Below are positions 1 to 64,000 of a DNA stretch of 64,000 nt, one piece after another; positions within the stretch are counted from its first letter, which is position 1; every line of letters begins with the position of its first letter. The stretch comes from Selaginella moellendorffii. Taxonomy: Eukaryota; Plantae; Lycopodiophyta. The position numbers were made by a program, and so were the translations under genes. The notes under the pieces were generated by a model, which saw only the letters and a list, made by a program, of their open reading frames with translations, was not told where the DNA came from and did no database searches. The stretch covers positions 942,067 to 1,006,066 of the forward strand of contig NW_003314322.1 of NCBI RefSeq assembly GCF_000143415.4, given 5' to 3'.

Positions 1-379
1 CCATCCATCCATCAAAAACTAAAGTGAATACAAATAGACAAGTGAGGTAGCTTAGTGAATTGTTAGCCACAAATTTTTCCTTTCCAATTTGCTAACTTAC
101 CTCGTCTATCCAACCACCATGGCCTTGGCCTTAGTTAAGTTCCCTCACCAAGGTTCCCGCCTATTATACCAGCTCCTACTTGGTCCTATTTGGTTTCAAC
201 TACTCATTGTATGAGGAATAGAGTGTTGGCCATCCATTCATGGATTCCCAAATCTCTCCCAATCCTTCTTCCCAGGTTAAACTAGACTTAAAGTTCAACT
301 ACACTCCCTGCAAGCACAAGCAACCAAGCACACCAAACCACTAGGTTTCTAACATCCCTTAGTACAACAAGATTTGATC

Positions 380-1320
380 ATGGGACCCTCTAAATCCCAA
401 GCCTTGGGTGCAACACTTGCTTCAGGACACCAAGGGGAAACACCATGGCCTAACAGCCTAGTATGGGTATCCCTACTCCCCCACTCCCATCCCGAAGGGA
501 AAGCCCAAGCCCTTAGGAAGGGCGAAGACCAATGAGCCATAAGGTACTCAAGTGGGTGTAGTGCATGTGATCATGGAATGAGATTTAAATATACTATCAC
601 CGTGGATCCTTGAAACTTTGGGGGATAAATGGGGATAAAATAGCCACTAAGGGCTCTTTCATCAAGCAATTGCCCTTTTTCTAGTTGGTTTAAAAGGATA
701 GAAATAAGGTGCATTACATGTGGTATCGGAGCAAATGGCATAGGTTCAATTCCCATTGATTAGTGGCTACTTAAAAATATAATATATCTTTGAGCAAGAT
801 ATATTCCTACCCTTAAAATTTGAAATCGTACGTATTAGGCATCCATGCATATGTTCTTCCTTTTGTATGGAGTATCCATGGACAAAGGTATCCACCGTAG
901 GACTGTGGTACGGGTGGATGACTAATTGCCTCACATGGAATAATTAGTTTACACAATGGAAGGATTAATAAATTCAATACAAAAATGGAGGTGTTAGTTC
1001 CCATGGCTCAATAGAGGTTATTAGTCAATAGTCAATGAGGACATTAACATCTTTAAAGGGGGGTAAATGTAACACATGTGATCATGGGATGAGATTTTGA
1101 TATACTATCACCATAGATCATTGGAACCTTGAGGGATAAATGGAGATAAAATAGCCACTAAAGGCTTTCTCATCAAACAATTGCCCCTTTTCAGTTAGTT
1201 TAAGGGGAGAGAGATAAAGTGCATTACAACGGGGCACCACTCTACATGAGTCGGGAGCACCACAATTAGTTTCCCTTCCAGAAGTGGGAGTTGCTCTTGA
1301 GCACTTCCTTGCTCTAGCAT
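380..1320. repeat. Degenerate relative of the 1.7-kb LTR family at 11537/17446, interrupted by the TRIM
   Basis: Colinear short matches to that LTR: aacaccatggccta...tgggta vs aacaccgtggcctta...tgggta; aggtactcaagt vs aggtatccaagt; gggagcacc vs gggagcatc; gctcttgagcacttc vs gctcttgaacacttc. Boundaries approximate. Confidence 0.45.
557..1228 (+). mobile_element. TRIM (terminal-repeat retrotransposon in miniature), non-coding
   Basis: About 160-bp direct repeats at 557-718 and 1068-1228, both TG...CA. PBS TGGTATCGGAGC (iMet-type) at 721-732. Polypurine tract AAAGGGGGG just before the 3' LTR. About 350 bp non-coding interior. Flanks GTGGG/ACGGG are at best a degenerate TSD. Confidence 0.85.
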
Positions 1321-4300
1321 CACCCGAGTCATTATTCTCAATTAACATGTAGAGCTACCAAGACCAACTCAAGATTAATAAAAGTTCACTATTCTTATAA
1401 AATTTAACCAAATACAAATTGCAACTTACCACCAAATATAATACTATAGAAGAAAGACACAAAGGTCATATTTCTAGAAAAGCCTAACAACCACTTTTCT
1501 ATTCCAACTCTAAACTTTATCCAACTTAATTGCTTTAGCCCCAAAAGTCAATATTGTTTATTGTAAGACATAAATCCCTAAGTCCCAAAGTGGAGCCTAA
1601 AGTGTCTAATGTGGTGGTGGCTAAAGTGAAAGTTCTAGATTAGATGGAAAACCACATAAGAAAAACTCTAAACCAGAATTGGACACTCAAATCAAGAAAA
1701 GTGACAAAGAAAGAGAAACAAGGAAAAAAAAGAAAAACAAAGGGAAAATAAAGTACAAACTTAGACTCTGGCCTCATAAGTCCCCACACCTTCAAGAAGT
1801 TTCTCAAACACACCTATCTCACCCTCAAAGTTCCAAGGAAGAAAGTGAAGTGGAGTGAATGCATTGCGCAATAAGGGTATGTGTGGAAAGAGACAAAAAT
1901 TGTGCTGCAAGAGGTGATGGGATGGATGGAATGGAGGCCACATTGTTGTAGATGATAGAGAATAGGACCATATGTAATATAATGTAGGAAGACTAGAAGT
2001 AACAACTAATATTTTGTCAGAATTTGATGTAAAGCATGCTAGAACCCAGGATGAAGTGGCTTCTATTGCAAACGCAGCCGGAAGTATGTGGAGTGAGGAG
2101 AGTTGTCTACTCCACTGATGAGTATCTGGATGCCTGTTTTATGCAGGCCAAACCAACTGAAAAAAAGAGCTGGAATATCCTTGAATTTGCCACAAGTCTC
2201 ATATGGTGATAGTTCAAGTTGCATCTTTTGTCTCTAATGTCCAAAATATTTGATTTTTGCTTTGCTGTATTGGTGGAAGTTTTCTTGATAGAGTGATGTT
2301 GAAAGATCCAAGTATTATATGTGCATGGTATGGAAATGATTAAAATCCAAGATTAAGTATTTGTGATGATGGAATGCAATGATTATGAAAGTGAATAGAG
2401 TGATGGTTTGTAAATATAAATGGATGGAAATGAAACCATTGCAAAATGACCACAGAATATGGCATTCTCCAAGTATGTATTTCTGAAAGTGATAGAGATA
2501 AGAACCTATGAACAAAGGGGAAAAGCTAGAAGATGAAAGAGCTCTTGGACAAGTGGAGTTAAGGCCACCCCGAGGTTGGAGGCCAAGATTGAGCTTGCAT
2601 CTACAAGAGAAGGTGCCTAAAAGGACATGAGAAACAAGTGAAAACAAAGAGGAAAGATAAAGAAAAGCTAAAAACCTAAAGCATCACTAGTGATGAAGGT
2701 GGTGAGTCGAGTTTTTCTTAAGTGTTGTTGTGAAGGAGCTCGCCTCTGCAAGATGAAGGGAATCCTGGAGAAGGCCCTTGATTCCATGAAAAGTTAAGCT
2801 GAAGTTAGGCATGATGATCCAAAGCTTGTGGTGTCGAGAGAATATCAACATAAGAGATGTTGATATGAGACTTGGAGCATGATGTCTGACTATGCTGACT
2901 GCTCCTAGATGGGGAATTTTGATGCTGTTGAAGATAAGAAAGTTTCCTTGAGTGTTTGTAGAAGTCTGCTAGGCAAACAAAGTGTCAATTCTTGAGAAAG
3001 CTACCATGAAATTGAATGTGTTGTGTGGCTGTGGTCGGATTGGATCTTCGTGATGAAAATGGTGTCTATGAAGACTCTATGCTTGATGACATCATATTGA
3101 GAATTGGAGCCGAAACGTGATGAAACCCAAAGCCATGTGACTGTGCAATATTGTGTCGAAGCGGCTGAGTAGTGACTCAAGGGTGATATGGAGCTGCTGT
3201 AGACTGAAGAAAACTTCCCTGAGTGTTAAGGAAGCCATGCAAAAACTACTGAGCATGGCCAAAGTCGAAAATAGAGATTGGAGCAGTGTTTCTGCCACCT
3301 TTGAGAGATGTACCACTTTGTGTTCCATAGCTAGCATATGCCATGTGCAAGTGATGCTATGAGGGGCTTAGATCCTTGAGTGAGGCTCTTTGATGGTGAG
3401 GAAAAAGACTTGGAGCTGAGATAGTGGACTAAGTAATTGCAAGAGTGTTGCCCATCAAGCTTGTAGAGATCCATGATCAAGTACATAGATCTATGAGTGT
3501 GTCTTGGAAAGGCAAAGTTAATAGACAAAAGCAAACAGCAATATGAGGTCCAAATAAAGGACACTAAGAAGTCAAGATCTCCTTAACAAGGGAAAATGCC
3601 ATATTTTGGAACTTGTGGGATCTAAGTTGTTCAAGTATTTTAGCTGGAAGAGATTGTGCCATGAGTGTGGAGGTTGATGTCTCTGAGTTTCCTAGAGTCT
3701 ACTTATCTCTAAAAGTCAAGACCATGACTACTGGAACATTAGAAGTGTTGTCACTCACATCTGCCACATCATCACTTGCTGCTTTCATATGTCACTAGCT
3801 CCAAGCTTGGCTAGAAACTCATCTACTGTTGTTAAGAAGGCCATAAACTCTGAAGAAGCTCAGTCCTCAAATAAAGAGGCCAAGCAGTTGGTTGCTGCCA
3901 CTGGTACCCAAGAAAGATTGCCACCTTTTGCTAGCATGAGTTGTGGAATGGAGCAAAGAGAAGAGTTGCATAGGATTAGCATGTGGCTAGATAAGAGCCT
4001 TATGAATGCCTCTCAAACCATTGGAAGTGCCTATGGCAAAAGTTGTGACTCAAAAAAAAGAGCAAAGCAAAGCACATACAATGCAATAAATAATAGTGAA
4101 AATGGACTTTAGACACTCAAGAAATTGGTGCTCAAATATTGCTATGTCATGGGAAAGAAATAAACTAAAGCATAATTGGCAAAAAACAATTAAAATGCAC
4201 AAATTTGGATGATGGGCAGCTCTATCTGTATCTCACAGTCTTAGAAGGGAATGAAAACTGAAAGAAAAATGGTGAGAACTCCTTCATCCTTCCAAAAAAT

Positions 4301-4858
4301 CACAAACGCTTATAGTCATTGGAGGCTGAGATCTACACACCAAAGAAAGAGCACCTCAAATGGATCAATAAAAAAGAAAAAAATTTGATTGGCATCTCAT
4401 GTTATGCACCATAGCTCTGAGCAAATGAAATCTCACTCCCACACTCAAAAGTCTTTCTATGAGGGTAATTCCTACTTCTCTTAGCATATCCCTCTCTAAG
4501 ATTGCCACTCCAAACCCTATGAATCTTCTCCCTCAATCAAGAAGGGTGAGTGGATAAAACCTTAATGTCACTCAATCAAAAAGTGTGAGTGGTTAAAATT
4601 TTAATGTAATAGACTAAAATGTTAATGGTACTTTTAGTGCAAAGCTGATGTAGTCTTGGGGGTAAGCAAATAATTACATGGTGAGGAACTTCAAGGCTAG
4701 GTGTTGTTTAGCACCAAAGTTATAACAAGAACTTAGACAAAAGAAACTTGGCATATCTCTAGAAACTTAACATATCTCATTGAGTCATGTGTATCTATAG
4801 CTTTAGATTTTCTTCTTTTCCATGTTCCAAGAGGAGACAATTGGGAAAGCAAACACTA

Positions 4859-6312
4859 TTAAAGCATACGTTTGGGAGCATAAACAGCAAGGGACTCCTC
4901 CAGCCTCAGCCATTCCTCGGCCATCTGTCTCTTATAGTTAACCGACTGAGGCACAAACTCTGCACATCGAAACCCAAGAAGATAGCCAGATCTCTCCAAA
5001 CTCGAGACAACAATGCTCTTATTGTCAATCCCTCCATGAAGGATACCCCGATCATGCATCGCTTGCAGTGCCTCTCTTGCGCCAGAGCCAAGAGCTTGAT
5101 ACTGCTCGCTCGTCAAAGGTATGTCCAAGTTTCCCGTCCTAACATCCGACATCATCGTGTAGAGAAACATTCCCCCGCCAAAGAAACCATACGAGTAGAG
5201 GTGTGGTATGCAGCGTCCCTGGTACTTGTGCAGCCTCTGGTAGACTTTAATCTCTGTGACCGTGCTCTTGAGGCATGTTTCGAAATCACTTCGCCAGCAG
5301 GTTAGATCCATGATCTTCAAAGCCACAGTTTTGCCCCGGTACTTTGCTCGAACCACACTCGCGCTCTGTGACACAAGCCTGGTCACTTCCTCTAGCTCGC
5401 GCTCGTCGATGCCACGTAGCATGGATTCAACCTTGTCAAGCCTGCCAAGTCCCATCTCTTGGCACGCTGCCATAAACCTGTGATTGAGCAAGCGAATGCC
5501 GTCAAACGAAAACTTCCTTGTGGGCGACACGCCAGAAGGTGGGGATGGCGAACGCCTGCCTAAATGCATAGCGTAGCCCAGAGATAACAGTGTTGTGGGA
5601 TCATCCTTGGAAGCAACGTGAACTTTCAACCCGTCATCTATCCGGAAACAAAACGCTAAATGCTCCGCAAAGGCCACCATCCCGATGGAGACCTGGTTTA
5701 GTACCATGTACACCCAGAGCCTTGCATACACAAGCTTGCTACTAGAAGACTCCATCCCATCCAATGTGATGACTCCCAGAAACATCATCTCATCCCCTGC
5801 AAAACCGAGATCGAAGAATAGCAAAGGATTTATTGCAAAGAGAGAACTTCAAGAACAAGGAACTTACTTTCGCTGATAGTGCATATTTCGGCCCTGCCGA
5901 TCGTCGGCCCACGCGGCCCACACGAGAGCTCGTGGTGAATGAAGGGTTTCATGGCCAATGCCAGTTCCCAATGTGGATTCCCTGCAATCGGCGGATCTGC
6001 TGCCGTCCTCTTTCCAGGGGCAGGCAGAGAATCATCCCAGTGAAGCGATAACCACCTGTCAAAGAGCTGCCCAAAATCTTGCCATGATTCGAGCTGCAGA
6101 TCCTCGGCTGGGCACAAGTCGTCTAGGCGAGGGTAAGAAGAAGAGGAGGCGGACGATGTTGAGGACCACTTCAATAGAAGAACTCCATGTAGGTCGCGTA
6201 GATGTAGCTTTTGGGGCGGCGAGCGCGGTAGATCAGGCCAACCTGGAACTGGGTCTTCTCGGGGAGGAACCGGCCCACACCGACGAAGTGGAAGTACCAT
6301 GCGCTCCTCCAT
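4859..6312 (-). CDS. Two-exon fungal/Crinkler-type protein: degenerate REase-like region plus kinase-like domain (probable pseudokinase)
   Basis: ORFs 5830-6345 and 4859-5824 join in frame through a GTAAGT...TTTTGCAG intron at 5797-5867 (TISE-R-DEMM). Kinase-like motifs VALK, EIKVYQRL..QG..IP.LYSYG and LHGGIDNKSI. Catalytic Asp and DFG are missing. Confidence 0.7.
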
Positions 6313-7388
6313 CCTTGCGCTAAAATTAGACACGCAAGTTATCACTTTCTCTTTCGTCGATGCTCATCCCGTTGGCACCTGTCTCTTCGGTCGGATCGGA
6401 CATGATCGTATGAAAGACGCGGCTCTGCTCCATAGTTGACACCAGGACTCTTGCTACTGCTAAATCATTAACCGAGCAAACGAGCAATCCCGGAGCGCCT
6501 TCAAAAACGAGAAACTTGTCCACCTGAGCCTCCTGTGTGTGTCGCCTGCGATCCCATGGAGCCTGATCGATTCACCACGTCTGGCAAACACGAAGTTGAT
6601 AGTGAACTGTAGTCAATTGTGTCGGTCTTCAGTCATATAGCCTTGCTTTTGGCGGGAGGAGGAACTCTTCACTCTTCTGGACGGCTTTGTAAGCTTCCTG
6701 TTGTGTAGAAGATAAAATATGAGGTTTATGTATCTTGCACCAAGAAGACATGCATGGAAGTCTGGCTTGCCTCTGCTGAATCCATGAGATGTAATCCCCT
6801 CGAAGAAGTCTTTCAGAGCTTCCAGCTGGCTTTCCTGTGCAGTAACCGCTGCTTACAACTTGGAGCTCACTTCCCACCACTCCACCATGATCTTGGGAGC
6901 TTCTGTTACCACGTACTTCTTCCCGGAAGAAACGAATGCCGAGAGCATCTGTAGGTTCCTGTCGCGAAAGAGGCCTAGCTTTGTGTTAGACCACCGATAT
7001 GACCAAGGTGAATGAGCGTGGTTTAGCGTAACAGACTCATATGTCAGTGGTACCTTGGGGTGTCAGACACATGGAGCACTTGGACCAAATGCAAAAGTTG
7101 AATGGTGACCTGAACTCTATTGTCGAAGCCTTGACACTGGAGAAAACCAATATGCTAGTCCACTGCCTCTCCTGTGAGTGACAATTTATGTCGAAGAATT
7201 TCGGTATCTTCTCACACCAAGATCACTCCAATTGTCTTCACGTGCATGTAAAGCGTCGACTCCGGATCCAGATTCAGGCCCCTACATATGATCTCCCGGT
7301 CGGCCTCTGGCCGCAACTCTCGGCATCATGGTCCACGCTCACGACTTCGACGACATATCCAAGTGTAGAACTTGACAGTAATCGACTA

Positions 7389-7634
7389 ATGCTTCATGCT
7401 CTTAGCAGTCGAAAAGCCCGGGCCTTGGTACTCCTAGCAGCACTGCTCATATTCCTGGTTTTTAATGAGGCAGCCGTGCAGAGCAGTACTTTACTGCCAT
7501 TTGATTCATCAGCATTTCCGAGGCAATATTCCGGGTGGTCTGCGAGACAGAGGAAATTCTTGACAAATGCACAACGCTCTAAAAGACGAGCTTACACTAT
7601 CGAAGGTCCCGACGACAAGGATAATAGCTTCTAA
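7389..7634 (+). CDS. Candidate small secreted peptide precursor (81 aa)
   Basis: Basic N-terminus then hydrophobic ALVLLAALLIFLVF. C-terminal KRR followed by AYTIEGPDDKDN, which has a CLE-like G-P-D...N spacing. Confidence 0.4.
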   Translation: MLHALSSRKARALVLLAALLIFLVFNEAAVQSSTLLPFDSSAFPRQYSGWSARQRKFLTNAQRSKRRAYTIEGPDDKDNSF

Positions 7635-9390
7635 CCACAAGACAACCCCTTTCGTGGATTGGGGGGGGGTTTGGGGGAGTGGGAGGAGCTATAGCCTTTT
7701 AAATAGAAAGAGCTGCTTTGTAAAAAGTCTGATCTCGTTCGATTACTTTTGGAGGAGTCTCAGCCCTGGAGTCGGACTCACGTCCATAGAGATGTGTTTG
7801 AGACGCCAAGTACCAAGCGTTTTTCTCTAATTCATTGAAGATGTTCAACGAAATGAGGAACAATGAGGATCTGCTGTTGTTTTGAACCTTGATAAAACTT
7901 CAATCCAGCTAGCAAATGTTGGGTGGTTGGCAAATTTGATGTTATTTCAAGAGGTTTACTGAGTTTAGCTATATTTGATCAACTCCACAATTGAAAAACA
8001 TTCTTCTGAAATCTGAATGTCTTAACCATAACTTAGTGTGTGTTAAGGTGCTAGACACTTCAAAAAAACTAAGTTGTGGTCAAGTTTAGGTACCTGACCT
8101 TTTTTTTTGGAAATAACAATCGATGATAGATTCTAATGTTCGGGATGTAGCTAGAAAAGTCATGCCCTCATTCCACCAGAGCTCGCAACATTTCTTTGAG
8201 AATCAAGTCGATGGTGAAGATCCCCTGGAAAGAAAGCAAATAATTCTGCCAAAAGAAATCAAATATCAAGAAAGGACCGGCTTTTGTTGGCTCATTGCCA
8301 TCAAAACCATTTCTGTCACGGAGGAGCCGTCCTCCACAAGCGAGTGCATTTCTCGTCTTATCTTTCCACACAGCATGCCCTTGAATGATCACACCAGACT
8401 TCAACTCAAAAGCAGTGTTTACCGTTGAAATCGAGCCTGGGAGGCTGAAACGCAAAAGAAGACATGCTTGTACATGGCCTGCTTCGACACATTCTGGATG
8501 TCCTCCCGATCAGTGCTTGGTTCCAATCGCAGCTGCTTGCGACGTGCCTTTGACGTCTTTCACTAGAGTATTTCTCCCTCGAATCCTTGAAGGAAAAACG
8601 AAGTACGATTAAATCATCCATGAGCATAGTGTCCCAAAATAGAATCACACCGACTTAAAAAAACTGCATAACCTTCATCCTTTTTATATCTTAGTAAAGC
8701 AGCTTCCTTAACTTGTTCGGCGAAAGTTTCAATGCTTATAGACGACTGAGACCTCTTTGCCGAGGCTTTGAACACCTGTAAACAGTCTCAGCGATAAAAA
8801 CTACGACGCATGAGGCTTTGTGCTTACTTACGAGTTCGAGCTAAGTTGGGAACGCCTACGCTTTTGCAAGTTCCCTCCCCTCTTCGTATTCCATATCTAA
8901 AGATAAAGAAAGCTTGGTGACTTGAAAGTTGAAACTCAGTGGCGAAGCACCTGAAGCGCGGAAGTTCAGATATAAAGTATTAGCGGCGCAGCTCCTCCCA
9001 CTGGCCTTCTCAGTGCAATACTGCCTGGAAACTGCCACTGAGAACGAAAAGCTTCCAAAACATGAAAATCAAGAGATTACCTGCGCTGCCACAGTGATGA
9101 TCATCTTCCTGAGTACAACTTTCGAAGTCTGGACCATATCCCGTCTTCCAGAAACTTCAGGTGGATATCGAGCTGTGCAGTGCATCATGCACATCTCAGC
9201 CGCACCGTGGCTGATGCACATCTTCTCATGACAGGCATGAGTGTGGTCGATCACCGCCACAGAATAAACGCTACACCCAGTCTCTCCACAGGTGTGGCTC
9301 TTCAGCTTGCAGTCGTGCAGATGCATAGCTGTCTTCCAGATAAAATCAAACAGCATACCTTCTCCATCCATTTCTCCAAGGCAACTTCCA

Positions 9391-10461
9391 TCAAGGCCGA
9401 AATTGGTATTCTGCAACTGCTACCGAGAATCCTGCCAAGTTCCTAAGAAGCGCTTTTTGTCCGGAGCTCCCACGCCAAAAGGGATCTGTGACGTACAAGC
9501 TTTTGAAAAAAAAAACTAAGACAATTTGAAGAACAAACTTACCGATCAATAGATCGGCTGTAATACGTGAACCACATATGCTCGTGTGTCCCAAAAAATC
9601 CAAAGGGTTCATGAACAGCATTCATGAGCATATCCTGGAAAAAAGGATAGAAGGAAAAAAGATAAAATATCCGAATCGAAAACTTACCTGCTACTTGTGC
9701 GATAACTCCTCTTAAATGCTCATCCAATCCATTGTACTCATAAGCACCTTCTATCTATTCAGCTTAAAACCCTCTTACGTTGTTTGGTAATTTATAGTCA
9801 CCTGCAGCTTTCACGACACCACCTTGTACCAGTTGGAAATCAGGGATACCTTCAAAAGTTAAAATACATTCTCAAATATTTAAATTTAAAAAAGAAAAAT
9901 ACCTTGATACCCTGAAACAGATCTATACGACCATTGTGCTCCACCATGAGTAGTCTGTCAAAGCACCCTAAAGAAAAGAAAACCAAATAAAACACAATTT
10001 TTCTAAAGTATTATACTTGTTAACCAAACCAAACATAGGATGATCCTGAGCTCTTACTCCCTCCTCCAGCTCTGTGCTAAGATTATCTTCCCACCAACCC
10101 GAAATTAATCCCATAGCTGCTGACAATGGAAAAGAGTGTAATATATGCTTAATACCCATATCCACAAGCTTAAAAATTCGCAAAAGAAAAACCGAAATCA
10201 GAACCAATGAGAAGTTTACTTACTCATCAAACAACTCCCACTTAAAAACAGTTCCTGGCTCGTGCCGTGTGCTTGAAATAGTGCAGCTCGTTGGCAAATT
10301 GTGCACGGCAAACAATGGAAGCAGTGGAGAGTTTAAAACCTGCTATAATGGCCTGTCTTTAGTAGAAGCTATCCTGTGAAATAGCTCGAGATCAAACTAG
10401 CTAGCTGCAACTACTCAAACCTAAACCGCTCACCTATCAATGCCGCCTGAATGAGATCCAT
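9391..10461 (-). pseudogene. Multi-exon disrupted gene with PD-(D/E)xK/REase-like motifs, related to the N-terminal half of 4859-6312
   Basis: Series of short GT-AG exons giving GIPDF...AE*...AQVAG / MLMN...FGFFGTHEHMWF / LYVTDPF. Contains an in-frame stop and phase conflicts. The 3' extent is uncertain and exons may continue to about 8200. Confidence 0.45.
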
Positions 10462-11536
10462 CAATCGATTGCTATAGGATCATTACCTCTTGTATGCTGG
10501 AGGAATGAATCCAGTGCCGGGAGCAGCGTGCGAGAGATCGATCACGCCTTGTTTGCAGCAGCTAGGAATTTTTCCACTTTCCAGCCAGGGTTTTCGAGCA
10601 AGAATCCCTTTTCTTCTCTCCGTGAATTATCCATGGTTGGAGGTGGATAACTGACAAATATCCTCAGGGTGATCCGGTTATAAATCCCTTAAGGGTGTAT
10701 CTTGTGGAATTTCCACTTTAATAAGTTGGTGATGGATCTCTTCTAAATTTTTTAGAATGTTCCTGTTGATAGTTAAATGCACATAGTTCAGCACGTTGAT
10801 CTCTAGCTATATTTTGCTGGATCTCCTTGCTAGCTCCACAAAGCAACTTAAGGAACTGTCTGGCCCAGTGATTGGTCTCCAAAGTGTTATTGGCTTGGAT
10901 GAGAAGAATCATCCACCTTTGCTGGCAACTGCTTGGATGACAGAGTCATCAGCTTGGCACATCAACAAGGCTTGAGTTGAAATATTTATCTGAAGGTCTC
11001 TTTTATATCTTTAAGGTTGTTTGTCCTGGCTTAAAAAGTTTCTTGAGTTGGTTAAGTAAAAATGTGGGTTTGGTTGAGGGTGGTGAATAAAACCAATATT
11101 AAAATTGATGATATGGATAACCAATAATGGTTGTGTGAGGTCCAAGTGTATAGTTACGATGTTGTATATTAATATTAGTGTAGTGGGATTTTGGTAGCCA
11201 TTGAATTAGTTTCAATCTGGACCATTCACTCTTATATATAAACTAGAGTTTTTGGGCTAATTTATATGCACATTTTCTATATTCCCTTTCCACATTAATG
11301 GAGATGAAGAACAATTTTGATTGTCCCTGAGGAGTGCTTAGATTTGGGATTTTGGTTTAGATCTAACTTTTGCATTGTGTAGATTTTCCTTTTTTTTTAG
11401 CTTTTTTTCATTTATCTTTTTTTGCTCTTTCCTTTTCATTCATCTTCATAGTAAAGCAATAGTTTCTTCCTCCTTTGACTTTGGAGTAGCAGTTGGTGCA
11501 ATTACTTGATGCAATGTAATTGCAATTAAACCAAAC

Positions 11537-13309
11537 TGTAAACAATTAAATTTTCCATTCTACTTTAGTCACTTAACCACACCTCCGACCACTTGGAGGA
11601 GTCTTATTCACAACCTCCATAAGTCCAATCCAGGACTTGGGACTTGCTAGCCTCGAGAATAACATCCATGCCACTCAACATTTGCACTTGGTCCAAGTGC
11701 TCCACGTGTCCGATCCCATGACCGACACTTAAAGGTACCACCGACATGGCAGCCCGTTACACTAAGGCCATGCCCAATCACCTTTGCCACACTGGTAGTC
11801 CAATACCACTTGCATCACAGTTTTGGCTCTCCAAGACTAGGCAAACCATCCGTGAGTGGTCATCTCAGATCCACTCTTTAGCATCCTTAGGATGCCCACC
11901 GACAAGGGGAATAGCCTTCCCCAATATCCCTCTATCAGTCCCCAATAAGTCCCTTTCTGCCCCTGGCCGTGTTTGCCAACATTGCCACTGGATCGAGACC
12001 CACAGGCCCGACCACTAAGTCCCACGGTCCTCTGGGACTTCCTCCCACACGACTGTGTCCTTGGTCACTACCCCAGAGGACTGCTCCTCCTCCTTTCCAC
12101 AGTCTGGGCCTTTGGGACAACATTTCGGAACACCGTGGCCTTACGCGAGCCACTTGGGTACTCTCCTCGCCTTCTGCCCTTGGGTGCTCTAGCCATGGGC
12201 TTAGAGTGGGGTTCCGTTGAGCCACACCAGGTATCCAAGTAGGTAGTGCCACCCACACTTGGACTGGGAGCATCGGCCAGTCGATCTCCCGGGGGAACTA
12301 GAGCCGGCTCTTGAACACTTCACCAAGCTACCCCGCTTGTCGGTCCATGTTCACTCTAGTCTTGGACTTCCCAGTGGGCAGCTCATCACCCAACACTGGG
12401 TCCGACCTTCCTGGGCCAAACTGGCCCTTCCTGGCCAAACTGGCTCCACTGCAGTCCTCCCCCTACTATACTTTTGGAGCTCACCAAACCCCCCAGGGTC
12501 TGGGAGACGAACGCTTTGGGCTTTCACCCTCTCAGACTCGAACTCGGACTCGGACTCGGACTCGGACTCGGACTCGGACTCGAACTTGAACTCGGACTCA
12601 GACTCGAACTCGACCTCGGTCCCGGCCTCGGTCTCGGTCTCGGTCTTGGTCTCGGTCTCGGTCTCGGTCTCAGTCCCGGTCTCGGTCTCAGTCCCGGTCT
12701 CGGTCTCGACTTCGGACTCCATCTCGGGTCCATCTCGGACTCCATCTCAGGTCCATCTCGGACTCCATCTCGGGTCCATCTCGGACTCCATCTCGGGTCC
12801 ATCTCGGACTCCATCTCGGGTCCCATCTCGGACTCCATCTCGGGTCCATCTCGGACTCCATCTCGGGTCCATCTCAGACTCCATCTCAGACTCCATATCG
12901 GACTCCATTTCGGGTCCATCTCGGACTCCATCTCGGACTCCACTTCGGGTCCATCTCGGACTCCATCTCGGACTCCATCTCAGACTCCATATCGGACTCC
13001 ATTTCGGGTCCATCTCGGACTCCACTTCGGGTCCATCTCGGACTCCATCTTGGACTCCATCTTGGGTCCATCTCGGACACTTTCACGTGTCATGTGTTGG
13101 TCCTTTTGGGTCCCTTTTTGGAGCCTCGCTTATTGCTCGCTTCGTGCTCATTCCTCGAGCACTTCGTTAGGAGTTCCACTCCCACTCTTGACCTTTCAAG
13201 TCGGAGCTTTTGGCCCAAACGTGTTACATTTGTTTGGCTTTCGCTTCGGCCACTACCACGTGGCACCCTTCCGGCTCCACTTTGGGGCCTAGGGATTTTG
13301 TGTCTCACA
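11537..13309 (-). repeat. 3' LTR of the nested element
   Basis: Direct repeat of 17446-19162 with TG/CA ends. Confidence 0.93.
12531..13077. repeat. Compound micro/minisatellite in LTR: (TCGGAC)n, (TCGGTC)n, then 11/12-mers GGGTCCATCTC / GGACTCCATCTC
   Basis: Directly visible tandem units. Confidence 0.95.
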
Positions 13310-16300
13310 ACTCCACCACCCATAGACAAAGTTCGATGTCCTCATCGAACAGTAAACCCTTTCATAAAATAACACCCGCATATATTACCTTTTGCATCCT
13401 TGGCACCTAGCTAATATTTGTCTATGGTTTGACATTGAAGGCTCACCATGCCTTTTGCATATTCCTCAATGGTTTGACACTAAAGGCTCACCATGCCTTG
13501 CCTATCCTCTAAGGAGGGTAGTCTCTCCAACTTAGAGACTGATTGGACCACATGTAGTGGTTCTCTCTTTTTATTGGTTTAGTTCTCGCTAAACCTCTTA
13601 GAGACCCTTCTCTAAGTCAATCCCACTATTCCTTCTCGAGTAGTCTCAATTTCCATCTATTGAACGTTTGCACCTTGGAAATTTTACTCTTTTGACTTTT
13701 GGAAGTCAATTTCCTAGGTGTCTCCAACACCTTGCATTGCACAAATTGTGCAACTCCACTTCCCCATCCTAGGAAGTTCATTACTTGAGGGCACCATCAT
13801 CCTCTCTTCTATTTCGTGCCACCTTGGGCACTAAGTTCTATTTATCATACTTTGTGCTAGGGCTGTCCATGGCCCTATCATTTGGCTACCTTACGCTCCC
13901 TCCCTTGGAGCTTCCACTTTCGCCAAATCGGAGCAATTCGGAATCCATCCTTGGAAATACACTTCCTTTCCCGCAATTTGTTAGCGTCCAACATATTAGT
14001 GTTCCTCGCCTAACTTCGTCACTTGGATTCCTTCCAAGGGATTCCACGGCCCTATCTTGGCCACTCATCTTTTGCTCCTATCCTTGATTGTTGCACTCAG
14101 CAACACAGGATCGCTACCTCCATTTTCGAAGTATCCTTTCAGTTCCATAGCAAAGACTCTTCTTTGCCAAGTCCGGAGGATGTTCACTACTAGTACGTCT
14201 CTTTAGCATCTTCTGCTATGAGCTCTATCCACGGCCCAACTTCGTGACCCTTCCATGGGTCTCTTATAGAGACTACTTTCCTCGGACTCACTATGCCATC
14301 GCATGGACACAGCTTATTTCCCTTAGGTGCTCTTCCCACTTGGTCACCTTGACCAAGCCAAACCATCTTAAACAGTTCAATTTCAACATTTTGAACCAGG
14401 AACTTCATTCCTTAGCCAACCAAGGACCTTGTCCTTATTTGGCCATACGATCACCTAGTGATCTCACCTTGGCACCTTAACAGAGCTGCCAAGAGGTACT
14501 TGATCTTCTAGACCATCAAGTTGTTGACTATAACCCCGGGGGCATCCCCCACACTTGGCGGTGCACCCAAGCCAGCCCTTACGGCCAAGGGTTCATAGCA
14601 ACTGAGATTAGGTGTCCCCATCTCACTCACCACGTCCTTGGTGCCACTTGCACCAAAGCGTTCAAGTTAGATATGCCGAGCTTTCACACTAAGCAATCTA
14701 ACCGTGCATCACGACTCCAAGGCATCCCTCGCTTGGCGGTGTGCCCAAACCAGTCTCCCCACTAAGAGTCCATGACCACCGAAATATGAGTGTCCTCATA
14801 TTCCAAACCATCACCACGCCCTAGTGATTTGGGACTCGAACCCAAGCACTAGAGGGTCGGGACTCGAACCCAACCTCCGTATATGCATCTACGGATGGCA
14901 TCACATCGGATGCCTGGCGTGACTCCCCACGCCGGTGCACCAACTTATACTCAAAGCGCGCTATAGATCACAGCTTAGGAACCTAGTTCCTCCGCACTGC
15001 CAAGTCCTCTCATTTGACAAGCCTGTGATCATGCATGGACTCCTCCATGCTTGGCCCCATGGCCCACCCCTTTTTGAAGTTATCACCTTCAACTAGGGTA
15101 TTTGTTCCCCTGACTGGCCAATCTCGCTTTGGCAAGTCCTCCGACCACTGTAACATGGTTCTTGCACAAGCGTGAAAGCCCTTGATCATCGACTTTCGTT
15201 CAAAGCCTTCTCTTTGAACACTCGGGAACTACTTCCCCAACCTTGATAGCCTTGCCTCATGGCAAGCTTCAAGACCACGCTTCTGCTGTGCCACTCTGAT
15301 TTCACACGTTCCTTGAACCATTTACGCTTGGCCTTTCTAGGTACTAAGCTACCTAGAATCCTCTTTGGGAACCTTGAAGGAACTCTGTTCCTTAGCTTGC
15401 TAAGGTCCCCCCTTTCTACAAGCTTTCCAATTACCATATAGTCTAACATGGACAATTCTATATTTTAGACTCTCTATGGCATCATGGTTGCTAGCGGCAA
15501 CACCCTCGAGCCCCCACTTGATTCTCCACTCCCAGCTGGCATAACCAACTTTGGTTATGCCTTTCGATTCCTATGGTTCGGTTCTATCCCCTTACTTCTT
15601 GCTTTTGGCTTCACACCTTTCCTTCGGTCATTCTCCTCCAGACCAGGAGGATAGCTTTGCACTTTCTATCATGCCTTAGCAAGTATTCTTAGGGATGAAC
15701 CTACCCAATAGCCCAGGGAGTGGTTCCTCAATCCGGGTATGCTCACCTTATAATCCCACACACTGGGATTACATTGTTGCTTATGGGCTTTTACATGCCC
15801 ATCACTAGCCTTGCCAAAATTCCATTCTTGGCTTTGTCCAACTTGGGTAGACAGTCCTCTCCTGTCTCTGCAACCTTGGACATTTGGATAGCACCTTCTA
15901 TCCATCATTCGTTAGGGACTTAGTCCCTTGGGCTTTATCCATTGCCCTCGCGACATTAAACACTACCTTCTGGTGTTCTAGAGTGTTCGGGTGTCCCAAT
16001 GATGGCTTTCTTGACAATGAGTATTTCCTTTTATGACATTGACTTACTATATCGCAACATAAGCAACTTATCCCCCGTAAGGGTATATCCAACTTCCCTA
16101 GGCCATTAAGTAGGCTTGGGTAGCTACCTTCTACCCGTTTAACCAATTATTTTGCACCTCTTGCTTAGTTGCCTCGTAGTTGTCAAGTCCTACAACTCAT
16201 TGCTGGTGCTTCCACACCTCCATCATTATCTGGGTCACCACACTCCAACTGCATGCTCTGCAGCTTAGGCTATGCCATTCCCATTTCTATTGGGATTCCT

Positions 16301-17445
16301 TTGGCCAGGGGTTCTCATGAACCCACCAACATAGCCTCAAGGTATCACACCTTGGCACATTTGGTGTCTCCACACCATCGGCTCCACGAGCCTACCTCTA
16401 TGACACTTCTTCTTTGTGTCTAAGTCTTTGCCAAGACCAATACCACGCTTTCTCATGCTAACCATCTGTTAGCACTGCATCATAAAGGTCACACACAACT
16501 TTGTGTCAAAGTTGTTTTCTTTTTTGGGAACACTTTTCCCACGACTTTAGCATGGCACATTTTGCCATCGATGAGATACCCTCTATTCTCATCCTTGGAT
16601 CCTATGATCCCCCCCCATCCTTTGTGGGGTACAACACACCTCAGTCCAAATGCTTCCATTAGTCCTTTTAGGACCATCCAGCAGTTTACAGCAGTTTTCA
16701 GCAGTTTTTTACTTGAGTCATCCAGCAGTTTTGGACTTGGTTAATCCACAGACCCGTAAGGTCCTACTTGTGAGGCACTAGCTCACTGGAATACACTTCT
16801 TGCATTCCTGTCCTACTCAAAAGGACTATTTTCACAAGTGTTACTCTAACACTTGATTTTGTTCTCTGGGGGCAACCTTTGCCCCTTAGGACTACTTGTC
16901 CATGTGATGAGAATACCAACTCATCTCTAAATACACCCCCCAACTCCTTGGGCTGTTCCAGCATTTATTAAAGGTAGCCCCGGCTACCATTTCAAGGACT
17001 TGAGTCCTCTTCCGTATTTGACCTCCCACGGTCATTACCTTTGGTCTCACATTCATGAGCACCAACCTCAACTATATGAGGGTAATCTTGTGACTCCTTT
17101 ATTGTTTTGGAGTCTACATCTTTCCTGTGATCCCAACTTTAGTTGTTTACCACAACTACATTGGCCCGTTTGCTGAGTCAAACGCTCATCTGGATCACCT
17201 CCTCAACTCAATGAGGAAAACCTTGCACTGTTCCCAAGATCCCAAAGTCATTCCATTATTGGCCCCTTTTCTATCCACCACCTTGTCTATAAGTTCACAC
17301 ATGAACTGTAATGGAGAGCCATGTCTTCCCGACCTGCTACTCCTCAAGGATAGGCCCACTTCTCGGACCTTCCGTTGCCAACACCAGTGGTGATATACTT
17401 GAGCACCAATAAAAGTCGGACTAAGGAACAGCTTTGATACCAAAT

Positions 17446-19162
17446 TGTAAGCGACTAAATTTTCCATTCTACTTTAGTCACTTAACCACACCTCCGACCA
17501 CTTGGAGGAGTCTTATTCACAACCTCCATAAGTCCAATCCAGGACTTGGGACTTGCTAGCCTCGAGAATAGCATCCATGCCACTCAACATTTGCACTTGG
17601 TCCAAGTGCTCCACGTGTCCGATCCCATGACCGACACTTAAAGGTACCACCGACATGGCAGCCCGTTACACTAAGGCCATGCCCAATCACCTTTGCCACA
17701 CTGGTAGTCCAATACCACTTGCATCACAGTTTTGGCTCTCCAAGACTAGGCAAACCATCCGTGAGTGGTCATCTCAGATCCACTCTTTAGCATCCTTAGG
17801 ATGCCCACCGACAAGAGGAATAGCCTTCCCCAATATCCCTCTATCAGTCCCCAATAAGTCCCTTTCTGCCCCTGGCCGTGTTTGCCAACATTGCCACTGG
17901 ATCGAGACCCACAGGCCCGACCACTAAGTCCCACGGTCCTCTGGGACTTCCTCCCACACGACTGTGTCCTTGGTCACTACCCCAGAGGACTGCTCCTCCT
18001 CCTTTCCACAGTCTGGGCCTTTGGGACAACATTTCGGAACACCGTGGCCTTACGCGAGCCACCTGGGTACTCTCCTCGCCTTCTGCCCTTGGGTGCTCTA
18101 GCCATGGGCTTAGAGTGGGGTTCCGTTGAGCCACACCAGGTATCCAAGTAGGTAGTGCCACCCACACTTGGACTGGGAGCATCGGCCAGTCGATCTCCCG
18201 GGGGAACTAGAGCCGGCTCTTGAACACTTCACCAAGCTACCCCGCTTGTCGGTCCATGTTCACTCTAGTCTTGGACTTCCCAGTGGGCAGCTCATCACCC
18301 AACACTGGGTCCGACCTTCCTGGGCCAAACTGGCCTTTCCTGGCCAAACTGGCTCCACTGCAGTCCTCCCCCTACTATACTTTTGGAGCTCACCAAACCC
18401 CCCAGGGTCTGGGAGACGAACGCTTTGGGCTTTCACCCTCTCAGACTCGAACTCGGACTCGGACTCGGACTCGGACTCGAACTCGGACTCGGACTCGGAC
18501 TCGAACTCGAACTCGGACTCGGACTCGGACTCGGACTCGGACTCGGACTCGGACTCGGACTCGGACTCGAACTCGGCCTCGGTCCCGGCCTCGGTCTCGG
18601 TCTCGGTCTTGGTCTCGGTCTCGGTCTCGGTCTCAGTCCCGGTCTCGGTCTCGACTTCGGACTCCATCTCGGGTCCATCTCGGACTCCATCTCGGGTCCC
18701 ATCTCAGACTCCATCTCGGACTCCATCTCGGGTCCATCTTGGACTCCATCTCGGACTCCATATCGGACTCCATTTCGGGTCCATCTCGGACTCCATCTCG
18801 GACTCCACTTCGGGTCCATCTTGGACTCCATCTCGGACTCCATCTCAGACTCCATATCGGACTCCATTTCGGGTCCATCTCGGACTCCACTTCAGGTCCA
18901 TCTCGGACTCCATCTTGGGTCCATCTCGGACACTTTCACGTGTCATGTGTTGGTCCTTTTGGGTCCCTTTTTGGAGCCTCGCTTATTGCTCGCTTCGTGC
19001 TCATTCCTCGAGCACTTCGTTAGGAGTTCCACTCCCACTCTCGACCTTGCAAGTCGGAGCTTTTGGCCCAAACGTGTTACACTTGTTTGGCTTTCGCTTC
19101 GGCCACTACCACGTGGCACCCTTCCGGCTCCACTTTGGGGCCTAGGGATTTTGTGTCTCACA
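17446..19162 (-). repeat. 5' LTR of the nested element
   Basis: Direct repeat of 11537-13309, adjacent to the PBS. Confidence 0.93.
18440..18929. repeat. Second copy of the compound array, with different unit numbers
   Basis: Longer TCGGAC tract and shorter 11/12-mer tract than 12531-13077. Confidence 0.95.
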
Positions 19163-22100
19163 CAAACTTAGTTGATGGTGGCATTCATGACACGTGGTAC
19201 AGCTCCTCCTGATTTTGATGCTAACCCTTGCGTTTGGCCGGAGTTCTTTCGTGAGAATCCTAGGGATAATGTGTACTATTGGTTCAATCACTTTATGGTG
19301 ATTGCCACATATCATTCTTGGGATGATGCCTAATATTTATTTTCCACGTGTCTCCAAAGGACGGCGCTACAATGGTACAATAGTTTGAGCACAACCATTC
19401 GTGGAATGTTCTCTTGAATGTCTTCAAACACTTATTTGGACATGCTGATGATTGTGATGATGCCTTCCAACAATTGAATCATTTTTGTCAACATCCATTT
19501 GAGTCAGTGATGCAATTTAACCTTTCCAAAGCCTCTTGCTTCATGCGGAGTTAAATATGTCGGAGTAGATCAAACTATGAATGTTGTGGCCAACACTTCG
19601 TCAAGATCTTGTTGGACTTATGCATGCACTTACTCCAGCCATCCTTGATGATGCTCTTTGCTTATCACAATATTATAAGACATCACCTCTTCCACTTCTT
19701 GTTGCATGTCCTTCAGCTCCACTTCATGTGAGTGATGGTCATGTTCCAATGGAGGTTGATGTTGTTGCTGCTTGAGTCCAAGGACAAGGGTGAGGACATG
19801 GTCATGGCCATGATGTACACTGCTGGGCGTATGATGAAGTTGGTTACACTTATCAGCATTGTCGGTGTTTTCCAGATTGGCAGCCTCCATTCCTAGGTGG
19901 AGACCTTGGCGTCAGCAATGTCCTGTTGGTGCTGCTGTAGTGGAAGGTCTAGACACTGAGATGCATATAGAAAATGAGGAGTCACGTGAAAAATAGAGGG
20001 ACCTTGCATGAACAAGTCAGCGACCCCTTCATCTTTCTTTCGGGAGTATCATTAAGGGGTTCACTCGACACCAGTTCATTTAATGTTTACTTTCCAAGCT
20101 CTTTTTTATAACAAGAGGTTTCTGTGTTGGTTGATACAGGTTTGAGTTTATCTTCTATTGCTCAACCTGTTGCCACATGTTGCCATCTATACTTGTATTA
20201 TACGGTGGAGTTAGTTTTCATTTTTTATGGCAACGGCCATACACATGTGGCCAGCACTTCGTCAAGATCTTGTTGGACTTATACATGCATTTACTCTAGC
20301 CATTCTTGATGATGCTCTTTGCTTATCACAATATTATGAGACATCACCTCTTCCACTTCTCGCTGCATGTCCATCAACTCCACTTCCTATGGGCCATAAT
20401 CCTATTCCAATGGAGGTTGATGTTGCTGCAGCTCGAGTCCAAAGACAAGGGTGAGGACATGGTTATAGCCATGATGTTCACTGCTGGGTGTGGATGAAGT
20501 TGGTTACACTTATCAGCATTGTCGGTGTTTTCTAGATTGGTAGCCTCCATTTCCTGGGTGGAGACCTTGGCATCAACAATGTTCTGTTGGTGCTACTGTA
20601 GTGGAAGGTTTGGACACTAAGATGCATATGGAAAACAAGAAGTCATGCGAGTAATAGAGGGACCATACATGAATAAGTTAGTGACCTCTTCATCTTTCTT
20701 TCGGGAGTATCATCAAAGGGTTCACTTGACACTAGTTCATTCAATGTTTACTTTCCAAACTTTTTTTTTATAACAAGAGGTTTCTGTGTTAGTTGATATA
20801 GGTTTGAGTTTATCTTCTATTGCTCAACCTGTTGCCACATGTTGCCATCTACACTTGCATCGTGTGGTGGAGTTGATTTTCATTCTTTATGGCAACGGCC
20901 ATACATATGCATATGCACGGGATGAGGTGGACTTAGTTGTGCATGTGGGCAATCTCGAGCTTGGGTTGCAATCATTGTAGGTAGTGTTGAGTTAAACTTT
21001 TGACCTCATCATTGATATAAATTGGTTGCAGCGCAATCATGCCAAGTGTGACTTTGAGGCTTCTCCCCCTTATCTCATACTTTCTTATATTTCATTCATT
21101 CCTCTCATTTCTATACTTCTTTGTCCCTTCTTCATTACTTTTGTCTCCCCCACTACTTCCTCCTATGTTTCTGTCTTGTTCCACTCTTTCTTTTTTCGAT
21201 CCCTTCGATAGTCTTTATGTTGCAATGGTTGACCAGCTCATGAAGGAGTATGCTGATCTCTTTGAATTTGACCTATCGTTTGGGGCTAAGATTGCCATAT
21301 GTAATCTGATTTCAACTGGGGACGCTCATCCAATCAAGGTTCCTGTTTGTCATTAATCACTCAAAGAGATCAAAATTTTACATGCAAATATCAAAGAAAT
21401 GTTGGAAAAGAGTGTTATTTGAAAGTCACGGAGTCCTTGGGCATATGAGTTTCATCTCGTGACAAAACTTAATGAGAGTATTCGTTTCTATATTGACTAT
21501 CATCTGTTAAACAAAGTGACAATCCCAAATGTGTACCCTCTTCTTCACATTGCTAATCTTTTGGATCATTTGGGGAGAAGTCGTTGGTTCACCAAGCTAG
21601 ATCTTGCTTCTAAGTATTAGCAAGTACTAATGGCCAAAGAAGATATTCCTAAGACTGCTTTTCGTACACTATTTAGTTTGTATAAGTTCTTGGTAATGTA
21701 GTTTAGTTTGAACAATACTCTAGCAACTTTCCAGTGGATGATAGACAAGGTTCTTTGCAATATACCAGAGATGACTACTGATTTCATTAATAATGTCTTG
21801 ATCCACTCGGAGGGGATGTGGAAAGAACATATCCTTGATGTTTGTAAAATGTTGAATTGACTACAAGGTTGGTTTAAAGTTGAAGTGGTCGAAGTGCATG
21901 TTTGGGTCTAAGGACACAACTTATTTTGGGTATTTTATTTCTCGTGAGGGTTTGCAAGTTGCAAACTTGTGGCTATTCTAAAGTTCCTTACTTCGAAGTA
22001 TGTAAATGATGTGTAGCGCTTCTTGGGCAAGGTGCAGTATCTCAATCGTTTTGTAGATCATTTTTCTAATCGCACTGCATCATTGGGAGCATTGTTGAAG

Positions 22101-25100
22101 TCATTAACGTCATCTTTCATTTGGTCTCTGGATTCTGAGTAGGCATTCATGGATCTCAAAGAGCTATTGATGACTCCTCTGGTTTTGGCATATTTTAACT
22201 ACACTCAACCTTTCAATTTGTGCATGGATGTTTTTGATATTAGTATTAAAGATATGTTGATGTAAGAAAGCCCAAGTGTGTTTGGTCAACGCTATCCCAT
22301 TGCATATATAATCCGTACATTACAACTAGCGGAGGTAAACTACTCCACGATAGAATAGTGTTTAGTAGCAATCTAGGGTTTCAAGAAACTTCATGCATAT
22401 CTATATGGTTCTTGTATGTTACTAAAAAGTGATTATGTTGCCGTTACTTCATTATTGAAGTACCTAGTTGGTTGTATTAGTCGGTAAATGATCATTAGGA
22501 TCTGTCCTTATAAAATAAATAAAGTTATCTTCAAGACGATATTGAGAATGTAAATGGTGGAATAGCAAGTCATCAGTAAGTGATGTAAGATTCCATCTCA
22601 AAGCCTCTAAATTCATAGCTCAATCTTTTGAGGCTCGTGAACCTCATCAAGAGAAGGTAAATCTTGTTTTTCACCTTGTGGACATTAAACATTAAGTATA
22701 GTAACTGCCGATGGCAAAAAATCCTTGTCTAGAAAATCCATAGATGCTGGAACACCAAGCTCGTTAGAAACATGAGAAGAGAGTGAAGAAGGAAGAGGAG
22801 CTCCAGAAAGGGTATTAACATCAAGCATAGAACTCTCCAGGCGATAAACAATATCAAAATCATATATCTGAAGCTTCAAAGCCCACAACTAGTGGTGCCT
22901 TTTGTCTTTATTCCATGATTTTTCCATACCTACCATGATTCTCCTATTTTAGGCGGGCATATGGGACATTGTCGTGTGACTAAGAAGCTACGCAAGTCTT
23001 TTTGTTAGCCGGAGATGCAACTTAATATTATCCGGTATGTGTAACTACATTTGGTGCCAAGGTTGTAATACTCCCCCTCGTGCCACAAAATGACGGTTGG
23101 AATCAATTGTAGTTTCCCATCCATTTGAGTTAGTGGCATTTGATCTTATGGGACCTTTTCCATGATCGACTGCTGATAATGAATATATTATTATTACTTT
23201 TGACTATTTGACTCGTTGGGTGGAAGTTGGTGCTCTTGCTAGTGCTTCTGCAACTGCTGTTAGATACTTCCTCCTTAATCGAGTGGTGTTCTAGCATTTT
23301 TGTCCGGAGCGGATTCTTTCAGATGAAAGGAATGATCGCGAAGTACGTAAACTTTCAGCATTTAGATTAGGATAGTTATTTTCTGTCTCTTTTGTATACA
23401 TATGTCACAGGGATATAGAATTCTGTTGGTGATTCACCATATAAACTTTTATATAGTCCAATATTACCAACGGAGCTGTTGCAATTGCCACAAACTGCCA
23501 ATGCTACATCGTGGGATCAGTATTTGATGAGCATTCTTCCATTTGTTTAAGTAGAGTCTACTAAACACTTAAGCCACGTATAAATGGGATAACAACGGCA
23601 CTACAACTCCCATCATCATCCACCTGTAAAGTACAAAGTGGATGACTTAGTGTTAATCTATTTTCCCCATTTTATGGTATATGGTTTATCTAAGGGGCTC
23701 CTTGCTCAGTGGAAAGGACTGTATCGGGTGTTGTAGCATTGCATATAAACTAGGGTTTTTGGGCTAATTGATATGCACATTTTTTGTATTCCCTTTCTAT
23801 ATTCCATGCACTCACAACTGGAATACATGCAAAAGAGTGAGATAGTGATTGATTATGGATGAAGCTAGCATGTGTAACTCATCTCAGTTATGTTGCTTGA
23901 GGCTTGTTACAAATATAAATAACAAGTTTTATGATGAGACACAATGCTTGAAGGTGCTGAATAACTAGTGTAAACTTTTCAGTCCAACACGGATATAAAG
24001 GCTTTAAAAGGTAGTGTTTGTATATTTTGATAACAAAAATGACTTGATACCTTGTTAAGGTTAAGTTCAAGGTTTTGATGAAGCTTCACTCTCCAAGTCT
24101 TAGTAAGAATCTCCCACTTAAGGCTAGTGGTATGTAGTTGATTTATCAATGGATTTACTTCTAGTTATGTTGATCACTCAAGACTAAGAATTGAGTAGCT
24201 TGAACTTTCAAGACTCCTCTCTCAAATGGGTCTCAATAACCATCTAGGCAAAATAGTGCCATAAGCTTCATACTTCCCCAATGGTGGTAAGCTCTAATAT
24301 GTAAGAATCTTGTTGTTAATATAAACTTCACTGATCACTTCAAACTCTTGTAATAATCTCAATGTATAAATATCATGTGTTGAATGGTTTAAGACAACAG
24401 TATGAACTATTTGAATAGCCACTAGATCAAAGTCTTGAATCATGGTTTGAAAAAATAGAAGCAACTGGCAATGTGAATATAAATTGATTAAAACTGGGAC
24501 TTGTATTCAACTTATGAGCTTAAGCTTAAGATAGTAGACATGTTTCACATTTGACACAACACAGCAGACACGCTCTATCAGAATAGCTTAAGGCCTAGTT
24601 TGAATAAATGACTAGATATGCAGTGCCTCTTCATGAGGTTCCTCACCATGTAAATTACCCTCGAGCTACCTCAAAAACTCTATTGTGCCACAACTGCTAT
24701 TATAATGCAAACCTTTAAAGAAAAAGAGGTCTTGGATAAAGTGTTGATTTTTTGAAATGTCAACACCGTAATGTCAGCTTATGACCGGGATTAACAGATA
24801 CAAAGAGAACATTCCTCTCGATGCCTTTCTGCAATCAACTTGCATGGCGTGTTCTTCTAACTAGCTATAGAGATTGTAGTAAATTTGATGAATCAATTGA
24901 CGCCTCCAATTGAATGCTCTTGCACAACATAGTGTTATGGAACGTTATGATCTCAATCTTGTGAGTCTTGTCTTGTGAGTTTTGGGTGGGTGCGCTTAGT
25001 GAAAATGAGTTGGAGTGTGGTTGAGAGATATTTGCTGGCAAGTGTTGTGAGCTTTGATCATGTGGACTTTTGCATTGATATGTATATGCAAATATTTCAT

Positions 25101-25354
25101 AAAAGTAAAATGTCTATGGAATGTCCCTAACAAATTTATCATAGATACATGATCATGGATGTGTTTACTACCAGCCAGACTTCAACTATCTTTGAAGTCT
25201 CTAAAGAATCTACTAGGTTGGTTGAAGAAAATTTTAAGTTGTAAAAGTCACAGATGGAAAGAGTTTTAATAAAACACTATTATGTGTCAGATACTAGAAA
25301 AAATTGAAACAATACAAAAAAGATTAGCATTGCAAGGATGACATGTAAACCTTC

Positions 25355-25615
25355 ATGGATATGGATTGGGAGTTTTGGGGCACCATAAAGGACCCATCAA
25401 ATCCAAACTTGGTGTTTTGTGCCGGGGGTTGTACGGCCATGGTGTTGCTGCTGAGCAACCATGGCACAAAGGTAGTGACCATGGGTGATTGCAGTTGTGT
25501 GGCTTTTAGGGCCGGAGTGGCGGAAGAGCTAAGCTAGGATCACAAACTAGACCTCCTTGACAAGAGAGAGAGAGTGCATTGAGGCCGTAGGTGGTAGTGT
25601 TACTTTTAGGTGGCT
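25355..25615 (+). pseudogene. PP2C phosphatase gene fragment
   Basis: GCTA...MGDCSCV..RAGVAEELS*DHKLD followed by IEAVGGSV matches PP2C core motifs (GSTA, GDSR, LSxDHKP, RIExxGG). Contains a stop and a frameshift. Confidence 0.7.
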
Positions 25616-27169
25616 CAAGGATCTCAATGTGAGAAGGGGCACACTATAGGCATGGATAAACTATTTTGGTAAAATATAATAGGATTTTTACTCTCTTATA
25701 TAATCCAAGGTAGTTATTTTTTCTCACTTTTTAAAAATGGTTTTATGCATTGGCCTTTTTATAAGCTATGTTCCAAGTTGATAATTGTAACAATAGAGTT
25801 TAAAGTACAAGACTAGATGGCCCTATAAATATTTTGGAAGTCCCTTTTCAACATTGTATTGAAATGGATTGGTAAGCCTGCCAACTTTAGCAATTTTATA
25901 GCAAATAGGGATAGGGCTAATTGGAATAGTATCTAGGTAGTTTGTAGGAATAGTCAACCCTTAGAAGGTTATGAGAAGACTTGTGAGTTCTATTGCAAAG
26001 CCTAAATTAGCAGTATCACCTTATCAAGCTAGATTTCCAATTAACATTTAAGAAGTTGTGCAAATAATGGTAGGTTGTACCTTATGAAGAAGAGCATAAG
26101 GCAAAAACAAACAACATCCAAATGTGGTAAGATGAAGATAGTCATATAAACATAAATTGTTTACCACAACTTGAGTTGTCATTGGGGTGGTAGGAAGTTA
26201 GGATGTTTCAATAGGGACATCACTCTTTTCAGGTTGATTTTTCTTTTTTTTAATCTTTTTATTGCCTTTTAATATTGTTTTTTTCATTAAAACCAACCAC
26301 TTAAGGATTTTGCATACACCTTAACTGTGAATCTCTCAAAGAGTAAGGATTGGACCTGACATTCCTCTGAGGCAGGGAAAGGGAAGATGAGTTTATATGA
26401 AGCATGTCTATTGGATTTGATATGTGTTATAGAGAAAGGGAAGATGAGTTTATATGAAGTATATTTCATAGCAATCTTCAAAAGCCTTGGTATTTAAGGA
26501 AGGAAGACACATAGGAACAAAACCTTCAGTTAAGATATTATATGATCAGATAAAGAAAAAATGACTCCACTAGTATGAATAATAGCAACTGTAGTGGAGG
26601 AAATGGTCTGCAACACATCTATGGAGTATACTCCCCAAGCTTCTACTAGTGACATAAAGAATATTTGCTCAAAGTGTTGTTTTTCCTTTGCTGGTGAAAA
26701 TGTTAGTATAGACTTTAGAGCAAAATGCTCTCACACACCTTTCTATTTCAAAACACCACCTTTTGCATGTTAGTGGATTCCTATAATTTAACCATGAATA
26801 TTTTTTATCCCTAACATAAAGTGATTTGGTAAATTCAAGAAGTGAGGAAGAGTAAGGTGGCTATTGTACAAGATTAACACATGGTGGCTGGAAGCTATTG
26901 AAAGTACCACATAAGCCAATGTTGATGCGGAAGAAGAAAAGATGCCTTGGGGTATCCTAAGGCATTGATGAAAGAATTAATGCCATGGTTGAGGCAATAG
27001 AATATTGTACCAAATAGGTACTTTATGTCCACCAAGCCAAAAACTTGTATATCCTTATGATTTACAATAGCATGTTTAGTCTGATTGTAGCTCATGGGTT
27101 GATGATACCCCCACTTTAAATCTTTTGAGAAATGCCTAACTTTCAACCTCTAAGGTAGAAAGATTCAAG

Positions 27170-27720
27170 CATTTTTAGGAAGTTTAAACCTCTAACTTTC
27201 AAGGGAGATGCCCCTCTTGATGAGAATCAAGATTGGCTTGCCACCTTGTCCACAGCTAAAAAACTCAATAGATGAATTGATTATAACATCTTGCTTTAGG
27301 CTAACATTGTTATGGCATAAGGGGCATACTAGGGTTTGGTGGAAAATAAGGAGGAATTCTTTATCTATCTAGAGGGATTTATAATGGGCTTAAATTAGTT
27401 TGAAGCAAAATTTGATAAAAGATTTTTGAGTTTAAATTGTTGAATAAGTTGTGAGCTAAGAAGAAAAAAGAGAAGAAATATATTTAAATATATGTAGACA
27501 CATTGAATTGACTCACAATACAACTTAGATTTTTGCTAGTGACAAATTGGCAATTGCATAGATATTTTTGTTAAGGCTTTAAGAAATTTTTTGGGAGCAA
27601 ATGATGCATCAATTGCCCTAATCTTATGTCCAGGCAATACACCAAACACACAAATTCAAGATACAAAAGGAGTGAAGATTCAATCAAGATTCCTAAAGAT
27701 AAGTCTTTTAAAGAAAAGAA
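27170..27720 (+). mobile_element. Highly decayed Ty3/gypsy gag remnant
   Basis: FRKFKPLTFKGD...NQDWL resembles the retrotransposon gag P.F.G...W signature; frequent stops downstream. Confidence 0.55.
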
Positions 27721-29559
27721 TAAGCATCAAATGAGCAACTATAGAATGATGTATGGACTAATGTTAAGGATATTGCAGCAACTTTAACACAAGAATTGAA
27801 GAAAGATAGATTCTTAGCTCATATTTTTTGGGAGGAGGTTAGTTGACGAAGGTGGTGGTGCAAGATGATGCCTTAAATATAATAATAACAACTTGACATA
27901 ATATTGTGTAATGAACCAACAACATTCAACTACCAACCATGATATATAATTTGACACAAAGACATAGAAATATTCTATTGATAGATCTTTAGAACTAGAA
28001 AATCTAAATAAGTACCCATTTAAACCATGCTAAAGCCTTAGAGAGAGAGAAAAGAAAGGAAAGTGTAAAGTGTATTGGAGCAAAAACTAGTACATAAAGG
28101 GATGCAAATATTATTAGGAAGTTAAGGCTAATAGATGATGGAGATTTTAGTAAAAGATCCTTTGTGGCTAATAGGTAACAGTAAACATTTCAATAGCATT
28201 GCAATAATATCTTTAAAAATAATTATGTAGAGGAGAACCTACTCATGATGGTGTCAATTAATCTTGGATATGGATGAAGGCAAGTACGATTTAATGTGAT
28301 GCATTACAATGAGGTGGATGACAAGGGGCTAAAAGAGGAGGATGTTAATAAGAATCCTTAAATGGGGGAATTATAAATAAAATTTCAAGTCATGTCCACT
28401 AGAATAAGACTTTGTACCATAGCACTTCTCATTACTTTCCACTTGTACCCTTTAGCTCTGAGATTCTTAGGATCTTGGAATCCTTTGCATGCATTATAGC
28501 CCTGCTACACCCTAATCCATCTCATTACTTTAATTGTTTCAAGTTTGACTATTCACAAGTTTGTACAATACAAGCTAACACTCCCACTCCTGCTAGTCTA
28601 GGGTAGCCCTAGCTGCAAGTGTAGGTCATTATTGTGCAGCTTTGGCCAACCAAATGTAGACATGGCTATAGCTACTATAGCCATGGCCATGGGGTTCCTT
28701 TAGCCCATGACTACATGGCTTGCTATGTAGATAAAACAAATAAGAGCACATGGAGATTTTACATGAGTGTGGTTACTAGTTGTGGCTGGCTATAGCAACC
28801 TAAGCCTATAGCTATGGCAGCCTGGTATAGCTTGCCAAAAGAAAAAAAAATAGAGAATAGTAAGTTGTGTCTTTGGCTATAACTCTAGCCGCATTAAATA
28901 TGGAGTTAAATGCTTGTGCTAAGGAGAAAGAGAATCTTAACAGTCTATCATAACCAAAAATTTGAAAAAAAAAACAAGAAAAACCTTATCCTACTATCAG
29001 CTTCACAACCATGTTACCATAACTTCATCACAGCTAGTGTCTGGCACTGGTACAAGTGCAAGGAGTAATAGGCAATCATAAGAATGCTTGGCATGCACAA
29101 AGAGGCCCTTGCATTTGAATTTGTCTATTGTATATTATGACATGTCATCCTGTCCACATGGTAAATAAAGGTTGAGGAGCTGATTTGCAACTAACATGGT
29201 CTCATAAACATACCTCGTTAATAGAAGTTATCAGTCGTGAACAACCTTTGTCACTGTCGTAATATCTTGGATTTAGCAACCCTAATTCAATATCCAAAAC
29301 CTAGGGCTTTAGCTTAGATAGATTCATTTATTCCCATATAATATTCAAGAATTGTTTGACATTCCCACATTCTACAATTTCACTACTAAAAGAAGATTGA
29401 TTAATCACAATGAGCTTTGAAACATCTACTACTAGGATTTCTAGGGTTCTTGATTCCTCCTTGATCTTCTCAAGCTCTTTAGGTAGCATCTGAAAGAAAA
29501 AACTTTAAAATCTAAATGAAAGATAAAAAAAGGGAATATTTCCTTCTCTAATACCTTCT

Positions 29560-30160
29560 CTAATCTTACTTCCACCATGTGTTTAATCATTTCTTGTTGC
29601 AACTAGCTTAGGAGCAAATGCTAAGAATTTGATCAAGGAGATCCATAACCAATGATATTAGATAAATTTGCCTTGCACTTGACAATGTTTGCTATGCATT
29701 AAATAAAAACTTGTGAGTAATAACAATTTGTCTCATTGCCTTATAAGGCATCTCTCACAAATGACAAGTACATTTCATGCTTGAAGCAAAAGAAAAAACA
29801 AAACAACCCAAGGCATCAAAAGCAACCCACAAGAAAGGAGGAAAGGGAGGCCATAAAACTCAAAAGAGCTGAGGAGGAGGTTAAATGTGTAATAAATGTA
29901 AAGAAAGCATTTAAACTTGACATTGCAAAACAACTAAGAGAACAAGAAAAACAAGTTGCCAAGGAAGAAAAACTTATAGAAAAATAGCGGAATGGAATGG
30001 TGGTGGGGACTAGCAACTAAACTCAAATACAGCTCAGAAATACTTAAAATGGCACTAGAAAAAGCACAAAAAGATATTACTAGGCAAGAGTTCTTCATAG
30101 CTTTAATATGTCCAGATTACACAATTAAAATTGACGAGGAGGTTATTGCTAGGAATAGCT
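29560..30160 (+). mobile_element. Possible DNA-transposon remnant with a Lys/Glu-rich tail (pogo-like C-terminus)
   Basis: SLTNDKYISCLKQKKK followed by a KE-rich coiled coil. No DDE motif was recognised. Confidence 0.25.
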
Positions 30161-30803
30161 AAGACCAAAACACAAGTCCCATTTAGGTAAGAATGATTTG
30201 TAACTCTTTTCTAACTGAATTTATCACATGTTTACATGTAGAAATTGAATAGATACTTAGGGCCATAGCACTTCTATAGCACTTCTGTTTGCCAATTTGC
30301 AGTGAGATAGATATTTCTTTTTAAAAAAAGTTTCTGGACCTACTAATATCTTTAATTTTATTTTTTAATTTTATTCACTTGGTTGGGATACAGCCCCCTA
30401 CTATTGTAATTTCAATGGCAAGGCAATTGTTGGATTTAAAGTACACACATTCTAGGCAGTGAATCCCTGCTAGGTTGAAAATGCCAATTGGCAATAATTT
30501 AAGGGCTAGTTTACATGATTTTGGTATTTTTATTGAACTTTGAAAACCTTTCAAAGAGGAATTTACCAAGTGTTAGTGACATGACAATATATTTAGCATT
30601 TCAAAGCTATTTGTTTCCTGCTAGAATCATTATTTTTGTACATGAAGCCTTGTTTCTCTACTGAAATTGATACGATATGGAAACAACTCGTATCAAAGGA
30701 ACGTGGTTGCCTGAACAGGCTACTGCCAGAGCTGGGCATTTAGAGGAAGCGCAAGATGCCCGAGTGGTTTAAGAATATTCTTCCAATTGGGAGGTGCCCT
30801 AGA

Positions 30804-32673
30804 ATGGAGTGTACGCTGAGCGGCAATGCCGTCAAGGGCTTGCATCGTGCTGTGGCGTGCCTGGCGCGCGTCGGCCCGGAGCTCCTACTAGAGGCGCTGC
30901 CGGACAAGGTGAGAGAAAATCTAAGCGAGGAGGAGGAGGAAGAGGAGCAGCGCGATCTCTTTTCTTTTTCTTTGCTAGGTGACCCTCCGATCGCTCAACT
31001 CGGCGCGCTCGGCGTTCGTCGCGATCACATTCCGGCGCCACTTCTTCGATAGGCTGCAGCTCTCTTCCTCGAGCGCTCAGTGCGGTGTGCTTCTCAAGGT
31101 GTGAGCCTTTGTCCTCGAGGAGCGCCTAGTCTTGGGGTTGCTAATATCGTCTTTAAGGCCGTGTGCACTGTCTTGCGGACGCAACCAGGCAGTGTAGAGC
31201 GCATGGCGATCACACTGCCGGACAGCAATGCTTCCAAGTTGAAGTGGACGATCGACTGCTTGAATGGTACGTAATGGTGAATTTGTTCGTCTTGGCTTTG
31301 GAATGTGTTTTCGTAGCTTATGTCGCGAGCTTTCGAGCAGGGCTGAGGAAAACGTACTGGATATCTTGCAACAACGACATAGAAATGCAGCATGTAGCGA
31401 TCGAGAGGAACATTTTTCCCAGCAATCTGGTGGCAAGGCCTCGTGACTTCAGCAGGCTGCTGGCTAATTTCCAGTCGAGCTTGCAAGAGATTACTCTGAT
31501 CGCCACCGAGCCTTTCCTTGCGCCTACTGAGTCGGAAGGCAAGGCAGTGGAACTCAGGAGCTACATCGACCCCGTCAAAGGTATGTTGTTGCTCGCTCGG
31601 CTCTATATGTTTCGTTTTCTTTGCTCTGTGCCCGTAGAAAACAACGATGGCGCACTTCATACTCAACTTTGGATTGATCCCGCCGAAGAATTGCGAGACT
31701 ATCATCATACGGGGGTCGCAGTGGACGTTACGTTCAGCGTCAAGGAGCTCAAGGTGCCTCACTTATCACTTATCTTAAGAGGAAATCCTAACATCTATAG
31801 CCTTTGCATGCTTCAGGCCTTTATGAATTTTTGTGAAGGTTCGGAGGCTGATATGCAGCTTTTCTTCGACAAAGCTGGAAGGTACTTATCTTTCAGTGTC
31901 TTATTGTATTCTAGTTGCAAAATCCACGTCCTGCGTGCAGCCCGATTCTCCTTGCTCCAAAGTTCAGTGTTGATGATGCTGCAAATGCCGATTTTGACGC
32001 AACTCTTGTGCTAGCGACTATGCTGGGCTCTCAGCTTAGATCCAGTGATTCTGCTAGTGATCGAGCTCCAACAGATGCTCAGCTTGCACAGGGCGCTCCC
32101 CAAGCGGGTTATACTACTCCAAAGAATGCAGCTAATAAGGAAACAGCGGCAATGGGTTCAGGCCCTCGGTCTGATCATACTGTAATTTGGTCAGAGCTTT
32201 CAGGTACATTTTGTCAATCGTGGACAAGCTAAAGTCACTCCGTTTTACAGGCACGGCAGATCAAAGAGGAAGAGGGTATGCTGACAGACTTGCAAACCAA
32301 CAGCCTCGTCAAATATTCCCGGATAGTGGCGACGCTACCGAGGAACTTCCTTTCCACCGACATGAGTTTGTTTTAAAGATCTATCCACCTCTTTTGTTCC
32401 TCACATCTGTCATTTTTCTCTCGGCAGTGTCACGTTAGAGAAGGATGTCCGGAATGGTACAGAGGATGACGTCGTGCAGCAGCCACCCAATGGTGAATGC
32501 TTTTCGGTGTTTATTGTTTCAAGCTAAGCTTGTAAATTGTCAATGCAGATGAGCGTAGTGCACAACAGCTGTTTGGAAAGGATTTGAGCAACTGGATTGC
32601 TGCCGATACAGACGAGGAAAACGATGGGGATGGGTTTTGCGTTCAAGCAACACCTCCCCACCGGAGGGGATGA
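30804..32673 (+). CDS. RAD9: Cell-cycle checkpoint clamp protein RAD9 (9-1-1 complex), multi-exon
   Basis: MECTLSGNAVK..LARVG; KAVCTVLRT; KTYWISCN; RPRDFSRLLANFQSSLQEITLIATE; GKAVELRSYIDP; LHTQLWIDP; FDATLVLATML; C-terminal SNWIAAD...VQATPP then TGA. GT-AG introns throughout. Confidence 0.93.
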
Positions 32674-33260
32674 AGAGGGCGCTGGTATGTTCTTGTCGAG
32701 CCCGCTTTCGCTTTTCACGCTTGTCGTTCAAATTCCAGTTGCAAGTCAATAACGTGTCTCCAGTTTTGGTTTCGACTGAACAGGCATTTCCCAAGTGCAC
32801 TCCAAGTTACGATGACAGGCATGAAATCTTGTCCTGGGCAAGCCGGTAGACCTTGGCTGACGGGGGGAGCATCTTACCAGGTAAAAAGATTACAATTTCT
32901 TCAATGGAAGCTACGTTGTTGTTTTGTTTGGCAGCAACCATTTCAGACTACTTTTCCAAGACATGTTGTAATCACACTAAGGCTTAAATAGATAGTGACT
33001 TCGCATCACATTCTTGATGCCTTATGGCATAGTTTAAATGCTGATTGATTCATGATGTCTCGTCCTGGGTGATTTAGATTGGTGAACCGACAGTTCACCA
33101 ATCTGTCGGTGAACTCTCCAAACCATATAAACCGCTTTTCCAGTGTTATATTGACGTCTGCAGTGATTTAGAGAAGTTTGTTTGGGCTCAGCCAGGTGAT
33201 GCCACTGTAAGAAATCTTAAGGATTGTGGGAAAAACCGGAGCTTCACCGGTGAGTTCCAG

Positions 33261-33584
33261 ATGGCTCTGCTTCTTCAATTTCTTATACAGAGGAACGATA
33301 TGGCATGGAGAAGTCTTCTGAAACGCTTCGTTGCTTTCAGGACACCGATAGATAGCACTGAGCACTACGAGTTGCCAGCTGCAGCAAACGAGAAGTACTT
33401 GATCGGGTTCCAGTGGTTATATGGAAACTACGATGGGCTGCATTCTTCTTCAGCTTCGATTCACGTCATCGTCGGTGCAAACGTGCTGCTTGAAGGCAAT
33501 ATAAGTCTGGATGTGTCCCCGCCCTTCAATATCAGCTTGTATACTTTGCCAGCCGCTGTGTTTCTCCGGTGGTCTCCCAGTTAA
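33261..33584 (+). pseudogene. Malectin-like domain fragment (receptor-kinase ectodomain remnant)
   Basis: YELP...KYLI.F..LYGNYDGL resembles the malectin-like CYxLP...YLIR...YGNYDG motif. No signal peptide or kinase domain nearby. Confidence 0.55.
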
Positions 33585-34480
33585 AGTTTGTATCCCTGCT
33601 ACATTTCCACCCATAAATGCTGATCATTCGATCTATGTTACGGTTGATAAAACCTCCTATAGATGGATTTGTAGTCACTGATCCCTGCGGGCAATGATCT
33701 CTCCTTTACAAATGGTCTAAAATGCATACCATGAACAACCTCAAATCAGCTAGATAAAGGGGAAGTCTGGGTTTGAGCGATCCAAAAGTATCTCAAATTC
33801 CATTGATTTAGCCAACTACGCTAGACCTTGCACCACAAATGTTCCAAATCAATCGCTACAGCAAGCATTTTAATGGCCGGAAGGCACTCAATACGATGTG
33901 CGCATCAACTTCAACTCCAAAATGAATTGACTGCGAGCTTGACACTTCTTTCCCTGATTTCAAGATCTGTTAAAGTTTTCTGTGATTACTAGCGTTCCTA
34001 GTAGTAATTCAATCAGACCTCTCTCAGACAAGTGGAGTTGATTCACTCCAACAGAGAGATCGGCTAGAGGGCCTATCAGAGTTCTTCCTTTAACAGGAAC
34101 CGACAGCCTAGCAAAGATGACAATTTTTAGCAAGCAACATATTCAACTTGTGATATGTTGATACCTTAAGACTCACAAATTATTCCTTTGTGTCATATGT
34201 TTTTTGTGATCGGCATTCTAGTCCATGCATCCTAAACAGGCACAAGTGGACTGAAAATATTTTGAACCAGTTGGAGATCCTGACAAGCGTGAAATTATTT
34301 CAAAGAGACAATTCTTCCATTGTCCTGGGCAATTTGTCCCATCTTGCACGAGTCTATGATCCTCGTATGCCAAGGTTTTGCCGAAGACACTAGCGTCCAA
34401 GCCGGTATCGACGAGGGACGAGCAGGGTCCTCGCCCGAGCTATTAAAGTTGGCCAGCGTTTTCCATCACCCAAGACTCCA

Positions 34481-35953
34481 ATGGCAAAAGGTTCCAACCA
34501 TGTTGTTCTTGTTCCTCTTCCAGCACAAGGCCATCTCCTGCCAATCCTCTACCTCGCCAGGAAGCTCGCAGCGCATGGATTTGCCGTAACCATCGTCAAC
34601 ATCGACAGCGTCCACGAGAGTGTGAAGCAAAACTGGAAGAACGTTCCACAGCAAGACATCCGCCTGGAATCGATCCAGATGGAGCTCAAGGTCCCCAAAG
34701 GCTTCGACGCCGGCAACATGGACGCAGTGGCTGCATTTGTGGATTCGCTCCAGGCCCTGGAAGAACCACTGGCGGATCTCCTCGCCAAACTCAGTGCTGC
34801 TCGAGCCGTGTCGTGCGTCATCTCGGATTTCTATCACCCCTCGGCACCGCACGCCGCGTCCAAGGCCGGAATGCCCTCCGTGTGCTTCTGGCCTGGGATG
34901 GCGTCGTGGGCTTCCATCCAATACAGCCAGCCTTCGATGATCGCTGCTGGTTATATTCCAGTCGATGGTAAAGTTGGTTCTTTTTTCTGGAGTTTCTTCT
35001 TATCGGAGTTTTTCTCTAAACTGCCAGAGTCGAATGCTAGCGAGATTGTCGATCTTCCCGGCTTGAAACCGATGCGAGCGGACGATCTCCCGTTCTATCT
35101 CCGCAAGGACTTCTACCACAAGCTGGGGAGGGATAGATTTCTTCGCCAGCTCGAACGAGCGGCCAAGGATACGTGGGTCTTGGCAAACTCATTCTACGAG
35201 CTGGAACCGCAAGCTTTCGATGCCATGCAGCACGTCGTTCCAGGAAAGTTTGTCCCGGTCGGGCCCCTCTTCCCACTCCGAGATCGCAAGGCGAGTGGGA
35301 TGGAGGCGAGCTTGCGGCCGGAAGATCACAGCTCCATCGGCTGGCTCGATCGCAAGCCTCCCAAATCGGTGCTCTACGTCGCGTTTGGGAGCATCACGGT
35401 GCTGAGCCCCGGGGAATTCGAGGAGCTGGCACGGGGGCTGGAAGAGAGCGGGCATCCCTTCCTCTTCTCTGTTCCTCGTGAGATGGTGCCGGAGGTGGGG
35501 GACGATCGCGTGGGCGAATTCGCGGAGAGGGCGGCTCGATCGGGGGCCGGGATGGTGGTGCGGTGGGCGCCGCAGCTGGCGGTGCTCCAGCACCCATCGG
35601 TGGGCGGATTCCTGAGCCACTGCGGGTGGAATTCCATCCTGGAGAGCGTGAGCAGCGGCGTGCCGGTGCTGGGGTGGCCGATCGCGTCGGAGCAAAACAC
35701 CAATTGCAAGCTCGCGCTCCAGGAGCGGGGGATCGGGATGGAGCTGGCGGACAGATCGAGCGACGGCGTGGCGAGCGCGGTCCGGGAATTGATGGCGAGC
35801 GAGGAGCTGAGAAGGAATGTGGCGGAGATTGGGAGGAACGCCCGGGCGGCCGCGACCGCTGGCGGATCATCGCACAGGAACCTCCATGATTTCTTCCATT
35901 CCTGCCAAGATCGAGAGATTCTACTGCAAATCAAGCAACAATCCCTAATCTAG
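34481..35953 (+). CDS. Family 1 UDP-glycosyltransferase
   Basis: N-terminal HVVLVPLPAQGH and PSPG box WAPQLAVLQHPSVGGFLSHCGWNSILESVSSGVPVLGWPIASEQ. Probable in-frame 60-nt intron at 34968-35027. Confidence 0.96.
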   Translation: MAKGSNHVVLVPLPAQGHLLPILYLARKLAAHGFAVTIVNIDSVHESVKQNWKNVPQQDIRLESIQMELKVPKGFDAGNMDAVAAFVDSLQALEEPLADLLAKLSAARAVSCVISDFYHPSAPHAASKAGMPSVCFWPGMASWASIQYSQPSMIAAGYIPVDGKVGSFFWSFFLSEFFSKLPESNASEIVDLPGLKPMRADDLPFYLRKDFYHKLGRDRFLRQLERAAKDTWVLANSFYELEPQAFDAMQHVVPGKFVPVGPLFPLRDRKASGMEASLRPEDHSSIGWLDRKPPKSVLYVAFGSITVLSPGEFEELARGLEESGHPFLFSVPREMVPEVGDDRVGEFAERAARSGAGMVVRWAPQLAVLQHPSVGGFLSHCGWNSILESVSSGVPVLGWPIASEQNTNCKLALQERGIGMELADRSSDGVASAVRELMASEELRRNVAEIGRNARAAATAGGSSHRNLHDFFHSCQDREILLQIKQQSLI

Positions 35954-36353
35954 CGAGAGAGAGAGAGAGAGAAATATTCCATTCTCTGGCTAAAGGATAT
36001 TATTATTCTCTCCCCCGTGCGGCAAGATTCCACGATCCGGCCGTCCATTCAAATGGCCACGATGCCGATAGATAGAAAGAGCTTGGAGTCTCCGCAGTGA
36101 TCTTCCGTCCTGGTCACGCGCCAGGGATCGCAGGGCTTCCATCGCATCGGTCCTTCCTCGCGATGCGACCGGCGAGGATTGAAGCGCAGTGTTAGGGTTT
36201 ACTCTCCTGTTGCTCTCTCCTGTCTCTCTCGATCTCTCGATCGATCGACAGCGAAGATGCGATTTCCAAGGCTCTGGCAGCGCGGAGGAGTTTTGACCTC
36301 TCTCGGGAGCTCCGATCGAGGCTAGGGTTGAAATTTCCCCCCTTCATCCATCC

Positions 36354-37454
36354 ATGGCTCCTCCAAACACGAGCTATGTCGAAGTGGGAGAGGCGCCGGC
36401 GCTGCTGGAGAGCGAGACGACCGATGTGGTTGCAGAGGAGGCTGGCGCATTCGTCCTGCCGCCAAAGATCCCCGTGCCCGCCGCACTGTCGAGCAAATTT
36501 GGGGGCTCGCCCCCCGCCAGCGTCTACGAGCTCCTCGAGTGCCCAGTCTGTACCAATTCCATGTATCCTCCCATCCATCAGGTAAAAGCTTCTTTCTCTC
36601 TCGATTTCCTGTTCTCTATCCAGTTTGATCCATCGCTGGTGTTTTCTTTTCTTTTTCTTTCTCTTGTGTAGTGCCCGAATGGTCACACTTTGTGTTCTAC
36701 GTGCAAAGTCCGCGTCCACAACCGCTGCCCGACTTGCCGATACGAGCTCGGGAACATCCGGTGCTTGGCTCTGGAGAAAGTTGCCGAGTCCCTCGAGTTG
36801 CCATGCCGGTACCAAAGCCATGGCTGCCCGGAGATCTTCCCCTACTACAGCAAGCTCAAGCACGAGTCCCAGTGCTCCTTCCGGCCTTACAATTGCCCCT
36901 ACGCGGGATCTGAGTGCTCCATCACCGGAGACATCCCGACTCTCGTCGCCCATCTCCGGGACGATCACAGAGTTGACATGCACAATGGCTGTACCTTCAA
37001 CCACAGATACGTGAAGTCCAATCCACAGGAGGTCGAGAACGCGACATGGATGCTCACTGTAAGTTCGTCTTTGATTCTTCGTCTTGTTTCTTGTTTTTCG
37101 TTTTGTTCCTGTGGACTGATCCGATGCTTGCAGGTTTTTAATTGCTTTGGCCAACACTTTTGCCTCCACTTCGAGGCCTTCCAGCTCGGGGTGGCGCCCG
37201 TGTACATGGCCTTCTTGCGATTCATGGGGGACGACAACGATGCCAAGAACTTCAGCTACAGCCTCGAAGTCGGAGCCAACGGGCGCAAGTTGATGTGGCA
37301 GGGAGTTCCCAGGAGCATCCGGGACAGCCATCGTAAGGTCCGAGACAGCCACGATGGTTTGATCATCCAGAGAAACATGGCACTCTTCTTCTCTGGAGGG
37401 GATAGGAAGGAGCTCAAGCTTAGAGTGACTGGCCGGATCTGGAAGGAGCAATGA
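36354..37454 (+). CDS. SINAT: SINA/SINAT RING E3 ubiquitin ligase (3 exons)
   Basis: LLECPVCTNSMYPPIHQ|CPNGHTLCSTCK; NIRCLALEKVA; ends LKLRVTGRIWKEQ. Introns at 36582-36671 and 37059-37133. Confidence 0.96.
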
Positions 37455-37772
37455 CAGGGCAGTTTTGAGTGGATGGGGCTGTAGGAGATAGTTGTACATT
37501 ATCATCACCAGCAGGAAGAATTCTTCTCCGAGGTTTGGGATTTTAGTTTAGAACTTGGGCTTTGGATCGATCAGGGCCTGGCAGGAGAATGAGCTTGGTT
37601 AGTGGAAGCTGTAACAGGGAAGCTTGGTCAAGTCTGAGCATACTAGAAACACTGGCAAAATGGAAAATCCTTCCTTGAAAAGCTTGCTGAAAGTTGCGAG
37701 CTTTGGAATAGTCTTCCAGAGGAAAAGGTGGCTGGAAGGAAGTATTTGGAAGCAGCGATGTCGAGTTTTCTT

Positions 37773-38514
37773 TCAAGCTGGAGCTGCCGCTGTTACATCG
37801 GATGGAGCCGGAGCCGGAGCCGGAGCCGGAGGTGGAGCTCGAGATCGAACTGGCGGAGGTGGTCGGACTGCTGGAGGAGCCGGAGACGCGGGATCATACC
37901 AGCCGAGAGCGATCTCCAGCGCCTTTTTGGCGCGAGCGAGGCGGGACTTTCGCCTCCGGCCGGTGTTCCTGTGGAGCGTGCGAACCTTGACAGCCTTGTC
38001 GATCACCGAGTAGGCCTCGCCGATCATCACCTCGACGGGCTTGAGCTCCTCGGGCGCCGCCCCCTCGGCCTTCTTCTTGAGATCCTCGAGCGCCGAGAAC
38101 ACCTTCTTCATCCTCGTCCGGATCTCCGACTTCCTGGCCTTGTTGTAGATGCGCCTCTTCTCGGACAAGAGCGCCCTCTTCACCGCCGACGGCATCTTCT
38201 TCTTCTTGGGCGCCTCCTCGTCCTTGGCCGCCGCTCGAACCCGGAATCTAGACGCTGGGCTTGCTGGAGTCGTGGTTCCTCTCCTGGGCTCCAGAATCGC
38301 GAGCGAGGACACGAGCCTGGCGGTCATATTGCCTGCATTGCCACAACGGAAAATCGATGCCACACTGCTCTAGCTCAAATCTTCGCGTACCCAAATCGTC
38401 GCCGAAGAAGAGCGAGCAGCTCCTGCCGCCACTGGTGCTACAAATCCCAGAAGCCCGAGGCGCCGTGGCCCAGGGCTGGCGGCACGCCCACGCCGTTGTC
38501 ATCGTCGTCGCCAT
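37773..38514 (-). CDS. PRPS20: Plastid 30S ribosomal protein S20 with transit peptide (2 exons)
   Basis: SAVKRA..SEKRRIYNKARKSEIRTRMKKV...AYSVIDKAVK..TLHRNTG.RRKSRLAR. Exon 1 (MATTMTTAW...) is spliced through an intron at about 38333-38390. Pro/Ala-rich tail. Confidence 0.92.
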
Positions 38515-38530
38515 AGCTCTATCCAAATTT

Positions 38531-38539
38531 TTAGGGTTT
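38531..38539 (-). promoter_or_regulatory. Telo-box (AAACCCTAA) upstream of PRPS20
   Basis: TTAGGGTTT 16 bp upstream of the ATG; a motif common in plant translation-machinery genes. Confidence 0.5.
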
Positions 38540-38751
38540 TTGAGTTTAAAGGAAAGGGGGTTACGCACCCAACCATTAAATCTTGCAGTCACGTATATAC
38601 TTTGTAGTTTTGATTGAATTTCATTGTACTCCATGAATTACCCTTAAATTAAACTAATGCTATAAACTAAATACATTAAATTTTAAATTAGGTTAAAATC
38701 TTCTAATGTAAAAGGCGTAATTTAAAGGACTCCCCCAAGATATCAATAGGA

Positions 38752-39639
38752 TCACTGGTTGAGCGGGATAACAACAATGGAGATATTGTCTCTACTCAAC
38801 TCGCTCGCCTTTCTAACAGCTTGATTCGCCACTGCCTGGCCCAATTCGGATGTTGTTGGATCAACCATCGCGGCTATGTCGCAAACCTCTTGCTCGCTCA
38901 TCCCTTCGTAGAGCCCATCCGAGGCCAACACGATAAACCCATCTTTGTTGGTGTTCGTCCACACCGACACGTCCGGGGTGGCAATCACGCCGTGGTTCTT
39001 GAGCGGAAGGTCCCCGATGGCGCGCGACATTGGAAAGTGGCCATCGATCACGCCGAAGCGTACCACGCCGCCCGCGGCCTCTATCCGGTGCTGCTCCGCG
39101 GGTAACTCCGGGTGGTGGTCGCTCGTTAGCACCTTGGCAACCAGCTTCTCGCCACCGTCGCGGACGCACGCGATCGCCCTCGAGTCGCCAACGTTGGCCA
39201 CGACCATGAACTCGTCCGTCACTACTGCTACGCACGCGGTGGATCCCGCTGGCCACCGGTTCTTGTAGGCTTCCTTGAGAAACGAGCTCTCCAGCTCCGC
39301 GATGGTCTTCTCCAGAGCCGCCTTGACAACTCCAGCGATTTTACTGCTAGAGGCATCCAGTGATCCCTGAAGGTTTGCGCGGAGCTTGGGCTCGAAGTTC
39401 TGGACGAGGAACTCGCTGGCCTGGGAGCCTATGTGGCCGTCGAAGACGGCGAAAACTCCCAGCCGGGTATCACCATGATCGGCGAGCAAGTTGGAGAGCG
39501 CTATTAGCCGATCTTCCTGGTATCTCCGGCGCCCTTGAATGCTCAGATGCCCACTGGACCACCCTGTTGATACTTCCACTGCTACAACACTACTCACCGC
39601 CAGCGCCAAGAGCGCCAAGAGCGCCAAGAGCTTCTTCAT
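38752..39639 (-). CDS. Intronless PP2C phosphatase with N-terminal signal peptide (copy 1, catalytic motifs intact)
   Basis: MKKLLALLALLALAVSSVVA; QGRRRYQEDR; VFDGH; GSTA; NVGDSRA; DHHP; SRAIGD; ASDGL; DNIS. Confidence 0.92.
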   Translation of the reverse strand: MKKLLALLALLALAVSSVVAVEVSTGWSSGHLSIQGRRRYQEDRLIALSNLLADHGDTRLGVFAVFDGHIGSQASEFLVQNFEPKLRANLQGSLDASSSKIAGVVKAALEKTIAELESSFLKEAYKNRWPAGSTACVAVVTDEFMVVANVGDSRAIACVRDGGEKLVAKVLTSDHHPELPAEQHRIEAAGGVVRFGVIDGHFPMSRAIGDLPLKNHGVIATPDVSVWTNTNKDGFIVLASDGLYEGMSEQEVCDIAAMVDPTTSELGQAVANQAVRKASELSRDNISIVVIPLNQ

Positions 39640-39825
39640 CCTTCCTTACCCTAGAAAAAGGAAGCTCTATATAATCCTTATAAACACCCGGTCACATGTG
39701 ACAAAAGACAACATAGATAAGGCGTGTCTTACCGGCCAGAAACTTGGGGGGCTTCTTGAGCGTCAAGGCGCCGCGCTGCTTCTCTAGTTCGGGTGAGAGA
39801 GATCGCAGGACTGGCACGCGGATCA

Positions 39826-41102
39826 ATGGCTACTTGTAACTGTGGGCTTGTGTGTTTGTTTCTTCTCTTCTCAATTCCCGTTAGCGCTAGCGTCTCTTTG
39901 AGCCTAGTCTCAAGATTTAACGCTTCTGCCAATGCCGGTGAAGCAAGTCAAGCGAGAGCAATTTTCCTCCTCTCCTCACTAGTTGATTCTTCTTTCTCTT
40001 CCTTGATCTCCGCTCAGAAGCTCAACTACGTAGCAAGTGAGTACCTTGTTGAGGTAGCGTTCGGATCCAGCAAGTCAAGCAAGAAGCTGATTTTCGACAC
40101 AGGAAGCACGTATATATGGACAAAGTGCTCCAGAAGCAACTTAGGATATCCACACGGCTCAAACACATTCAAGCCACTCAGTTGCGGCACCGACTGCCCA
40201 CTGCAATTTTGTAACATGGACAATGGTGGCTGTTTGTTCCAAGTTACATACCTCTCCAGTTACGTCATAGGTAAACTCGCTAGCTTTTATTAACACACAG
40301 TGCACAGTGCATTGAAATAGCATATGCAGGAGAAGGTGTACAAGACACCATGGAACTCGGGGATCTAACTCGAAGAATACGCTTTGGTTGTGGATATGCG
40401 TGGGGAATCAGTCACGAGTACGATGGAGTGTGTGGATTTGCAATGTCAAGACCATCGGTACCATCACAGCTTCAACCTTTAGCTAAGCAGCTTGGTATCA
40501 CTCGGTTTGCTACATGCTTCTACAAATCCGTGAGGGGCTCTCTCTTTCTCAACCACGATGCTGATAATGCCATGGTGAAACTGTCGAGCTACTCAGTGCC
40601 ACTGCTCAGGCTGCCGGGATCCTTCCCTGGGCCTCTTCCTTACTCGGTTGAAATCACAGGAATCGGTGTTGGTGGCCGGCTCACCTTCCAAACATCCCTA
40701 GGGAGTTTCATCATCTTCGACACAGGAGCTCGCTACACTGTTTTGGTTGAGGCTTTATTTGAGAAGGTAAAGGATTCTTTAGATGCAGCTCTTTCTACAA
40801 GTTATGATCGTGTCGAACAGCCCCATGACCAGATCTGCTATGTTTCTAAAGGTCAATCCTTCCCATTTCCTTCCCTTGATTTTCACTTGAAAACAGTCAC
40901 CATCTCACTCGCTCCAATTAACTATATGATGAGTGGCACCAACGGGGACCGAACTCACTGCCTTGCAATACGAAAGATCAGCGGCCTCTACGGAAATGCA
41001 GTTGGTATTTTTGGAAGTTACATGCAGCACAACATTCTCTTATACCACGACCTTGAGAAACAAGAGCTCTCGTTCGCGGCAGTGGATTGCTCTAAATTTT
41101 AG
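39826..41102 (+). CDS. Secreted A1-family aspartic protease (nepenthesin/xylanase-inhibitor fold)
   Basis: Signal peptide, two catalytic motifs (IFDTGS, IFDTGA), IFGSYMQHN...YHDLE....F...C. An intron at 40271-40329 joins the two ORFs in frame; a further in-frame intron may lie near 39940-40017. Confidence 0.9.
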
Positions 41103-41164
41103 TTAAGCTTCATTTATAAAGTCAATGTAATCGCTTGAAAACTATTGTCTTCAAGCTCCAATAA

Positions 41165-41405
41165 AGAGTGCTTCCCAGCTTCCTTTTCTACGGGCACAGA
41201 AAAAAGAAAACGTCAAACAAAGAAGAACACAGAGCCGACAGCATACTTTGACGGAGTCGATGTAGGTCCTGAGCTCCACTGCGTTCCCTTCCGACTCAGT
41301 AGGTGCAAGGAAAGGCTCGGTGGCGATCAGAGTAAGCTCGACTGCAAGCAAGACAGCAGCCTACTGCAGTCACGAGGGCTTGCCACAAGATTGGTGCTGG
41401 AAAAG
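41165..41405 (-). pseudogene. RAD9 exon fragment (third partial copy)
   Basis: TLIATEPFLAPTESEGNAVELRTYIDSVK is near-identical to RAD9 at about 31490-31580. Confidence 0.85.
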
Positions 41406-41489
41406 AAACAATGGAACTTTTTGCCATACCGCTCCCCGGAACACTCCGCAAGAATAACGCAGCAGCAAGGAGGCTGCTCAGGACAATAG

Positions 41490-43046
41490 AAGCATTGATT
41501 TGCTTGTCGGCATCATGTTCTCGAACTTGAGTGCACCTGGTGACTTGAAATGCCTGTTTAGACGAAACCAAAACTCGATACACGTTATTGAATTGTAACT
41601 GCGGAAAGCGGGTTGACAAGAACATACCAACAACCTCGCTTCATCCCCGGAGATGTTGCTTGAGCGCAAAACCCATCCACATTGCTTTCCTCGTTTGTAT
41701 CGGCAGCAATCCAGTTGCTCAAATATTTTCCAAACAGCTGTTGTGCACTACGCTCATCTGCATTGACAAATTAGCAGCTTAGCCTGAAACAACGAACACT
41801 GAAAAGCCTTCACCATTGGGCTGCACGACGTCGTCCTCTGTACCATTCCGGGATCCTTAGAGAAAAATGAAATACGTGAGGAACAAAAGCGGTTGATTCA
41901 TCGTAAAAACAAACTCATGTTGGTGGAACGGAAGCTCCTCGGTATATTTTACGAGGCTGTTGTTAGCAGAATCACTGGCTTGCGTCAAAATCGGCATTTG
42001 CGGCATCATCAACACTGAACTTTGGAGCAAGAAGAATTGGGCTGCAGGCAGGACGTGGATTTTGCAACTATAAAACATTAAGACAATGAAAGTAGTACCT
42101 TCCAGCTTTGTCGAAGAAAAGCTGCATATCAGCCTCCGAAACCTTGGCAAAAATTTATGCATGTAAAGGCCATCTAGATGTTAGGATTTCCTCTTGAGAT
42201 AAGTGAAGCACCTTGAGCTCCTTGACGCCGAACGTAACGTCAACTACGACTACAGTATGGAGATAGTATCGCAATTCTTCGGCGGGAGCAATCTGAGTGC
42301 GATAAAAAGGAAACGTCAAAGAAAGAAAAAGGATCTAGAGCCGAGCGAGCAGCAACATACCTTTGACGCGGTCGATGTAGCTCCTGATCTCCACTGCCTT
42401 GCCTTCGGACTCAGTAGGCGCAAGGAAAAGCTCGGTAGGGATCAGTAAGCTCGACTCCAAATTAGCTGAAGTCACGAGGCCTTGCCACCAGGGTGCTGGG
42501 AAAAGAGTATCGACACATGCTGCATTTCTGTGTCATTGTTGCAAGACGTTTCCTTAAAAGCTAGCGACAGAAGCTACGAGTCAAATCCAAGACGAACAAA
42601 TCCGCAATTACATACCATTCAAGCAGTCGATCGGAGGCATTGCTGTCCGACAGTGTGCTTGGTTGCGTCCGCAAGACAGTGCACACGGCCTTAAAAGACG
42701 ACATTAGCATCCGAGAAAGGAAAAAAACGGACAAGGCTCATACTTCCAGACGTACGCTGCACTGAGCGCTCGAGGAAGAGAGCTGCCTATCAAGGATGGA
42801 ATGTGATCGCAACGAACGCCGAGCGCGCCGAGGGGCACCTAGCAAAGAAAAAGAAATAGAGATTTTCTCTCACCTTGTCCAGCAGCGCCTCTAGAAGCCG
42901 ACGCGGGCCAGGCACGCGATGCAAGCCCCTGAAGGCATTGCGGCCAAGTGTACACTCCATTCTAGAGCAAAAAGGTGGTCTTGTATTCTTCTAATCGCAC
43001 TTTCGAGCATGCAAGAGTCCCACGCGGGCATCTTGCGCTTCCTAAG
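41490..43046 (-). pseudogene. Inverted, intron-retaining RAD9 pseudogene
   Basis: Reverse-complement similarity to 30740-32850 from the 5' flank through the 3' UTR (ATG at 42960, stop equivalent near 41641), with many small deletions and frameshifts. Confidence 0.9.
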
Positions 43047-43071
43047 TCTAGCCGATGTGATCATTGGAACC

Positions 43072-44631
43072 TCAACCTCCAGTAAAGTAAGCATGGTTGA
43101 GAGCTTGCATCGCTGTGATCCTATCCTCCTGAAACAGATTCAAACATCAGTAAGCGTGAAAAGTTTTAGTTTTCTTCCTACCGGGGACCATCGGAGGAGG
43201 CTCTGCACAAGCTCGAGCGCAAGCTTATTGGGGAAGCCGTGTGACAGAGCCGACTGATTCACGCATCGCGCAGTTTGCAGCGCCTAAGGAAGAAGAGAAA
43301 CAAGTAAACAAAAACGAAAACATCCAGTCAAGCCTCAAAGGTTTACCATTGTCTCCAGGAGCTCTCCAGCCAAGATCTTGTCCGGAGGGAAGACACAAAA
43401 GTTCGACAGCCCCAGCAAATAGGCCACGGAACGCGGTGGCATCCCGTAGTCAATTTGCCATGCCATTTGCATTTGCAGTGTCGTGGGAAGTATCGCTGAC
43501 CGGTTTCCCATGAAAACCTCTAGAAGCGTAACCCCGACCATCCACATGTCAAACCTGCAATTGGCATTTCAGTTTGATACCAAAATAAGAAAAAAACACT
43601 TACGCTTCCCCTTCATGGAGGTAAAACCTGTAGTCGTCGATGAATCGAGCCTCCGGTGCTGTGTAGCGCATGTCACTTTCACCATTCCTGTATAAAGAAT
43701 TTTCATCAATGAATTCTTGAGAACTACCTATACCTGAGAGGACCAATGCCTCTGTACAACGTTTTGCTGCTGGTCTGGTCGATTGCACTCCCAAGGTCGA
43801 TAATTCGAGTGTGTCCTCCTGCCACTAGTATGTTGTCTGGCTTGATGTCTCGATGGTAAATTCCACGCTCGTGGAGGGATGCAACACCTAGCAACTGCAA
43901 CAGCACAAGAAAACAAACACAAAGTGAGTCACACAACAAAAAAAAATAGAAGTAGAAAAGATTTAAAGCTAACCAGTTGAGTAACAAAGCTCCTCTTCTT
44001 GATGCTCCTCGTTTTCAACAACGATGTAGCAGTTTTTCCCTCATGGAAGAAGACCATGTAGATTTCATTGCCTTCTTGGAAAGCCTCCACGAACCTGTGA
44101 ACGTTTGCTAGAAATTTTCAAAGCAAAAGAAAAGACAAACCTCCCAACGTGGTCGAGAGAAGTATTGTAGCACGGGGGATCATACAATCCACAAGTCTCC
44201 GTCATCACCCAAGACTTCCGAAGTGATTGACCACATTGCAATTGTTCGCTCCTCAATCTAGAACCAAAATAAATCTCCCGATAAGCTGAAGCCAGTCGCA
44301 CCTCGTCCAACATCTAGAAGAAAAAAAAAAAAAACAAAGAAAGAATAAGTTGAAATTTTGACTTGCACCAATCCCTACTTACCATCACAACTTTGGCAAC
44401 ATAAGCCTGGGAGTCATTAGGATACCTTGCATTGTACACACGACCAAAGGCTCCTCTCCCAATCTCTCCCCCTACAATTTCCACGTCGAGGAAGAAGCTA
44501 CCCCACTCAGCCGCAAGGTTGACTTCATCGTCCATCTCTAGGCATCGATCCTCACCATGGCACACCACCTTCTTGGGCTCTGAAGCCGCGGGAAAGATCG
44601 CTAGGATCAGGAAAGCCAAGAGCAACAGCAT
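43072..44631 (-). CDS. Signal-peptide Ser/Thr protein kinase, 8 exons, catalytic motifs intact
   Basis: MLLLLAFLILAIFPAASE; GRGAFG; VAK; REIYFG; HRDIKPDN; IIDLGSA; YTAPE; FDMWMVG; GFPN.LAL.LV..LL.W.P; EDRIT..QAL.H.YF. All seven GT-AG introns are phase-compatible when spliced by hand. Confidence 0.88.
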
Positions 44632-44640
44632 GGCTGCAAA

Positions 44641-44987
44641 GTAACAATAAATGAGCCAATGCATCGCAAGTAACAATAAATGAGCCGATGCATCGCAAGT
44701 AACAATAAATGAGCCGATGCATCGCAAGAAAGAAGCTTTAAGATACCTCCCACACGCATTGCTTTGCTGCCGATGTTGATCTCCCGCACCATCGCGCGCC
44801 GCTAGCGCGCCGATCTGTAAGAAGCTCTGGATGTAAGGGAGAGTAGCTAGCAGCAAGAACAAAAAGAAGGAACCTTGCCGCGCTCGCCAATGTCGATCTC
44901 CCGCGCGCCGATCTATAAGAAGCTCTGGATGTAAGAGACAGTAGCTAGCAGCAAGAAAGAAAAGCAGGAACCTGGTGGCGCTCGCCT
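44641..44987. repeat. Tandem repeats upstream of the kinase: three 29-bp units plus two ~100-bp units
   Basis: GTAACAATAAATGAGCCGATGCATCGCAA x3 at 44641-44728; duplicated GATCT.TAAGAAGCTCTGGATGTAAG...GTAGCTAGCAGCAAGAA at about 44780-44987. Confidence 0.85.
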
Positions 44988-45165
44988 CGCGCTTTAGCCC
45001 CAAATAAACCCTTGTTACAAGTGCTAGATTCTCTGTCCTAAATATTTCTTGTCCGATCAAAATCGCTTACATGGTTCGTATGCTTCTTCCCGGGGCCCTT
45101 AAAAAAGTAACCTCGACTTCTATTAATTATAAAATTAACTAAGACATGTGAGTAATTAGACTAAA

Positions 45166-46056
45166 CTAAGTGGGGATAACAACAATGGAGATATTGTCTC
45201 TATAGCTCTCCTTTCTAGCAGCTTGAGCCTTTCTGGCAGCTTGATCGGCCACTGCCTGGCCCAACTCTGGTGTTTCTGGATCGACCGTCGCGGCTATGTC
45301 GCAAACCTCTTGCTCGCTTATCCCATCGTAGAGCCCATGCGAAGCCACCACGATAAACCCATCCATGGCGTTCCTCCACACCGTGACATCCGGGGTGCCA
45401 ATCACGCCGTAGTACCTCTTGAGCAGGAGGTCCCCGATGGAGCGGGACATTGGAAACCAGCCCTCGATCACGCCAGAGCGTACCTCGCTCCCCGCGGCCT
45501 CTAACCGCTGCCTCTCCATGGGCAACTCCGGGTGGTGGTCGCTCGTTAGCGCCTTGGCAACCAGCTTCTTGCCACCGTCGCGGACGCACGCGATCGCCCT
45601 CGAGTCGCCGACGTTGGCCATGACCATGAACTCGTCCGTCACCACCGCAACGCACGCGGTGGATCCCGCGTCCCACCACCGCTTCTCGTAGGCTTCCTTG
45701 AGAAACGACGTCTCCAGCTCCGCGATGGTCTTCTCCAGAGCCGCCTTGACAACACTAGCTTCGATTGAGGCATCCAGTGACCCCTGGAGGTTTGCGCGGA
45801 GCCTGGGCTCGAAGTTCTGGACGAGGAACTCGCTGGCCTGTGAGTCTGTGTGTCCGTCGAAGATGGCGAAAACACCCAGCCGGGTATCACCATCATCGAT
45901 GAGCAAGTTGGAGAGCGCTAGTACCCGATCTTCCTGGTGTCTCCGGCGCCCTTGAATGCTCAGATGCCCACTCGACCACCCTGTTGATACTTCCACTGCT
46001 ACAACACTACTCACCGCCAGCGCCAAGAGCGCCAGGAGCGCCAAGAGCTTCTTCAT
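45166..46056 (-). CDS. Intronless signal-peptide PP2C (copy 2, DG to HG substitution)
   Basis: Close paralog of 38752-39639 with the same signal peptide; ASHGLYD replaces ASDGLYE. The real start is probably the ATG at 46056. Confidence 0.9.
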   Translation of the reverse strand: MKKLLALLALLALAVSSVVAVEVSTGWSSGHLSIQGRRRHQEDRVLALSNLLIDDGDTRLGVFAIFDGHTDSQASEFLVQNFEPRLRANLQGSLDASIEASVVKAALEKTIAELETSFLKEAYEKRWWDAGSTACVAVVTDEFMVMANVGDSRAIACVRDGGKKLVAKALTSDHHPELPMERQRLEAAGSEVRSGVIEGWFPMSRSIGDLLLKRYYGVIGTPDVTVWRNAMDGFIVVASHGLYDGISEQEVCDIAATVDPETPELGQAVADQAARKAQAARKESYRDNISIVVIPT

Positions 46057-46117
46057 CTTTACCCTATGACAAAAGGAAGAGCTTTGGTCTCTTTCTATAG
46101 TCTCAAGGAAAAAGGTT

Positions 46118-48284
46118 TCAGCCATGAGCTTCGAAACATCCACACTTGACCTTGATCGTTTCACTGTTTCTCACCACCTCGCCCTGGATTATCCCTCCCA
46201 CGAACTTCCCAATCACCAGCTGAGACACCATCACTACATTCCCAGGATCCTGGAAAAAGAAAAAACAAAAAGAATGGATTAGTTGATCGCCTATACTAGA
46301 AGAGAACTTGGGCGCTTCTTACTTGTGTCCTGTAACTCCGGATCCCCATGAGACCATAGTTCCTGGATCGCGTCCAGTGGTGGTGCTTGAATTTGTAGTC
46401 GTTTCCCAGAACGCCCAGCCGCCCAGCCGCGCGCATGAAATAGTACGCCGGCTTTGGCAGCGGCCGATTGGCGATGGCGCTCGTCGTGAACTGGTTGAAG
46501 AGCACTTGATCCCCGCGAAAGATTTGAGAGTGGCCTCCGCAGTGGACATCACCTGTGGATCTCTGTGAGAAAACCAAACGAACAAGCAAAGAATTTGAGG
46601 AAGACTTCCTACCTCCCAGGACCATGACCTCTCTCCGCCCGCTCTCCTTCCAATTCACCAGCGCTTCGATCATCCTCGTCTGCTCCTTGCGATGTATGTC
46701 CGCCGACCAGTGCCCCCGGAAATCCACGAGCCGCGGCACATTCTTCCCGGCGGCATCGGTGATGTTCGGCTCCAGGAAGACGAGCGGCGCCGGGGAGCAA
46801 ACCAGCAGCACGCGTACATCCTCGAAGAGATCCCCCGGGCGGAGAGCCTGGTCGATGTCGGTCCACTGCGGGCTGCCGAGGTAGGGGAACTCGTCGCCCT
46901 TGACTCGCTGGAACGATCGGCAGCCGCGAACATCCAAGAACATAAGCCCCAGCCCGCCAACTACGTGGAAGTGGTGGTCCTGCACGGACGGCCAGGATTT
47001 GCCGAGTTCTTCCGCAAATCATGGAACCACGTACCTTGGTCAGCTTGTTGAGCTTCCTGAAATCGATGTCGCGGTCCAATTGGCGCTGGTACTCCAGGTA
47101 GGCGATCCACGCGCCGCGCGCGATGAAGAAATCGAGGCATTCCGGGTCCCAGTCGGCCTCGAGGTCGGCCCAATTGTCGCGGATCTCGTGGTCGTCGTAG
47201 ATCATGAGATTGGGGCAATTCGCCAGGCAGCGGGCGGTGGGGGGGTGCCGCCACGTCTCGCGGTACACCTCGCGGTACGCTTCGCGGACTTCCTCCTCTT
47301 TGGTGTGCCACAGATGCCGTGGGACGTCCTTCATGATCTCTTCCTTGCACAGCCGGAATCGATCGGAGCAGCGGTCGACATGGTTTTCCTTGTCCATCAA
47401 TTTATCGCCATCGCCATACACCTGGGAGAAAAGAGAAAGAGAAATTTCTTAAGAACACGACAAGAACTTAAGAACAGGGGAATGGAGGGATCGTTTAATG
47501 GAACAGCAATCTTAGATCCAACCGTGCAATCCTTGAAGGAAAGAAAGGAAATCGAGGACCCAACACAGGAATTCTGGACAAAAGCCGCCGTGAGAATGGA
47601 TCGATCTCTCACCTGGTCGCCGAGATGGAGGACCAAGTCCACGCTCCCAGCCTCGATGTTCTTGGCGAGGTCCGCCCACAGGTCCGAGTGAATGGGGATT
47701 TCCATCTGGGTGATGAAGATCTTGTTGCAGCTCACCACTCCAACATTGACACGATCCCACAGCTCCTCCTTCCTGGGAAACGTGACGAAGCTACTCCTGG
47801 TCACGAGATCAGATTTGCATCCCTCCAGCTCCACCAGGTAGCGGCACCCGGGGCTGAGCTCCAAGAACTCAAACGCCACTGGCCGATTCGCGGGCAACCT
47901 CTTCTCCACCTTCAAGCTCCTCCCCTGCTTGCTCTTCGATTTTCCCGGCAGCGCTGGATCTTGATCCCCTTCCTTGGGAATCGCGCTCGCCTGATCTTGC
48001 GGAGCGGGAGCATCCTTCTTCGCTCTTCGCCGACGCCTCCTGGATTTCTGGAGCAGCTGCCGCGACCGCAACACGTCGGCGGCATCCTCGATCTGGGTGA
48101 GCGAGACCGTGATCCGGGCCTCGCGATCGATTTCCAGCAGGATCCTGGCGCTCGTTGACGTTACCTTGCCAATCACTGGCCCGATCACCACATTGGCGTC
48201 CTCCTGGGATTTCTTCCTCGCATTTCGCTCCTCGCCCAGCAATTTGTTCACTGCCCCGGCGACCTTCTTCCTCCACGCGCTCAT
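46118..48284 (-). CDS. PhoD-like (alkaline phosphatase D) metallophosphatase, 5 exons
   Basis: IGPVIGKVT...ARILLE; VSCN; LHLGDQ|VYGD; MIYDDHEIRDNW; GG|DVH; RNYG. Last exon DPGNVV...AHG*. No signal peptide seen. Confidence 0.85.
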
Positions 48285-48515
48285 GATCACTCCATCCGTA
48301 CCAAGCAAAACCCAGGCCTATATAAACAACGCGTGACGATTCGCGGATATCCCTTGTCTCCGTACATTTGATCCCATTCTTTTCGAACAAGAGAAAACGT
48401 ACAAAAACTTCGTCGTCGTCTTCGGAAGGAAAGACACTAAGAGAAAAACATAGGAAGGAAAAAAAGAATATTCTTTACTTCTGCCTGTTGATTCCTTGCT
48501 TTCGTGATATTCCGT

Positions 48516-60924: not shown

Positions 60925-61277
60925 ATGAGGAAATATTTTTCAGTAGTTTTCTATTTATCTTATCTGGTAAACCAAGCATGAGTGATGGATATAAATGGAG
61001 ATGTTTACCTTATTCTTTAAAAGATGCTAAAGAAGAGATTTGTAGATGTCAAGATGATATTTTCCATGCCCTTAATCAAAATCGCACTGGAAGAATATCT
61101 TTTATCCATGGTTTTGTAAGAGTAACTGCTTATATTGGGATACATAGTAGTGAAACTCCAAATGACTTAAATGAAGCTTTGAACATAATATGGGATAAAT
61201 GTATAACACCATTTAATAAAGGTGGAGGTGTATATCTGAATAATGGGTCACTCAATGTGAGAATTGAGGCAACATGA
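60925..61277 (+). pseudogene. Small Cys-containing secreted protein with an apparent 1-nt frameshift in the signal peptide
   Basis: 99-codon ORF at 60978-61277 in AT-rich DNA. An ATG at 60925 lies 53 nt upstream; one extra T in GTTTT gives MRKYFSVVFLFILSGKPSMS-DGYKWRC. TATAAA at about 60872. Confidence 0.5.
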
Positions 61278-61838
61278 ACTGAGTTATCTCTAGAGGTTTC
61301 AGCAAATTATACATTTACCAAATTAAATTGCTATTGAAATATATTAAATAAATATAACTTAAATCAAAAAAATTATAAGAAAATTTATCAGTATAATCTA
61401 ATTTAAATTATCCATATTTATCCTTATCATATACAGGGCCAAGTGTACGGCTACGATGCCGTATACTAATATTAGCATAGTGGGATTTTGGTAGCCGTCG
61501 GATTAGTTTCAATCCGGACCACTCGCTCCTGTATATAAGCTAGGGTTTTTGGGCTAATTGATATGCACATTTCTGTATTCCCTTTCCATATTCCATGCAC
61601 TCACATTGGTGGAGTAGAGGGGCACCTTTGATTGTCCTTGAGGAGTGCTTAAATTTGGGATTTTGGTTTAGATCTAGCTTTTGCATCGTCTAAATCTAGC
61701 TTTTTCCATTTCCTTTCTTTTGTTTTTTCTTTTCAGGATTTTGGTTTAGATCTAGCTTTTTGCATTGTCTAGATCTACCATTTCTTTCCAGCTTTTTGTC
61801 ATTTCTCATCTTTTGCTCTTTCTTTTTCATTCATCTTC

Positions 61839-62771
61839 ATGGCCGATCCGCAATCTCCTCCTTTGACTCTAGAGCAGCAGTTGGTTCAATTGCTTGATGC
61901 TATGCGCTTGCAATTGAACAACCAAACTCAGTTGATGGCGGTGTTCATGACACATGGTACAACTCCTCCTGCTCTTGGTGCCAATCCTCGCGTTCGGCCG
62001 GAGTTCTTTTGTGGGAATCTTGGGGATGATGTGTACTATTGGTTCGATCACTTCACGGTGATTGCCACATATCATTCTTGGGATGATGCTCGACGTTTGC
62101 GTGAGTTCCCCACATGTCTCCAAGGGACGGCATTGCAGTGGTACAATGGATTGAGCGCGGCCACTCGTGGCGATTGGAGTGTTCTTCCGGACGTCTTCAA
62201 ACACGCCTTCGGACATGCTGACAATTGTGATGATGCCTTCCAACAATTGCATCGTCTTCGCCAAAGGCCATCTGAGTCAGTGATGCAATTTGGCGTTCGT
62301 TTCCGAAGTCTTTTGCTTCGTGCGGAGCCAAATATGTCAGAGCGGATCAAGTTAGGAATGTTGTGGCCAGCACTTCGTCAAGATCTTGTCGGACTTGTGC
62401 ATGCACTTGCTCCTGCCACTCTTGACGATGCTCTTCGATTGGCACAACTTTATGAGACGTCGCCTCTTCCACTTCTTGCTACACGTCCTTCAGCTCCACT
62501 TCCTATGAGTGATGGTCCTGTCCCCATGGAGATTGATGCTGCTGCTACTCGAGTCCAAGGACAAGGGCGAGGATGTGGTCGTGGCTGTGATGTTCGTTGC
62601 TGGGCGTGTGATGAAGTTGGTCATACTTATCAGTGTTGTCGGTGCTTTCCGGATTGGCGACCTCCATTTCCTGGGTGGAGACCTTGGCGTCAGCAACGTC
62701 CCGTTGGTGCTGCTGCGGTGGAAGGTTTGGATACCGAGGTGCATTCGGGAAACGAGGAGTCGTGCGAGTAA
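61839..62771 (+). CDS. gag: Retrotransposon Gag
   Basis: PEFFCG...WF..F; LQGTALQWY; LRQRPSESV; VPMEID; zinc knuckle CWACDEVGHTYQCC. Confidence 0.92.
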   Translation: MADPQSPPLTLEQQLVQLLDAMRLQLNNQTQLMAVFMTHGTTPPALGANPRVRPEFFCGNLGDDVYYWFDHFTVIATYHSWDDARRLREFPTCLQGTALQWYNGLSAATRGDWSVLPDVFKHAFGHADNCDDAFQQLHRLRQRPSESVMQFGVRFRSLLLRAEPNMSERIKLGMLWPALRQDLVGLVHALAPATLDDALRLAQLYETSPLPLLATRPSAPLPMSDGPVPMEIDAAATRVQGQGRGCGRGCDVRCWACDEVGHTYQCCRCFPDWRPPFPGWRPWRQQRPVGAAAVEGLDTEVHSGNEESCE

Positions 62772-62808
62772 TGGAGGGACCTTGCGTGAATAAGTTAGTG
62801 ACCCCTCT
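62747..62808 (+). promoter_or_regulatory. Predicted -1 ribosomal frameshift signal (G GGA AAC plus pseudoknot)
   Basis: In-phase slippery heptamer at 62747-62753. Stem 62760-62768 pairs with 62781-62789 (with G-U pairs); loop GAGGG pairs with CCCTC at about 62803-62807. Confidence 0.75.
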
Positions 62809-64000
62809 ATCTTTCTTTCGGGAGTATCATCAAGGGGTTCACTCGGCACCGGTTCATCCAGTGTTTACTTTCCAAGCTCGTTTTTATAACAAGAGGTCTC
62901 CTATTCTTCTCTCCGTGTTGGTTGATACAGGTTCGAGTTTATCTTCTATTGCTCGACCTGTTGCTACACGTTGTCGTCTACACTTGCATCGTGCCGCAGA
63001 TCCAGTTTTCATTCTTTATGGCAACGGCCGTACACATGCATGTGCACGAGATGAGGTGGACCTGGTTGTGCGTGTGGGCGATTTCGAGCTTGAGTTGCAG
63101 TCGTTGCGGGTGGTGCCGAGTCAAGCTTTTGACCTCATTCTTGGTATGGATTGGTTGCAGCGCTATCATGCCAAGTGTGACTTTGAGGCTTCTCCCCCTT
63201 GTCTCATACTTCCTTATGTTTCATCCATTCCTCTCACTTCCGTACTTCTTCGTCCCTCTACTTTTACCTCTGCTTCCATTACTTTTGTTCCCCCACTATT
63301 TCCTCTTGTATCTCCATCTTGTTCTGCTCTTCCCTTTTCCGATCCCTCCAATGATCTTTGTGTTGCAGCTGTTGACCAGCTCATGAAGGAGTATTCTGAT
63401 CTCTTTGACTTTGACCTATCGTCTGGGGCCAAGATTGCCACACGTCATCCCATTCCAACCGGGGATGCTCGTCCAATCAAGGTTCCTGTTCGTCGTCGGT
63501 CACTCAAGGAGATCAAGATTTTACGTGCAAACGTCAAGGAGATGTTGGAGAAGGGTGTTATTCGGAAGTCACGGAGTCCTTGGGCATGTGAACCTCATCT
63601 TGTAACGAAGCCTGATGGGAGTATTCATTTCTGCATCGACTATCGTCCATTAAATGAAGTGATGATCCCGGACGTGTACCCTCTTCCTCACACTGCTGAT
63701 CTCTTGGATCGTCTGGGGCGAAATCGTTGGTTCACCAAGCTAGATCTTGCTTCTGGGTATTGGCAAGTACCGATGGCCGAAGAAGATATTCCTAAGACTG
63801 CTTTTCGTACACCATTTGGTTTGTACGAGTTCTTGGTGATGCCGTTTGGTTTGAACAATGCTCCAGCAACTTTTCAGCGGATGATGGACGAGGTTCTTTG
63901 CGATATGCCGGAGGTGATGGCTGACTTCATTGATGATGTCTTGATCCACTCGGAGGGGACGTGGGAGGAGCACGTTCGTGATGTTTGTAAAGTGTTGGAT
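62771..64000 (+). CDS. pol: Retrotransposon Pol (protease plus reverse transcriptase, partial), -1 frame relative to gag
   Basis: Open to the window end by manual translation: LVDTGSS; ILGMDWL; FCIDYRPLN; LDLASGYWQV; KTAFRT; MPFGL.NAPATFQRMM; FIDDVLIHS. Confidence 0.93.
   Translation, partial: MEGPCVNKLVTPLSFFREYHQGVHSAPVHPVFTFQARFYNKRSPILLSVLVDTGSSLSSIARPVATRCRLHLHRAADPVFILYGNGRTHACARDEVDLVVRVGDFELELQSLRVVPSQAFDLILGMDWLQRYHAKCDFEASPPCLILPYVSSIPLTSVLLRPSTFTSASITFVPPLFPLVSPSCSALPFSDPSNDLCVAAVDQLMKEYSDLFDFDLSSGAKIATRHPIPTGDARPIKVPVRRRSLKEIKILRANVKEMLEKGVIRKSRSPWACEPHLVTKPDGSIHFCIDYRPLNEVMIPDVYPLPHTADLLDRLGRNRWFTKLDLASGYWQVPMAEEDIPKTAFRTPFGLYEFLVMPFGLNNAPATFQRMMDEVLCDMPEVMADFIDDVLIHSEGTWEEHVRDVCKVLD

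Follow-up and report, generated by a model that had tools for sequence, protein, structure and literature searches.

The PP2C51–At3g63330 gene family and the Selaginella locus

The closest described counterpart of the locus presented here is the Arabidopsis cluster of PP2C51 (At3g63340), the protein kinase gene At3g63330 and PP2C50 (At3g63320), for which a tandem PP2C duplicate (PMC2612031) and, in A. thaliana, a chimeric AT3G63340-AT3G63330 mRNA (PMC2695776) have been reported. In A. halleri (L006) the PP2C and the kinase follow each other within a single fused gene, in Asimina (L007) a kinase of the At3g63330 type adjoins the PP2C51 gene downstream on the same strand, and the PP2C51 proteins from Nelumbo and Dendrobium extend into the shared linker. 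This family is known and annotated, although functionally uncharacterised, and transcriptome papers treat it as a generic ABA-type PP2C; the original prediction for the Selaginella locus did not recognise it.

That prediction described, in the window—the whole stretch of 64,000 nucleotides of Selaginella moellendorffii DNA—a 9.5-kb cluster of five genes at 38752-48284, forming a secretory-pathway phosphorylation module. The species is confirmed by P0002, which is 100% identical. All five genes were found at these places by their Pfam domains:

38752..39639, minus strand: PP2C-1, a single exon encoding 295 aa (Pfam PF00481, E 2.5e-52)
39826..41102, plus strand: nepenthesin/TAXi-type aspartic protease, 405 aa, exons 39826-40270 and 40330-41102 (Pfam TAXi_N, TAXi_C, Asp)
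43072..44631, minus strand: At3g63330-type Ser/Thr kinase, 384 aa, eight exons 44631-44383, 44313-44141, 44094-43974, 43894-43734, 43687-43604, 43554-43347, 43283-43182 and 43128-43072 (pieces of Pfam Pkinase)
44633..44792, minus strand: uncertain 5' end of the kinase gene (NCBI model, DNA, TRF)
45166..46056, minus strand: PP2C-2, a duplicate of PP2C-1, 296 aa (Pfam PF00481, E 5.9e-43)
46118..48284, minus strand: PhoD-like metallophosphatase, 595 aa, exons 48284-47610, 47418-47034, 46978-46611, 46550-46322 and 46248-46118 (Pfam PhoD and DUF7800)

On the minus strand PP2C-2 (46056-45166) is thus followed by the kinase (44631-43072), which is the arrangement seen in A. halleri and Asimina, and then, 3.4 kb further downstream, by PP2C-1. 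The order PP2C, kinase, second PP2C matches that of the Arabidopsis cluster, as do the strand, the PP2C clade and the kinase family; the kinase intron positions and the hydrophobic N-terminus of the PP2C are common to both as well. In contrast to Arabidopsis, the two halves in Selaginella are unfused, the kinase has a signal-peptide-like leader of its own, and the second PP2C arose by an independent recent duplication, one copy of which is degenerating. Selaginella is also without the ~250-aa linker, the N-terminal four-cysteine module and the large inserts in the kinase that the angiosperm fusion has.

The reading preferred here, with a probability of about 0.6, is that the core of the locus represents the Selaginella orthologue of PP2C51-At3g63330, a split signal-peptide pair that would act in the secretory pathway. 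Gene structures, orthology, conserved linkage and sequence hallmarks are its observed basis.

Orthology and state of the kinase and the two PP2Cs

Concerning the kinase, its spliced model matches the kinase exons of the 1057-aa PP2C+Pkinase gene from A. halleri with 108 bits (E 4e-30), compared with a maximum of 45 bits for any single domain from 150 generic kinases. The two genes have at least five intron positions in common—after KxxM, xQL|LLG, GPxR|, before (F/Y)DMW and WxP|EDR—and the Selaginella gene can, by these sequence features, be regarded as orthologous to the kinase half of PP2C51-At3g63330 in angiosperms. All seven introns of the eight-exon model obey the GT-AG rule, and five of them have been seen in transcript contigs or reads; the matches to Pkinase (PF00069) fall on individual exons. 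The claim of a kinase with all catalytic motifs holds for the spliced model, which contains the GxGxxG, the VAxK lysine, the alpha-C glutamate, HRDxKxxN, APE, DxWxxG and the subdomain-XI arginine, the DFG being replaced by DLG. The protein appears on sequence grounds to be a divergent, yet catalytically complete Ser/Thr kinase. NCBI has given its model (P0123) the name 'probable inactive protein kinase At3g63330'; in our opinion, this 'probable inactive' label stems from a truncated gene model. It should be added that the gene is barely expressed, with a depth of about 0-6 in four RNA runs.

In a quick maximum-likelihood tree of 47 PP2Cs, the two PP2Cs from the window group with three Selaginella paralogues, and this group is the sister (SH-aLRT 93) of the PP2C51 clade of angiosperms, which has a support of 99. 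The tree suggests co-orthology with PP2C51, with an expansion of Selaginella's own.

Both PP2C domains postulated originally are there, with Pfam PF00481 scores of 178.5 bits for PP2C-1 and 147.8 bits for PP2C-2 (gathering cut-off 20.3), the degeneration of the latter having been overlooked. PP2C-1 aligns with PPM1K and PPM1A across the entire catalytic domain and keeps the ED, DGH, SDG and DN motifs, its metal-binding acidic residues being complete when aligned to PPM1K and to members of the PP2C51 clade. In PP2C-2 the metal-binding aspartate of SDG has become histidine (SHG) and DGHxG reads DGHTD with glycine replaced by aspartate, i.e. it lacks the full set of metal-binding residues that characterises the PP2C/PPM phosphatases. 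The two genes lie in a duplicated block of ~900 bp (38765-39664 and 45173-46079) with 87% nucleotide and 83% amino acid identity and a dN/dS of 0.66; PP2C-2 exhibits 11 lone deviations at conserved columns vs. 4 in PP2C-1, and a terminal branch of 0.23 vs. 0.027. It starts ~60 nt past the stop codon of the PhoD-like gene and is matched perfectly by transcript contigs, with the depth dropping from 35 to 0.65 along the open reading frame. PP2C-1 would be the working phosphatase. PP2C-2 is a fast-evolving duplicate, probably a decaying or pseudo-enzyme copy that lies within the 3' end of the PhoD mRNA.

Linkage, neighbours and the split arrangement

The conserved order in A. halleri and Asimina, together with the chimeric mRNA of A. 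thaliana, upholds the idea of a kinase and a PP2C forming a writer/eraser-type pair. No kinase was found within 10 kb of the PP2C51-like loci of Vaccinium, Castanea and Actinidia; in the tree, Vaccinium falls within the members that have a PP2C only, and the loci of Castanea and Actinidia, both outside the tree, are assumed to be of the same type. Since both families are large in plants, one might think of unrelated genes that became neighbours by chance, but in both A. halleri and Asimina it is this particular kinase family that comes after a PP2C of this clade, and the linker run-on is seen in Nelumbo and Dendrobium; this conserved linkage refutes a chance adjacency, the probability of which is negligible. 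The more inclusive view, that all five genes make up one co-regulated module for secretory phosphorylation and phosphate scavenging, can point to their position within 9.5 kb, to signal-peptide-like N-termini in four of the five products and to the overlap of the PhoD and PP2C-2 transcripts. It is nevertheless very improbable. The PhoD-like protein has a hydrophilic N-terminus without a signal peptide, and its gene has an RNA depth roughly 30-100 times that of the kinase (41-187 vs. 0-1.3 in run X23); the protease gene runs in the opposite direction and is one of a very large family of secreted enzymes; and the two PP2Cs stem from a recent duplication rather than being independent members. Neither the protease nor the PhoD-like gene was found beside PP2C51 in the neighbourhoods from A. 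halleri, Asimina, Vaccinium, Castanea and Actinidia; conserved linkage in other species is seen for the PP2C and the kinase only. Counted independently, no more than two signal-peptide units remain in the cluster, namely the ancient PP2C/kinase pair (taken together with the duplicated PP2C) and a single protease, so that the grouping of five genes does not exceed chance. The PP2C-kinase core is the only part supported as a unit, the protease and the PhoD-like gene being ordinary and, presumably, unrelated neighbours; they drop out of the proposed module, and nothing at the locus links it to the suggested roles in defence or phosphate scavenging.

As far as the two neighbours themselves are concerned, the splice model of the protease relies on the one strong GTAAAC..CAG combination with an uninterrupted frame. 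The protein has a signal-peptide-like N-terminus and both D[TS]G motifs (DTGS and DTGA), and with TAXi_N and TAXi_C it qualifies as the A1 nepenthesin/TAXi type, a secreted protease family of very many members. The PhoD domain (PF09423) was identified with 32.6 bits (cut-off 27) in one exon-level open reading frame, the DUF7800 match being weak; all four introns of this highly expressed gene have been confirmed by RNA, each with 43-61 independent read starts.

Angiosperm proteins carry one N-terminal hydrophobic segment followed by PP2C, linker and kinase, with no internal hydrophobic segment found in the linker or the kinase, whereas in Selaginella the PP2C and the kinase are separate adjacent genes, each with its own signal-peptide-like N-terminus. 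It might be objected that PP2C-2 and the kinase still form one fused gene, the splicing of which was missed by annotation and by the model used here, the kinase 'signal peptide' being then internal. Strand and order are as in the fused angiosperm gene, the hydrophobic kinase exon is directly preceded at 44633 by a good acceptor (TTTGCAG), and RNA support is missing at the kinase 5' end. However, the stop codon of PP2C-2 comes right after the conserved C-terminal DNxS..VV.P with no obvious donor ahead of it, no read or contig from four runs covers 44740-45107, the coverage of PP2C-2 having fallen to 0.65 before the stop, and an internal Leu-rich segment of 14 residues would have no counterpart in the angiosperm linker. 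A fused gene is, consequently, considered improbable.

Lumenal or cytosolic location of the products

With regard to the N-termini, PP2C-1, PP2C-2, the kinase and the protease all have a hydrophobic, signal-peptide-like start, and no later hydrophobic segment was found in any of them at a 19-residue Kyte-Doolittle mean ≥1.6, this cut-off being a heuristic and not SignalP or DeepTMHMM. The original description of a kinase and two PP2Cs with N-terminal signal peptides and no later transmembrane segment thus agrees with the heuristic, the cleavable nature of the peptides being a prediction. PP2C-1 begins with MKK, continues with a Leu/Ala-rich h-region and reaches VVA|VE; the N-terminus of PP2C-2 is the same, the 19-residue maximum being 2.51 at the N-terminus of both. 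The kinase, read from the methionine that opens its h-region, is Leu-rich and continues with PAAS|EP. Its start codon is, however, unsettled, since the 5' end (44633-44792) is covered by approximately one RNA read: the NCBI model P0123 splices a 5' exon 44792-44747 to the acceptor at 44633, an in-frame ATG at 44664 offers an alternative start, and a 29-bp tandem repeat in 3.1 copies (44639-44728, TRF) carries out-of-frame ATGs.

Within the PP2C51 clade, a hydrophobic N-terminus is present in 100 of 121 members (15 of 99 among other PP2Cs), and the uncharged N-terminal run has a median of 15 residues, which would be the length of a signal peptide rather than of an anchor. The N-terminal module of 105 out of 120 angiosperm members contains at least four cysteines in the pattern C..Y..GGAPAV..SP.C...C...EDRxxC, and a conserved N-x-T sequon just ahead of the third one occurs in 67/120. 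A C-terminal KDEL is found in ten members, of which six also have an intact signal-peptide-like start. Taken together, these features suggest a lumenal site in the secretory pathway. It should be noted that PP2C-1, PP2C-2 and a Selaginella paralogue, P0003, do not have the four-cysteine module, and that neither the sequon nor the KDEL tail occurs in the Selaginella PP2Cs; at the locus itself, the lumen is argued for solely by the hydrophobic N-termini and the orthology. The lumenal or apoplastic phosphorylation originally envisaged accordingly finds backing in the clade, while the Selaginella PP2Cs lack these three marks.

The same N-termini could alternatively be uncleaved anchors that hold the catalytic domains on the cytosolic face of the ER or plasma membrane, making the pair an ordinary cytosolic signalling module. 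The h-region and c-region of the PP2Cs together comprise ~18 uncharged residues, and translation of the kinase from the ATG at 44664 would give a hydrophobic stretch of ~24 residues with the positively charged EPKK on its C-terminal side, a possible membrane anchor. The absence of the cysteine module, sequon and KDEL from the Selaginella proteins is compatible with this alternative too, and PP2Cs anchored in the membrane and facing the cytosol do exist, as exemplified by animal PPM1L and plant KAPP with their hydrophobic N-termini. An anchor is, however, held to be unlikely: by the positive-inside rule, the MKK n-region and the acidic mature N-terminus fit an N-in/C-out orientation, the -3/-1 residues in VVA|VE and AAS|EP are of the kind usual at cleavage sites, the clade's median uncharged run is short, and the KDEL tails, glycosylation sequon and four cysteines of the orthologues make sense only in the lumen.

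According to the preferred reading, i.e. a split pair in the secretory pathway, the PP2C and the kinase would enter the ER co-translationally and have their signal peptides cleaved, and both enzymes—if active, as predicted—would act in the ER/Golgi lumen or after secretion, their targets being each other or shared lumenal or secreted substrates. The split gene, with each half having its own leader, offers an evolutionary argument for this location and, combined with the KDEL, sequon and cysteine module of the angiosperm proteins, leads to a concrete lumenal hypothesis that is experimentally testable.

Comparison with other kinase–phosphatase systems

Bacterial PknB-PstP and PrkC-PrpC operons, as well as the plant At2g40860 fusion, likewise keep a kinase and a PP2C together, the phosphatase being presumed to reverse the kinase; they belong, however, to other lineages and act in the cytoplasm through soluble domains without a signal peptide. 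PPM1L and KAPP resemble the PP2C51 clade by a hydrophobic N-terminal segment ahead of the PP2C domain, but theirs is an uncleaved, cytosol-facing anchor, whereas the clade adds KDEL, the N-glycosylation sequon and cysteines favouring the lumenal side. The premise that well-characterised secretory kinases come from animals is accurate for Fam20C and VLK, but it missed the secreted canonical enzymes of Toxoplasma, where PP2Cs (PPM3C, PP2C-hn) and ROP-type kinases have signal peptides and use the secretory pathway (PMC7793252). These combine canonical folds with signal peptides, as the Selaginella pair putatively does; they are, however, parasite effectors sent to the vacuole or host cell, not orthologous and with no kinase-phosphatase gene linkage.

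In animal VLK/PKDCC and Fam20C, too, a soluble kinase domain comes after a signal peptide, the ER/Golgi-lumen or extracellular site of action being only predicted for the plant pair. Pfam scans and homology searches gave no match to Fam20 or PKDCC and revealed no specific relationship in sequence, the Selaginella kinase being a divergent ordinary Pkinase; the likeness is regarded here as a functional analogy only. The animal enzymes, moreover, are not known to have a dedicated fused or linked PP2C partner. Plant apoplast and secretory compartments contain phosphorylated proteins, and no plant kinase or phosphatase assigned to the lumen was found in the searchable literature. An ancient kinase-PP2C system of vascular plants, dedicated to the secretory pathway, extending from lycophytes to angiosperms and reversibly phosphorylating lumenal, vacuolar or apoplastic proteins, is a tentative proposal to which we give slightly less than an even chance. 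Its Ser/Thr kinase of canonical fold and its PP2C, fused in angiosperms but split in Selaginella, would be brought into the ER by signal peptides. If true, it would be a plant counterpart of animal Fam20C/VLK, of independent origin and with an eraser of its own.

Gene content of the locus

The Pfam searches found again every one of the domains named in the original prediction, which had proposed that the five neighbouring genes listed below constitute a secretory-pathway phosphorylation module.

Genes at the locus (window coordinates, strand)
38752-39639 (-): PP2C ORF, PP2C-1
39826-41102 (+): TAXi/nepenthesin-type aspartic protease
43.1-44.6 kb (-): protein-kinase pieces, from the At3g63330-type kinase gene at 43072-44631
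45166-46056 (-): PP2C ORF, PP2C-2
46.1-48.3 kb (-): PhoD-like phosphatase

The window is from Selaginella moellendorffii: the PP2C-1 ORF matches one partial protein of this species at 100% identity and another at 96%, the latter probably representing the other haplotype. Directly downstream of PP2C-1, the ORF 37773-38363 (-) was identified by eye as similar to the precursor of plastid ribosomal protein S20. Between the protease and the 3' end of the kinase, segments of 27-85 bp at 41200-41400 and 42300-42500 are duplicated (~82-89% identical, ~1.1 kb apart); in each copy the minus strand codes for a similar short peptide, ..APTESEG.AVE.R.YID.VK, which ends at a GT donor, and the duplication may correspond to a small tandemly duplicated gene.

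No support was obtained for the module in its five-gene form. The PhoD-like protein (595 aa in the RNA-supported model) has a hydrophilic N-terminus and thus lacks a signal peptide, and the expression level of its gene is far from that of the kinase. The protease, one member of a very large secreted family, is encoded on the opposite strand; neither it nor PhoD was found in the PP2C51 neighbourhoods of Arabidopsis halleri, Asimina, Vaccinium, Castanea and Actinidia. Likewise, nothing was found in favour of the suggested tie to defence or phosphate scavenging.

Concerning the two PP2Cs, the duplicated block (38765-39664 corresponding to 45173-46079) covers the ORF plus about 25 bp and nothing more, the copies exhibiting 87% nucleotide and 83% protein identity with a dN/dS of 0.66. 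They are best regarded as recent duplicates, of which PP2C-2 is decaying. At the columns that ten relatives conserve, PP2C-2 has 11 lone deviations versus 4 for PP2C-1, the metal-binding Asp of its SDG motif being replaced by His and the Gly of its DGHxG motif by Asp; its terminal branch in the tree of 47 PP2Cs measures 0.23 versus 0.027. PP2C-1 aligns with PPM1K and PPM1A over the whole catalytic domain, with the metal ligands kept.

PP2C51 family and its linkage to the kinase

Outside Selaginella, the window PP2Cs are closest to angiosperm proteins that bear the name PP2C 51 or 76; a profile of these relatives retrieved more than 120 proteins, with "protein phosphatase 2C 51" as the name of nearly all. 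In the maximum-likelihood tree of the 47 PP2Cs, the window copies together with three Selaginella paralogues are positioned as the sister to the angiosperm PP2C51 clade, i.e. the At3g63320/At3g63340-type proteins, the common grouping having an SH-aLRT support of 93 and the angiosperm clade one of 99. The "protein phosphatase 2C 51" from Cryptomeria (P0113, locus L005) was rejected as a member, being located in the tree outside the clade among PP2C 8/clade-A-like proteins; judged from this position, its name is misleading.

In Arabidopsis, At3g63320 and At3g63340 have been reported as a tandem PP2C pair (PMC2612031), and a full-length cDNA is reported to contain one continuous ORF running from the start of At3g63340 (PP2C) to the end of At3g63330 (kinase) (PMC2695776). 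The linkage was tested directly in two species, A. halleri and the magnoliid Asimina. In the former (locus L006), the gene upstream of the one in the PP2C50 position encodes a 1057-aa product with both PP2C and Pkinase domains. The Selaginella kinase is collinear with the exons of this gene, matching their joined translations with 108 bits (E 4e-30); in a generic kinase comparison the best single domain reached 45 bits among the 150 matches listed. Introns common to both genes follow the beta-3 lysine exon, precede (F/Y)DMW and are further located at xQL↓LLG, GPxR↓ and WxP↓EDR. In Asimina, the PP2C51 gene is followed on the same strand by a kinase of the same family. The PP2C51 proteins from Nelumbo and Dendrobium extend beyond the PP2C domain into a shared linker motif. 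Taken together, the linkage in the two species and the shared linker indicate that the PP2C→kinase unit predates the lycophyte/seed-plant split. The second-PP2C copies from Brassicaceae cluster together in the tree, as do the Selaginella copies; the downstream second PP2C is thus considered to be of independent origin in the two lineages.

No kinase was found within 10 kb of the PP2C loci from Vaccinium, Castanea and Actinidia. These loci do not count as evidence against the linkage, since the Vaccinium protein falls among the PP2C-only members of the tree and those from Castanea and Actinidia, absent from the tree, are assumed to be of the same kind. A kinase of the same family adjoining the Selaginella paralogue P0003 was also not found. 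The split state seen in the window may be ancestral, a fusion having then taken place in the seed-plant lineage, or it may be derived by fission.

Kinase gene model and transcription

The kinase model built from the DNA consists of eight exons separated throughout by GT-AG introns; its product is 384 aa long when numbered from the Met at the head of the hydrophobic stretch. It contains the GxGxxG, the VAxK lysine, the alpha-C Glu, HRDIKPDN, DLG, APE, DMWxxG and the subdomain-XI Arg, and with these motifs present it looks catalytically competent. The corresponding NCBI/RefSeq model P0123 (326 aa, "probable inactive protein kinase At3g63330") has exon 2 mis-framed and exon 3 left out (window 43974-44313), with helix alpha-C and the hinge lost; the intron 44095-44140 between these two exons of the corrected model is confirmed by RNA. 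The label itself, derived from SwissProt, is probably the product of a truncated gene model, because in the kinase half of the A. halleri gene (L006 6880-9465) the Gly-loop and beta-3 Lys exons lie upstream of the old At3g63330 boundary. With P0123 used as the query, i.e. the mis-framed and incomplete model rather than the spliced 384-aa one, a word-indexed search returned only P0123 itself and two weak matches, and the ESM Atlas generic kinase clusters alone. The 57-aa catalytic-loop exon, compared with 1.84 billion representatives, recovered P0123 and no orthologue among the 150 matches listed, most of which were giant multi-kinase proteins.

Three positions may be taken into account as the start of the kinase.

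Candidate starts of the kinase (window coordinates, strand)
44792-44747 (-): NCBI 5' exon, spliced to the acceptor 44633; classic charged n-region
44664 (-): in-frame ATG, extending the hydrophobic stretch to ~24 residues
44631 (-): ATG

Directly upstream of the exon coding for the hydrophobic leader there are two tandem repeats, 29-bp x3.1 at 44639-44728 and 98-bp x1.9 at 44805-44986. Each unit of the former carries one ATG, in differing frames that are out of frame relative to the kinase; these are possible uORFs.

RNA from three transcript assemblies and one raw RNA-seq run was mapped to 42900-48400. It confirmed five of the seven kinase introns and all four PhoD introns, the latter with 43-61 independent read starts each; the first mate lies on the plus strand in all reads, consistent with minus-strand RNAs. 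In the raw run PhoD is highly expressed (depth 41-187) and the kinase barely so (0-1.3, and 1-6 in contigs). In PhoD (46214-48220), ~25 single-base differences occur in the same run at roughly 40-60% of reads, which fits two expressed haplotypes. The segment 44740-45107 between PP2C-2 and the kinase is not reached by any read or contig of the four datasets; a fused transcript of the two genes was thus not observed, at a depth too low to exclude one. PP2C-2 may be transcribed mainly as the 3' tail of PhoD, as about 60 nt separate the PhoD stop codon, ending at 46118, from the PP2C-2 ATG that follows at 46056 on the same strand, and the coverage drops along PP2C-2 from 35 to 0.65; transcript contigs continue from the last PhoD exon into PP2C-2, which may have no promoter of its own. 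One contig of run X1 (depth 26 versus 50-77 in neighbouring contigs) shows a frameshifting 31-nt skip at 45485-45515 of PP2C-2 between short GAGG repeats; this low-confidence observation may reflect a deletion in one allele or stem from the assembly.

Leaders and predicted lumenal location

The signal peptides proposed originally for the two PP2Cs, the kinase and the protease held up as hydrophobic leaders, judged by Kyte-Doolittle and sequence heuristics. PP2C-1 and PP2C-2 have leaders identical in kind, with MKK, a Leu/Ala-rich h-region and VVA↓VE; that of the kinase consists of a Leu-rich h-region and then PAAS↓EP, and the protease likewise begins with a hydrophobic leader. Beyond the leader, none of the four reaches a 19-residue Kyte-Doolittle mean of 1.6. 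Mitochondrial or plastid targeting, raised by PPM1K as the best PDB match, was rejected, the leaders being Leu/Ala-rich and strongly hydrophobic, neither amphipathic nor Ser/Arg-rich.

Features of the PP2C51 clade
N-terminus with a strongly hydrophobic segment: 100 of 121 Met-started members (other PP2C matches, 15 of 99)
Longest uncharged N-terminal run: median 15 residues, a signal-peptide rather than anchor length
Four or more Cys in the 70-residue stretch up to EDRxxC: 105 of 120
N-x-T sequon directly ahead of the third Cys: 67 of 120
C-terminal KDEL: 10 members, mostly Asteraceae, 6 of them also with an intact hydrophobic leader

Of the 21 members that lack the hydrophobic N-terminus, most are represented by models visibly cut short at this end. 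The KDEL tail is the canonical ER-retention signal, useful only to proteins of the secretory-pathway lumen; (V)HKDEL-ended proteins among the PP2C-only clade members are P0273, P0330, P0336, P0337, P0349, P0356, P0361, P0365, P0373, P0382, P0017 and P0031. The hydrophobic N-terminus, the cysteines, the sequon and KDEL all point to the lumen. Because no hydrophobic segment was found in the angiosperm linker and kinase, the fused kinase should lie on the same membrane side as the PP2C. In Selaginella the two halves are separate genes with one leader apiece, as expected if both need the same compartment.

The main rival explanation takes the leaders for anchors, with the enzymes on the cytosolic side as in PPM1L or KAPP. 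The Selaginella PP2Cs have no Cys module, no sequon and no KDEL, and the lumenal reading at the window locus therefore rests on the leaders and orthology; the N-terminal run across the clade is of signal-peptide length, and cytosol-facing enzymes are considered unlikely. The reading we prefer, with a probability of roughly 0.6, is that PP2C-1 and the kinase form a translocated kinase/phosphatase pair. Both would enter the ER, have their leaders cleaved and act as a pair in the ER/Golgi lumen or beyond, their targets being each other or common substrates; PP2C-2 would be a copy in decay or a pseudo-enzyme.

Databases and one 2009 paper already record both the gene family and the PP2C-kinase chimera. 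What appears to be new is the split arrangement, in which each half has a leader of its own, and the convergent sequence evidence suggesting that the whole family is lumenal. The full-text literature on PP2C50/51 or At3g63330 yielded gene lists, one report of a chimeric cDNA and one overexpression study without localisation; a study of their location or mechanism was not among the results. The full-text searches likewise brought up no secretory PP2C or kinase from plants; secreted PP2Cs are known from Toxoplasma (PMC7793252).

Follow-up and report, generated by a model that had tools for sequence, protein, structure and literature searches.

A Selaginella moellendorffii paralogue of the plant PP2C-kinase fusion in which the two catalytic halves appear as separate genes

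The locus under study is located on scaffold GL377626.1 of Selaginella moellendorffii and consists of two genes on the minus strand; all positions are given in coordinates of the window, i.e., the whole stretch of 64,000 nucleotides that was analysed. In the direction of transcription the phosphatase gene PP2Ca (46056-45166) is followed by a 534-nt spacer and then by a protein kinase gene (44631-43072), while a second phosphatase gene, PP2Cb, is found further along, and both PP2C genes are placed within less than 7 kb of the kinase and on the same strand. In GenBank/RefSeq the PP2C and the kinase are separate gene calls, the kinase bears the RefSeq name At3g63330-like, and NCBI nr holds the exact PP2Ca protein as a separate product. 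The first-pass annotation of this DNA had interpreted the pair as a secreted PP2C-kinase fusion of PP2C51 type split in situ into independently secreted enzymes. Its genes and coordinates are real (an intronless 296-aa PP2C, a kinase with seven introns, and a gap of 534 nt), and the halves do stand on one strand in the order of the fusion, PP2C and then kinase. The stop codon of a PhoD-like gene lies 61 nt before PP2Ca, which is situated inside the transcribed 3' region of that gene. The features are as follows.

45166..46056, minus strand: PP2Ca, intronless open reading frame of 296 aa, own stop codon at 45168-45166
44632..45165, minus strand: spacer, 534 nt from the PP2C stop to the kinase ATG
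44805-44888 and 44903-44986: pair of 84-bp direct repeats in the spacer
about 44638-44726: 29-bp unit in three copies in the spacer
44746..44792, minus strand: upstream coding exon of both public kinase models, MVREINIGSKAMRVG, spliced to the acceptor 44633
43072..44631, minus strand: kinase gene, 8 exons, 384 codons and a stop
44383..44631, minus strand: kinase exon 1, with ATG, leader MLLLLAFLILAIFPAAS, glycine loop GRGAFG, and VAK lysine; an RNA contig ends exactly at 44383; the following intron is of phase 0 and lies 3 residues beyond the lysine, matching the fused genes
44141..44313, minus strand: kinase exon 2, with the REIYFG helix-C motif, as in public model P0242; the following intron is of phase 2 in HVG(R), unique and absent from the fused genes P0055 and P0018
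43974..44094, minus strand: kinase exon 3, FVEAFQEGNEIYMVFFHEG...; the following intron is of phase 0, QL/LL, same as in the fused genes
43734..43894, minus strand: kinase exon 4, with catalytic loop YHRDIKPDN and DLG, Pfam Pkinase E 3.1e-11; the following intron is of phase 2, GPL(R), same as in the fused genes, RNA joint 43686/43733
43604..43687, minus strand: kinase exon 5, with the TAPE motif; the following intron is of phase 2 in the Ala codon just before FDMW, same as in the fused genes, RNA joint 43552/43602
43347..43554, minus strand: kinase exon 6, with DMWMVGV and the family-specific AYLL..FCVF segment; the following intron is of phase 0, probably ancestral with ambiguous alignment, RNA joint 43282/43346
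43182..43283, minus strand: kinase exon 7, GFPNKLALELVQSLLRWSP; the following intron is of phase 0, P/EDR, same as in the fused genes, RNA joint 43127/43181
43072..43128, minus strand: kinase exon 8, EDRITAMQALNHAYFTGG and the stop codon
38752..39639, minus strand: PP2Cb, second intronless PP2C, 295 aa

The PP2Ca product matches the Pfam PP2C family (PF00481) with E 5.8e-43. It starts with the strongly hydrophobic leader MKKLLALLALLALAVSSVVA (best 11-residue Kyte-Doolittle mean 3.1) followed by SIQGRRRHQEDR; the term signal peptide is used for PP2Ca and for the kinase in the sense of this Kyte-Doolittle hydrophobicity heuristic. As a comparison with P0018, P0007, P0011, and others shows, the usual MED motif is replaced in this family by QGRRxxQEDR, which reads QGRRRHQEDR in PP2Ca and QGRRRYQEDR in the fusion proteins, and at the C-terminus DNISIVV is followed by IPT and then by the stop. 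In the alignment to 4oic_B and relatives the metal-binding motifs ED, DGH, and DN are kept, while the third motif is changed from SDG to SHG in PP2Ca alone among 11 relatives, all others having SDG with the conserved metal-binding Asp. Thus PP2Ca lacks the full set of metal-binding Asp residues of a competent PPM phosphatase, whereas PP2Cb keeps SDG; moreover, DGHGG reads DGHTD in PP2Ca.

PP2Ca and PP2Cb are young duplicates (Ks ~0.16-0.2) with 87% DNA identity, which is confined to the coding sequence and ends at its edges apart from ~20 nt upstream. The Ka/Ks value between them is 0.64, the terminal branch of PP2Ca is about four times longer than that of the slower PP2Cb (0.17 versus 0.04), and the Pfam score of PP2Ca is lower (148 versus 179 bits). 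Owing to the His in place of a metal-binding Asp together with the fast evolution, PP2Ca may be a weak or dead phosphatase. This leads to the possibility that PP2Ca is a decaying copy rather than a working secreted enzyme and that function is restricted to the kinase and perhaps PP2Cb, in agreement with the steady drop of RNA depth from the upstream PhoD-like gene through PP2Ca, as if the latter were a 3' extension. However, the frame of 296 codons is intact, PP2Ca is spanned by RNA contigs with zero mismatches in the assemblies of two studies, its leader is nearly identical to that of PP2Cb, and His is itself able to bind metal ions, so that we regard decay as somewhat unlikely. Of the earlier claim of two independently secreted enzymes the leaders on both products stand, and the enzyme part is doubtful for the PP2C because of SHG.

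The kinase coding sequence comprises 1155 nt interrupted by seven GT-AG introns; joints in RNA contigs or reads bear out introns 4 to 7, introns 1 to 3 match P0242, and the junctions of exons 4 to 8 coincide with public model P0239. Both public kinase gene models are wrong, in different ways, and need correction. The GenBank gene starts at position 44792, and the upstream exon 44746..44792, which both models include, has neither support nor depth in the RNA data examined. The kinase begins with an ATG of its own, followed by a strongly hydrophobic leader, MLLLLAFLILAIFPAAS, with the best 11-residue Kyte-Doolittle mean of 3.5, as was claimed at the first pass. The motifs GRGAFG, VAK, REIYFG, YHRDIKPDN, DLG, and TAPE are all present in the exon translations, and judging by these residues the kinase is probably active, with the secretory pathway or the extracellular space as its likely place of action.

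The RNA data show no transcript that crosses the spacer. An unspliced contig runs through the PP2C stop to 45148, ~20 nt past it, which agrees with the claim that the phosphatase has its own stop, and the depth over 44759-45139 is zero in all four runs, with only 0.03 (run X24) in the bin 44632-44758, whereas the PP2C is covered to a depth of 23 to 60. No joint between PP2C and kinase was seen in the RNA, the kinase depth of ~1 to 8 being too low for a rigorous exclusion of the single spliced fused transcript that had been named as a possible counter-finding. No phase-1 GT donor fitting the acceptor 44633 is present in the last 135 PP2C codons, and a tblastn search of the spacer with five fusion linkers for linker relics gave weak, nonsignificant matches only, the best being ASFLRCIGSF against FLRLIGS/FLSSIGSI in the kinase frame (E 0.06-0.24 in a tiny database).

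These data bear on the suggestion that the locus is still one gene, whose spliced transcript joins PP2C to kinase as at Arabidopsis At3g63340/At3g63330, the appearance of two genes being an annotation artefact. Arabidopsis has the same gene pair, and one chimeric cDNA with a single ORF across both loci has been reported there (PMC2695776); in the literature searched At3g63330 itself occurs only in this cDNA survey. In Selaginella the reading frame of the kinase continues upstream without a stop as far as about 45060 (ORF 44314-45060), a splice acceptor lies two nucleotides before the kinase ATG, and the reads do not reach the 5' terminus of the kinase mRNA. Nevertheless, besides the unspliced contig, the silent spacer, and the missing donor and joint, a hydrophobic leader placed right after the kinase ATG is sensible only with an independent start, and the one-gene suggestion is therefore very improbable.

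The kinship of both halves with the PP2C51/At3g63330 fusion family was established by several approaches. In the maximum-likelihood tree (IQ-TREE) PP2Ca falls in a clade of 24 rows with support 97/86, together with all land-plant fusion PP2Cs, and inside it belongs to a Selaginella-only group of short, mostly intronless PP2Cs; the kinase takes a basal position on a long branch. The sister relation to the Selaginella fusion was not rejected by the AU test (p 0.20 for the PP2C and 0.08 for the kinase). Both halves are long-branched at the family base, which limits how closely their histories can be compared. In the kinase searches the exons were taken singly, along with the partial public models P0239 and P0242. 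With the family profile, built without rows from the window, P0239 reached 121.9 bits and the two public partial models 118.5 and 30.9 bits, while no generic kinase exceeded 96 bits.

The kinase motifs named in the first-pass annotation are real and occur also in true fusion proteins: REIYFG corresponds to REKYFG, HVGRFVEAF..EIYMVFFHEG to HIARYIESF..EIWLVFRHEG, and RIIDLGSAID..LY..GP to RVIDFGSGID..LYGPHGP, while GFPN..L.LV..LL.W.PEDR is common to both. Five of the seven kinase introns have the same position and phase in the fused Selaginella gene P0055 and the fused Dionaea gene P0018, the remaining two being one ambiguous and one unique, where by our own estimate ~0.06 such matches are expected by chance (7 x 11 / 1260 positions). 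In total 5 or 6 of 11 ancestral kinase introns are kept, with four to five missing, and none of the four ancestral PP2C introns is found in PP2Ca. The membership of both halves in the family, as proposed earlier, is confirmed by the PP2C clade, the kinase profile, and the introns, and chance adjacency of unrelated genes is ruled out by trees, motifs, and intron positions.

The members of the At3g63340/At3g63330 family are composed of signal peptide, PP2C, linker, and kinase. Such fusions, with PP2C first in all, were found in Selaginella, Sphagnum, ferns, Taxus, angiosperms, Chlorokybus, and Coccomyxa, and because the fused form spans green algae to angiosperms the fused state is ancestral, as had been supposed. 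In Arabidopsis a tandem second PP2C, At3g63320, is present at the locus (PMC2612031). At the split locus the two domains do not stand in one polypeptide with the conserved linker. The S. moellendorffii genome has retained on another scaffold an intact fused gene of 979 aa, XP_024523224.1 (P0055), to which the identity is 37% for the PP2C and 31% for the kinase; hence the split locus is a divergent paralogue, and the idea that the orthologue of the fusion gene was split in place here is rejected.

According to these facts we incline, with modest confidence, to the view that the locus is a paralogue of the ancient green-plant fusion which is specific to Selaginella and evolves fast, and that its catalytic halves are now separate genes. 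In the proposed order of events the fused gene would first have been copied at the DNA level, and the kinase would therefore have kept ancestral introns. The linker would then have been lost or have degenerated, with a PP2C stop gained 3 residues past the last conserved motif stretch, and the kinase would have acquired a start and a hydrophobic leader returning it to the secretory pathway. Finally, the short PP2C may have lost all its introns, most simply via recombination with its own cDNA, and the intronless gene may later have been copied locally and to other sites. Against this history, an intronless PP2C beside an intron-bearing kinase is explained equally well by a retrocopy and by later intron loss, and PP2Ca and PP2Cb are young duplicates alike only in the CDS, either of which may occupy the older site. 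No family kinase was found near the short PP2Cs P0005, P0006, and P0053, and tblastn detected no kinase relics by the other short PP2C loci, a search of such low sensitivity that an annotated generic kinase there was missed too. The lack of linker relics in the spacer, the long branches of both halves, and the low read depth of the kinase weigh against it as well.

The intron and duplicate data also give weight to secondary adjacency, in which a kinase-only partial duplicate of the fused gene and a member of the short intronless PP2Cs, derived from a PP2C-only retrocopy, were later juxtaposed with no fission in place. The PP2C would have been duplicated locally or retroposed, possibly favoured by selection for coregulation. 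All five short Selaginella PP2C loci are intronless or nearly so, while the PP2C half of the fused gene has four introns; the single intron of P0053 differs in position from the PP2C introns of the fused genes and is therefore uninformative. The confinement of the PP2Ca/PP2Cb similarity at Ks ~0.2 and the location of PP2Ca behind the PhoD-like stop also speak for it. On the other hand, for one of ~5 PP2C loci to end up directly upstream of the only family kinase, on the same strand, the chance is of the order of 1 in 10,000 (own estimate for ~22,000 genes). Since both PP2C copies are near the kinase and share its strand, their common ancestor was local already, and PP2Ca shows neither a poly(A) tract nor target-site duplications, although such marks could have decayed. 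Taken together, secondary adjacency is unlikely but deserves serious weight.

Word-based protein searches returned only Selaginella copies and weak matches for the PP2C and P0242 alone for its kinase part; being empty outside S. moellendorffii, they provide no close relatives to date the event. Overall, the earlier interpretation is partly supported: for in situ fission, both halves do belong to the fusion family, while the PP2C is a young local copy without the four ancestral introns and its placement may be secondary.

A more speculative proposal, to which we give little credence, places the split pair in a lineage-specific secretory-pathway cluster of the PhoD-like phosphatase, the two leader-bearing PP2Cs, the leader-bearing kinase, and a TAXi/aspartyl-protease-like protein. 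If the kinase leader was indeed regained after fission, the family would have to work inside the secretory pathway or cell wall space, which would indicate a conserved plant luminal or extracellular protein phosphorylation system.

The PP2C-kinase fusion, which carries a secretory leader, has been conserved in lineages ranging from chlorophyte and streptophyte algae to flowering plants. Its split copy gives useful access to the family, since it shows that the two activities are separable and supplies both domains in short forms that are easy to express for assays. The new leader on the kinase half suggests that localisation matters. For gene-fission studies the locus would be a clean case, with the parent retained, introns lost on one side, and a new start on the other.

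In comparison with known systems the locus is an example of gene splitting and not a new kind of system. With At3g63340 (AtPP2C51) and At3g63330 ("probable inactive protein kinase At3g63330") and with the fused orthologues XP_024523224.1, CAM6025619.1 (Sphagnum), and GAB2282328.1 (Dionaea) it has in common the PP2C subfamily, the leader, and QGRRxxQEDR, as well as the kinase subfamily with its motifs, C-lobe insert, and five intron positions, in the same order and on one strand. Unlike these fusions, it has a stop and a 534-nt untranscribed spacer instead of a linker (~150 aa in Selaginella and up to ~250 aa in others), a PP2C without introns, and a kinase with its own start and leader that is ~100 residues shorter and devoid of family inserts, both halves being very divergent. 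The Drosophila monkey king family, said to have been described by Wang et al. (Nat Genet 2004), reportedly arose by gene fission through duplication and complementary degeneration. The likeness consists in a multidomain parent gene that is kept and a duplicate resolved into separate part-genes; in Selaginella, however, both parts stay adjacent, one half is fully intron-free, and the downstream half gained a new targeting leader. A protein kinase and a PP2C domain are also united in one protein in At2g40860, and KAPP is At5g19280 (PMC2612031). Both likewise couple PP2C to kinase signalling but are of a different family; KAPP itself lacks a kinase domain, and a secretory leader is described for neither. 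The domain order of At2g40860 also differs from that of the At3g63330-type fusions.

As the first-pass annotation had described, on the minus strand of the window an intronless PP2C is followed by a kinase with seven introns; the spacer, put there at about 535 bp, is 534 nt. Each protein begins with a strongly hydrophobic N-terminal leader. The exact PP2C protein is found on S. moellendorffii scaffold GL377626.1 (assembly GCA_000143415.2), to which the window belongs. The features of this region are the following.

46056-45166, minus strand: PP2Ca, intronless PP2C
44631-43072, minus strand: kinase of the At3g63330 type, eight exons
42600-42980, minus strand: another expressed gene, directly downstream of the kinase
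41145-41489 and 42203-42448: repeated element, with both copies in the interval from the kinase to the protease-like gene
39793-41102, plus strand: two ORFs with N-terminal hydrophobic leader matching the TAXi_N, TAXi_C and aspartyl protease families, uncalled in the assembly's GenBank annotation
39639-38752, minus strand: PP2Cb, second intronless PP2C

The PP2Ca ORF (296 aa, zero introns) matches Pfam PP2C with E 5.8e-43. The kinase was read by three-frame translation as 1155 nt (384 codons) with seven introns (GT-AG, 46 to 79 nt long), and for introns 4 to 7 the RNA contigs or reads show the joint. Its exon 4 by itself matches Pfam Pkinase (E 3.1e-11), and the translation has the full set of catalytic motifs (GRGAFG, VAK, REIYFG, HRD, DLG, and APE). 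Both leaders are putative signal peptides, assessed from hydrophobicity alone. The repeated element holds similar ORFs on both strands (...FLAPTESEG.AVE.R.YID...). Reads of the gene downstream of the kinase have loose ends and, at one joint, 12 letters replaced, which suggests a divergent allele or paralogue.

The two public kinase models, each of them partial, are in error (window 43072-44792 and down to 41122). RefSeq XP_024545080.1 (P0239, 326 aa) has exon 2 in a different frame and leaves out exon 3, while GenBank SELMODRAFT_423435 (P0242, 649 aa) lacks two exons, the one with the catalytic loop and the final one, and continues into unrelated downstream sequence. Exons 1 to 3 have the same junctions as in P0242, and exons 4 to 8 the same as in P0239; the upstream exon of both models (44792-44746) had no RNA support in the four RNA data sets. 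The RefSeq kinase name is already At3g63330-like, and the PP2C is annotated as a separate protein.

With the PP2C as query, exhaustive HMMER searching recovered proteins of 870 to 1106 aa carrying PP2C and then Pkinase, and a second search, using a profile of the kinase halves of these proteins, added many further members, including RefSeq isoforms titled "probable inactive protein kinase At3g63330". By this second search fused proteins were found in angiosperms, Taxus, ferns, and Sphagnum, and also in the algae Chlorokybus (streptophyte) and Coccomyxa (chlorophyte). Since the fused form extends from chlorophyte and streptophyte algae to angiosperms with PP2C first in every case, it is the ancestral state in green plants. 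In Arabidopsis At3g63340 (PP2C) adjoins At3g63330 (kinase) and a single full-length cDNA has an ORF spanning both (PMC2695776), and At3g63320 is a tandem PP2C duplicate (PMC2612031).

The PP2C was placed by mixture-model IQ-TREE in a 24-row clade (97/86) of all the land-plant fusion PP2Cs, PP2C50/51-like proteins, and six short PP2Cs, with the algal fusion PP2Cs just outside. The short PP2Cs (P0001, P0277, P0284, P0005, P0006, and P0053), all from S. moellendorffii, group together with support 92/95, and their sister position to the Selaginella fusion was allowed by the AU test (p 0.20). Within the PP2C domain of the fused genes four introns are conserved; P0001, P0277, P0005, and P0006 have none, and the single intron annotated in P0053 lies at a site that the fused genes do not share. 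No family kinase was found alongside the other short PP2C loci in S. moellendorffii. The fused gene of Sphagnum balticum has the reverse pattern, with twelve introns in the PP2C and linker regions and a single exon for the kinase part past the conserved intron after ILKRIL (aa 698-1106).

For the kinase, searched exon by exon by reference and through the two public models, a family profile was constructed without any window sequence. The incomplete P0239 scored 121.9 bits, and the two complementary partial models scored 118.5 + 30.9 bits versus at most 96 bits for generic kinases; the match extends across the C-lobe insert of the family. In trees the window kinase is basal to the family on a very long branch, and its position as sister to the Selaginella fusion was not quite rejected (AU test, p 0.08). 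The fused genes of Selaginella (P0055) and the angiosperm Dionaea (P0018) have eleven intron positions in common in the kinase region, five of which are present in identical phase among the seven introns of the window kinase.

Kinase introns shared with the fused genes
Three residues past the VAK lysine: phase 0
Between QL and LL ahead of the HRD loop: phase 0
GPx(R): phase 2
Ala codon ahead of xDxW: phase 2
Between W.P and EDR: phase 0

By our estimate about 0.06 exact matches are expected by chance (7 x 11 / 1260 positions). A sixth, also of phase 0, is no more than three residues away from an ancestral position, in a stretch that aligns poorly; intron 2 is found in this gene only, and of the ancestral introns four to five are missing. 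The PP2C tree, the kinase profile scores, and the shared introns place both halves in the PP2C51/At3g63330 fusion family.

The proposal that the fusion gene of this genome was split in place was not borne out. The intact fused protein P0055 (XP_024523224.1, 979 aa; allele XP_024520908.1) is encoded on scaffolds other than that of the window, and maps to its locus as a single open frame in 19 exons separated by canonical introns; therefore the window locus is an additional divergent copy of the fusion gene.

In the RNA data on 42600-46400 (two raw stranded runs and two run-contig sets) all reads are consistent with minus-strand genes. A contig passes unspliced through the PP2Ca stop as far as 45148, and each of the four runs has zero depth over 45139-44759 and next to none (0.03, one run) over 44758-44632, against a depth in the contig sets of about 23 to 100 for PP2Ca. 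No PP2C-to-kinase joint was seen in the four data sets, where the kinase is covered at a depth of only 1 to 8 or so and coverage does not reach the 5' end of the kinase mRNA, and no suitable phase-1 donor fitting the acceptor at 44633 lies near the PP2Ca 3' end. The simplest, though provisional, interpretation is that there are two transcription units. Within the spacer (44638-44986) are two direct repeats of 84 bp, 89% identical to each other, and three copies of a 29-bp unit, which in the kinase frame gives ASFLRCIGSF, with weak, non-significant resemblance to the fusion linker motif FLRLIGS/FLSSIGSI. Upstream, a minus-strand PhoD-like gene ends at 46120-46118, 61 nt ahead of the PP2Ca ATG, and contigs link its last exons with the first 117 nt of PP2Ca (45940-46400); depth declines steadily from this gene through PP2Ca, so that most PP2Ca transcription may come from PhoD mRNA extended at its 3' end.

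PP2Ca and PP2Cb are 87% identical in DNA, from about 20 nt upstream of the ATG to a few nt short of the stop. Because the first ~200 nt, covering leader and N-terminus (45860-46079 versus 39440-39664), are nearly identical and the remainder about 85%, the 5' part may have undergone gene conversion recently. The pair has Ks 0.16-0.20 and Ka/Ks 0.64, with a longer branch for PP2Ca (0.17 versus about 0.04) and a lower Pfam score (148 versus 179 bits). Among eleven relatives only PP2Ca has His for the metal-binding Asp of SDG (SHG, codons at 45331-45339; position checked against rice PP2C06, chain 4oic_B), in a region carried without mismatch in RNA contigs of two studies, and it has DGHTD where the motif is DGHGG.

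In the history that we infer as most likely, the fused gene would have been duplicated as DNA and the duplicate would have lost its linker, the PP2C half gaining a stop and the kinase half a start and leader; the short PP2C gene would then have lost its introns, for which recombination with its own cDNA is the simplest route, and spread. In the main rival history, the PP2C copy would have been intronless before it arrived beside a kinase-only duplicate; against this stands a chance adjacency that we estimate at the order of 1 in 10,000. Either PP2Ca or PP2Cb may hold the older site, so direct inheritance of the PP2C-then-kinase order from the fusion is a limited claim. Gene fission following duplication is a known process, and the nearest known system is the At3g63340/At3g63330 family itself, to which the present locus adds a split architecture in a retained paralogue, one-sided intron loss, a regained leader, and the His substitution.
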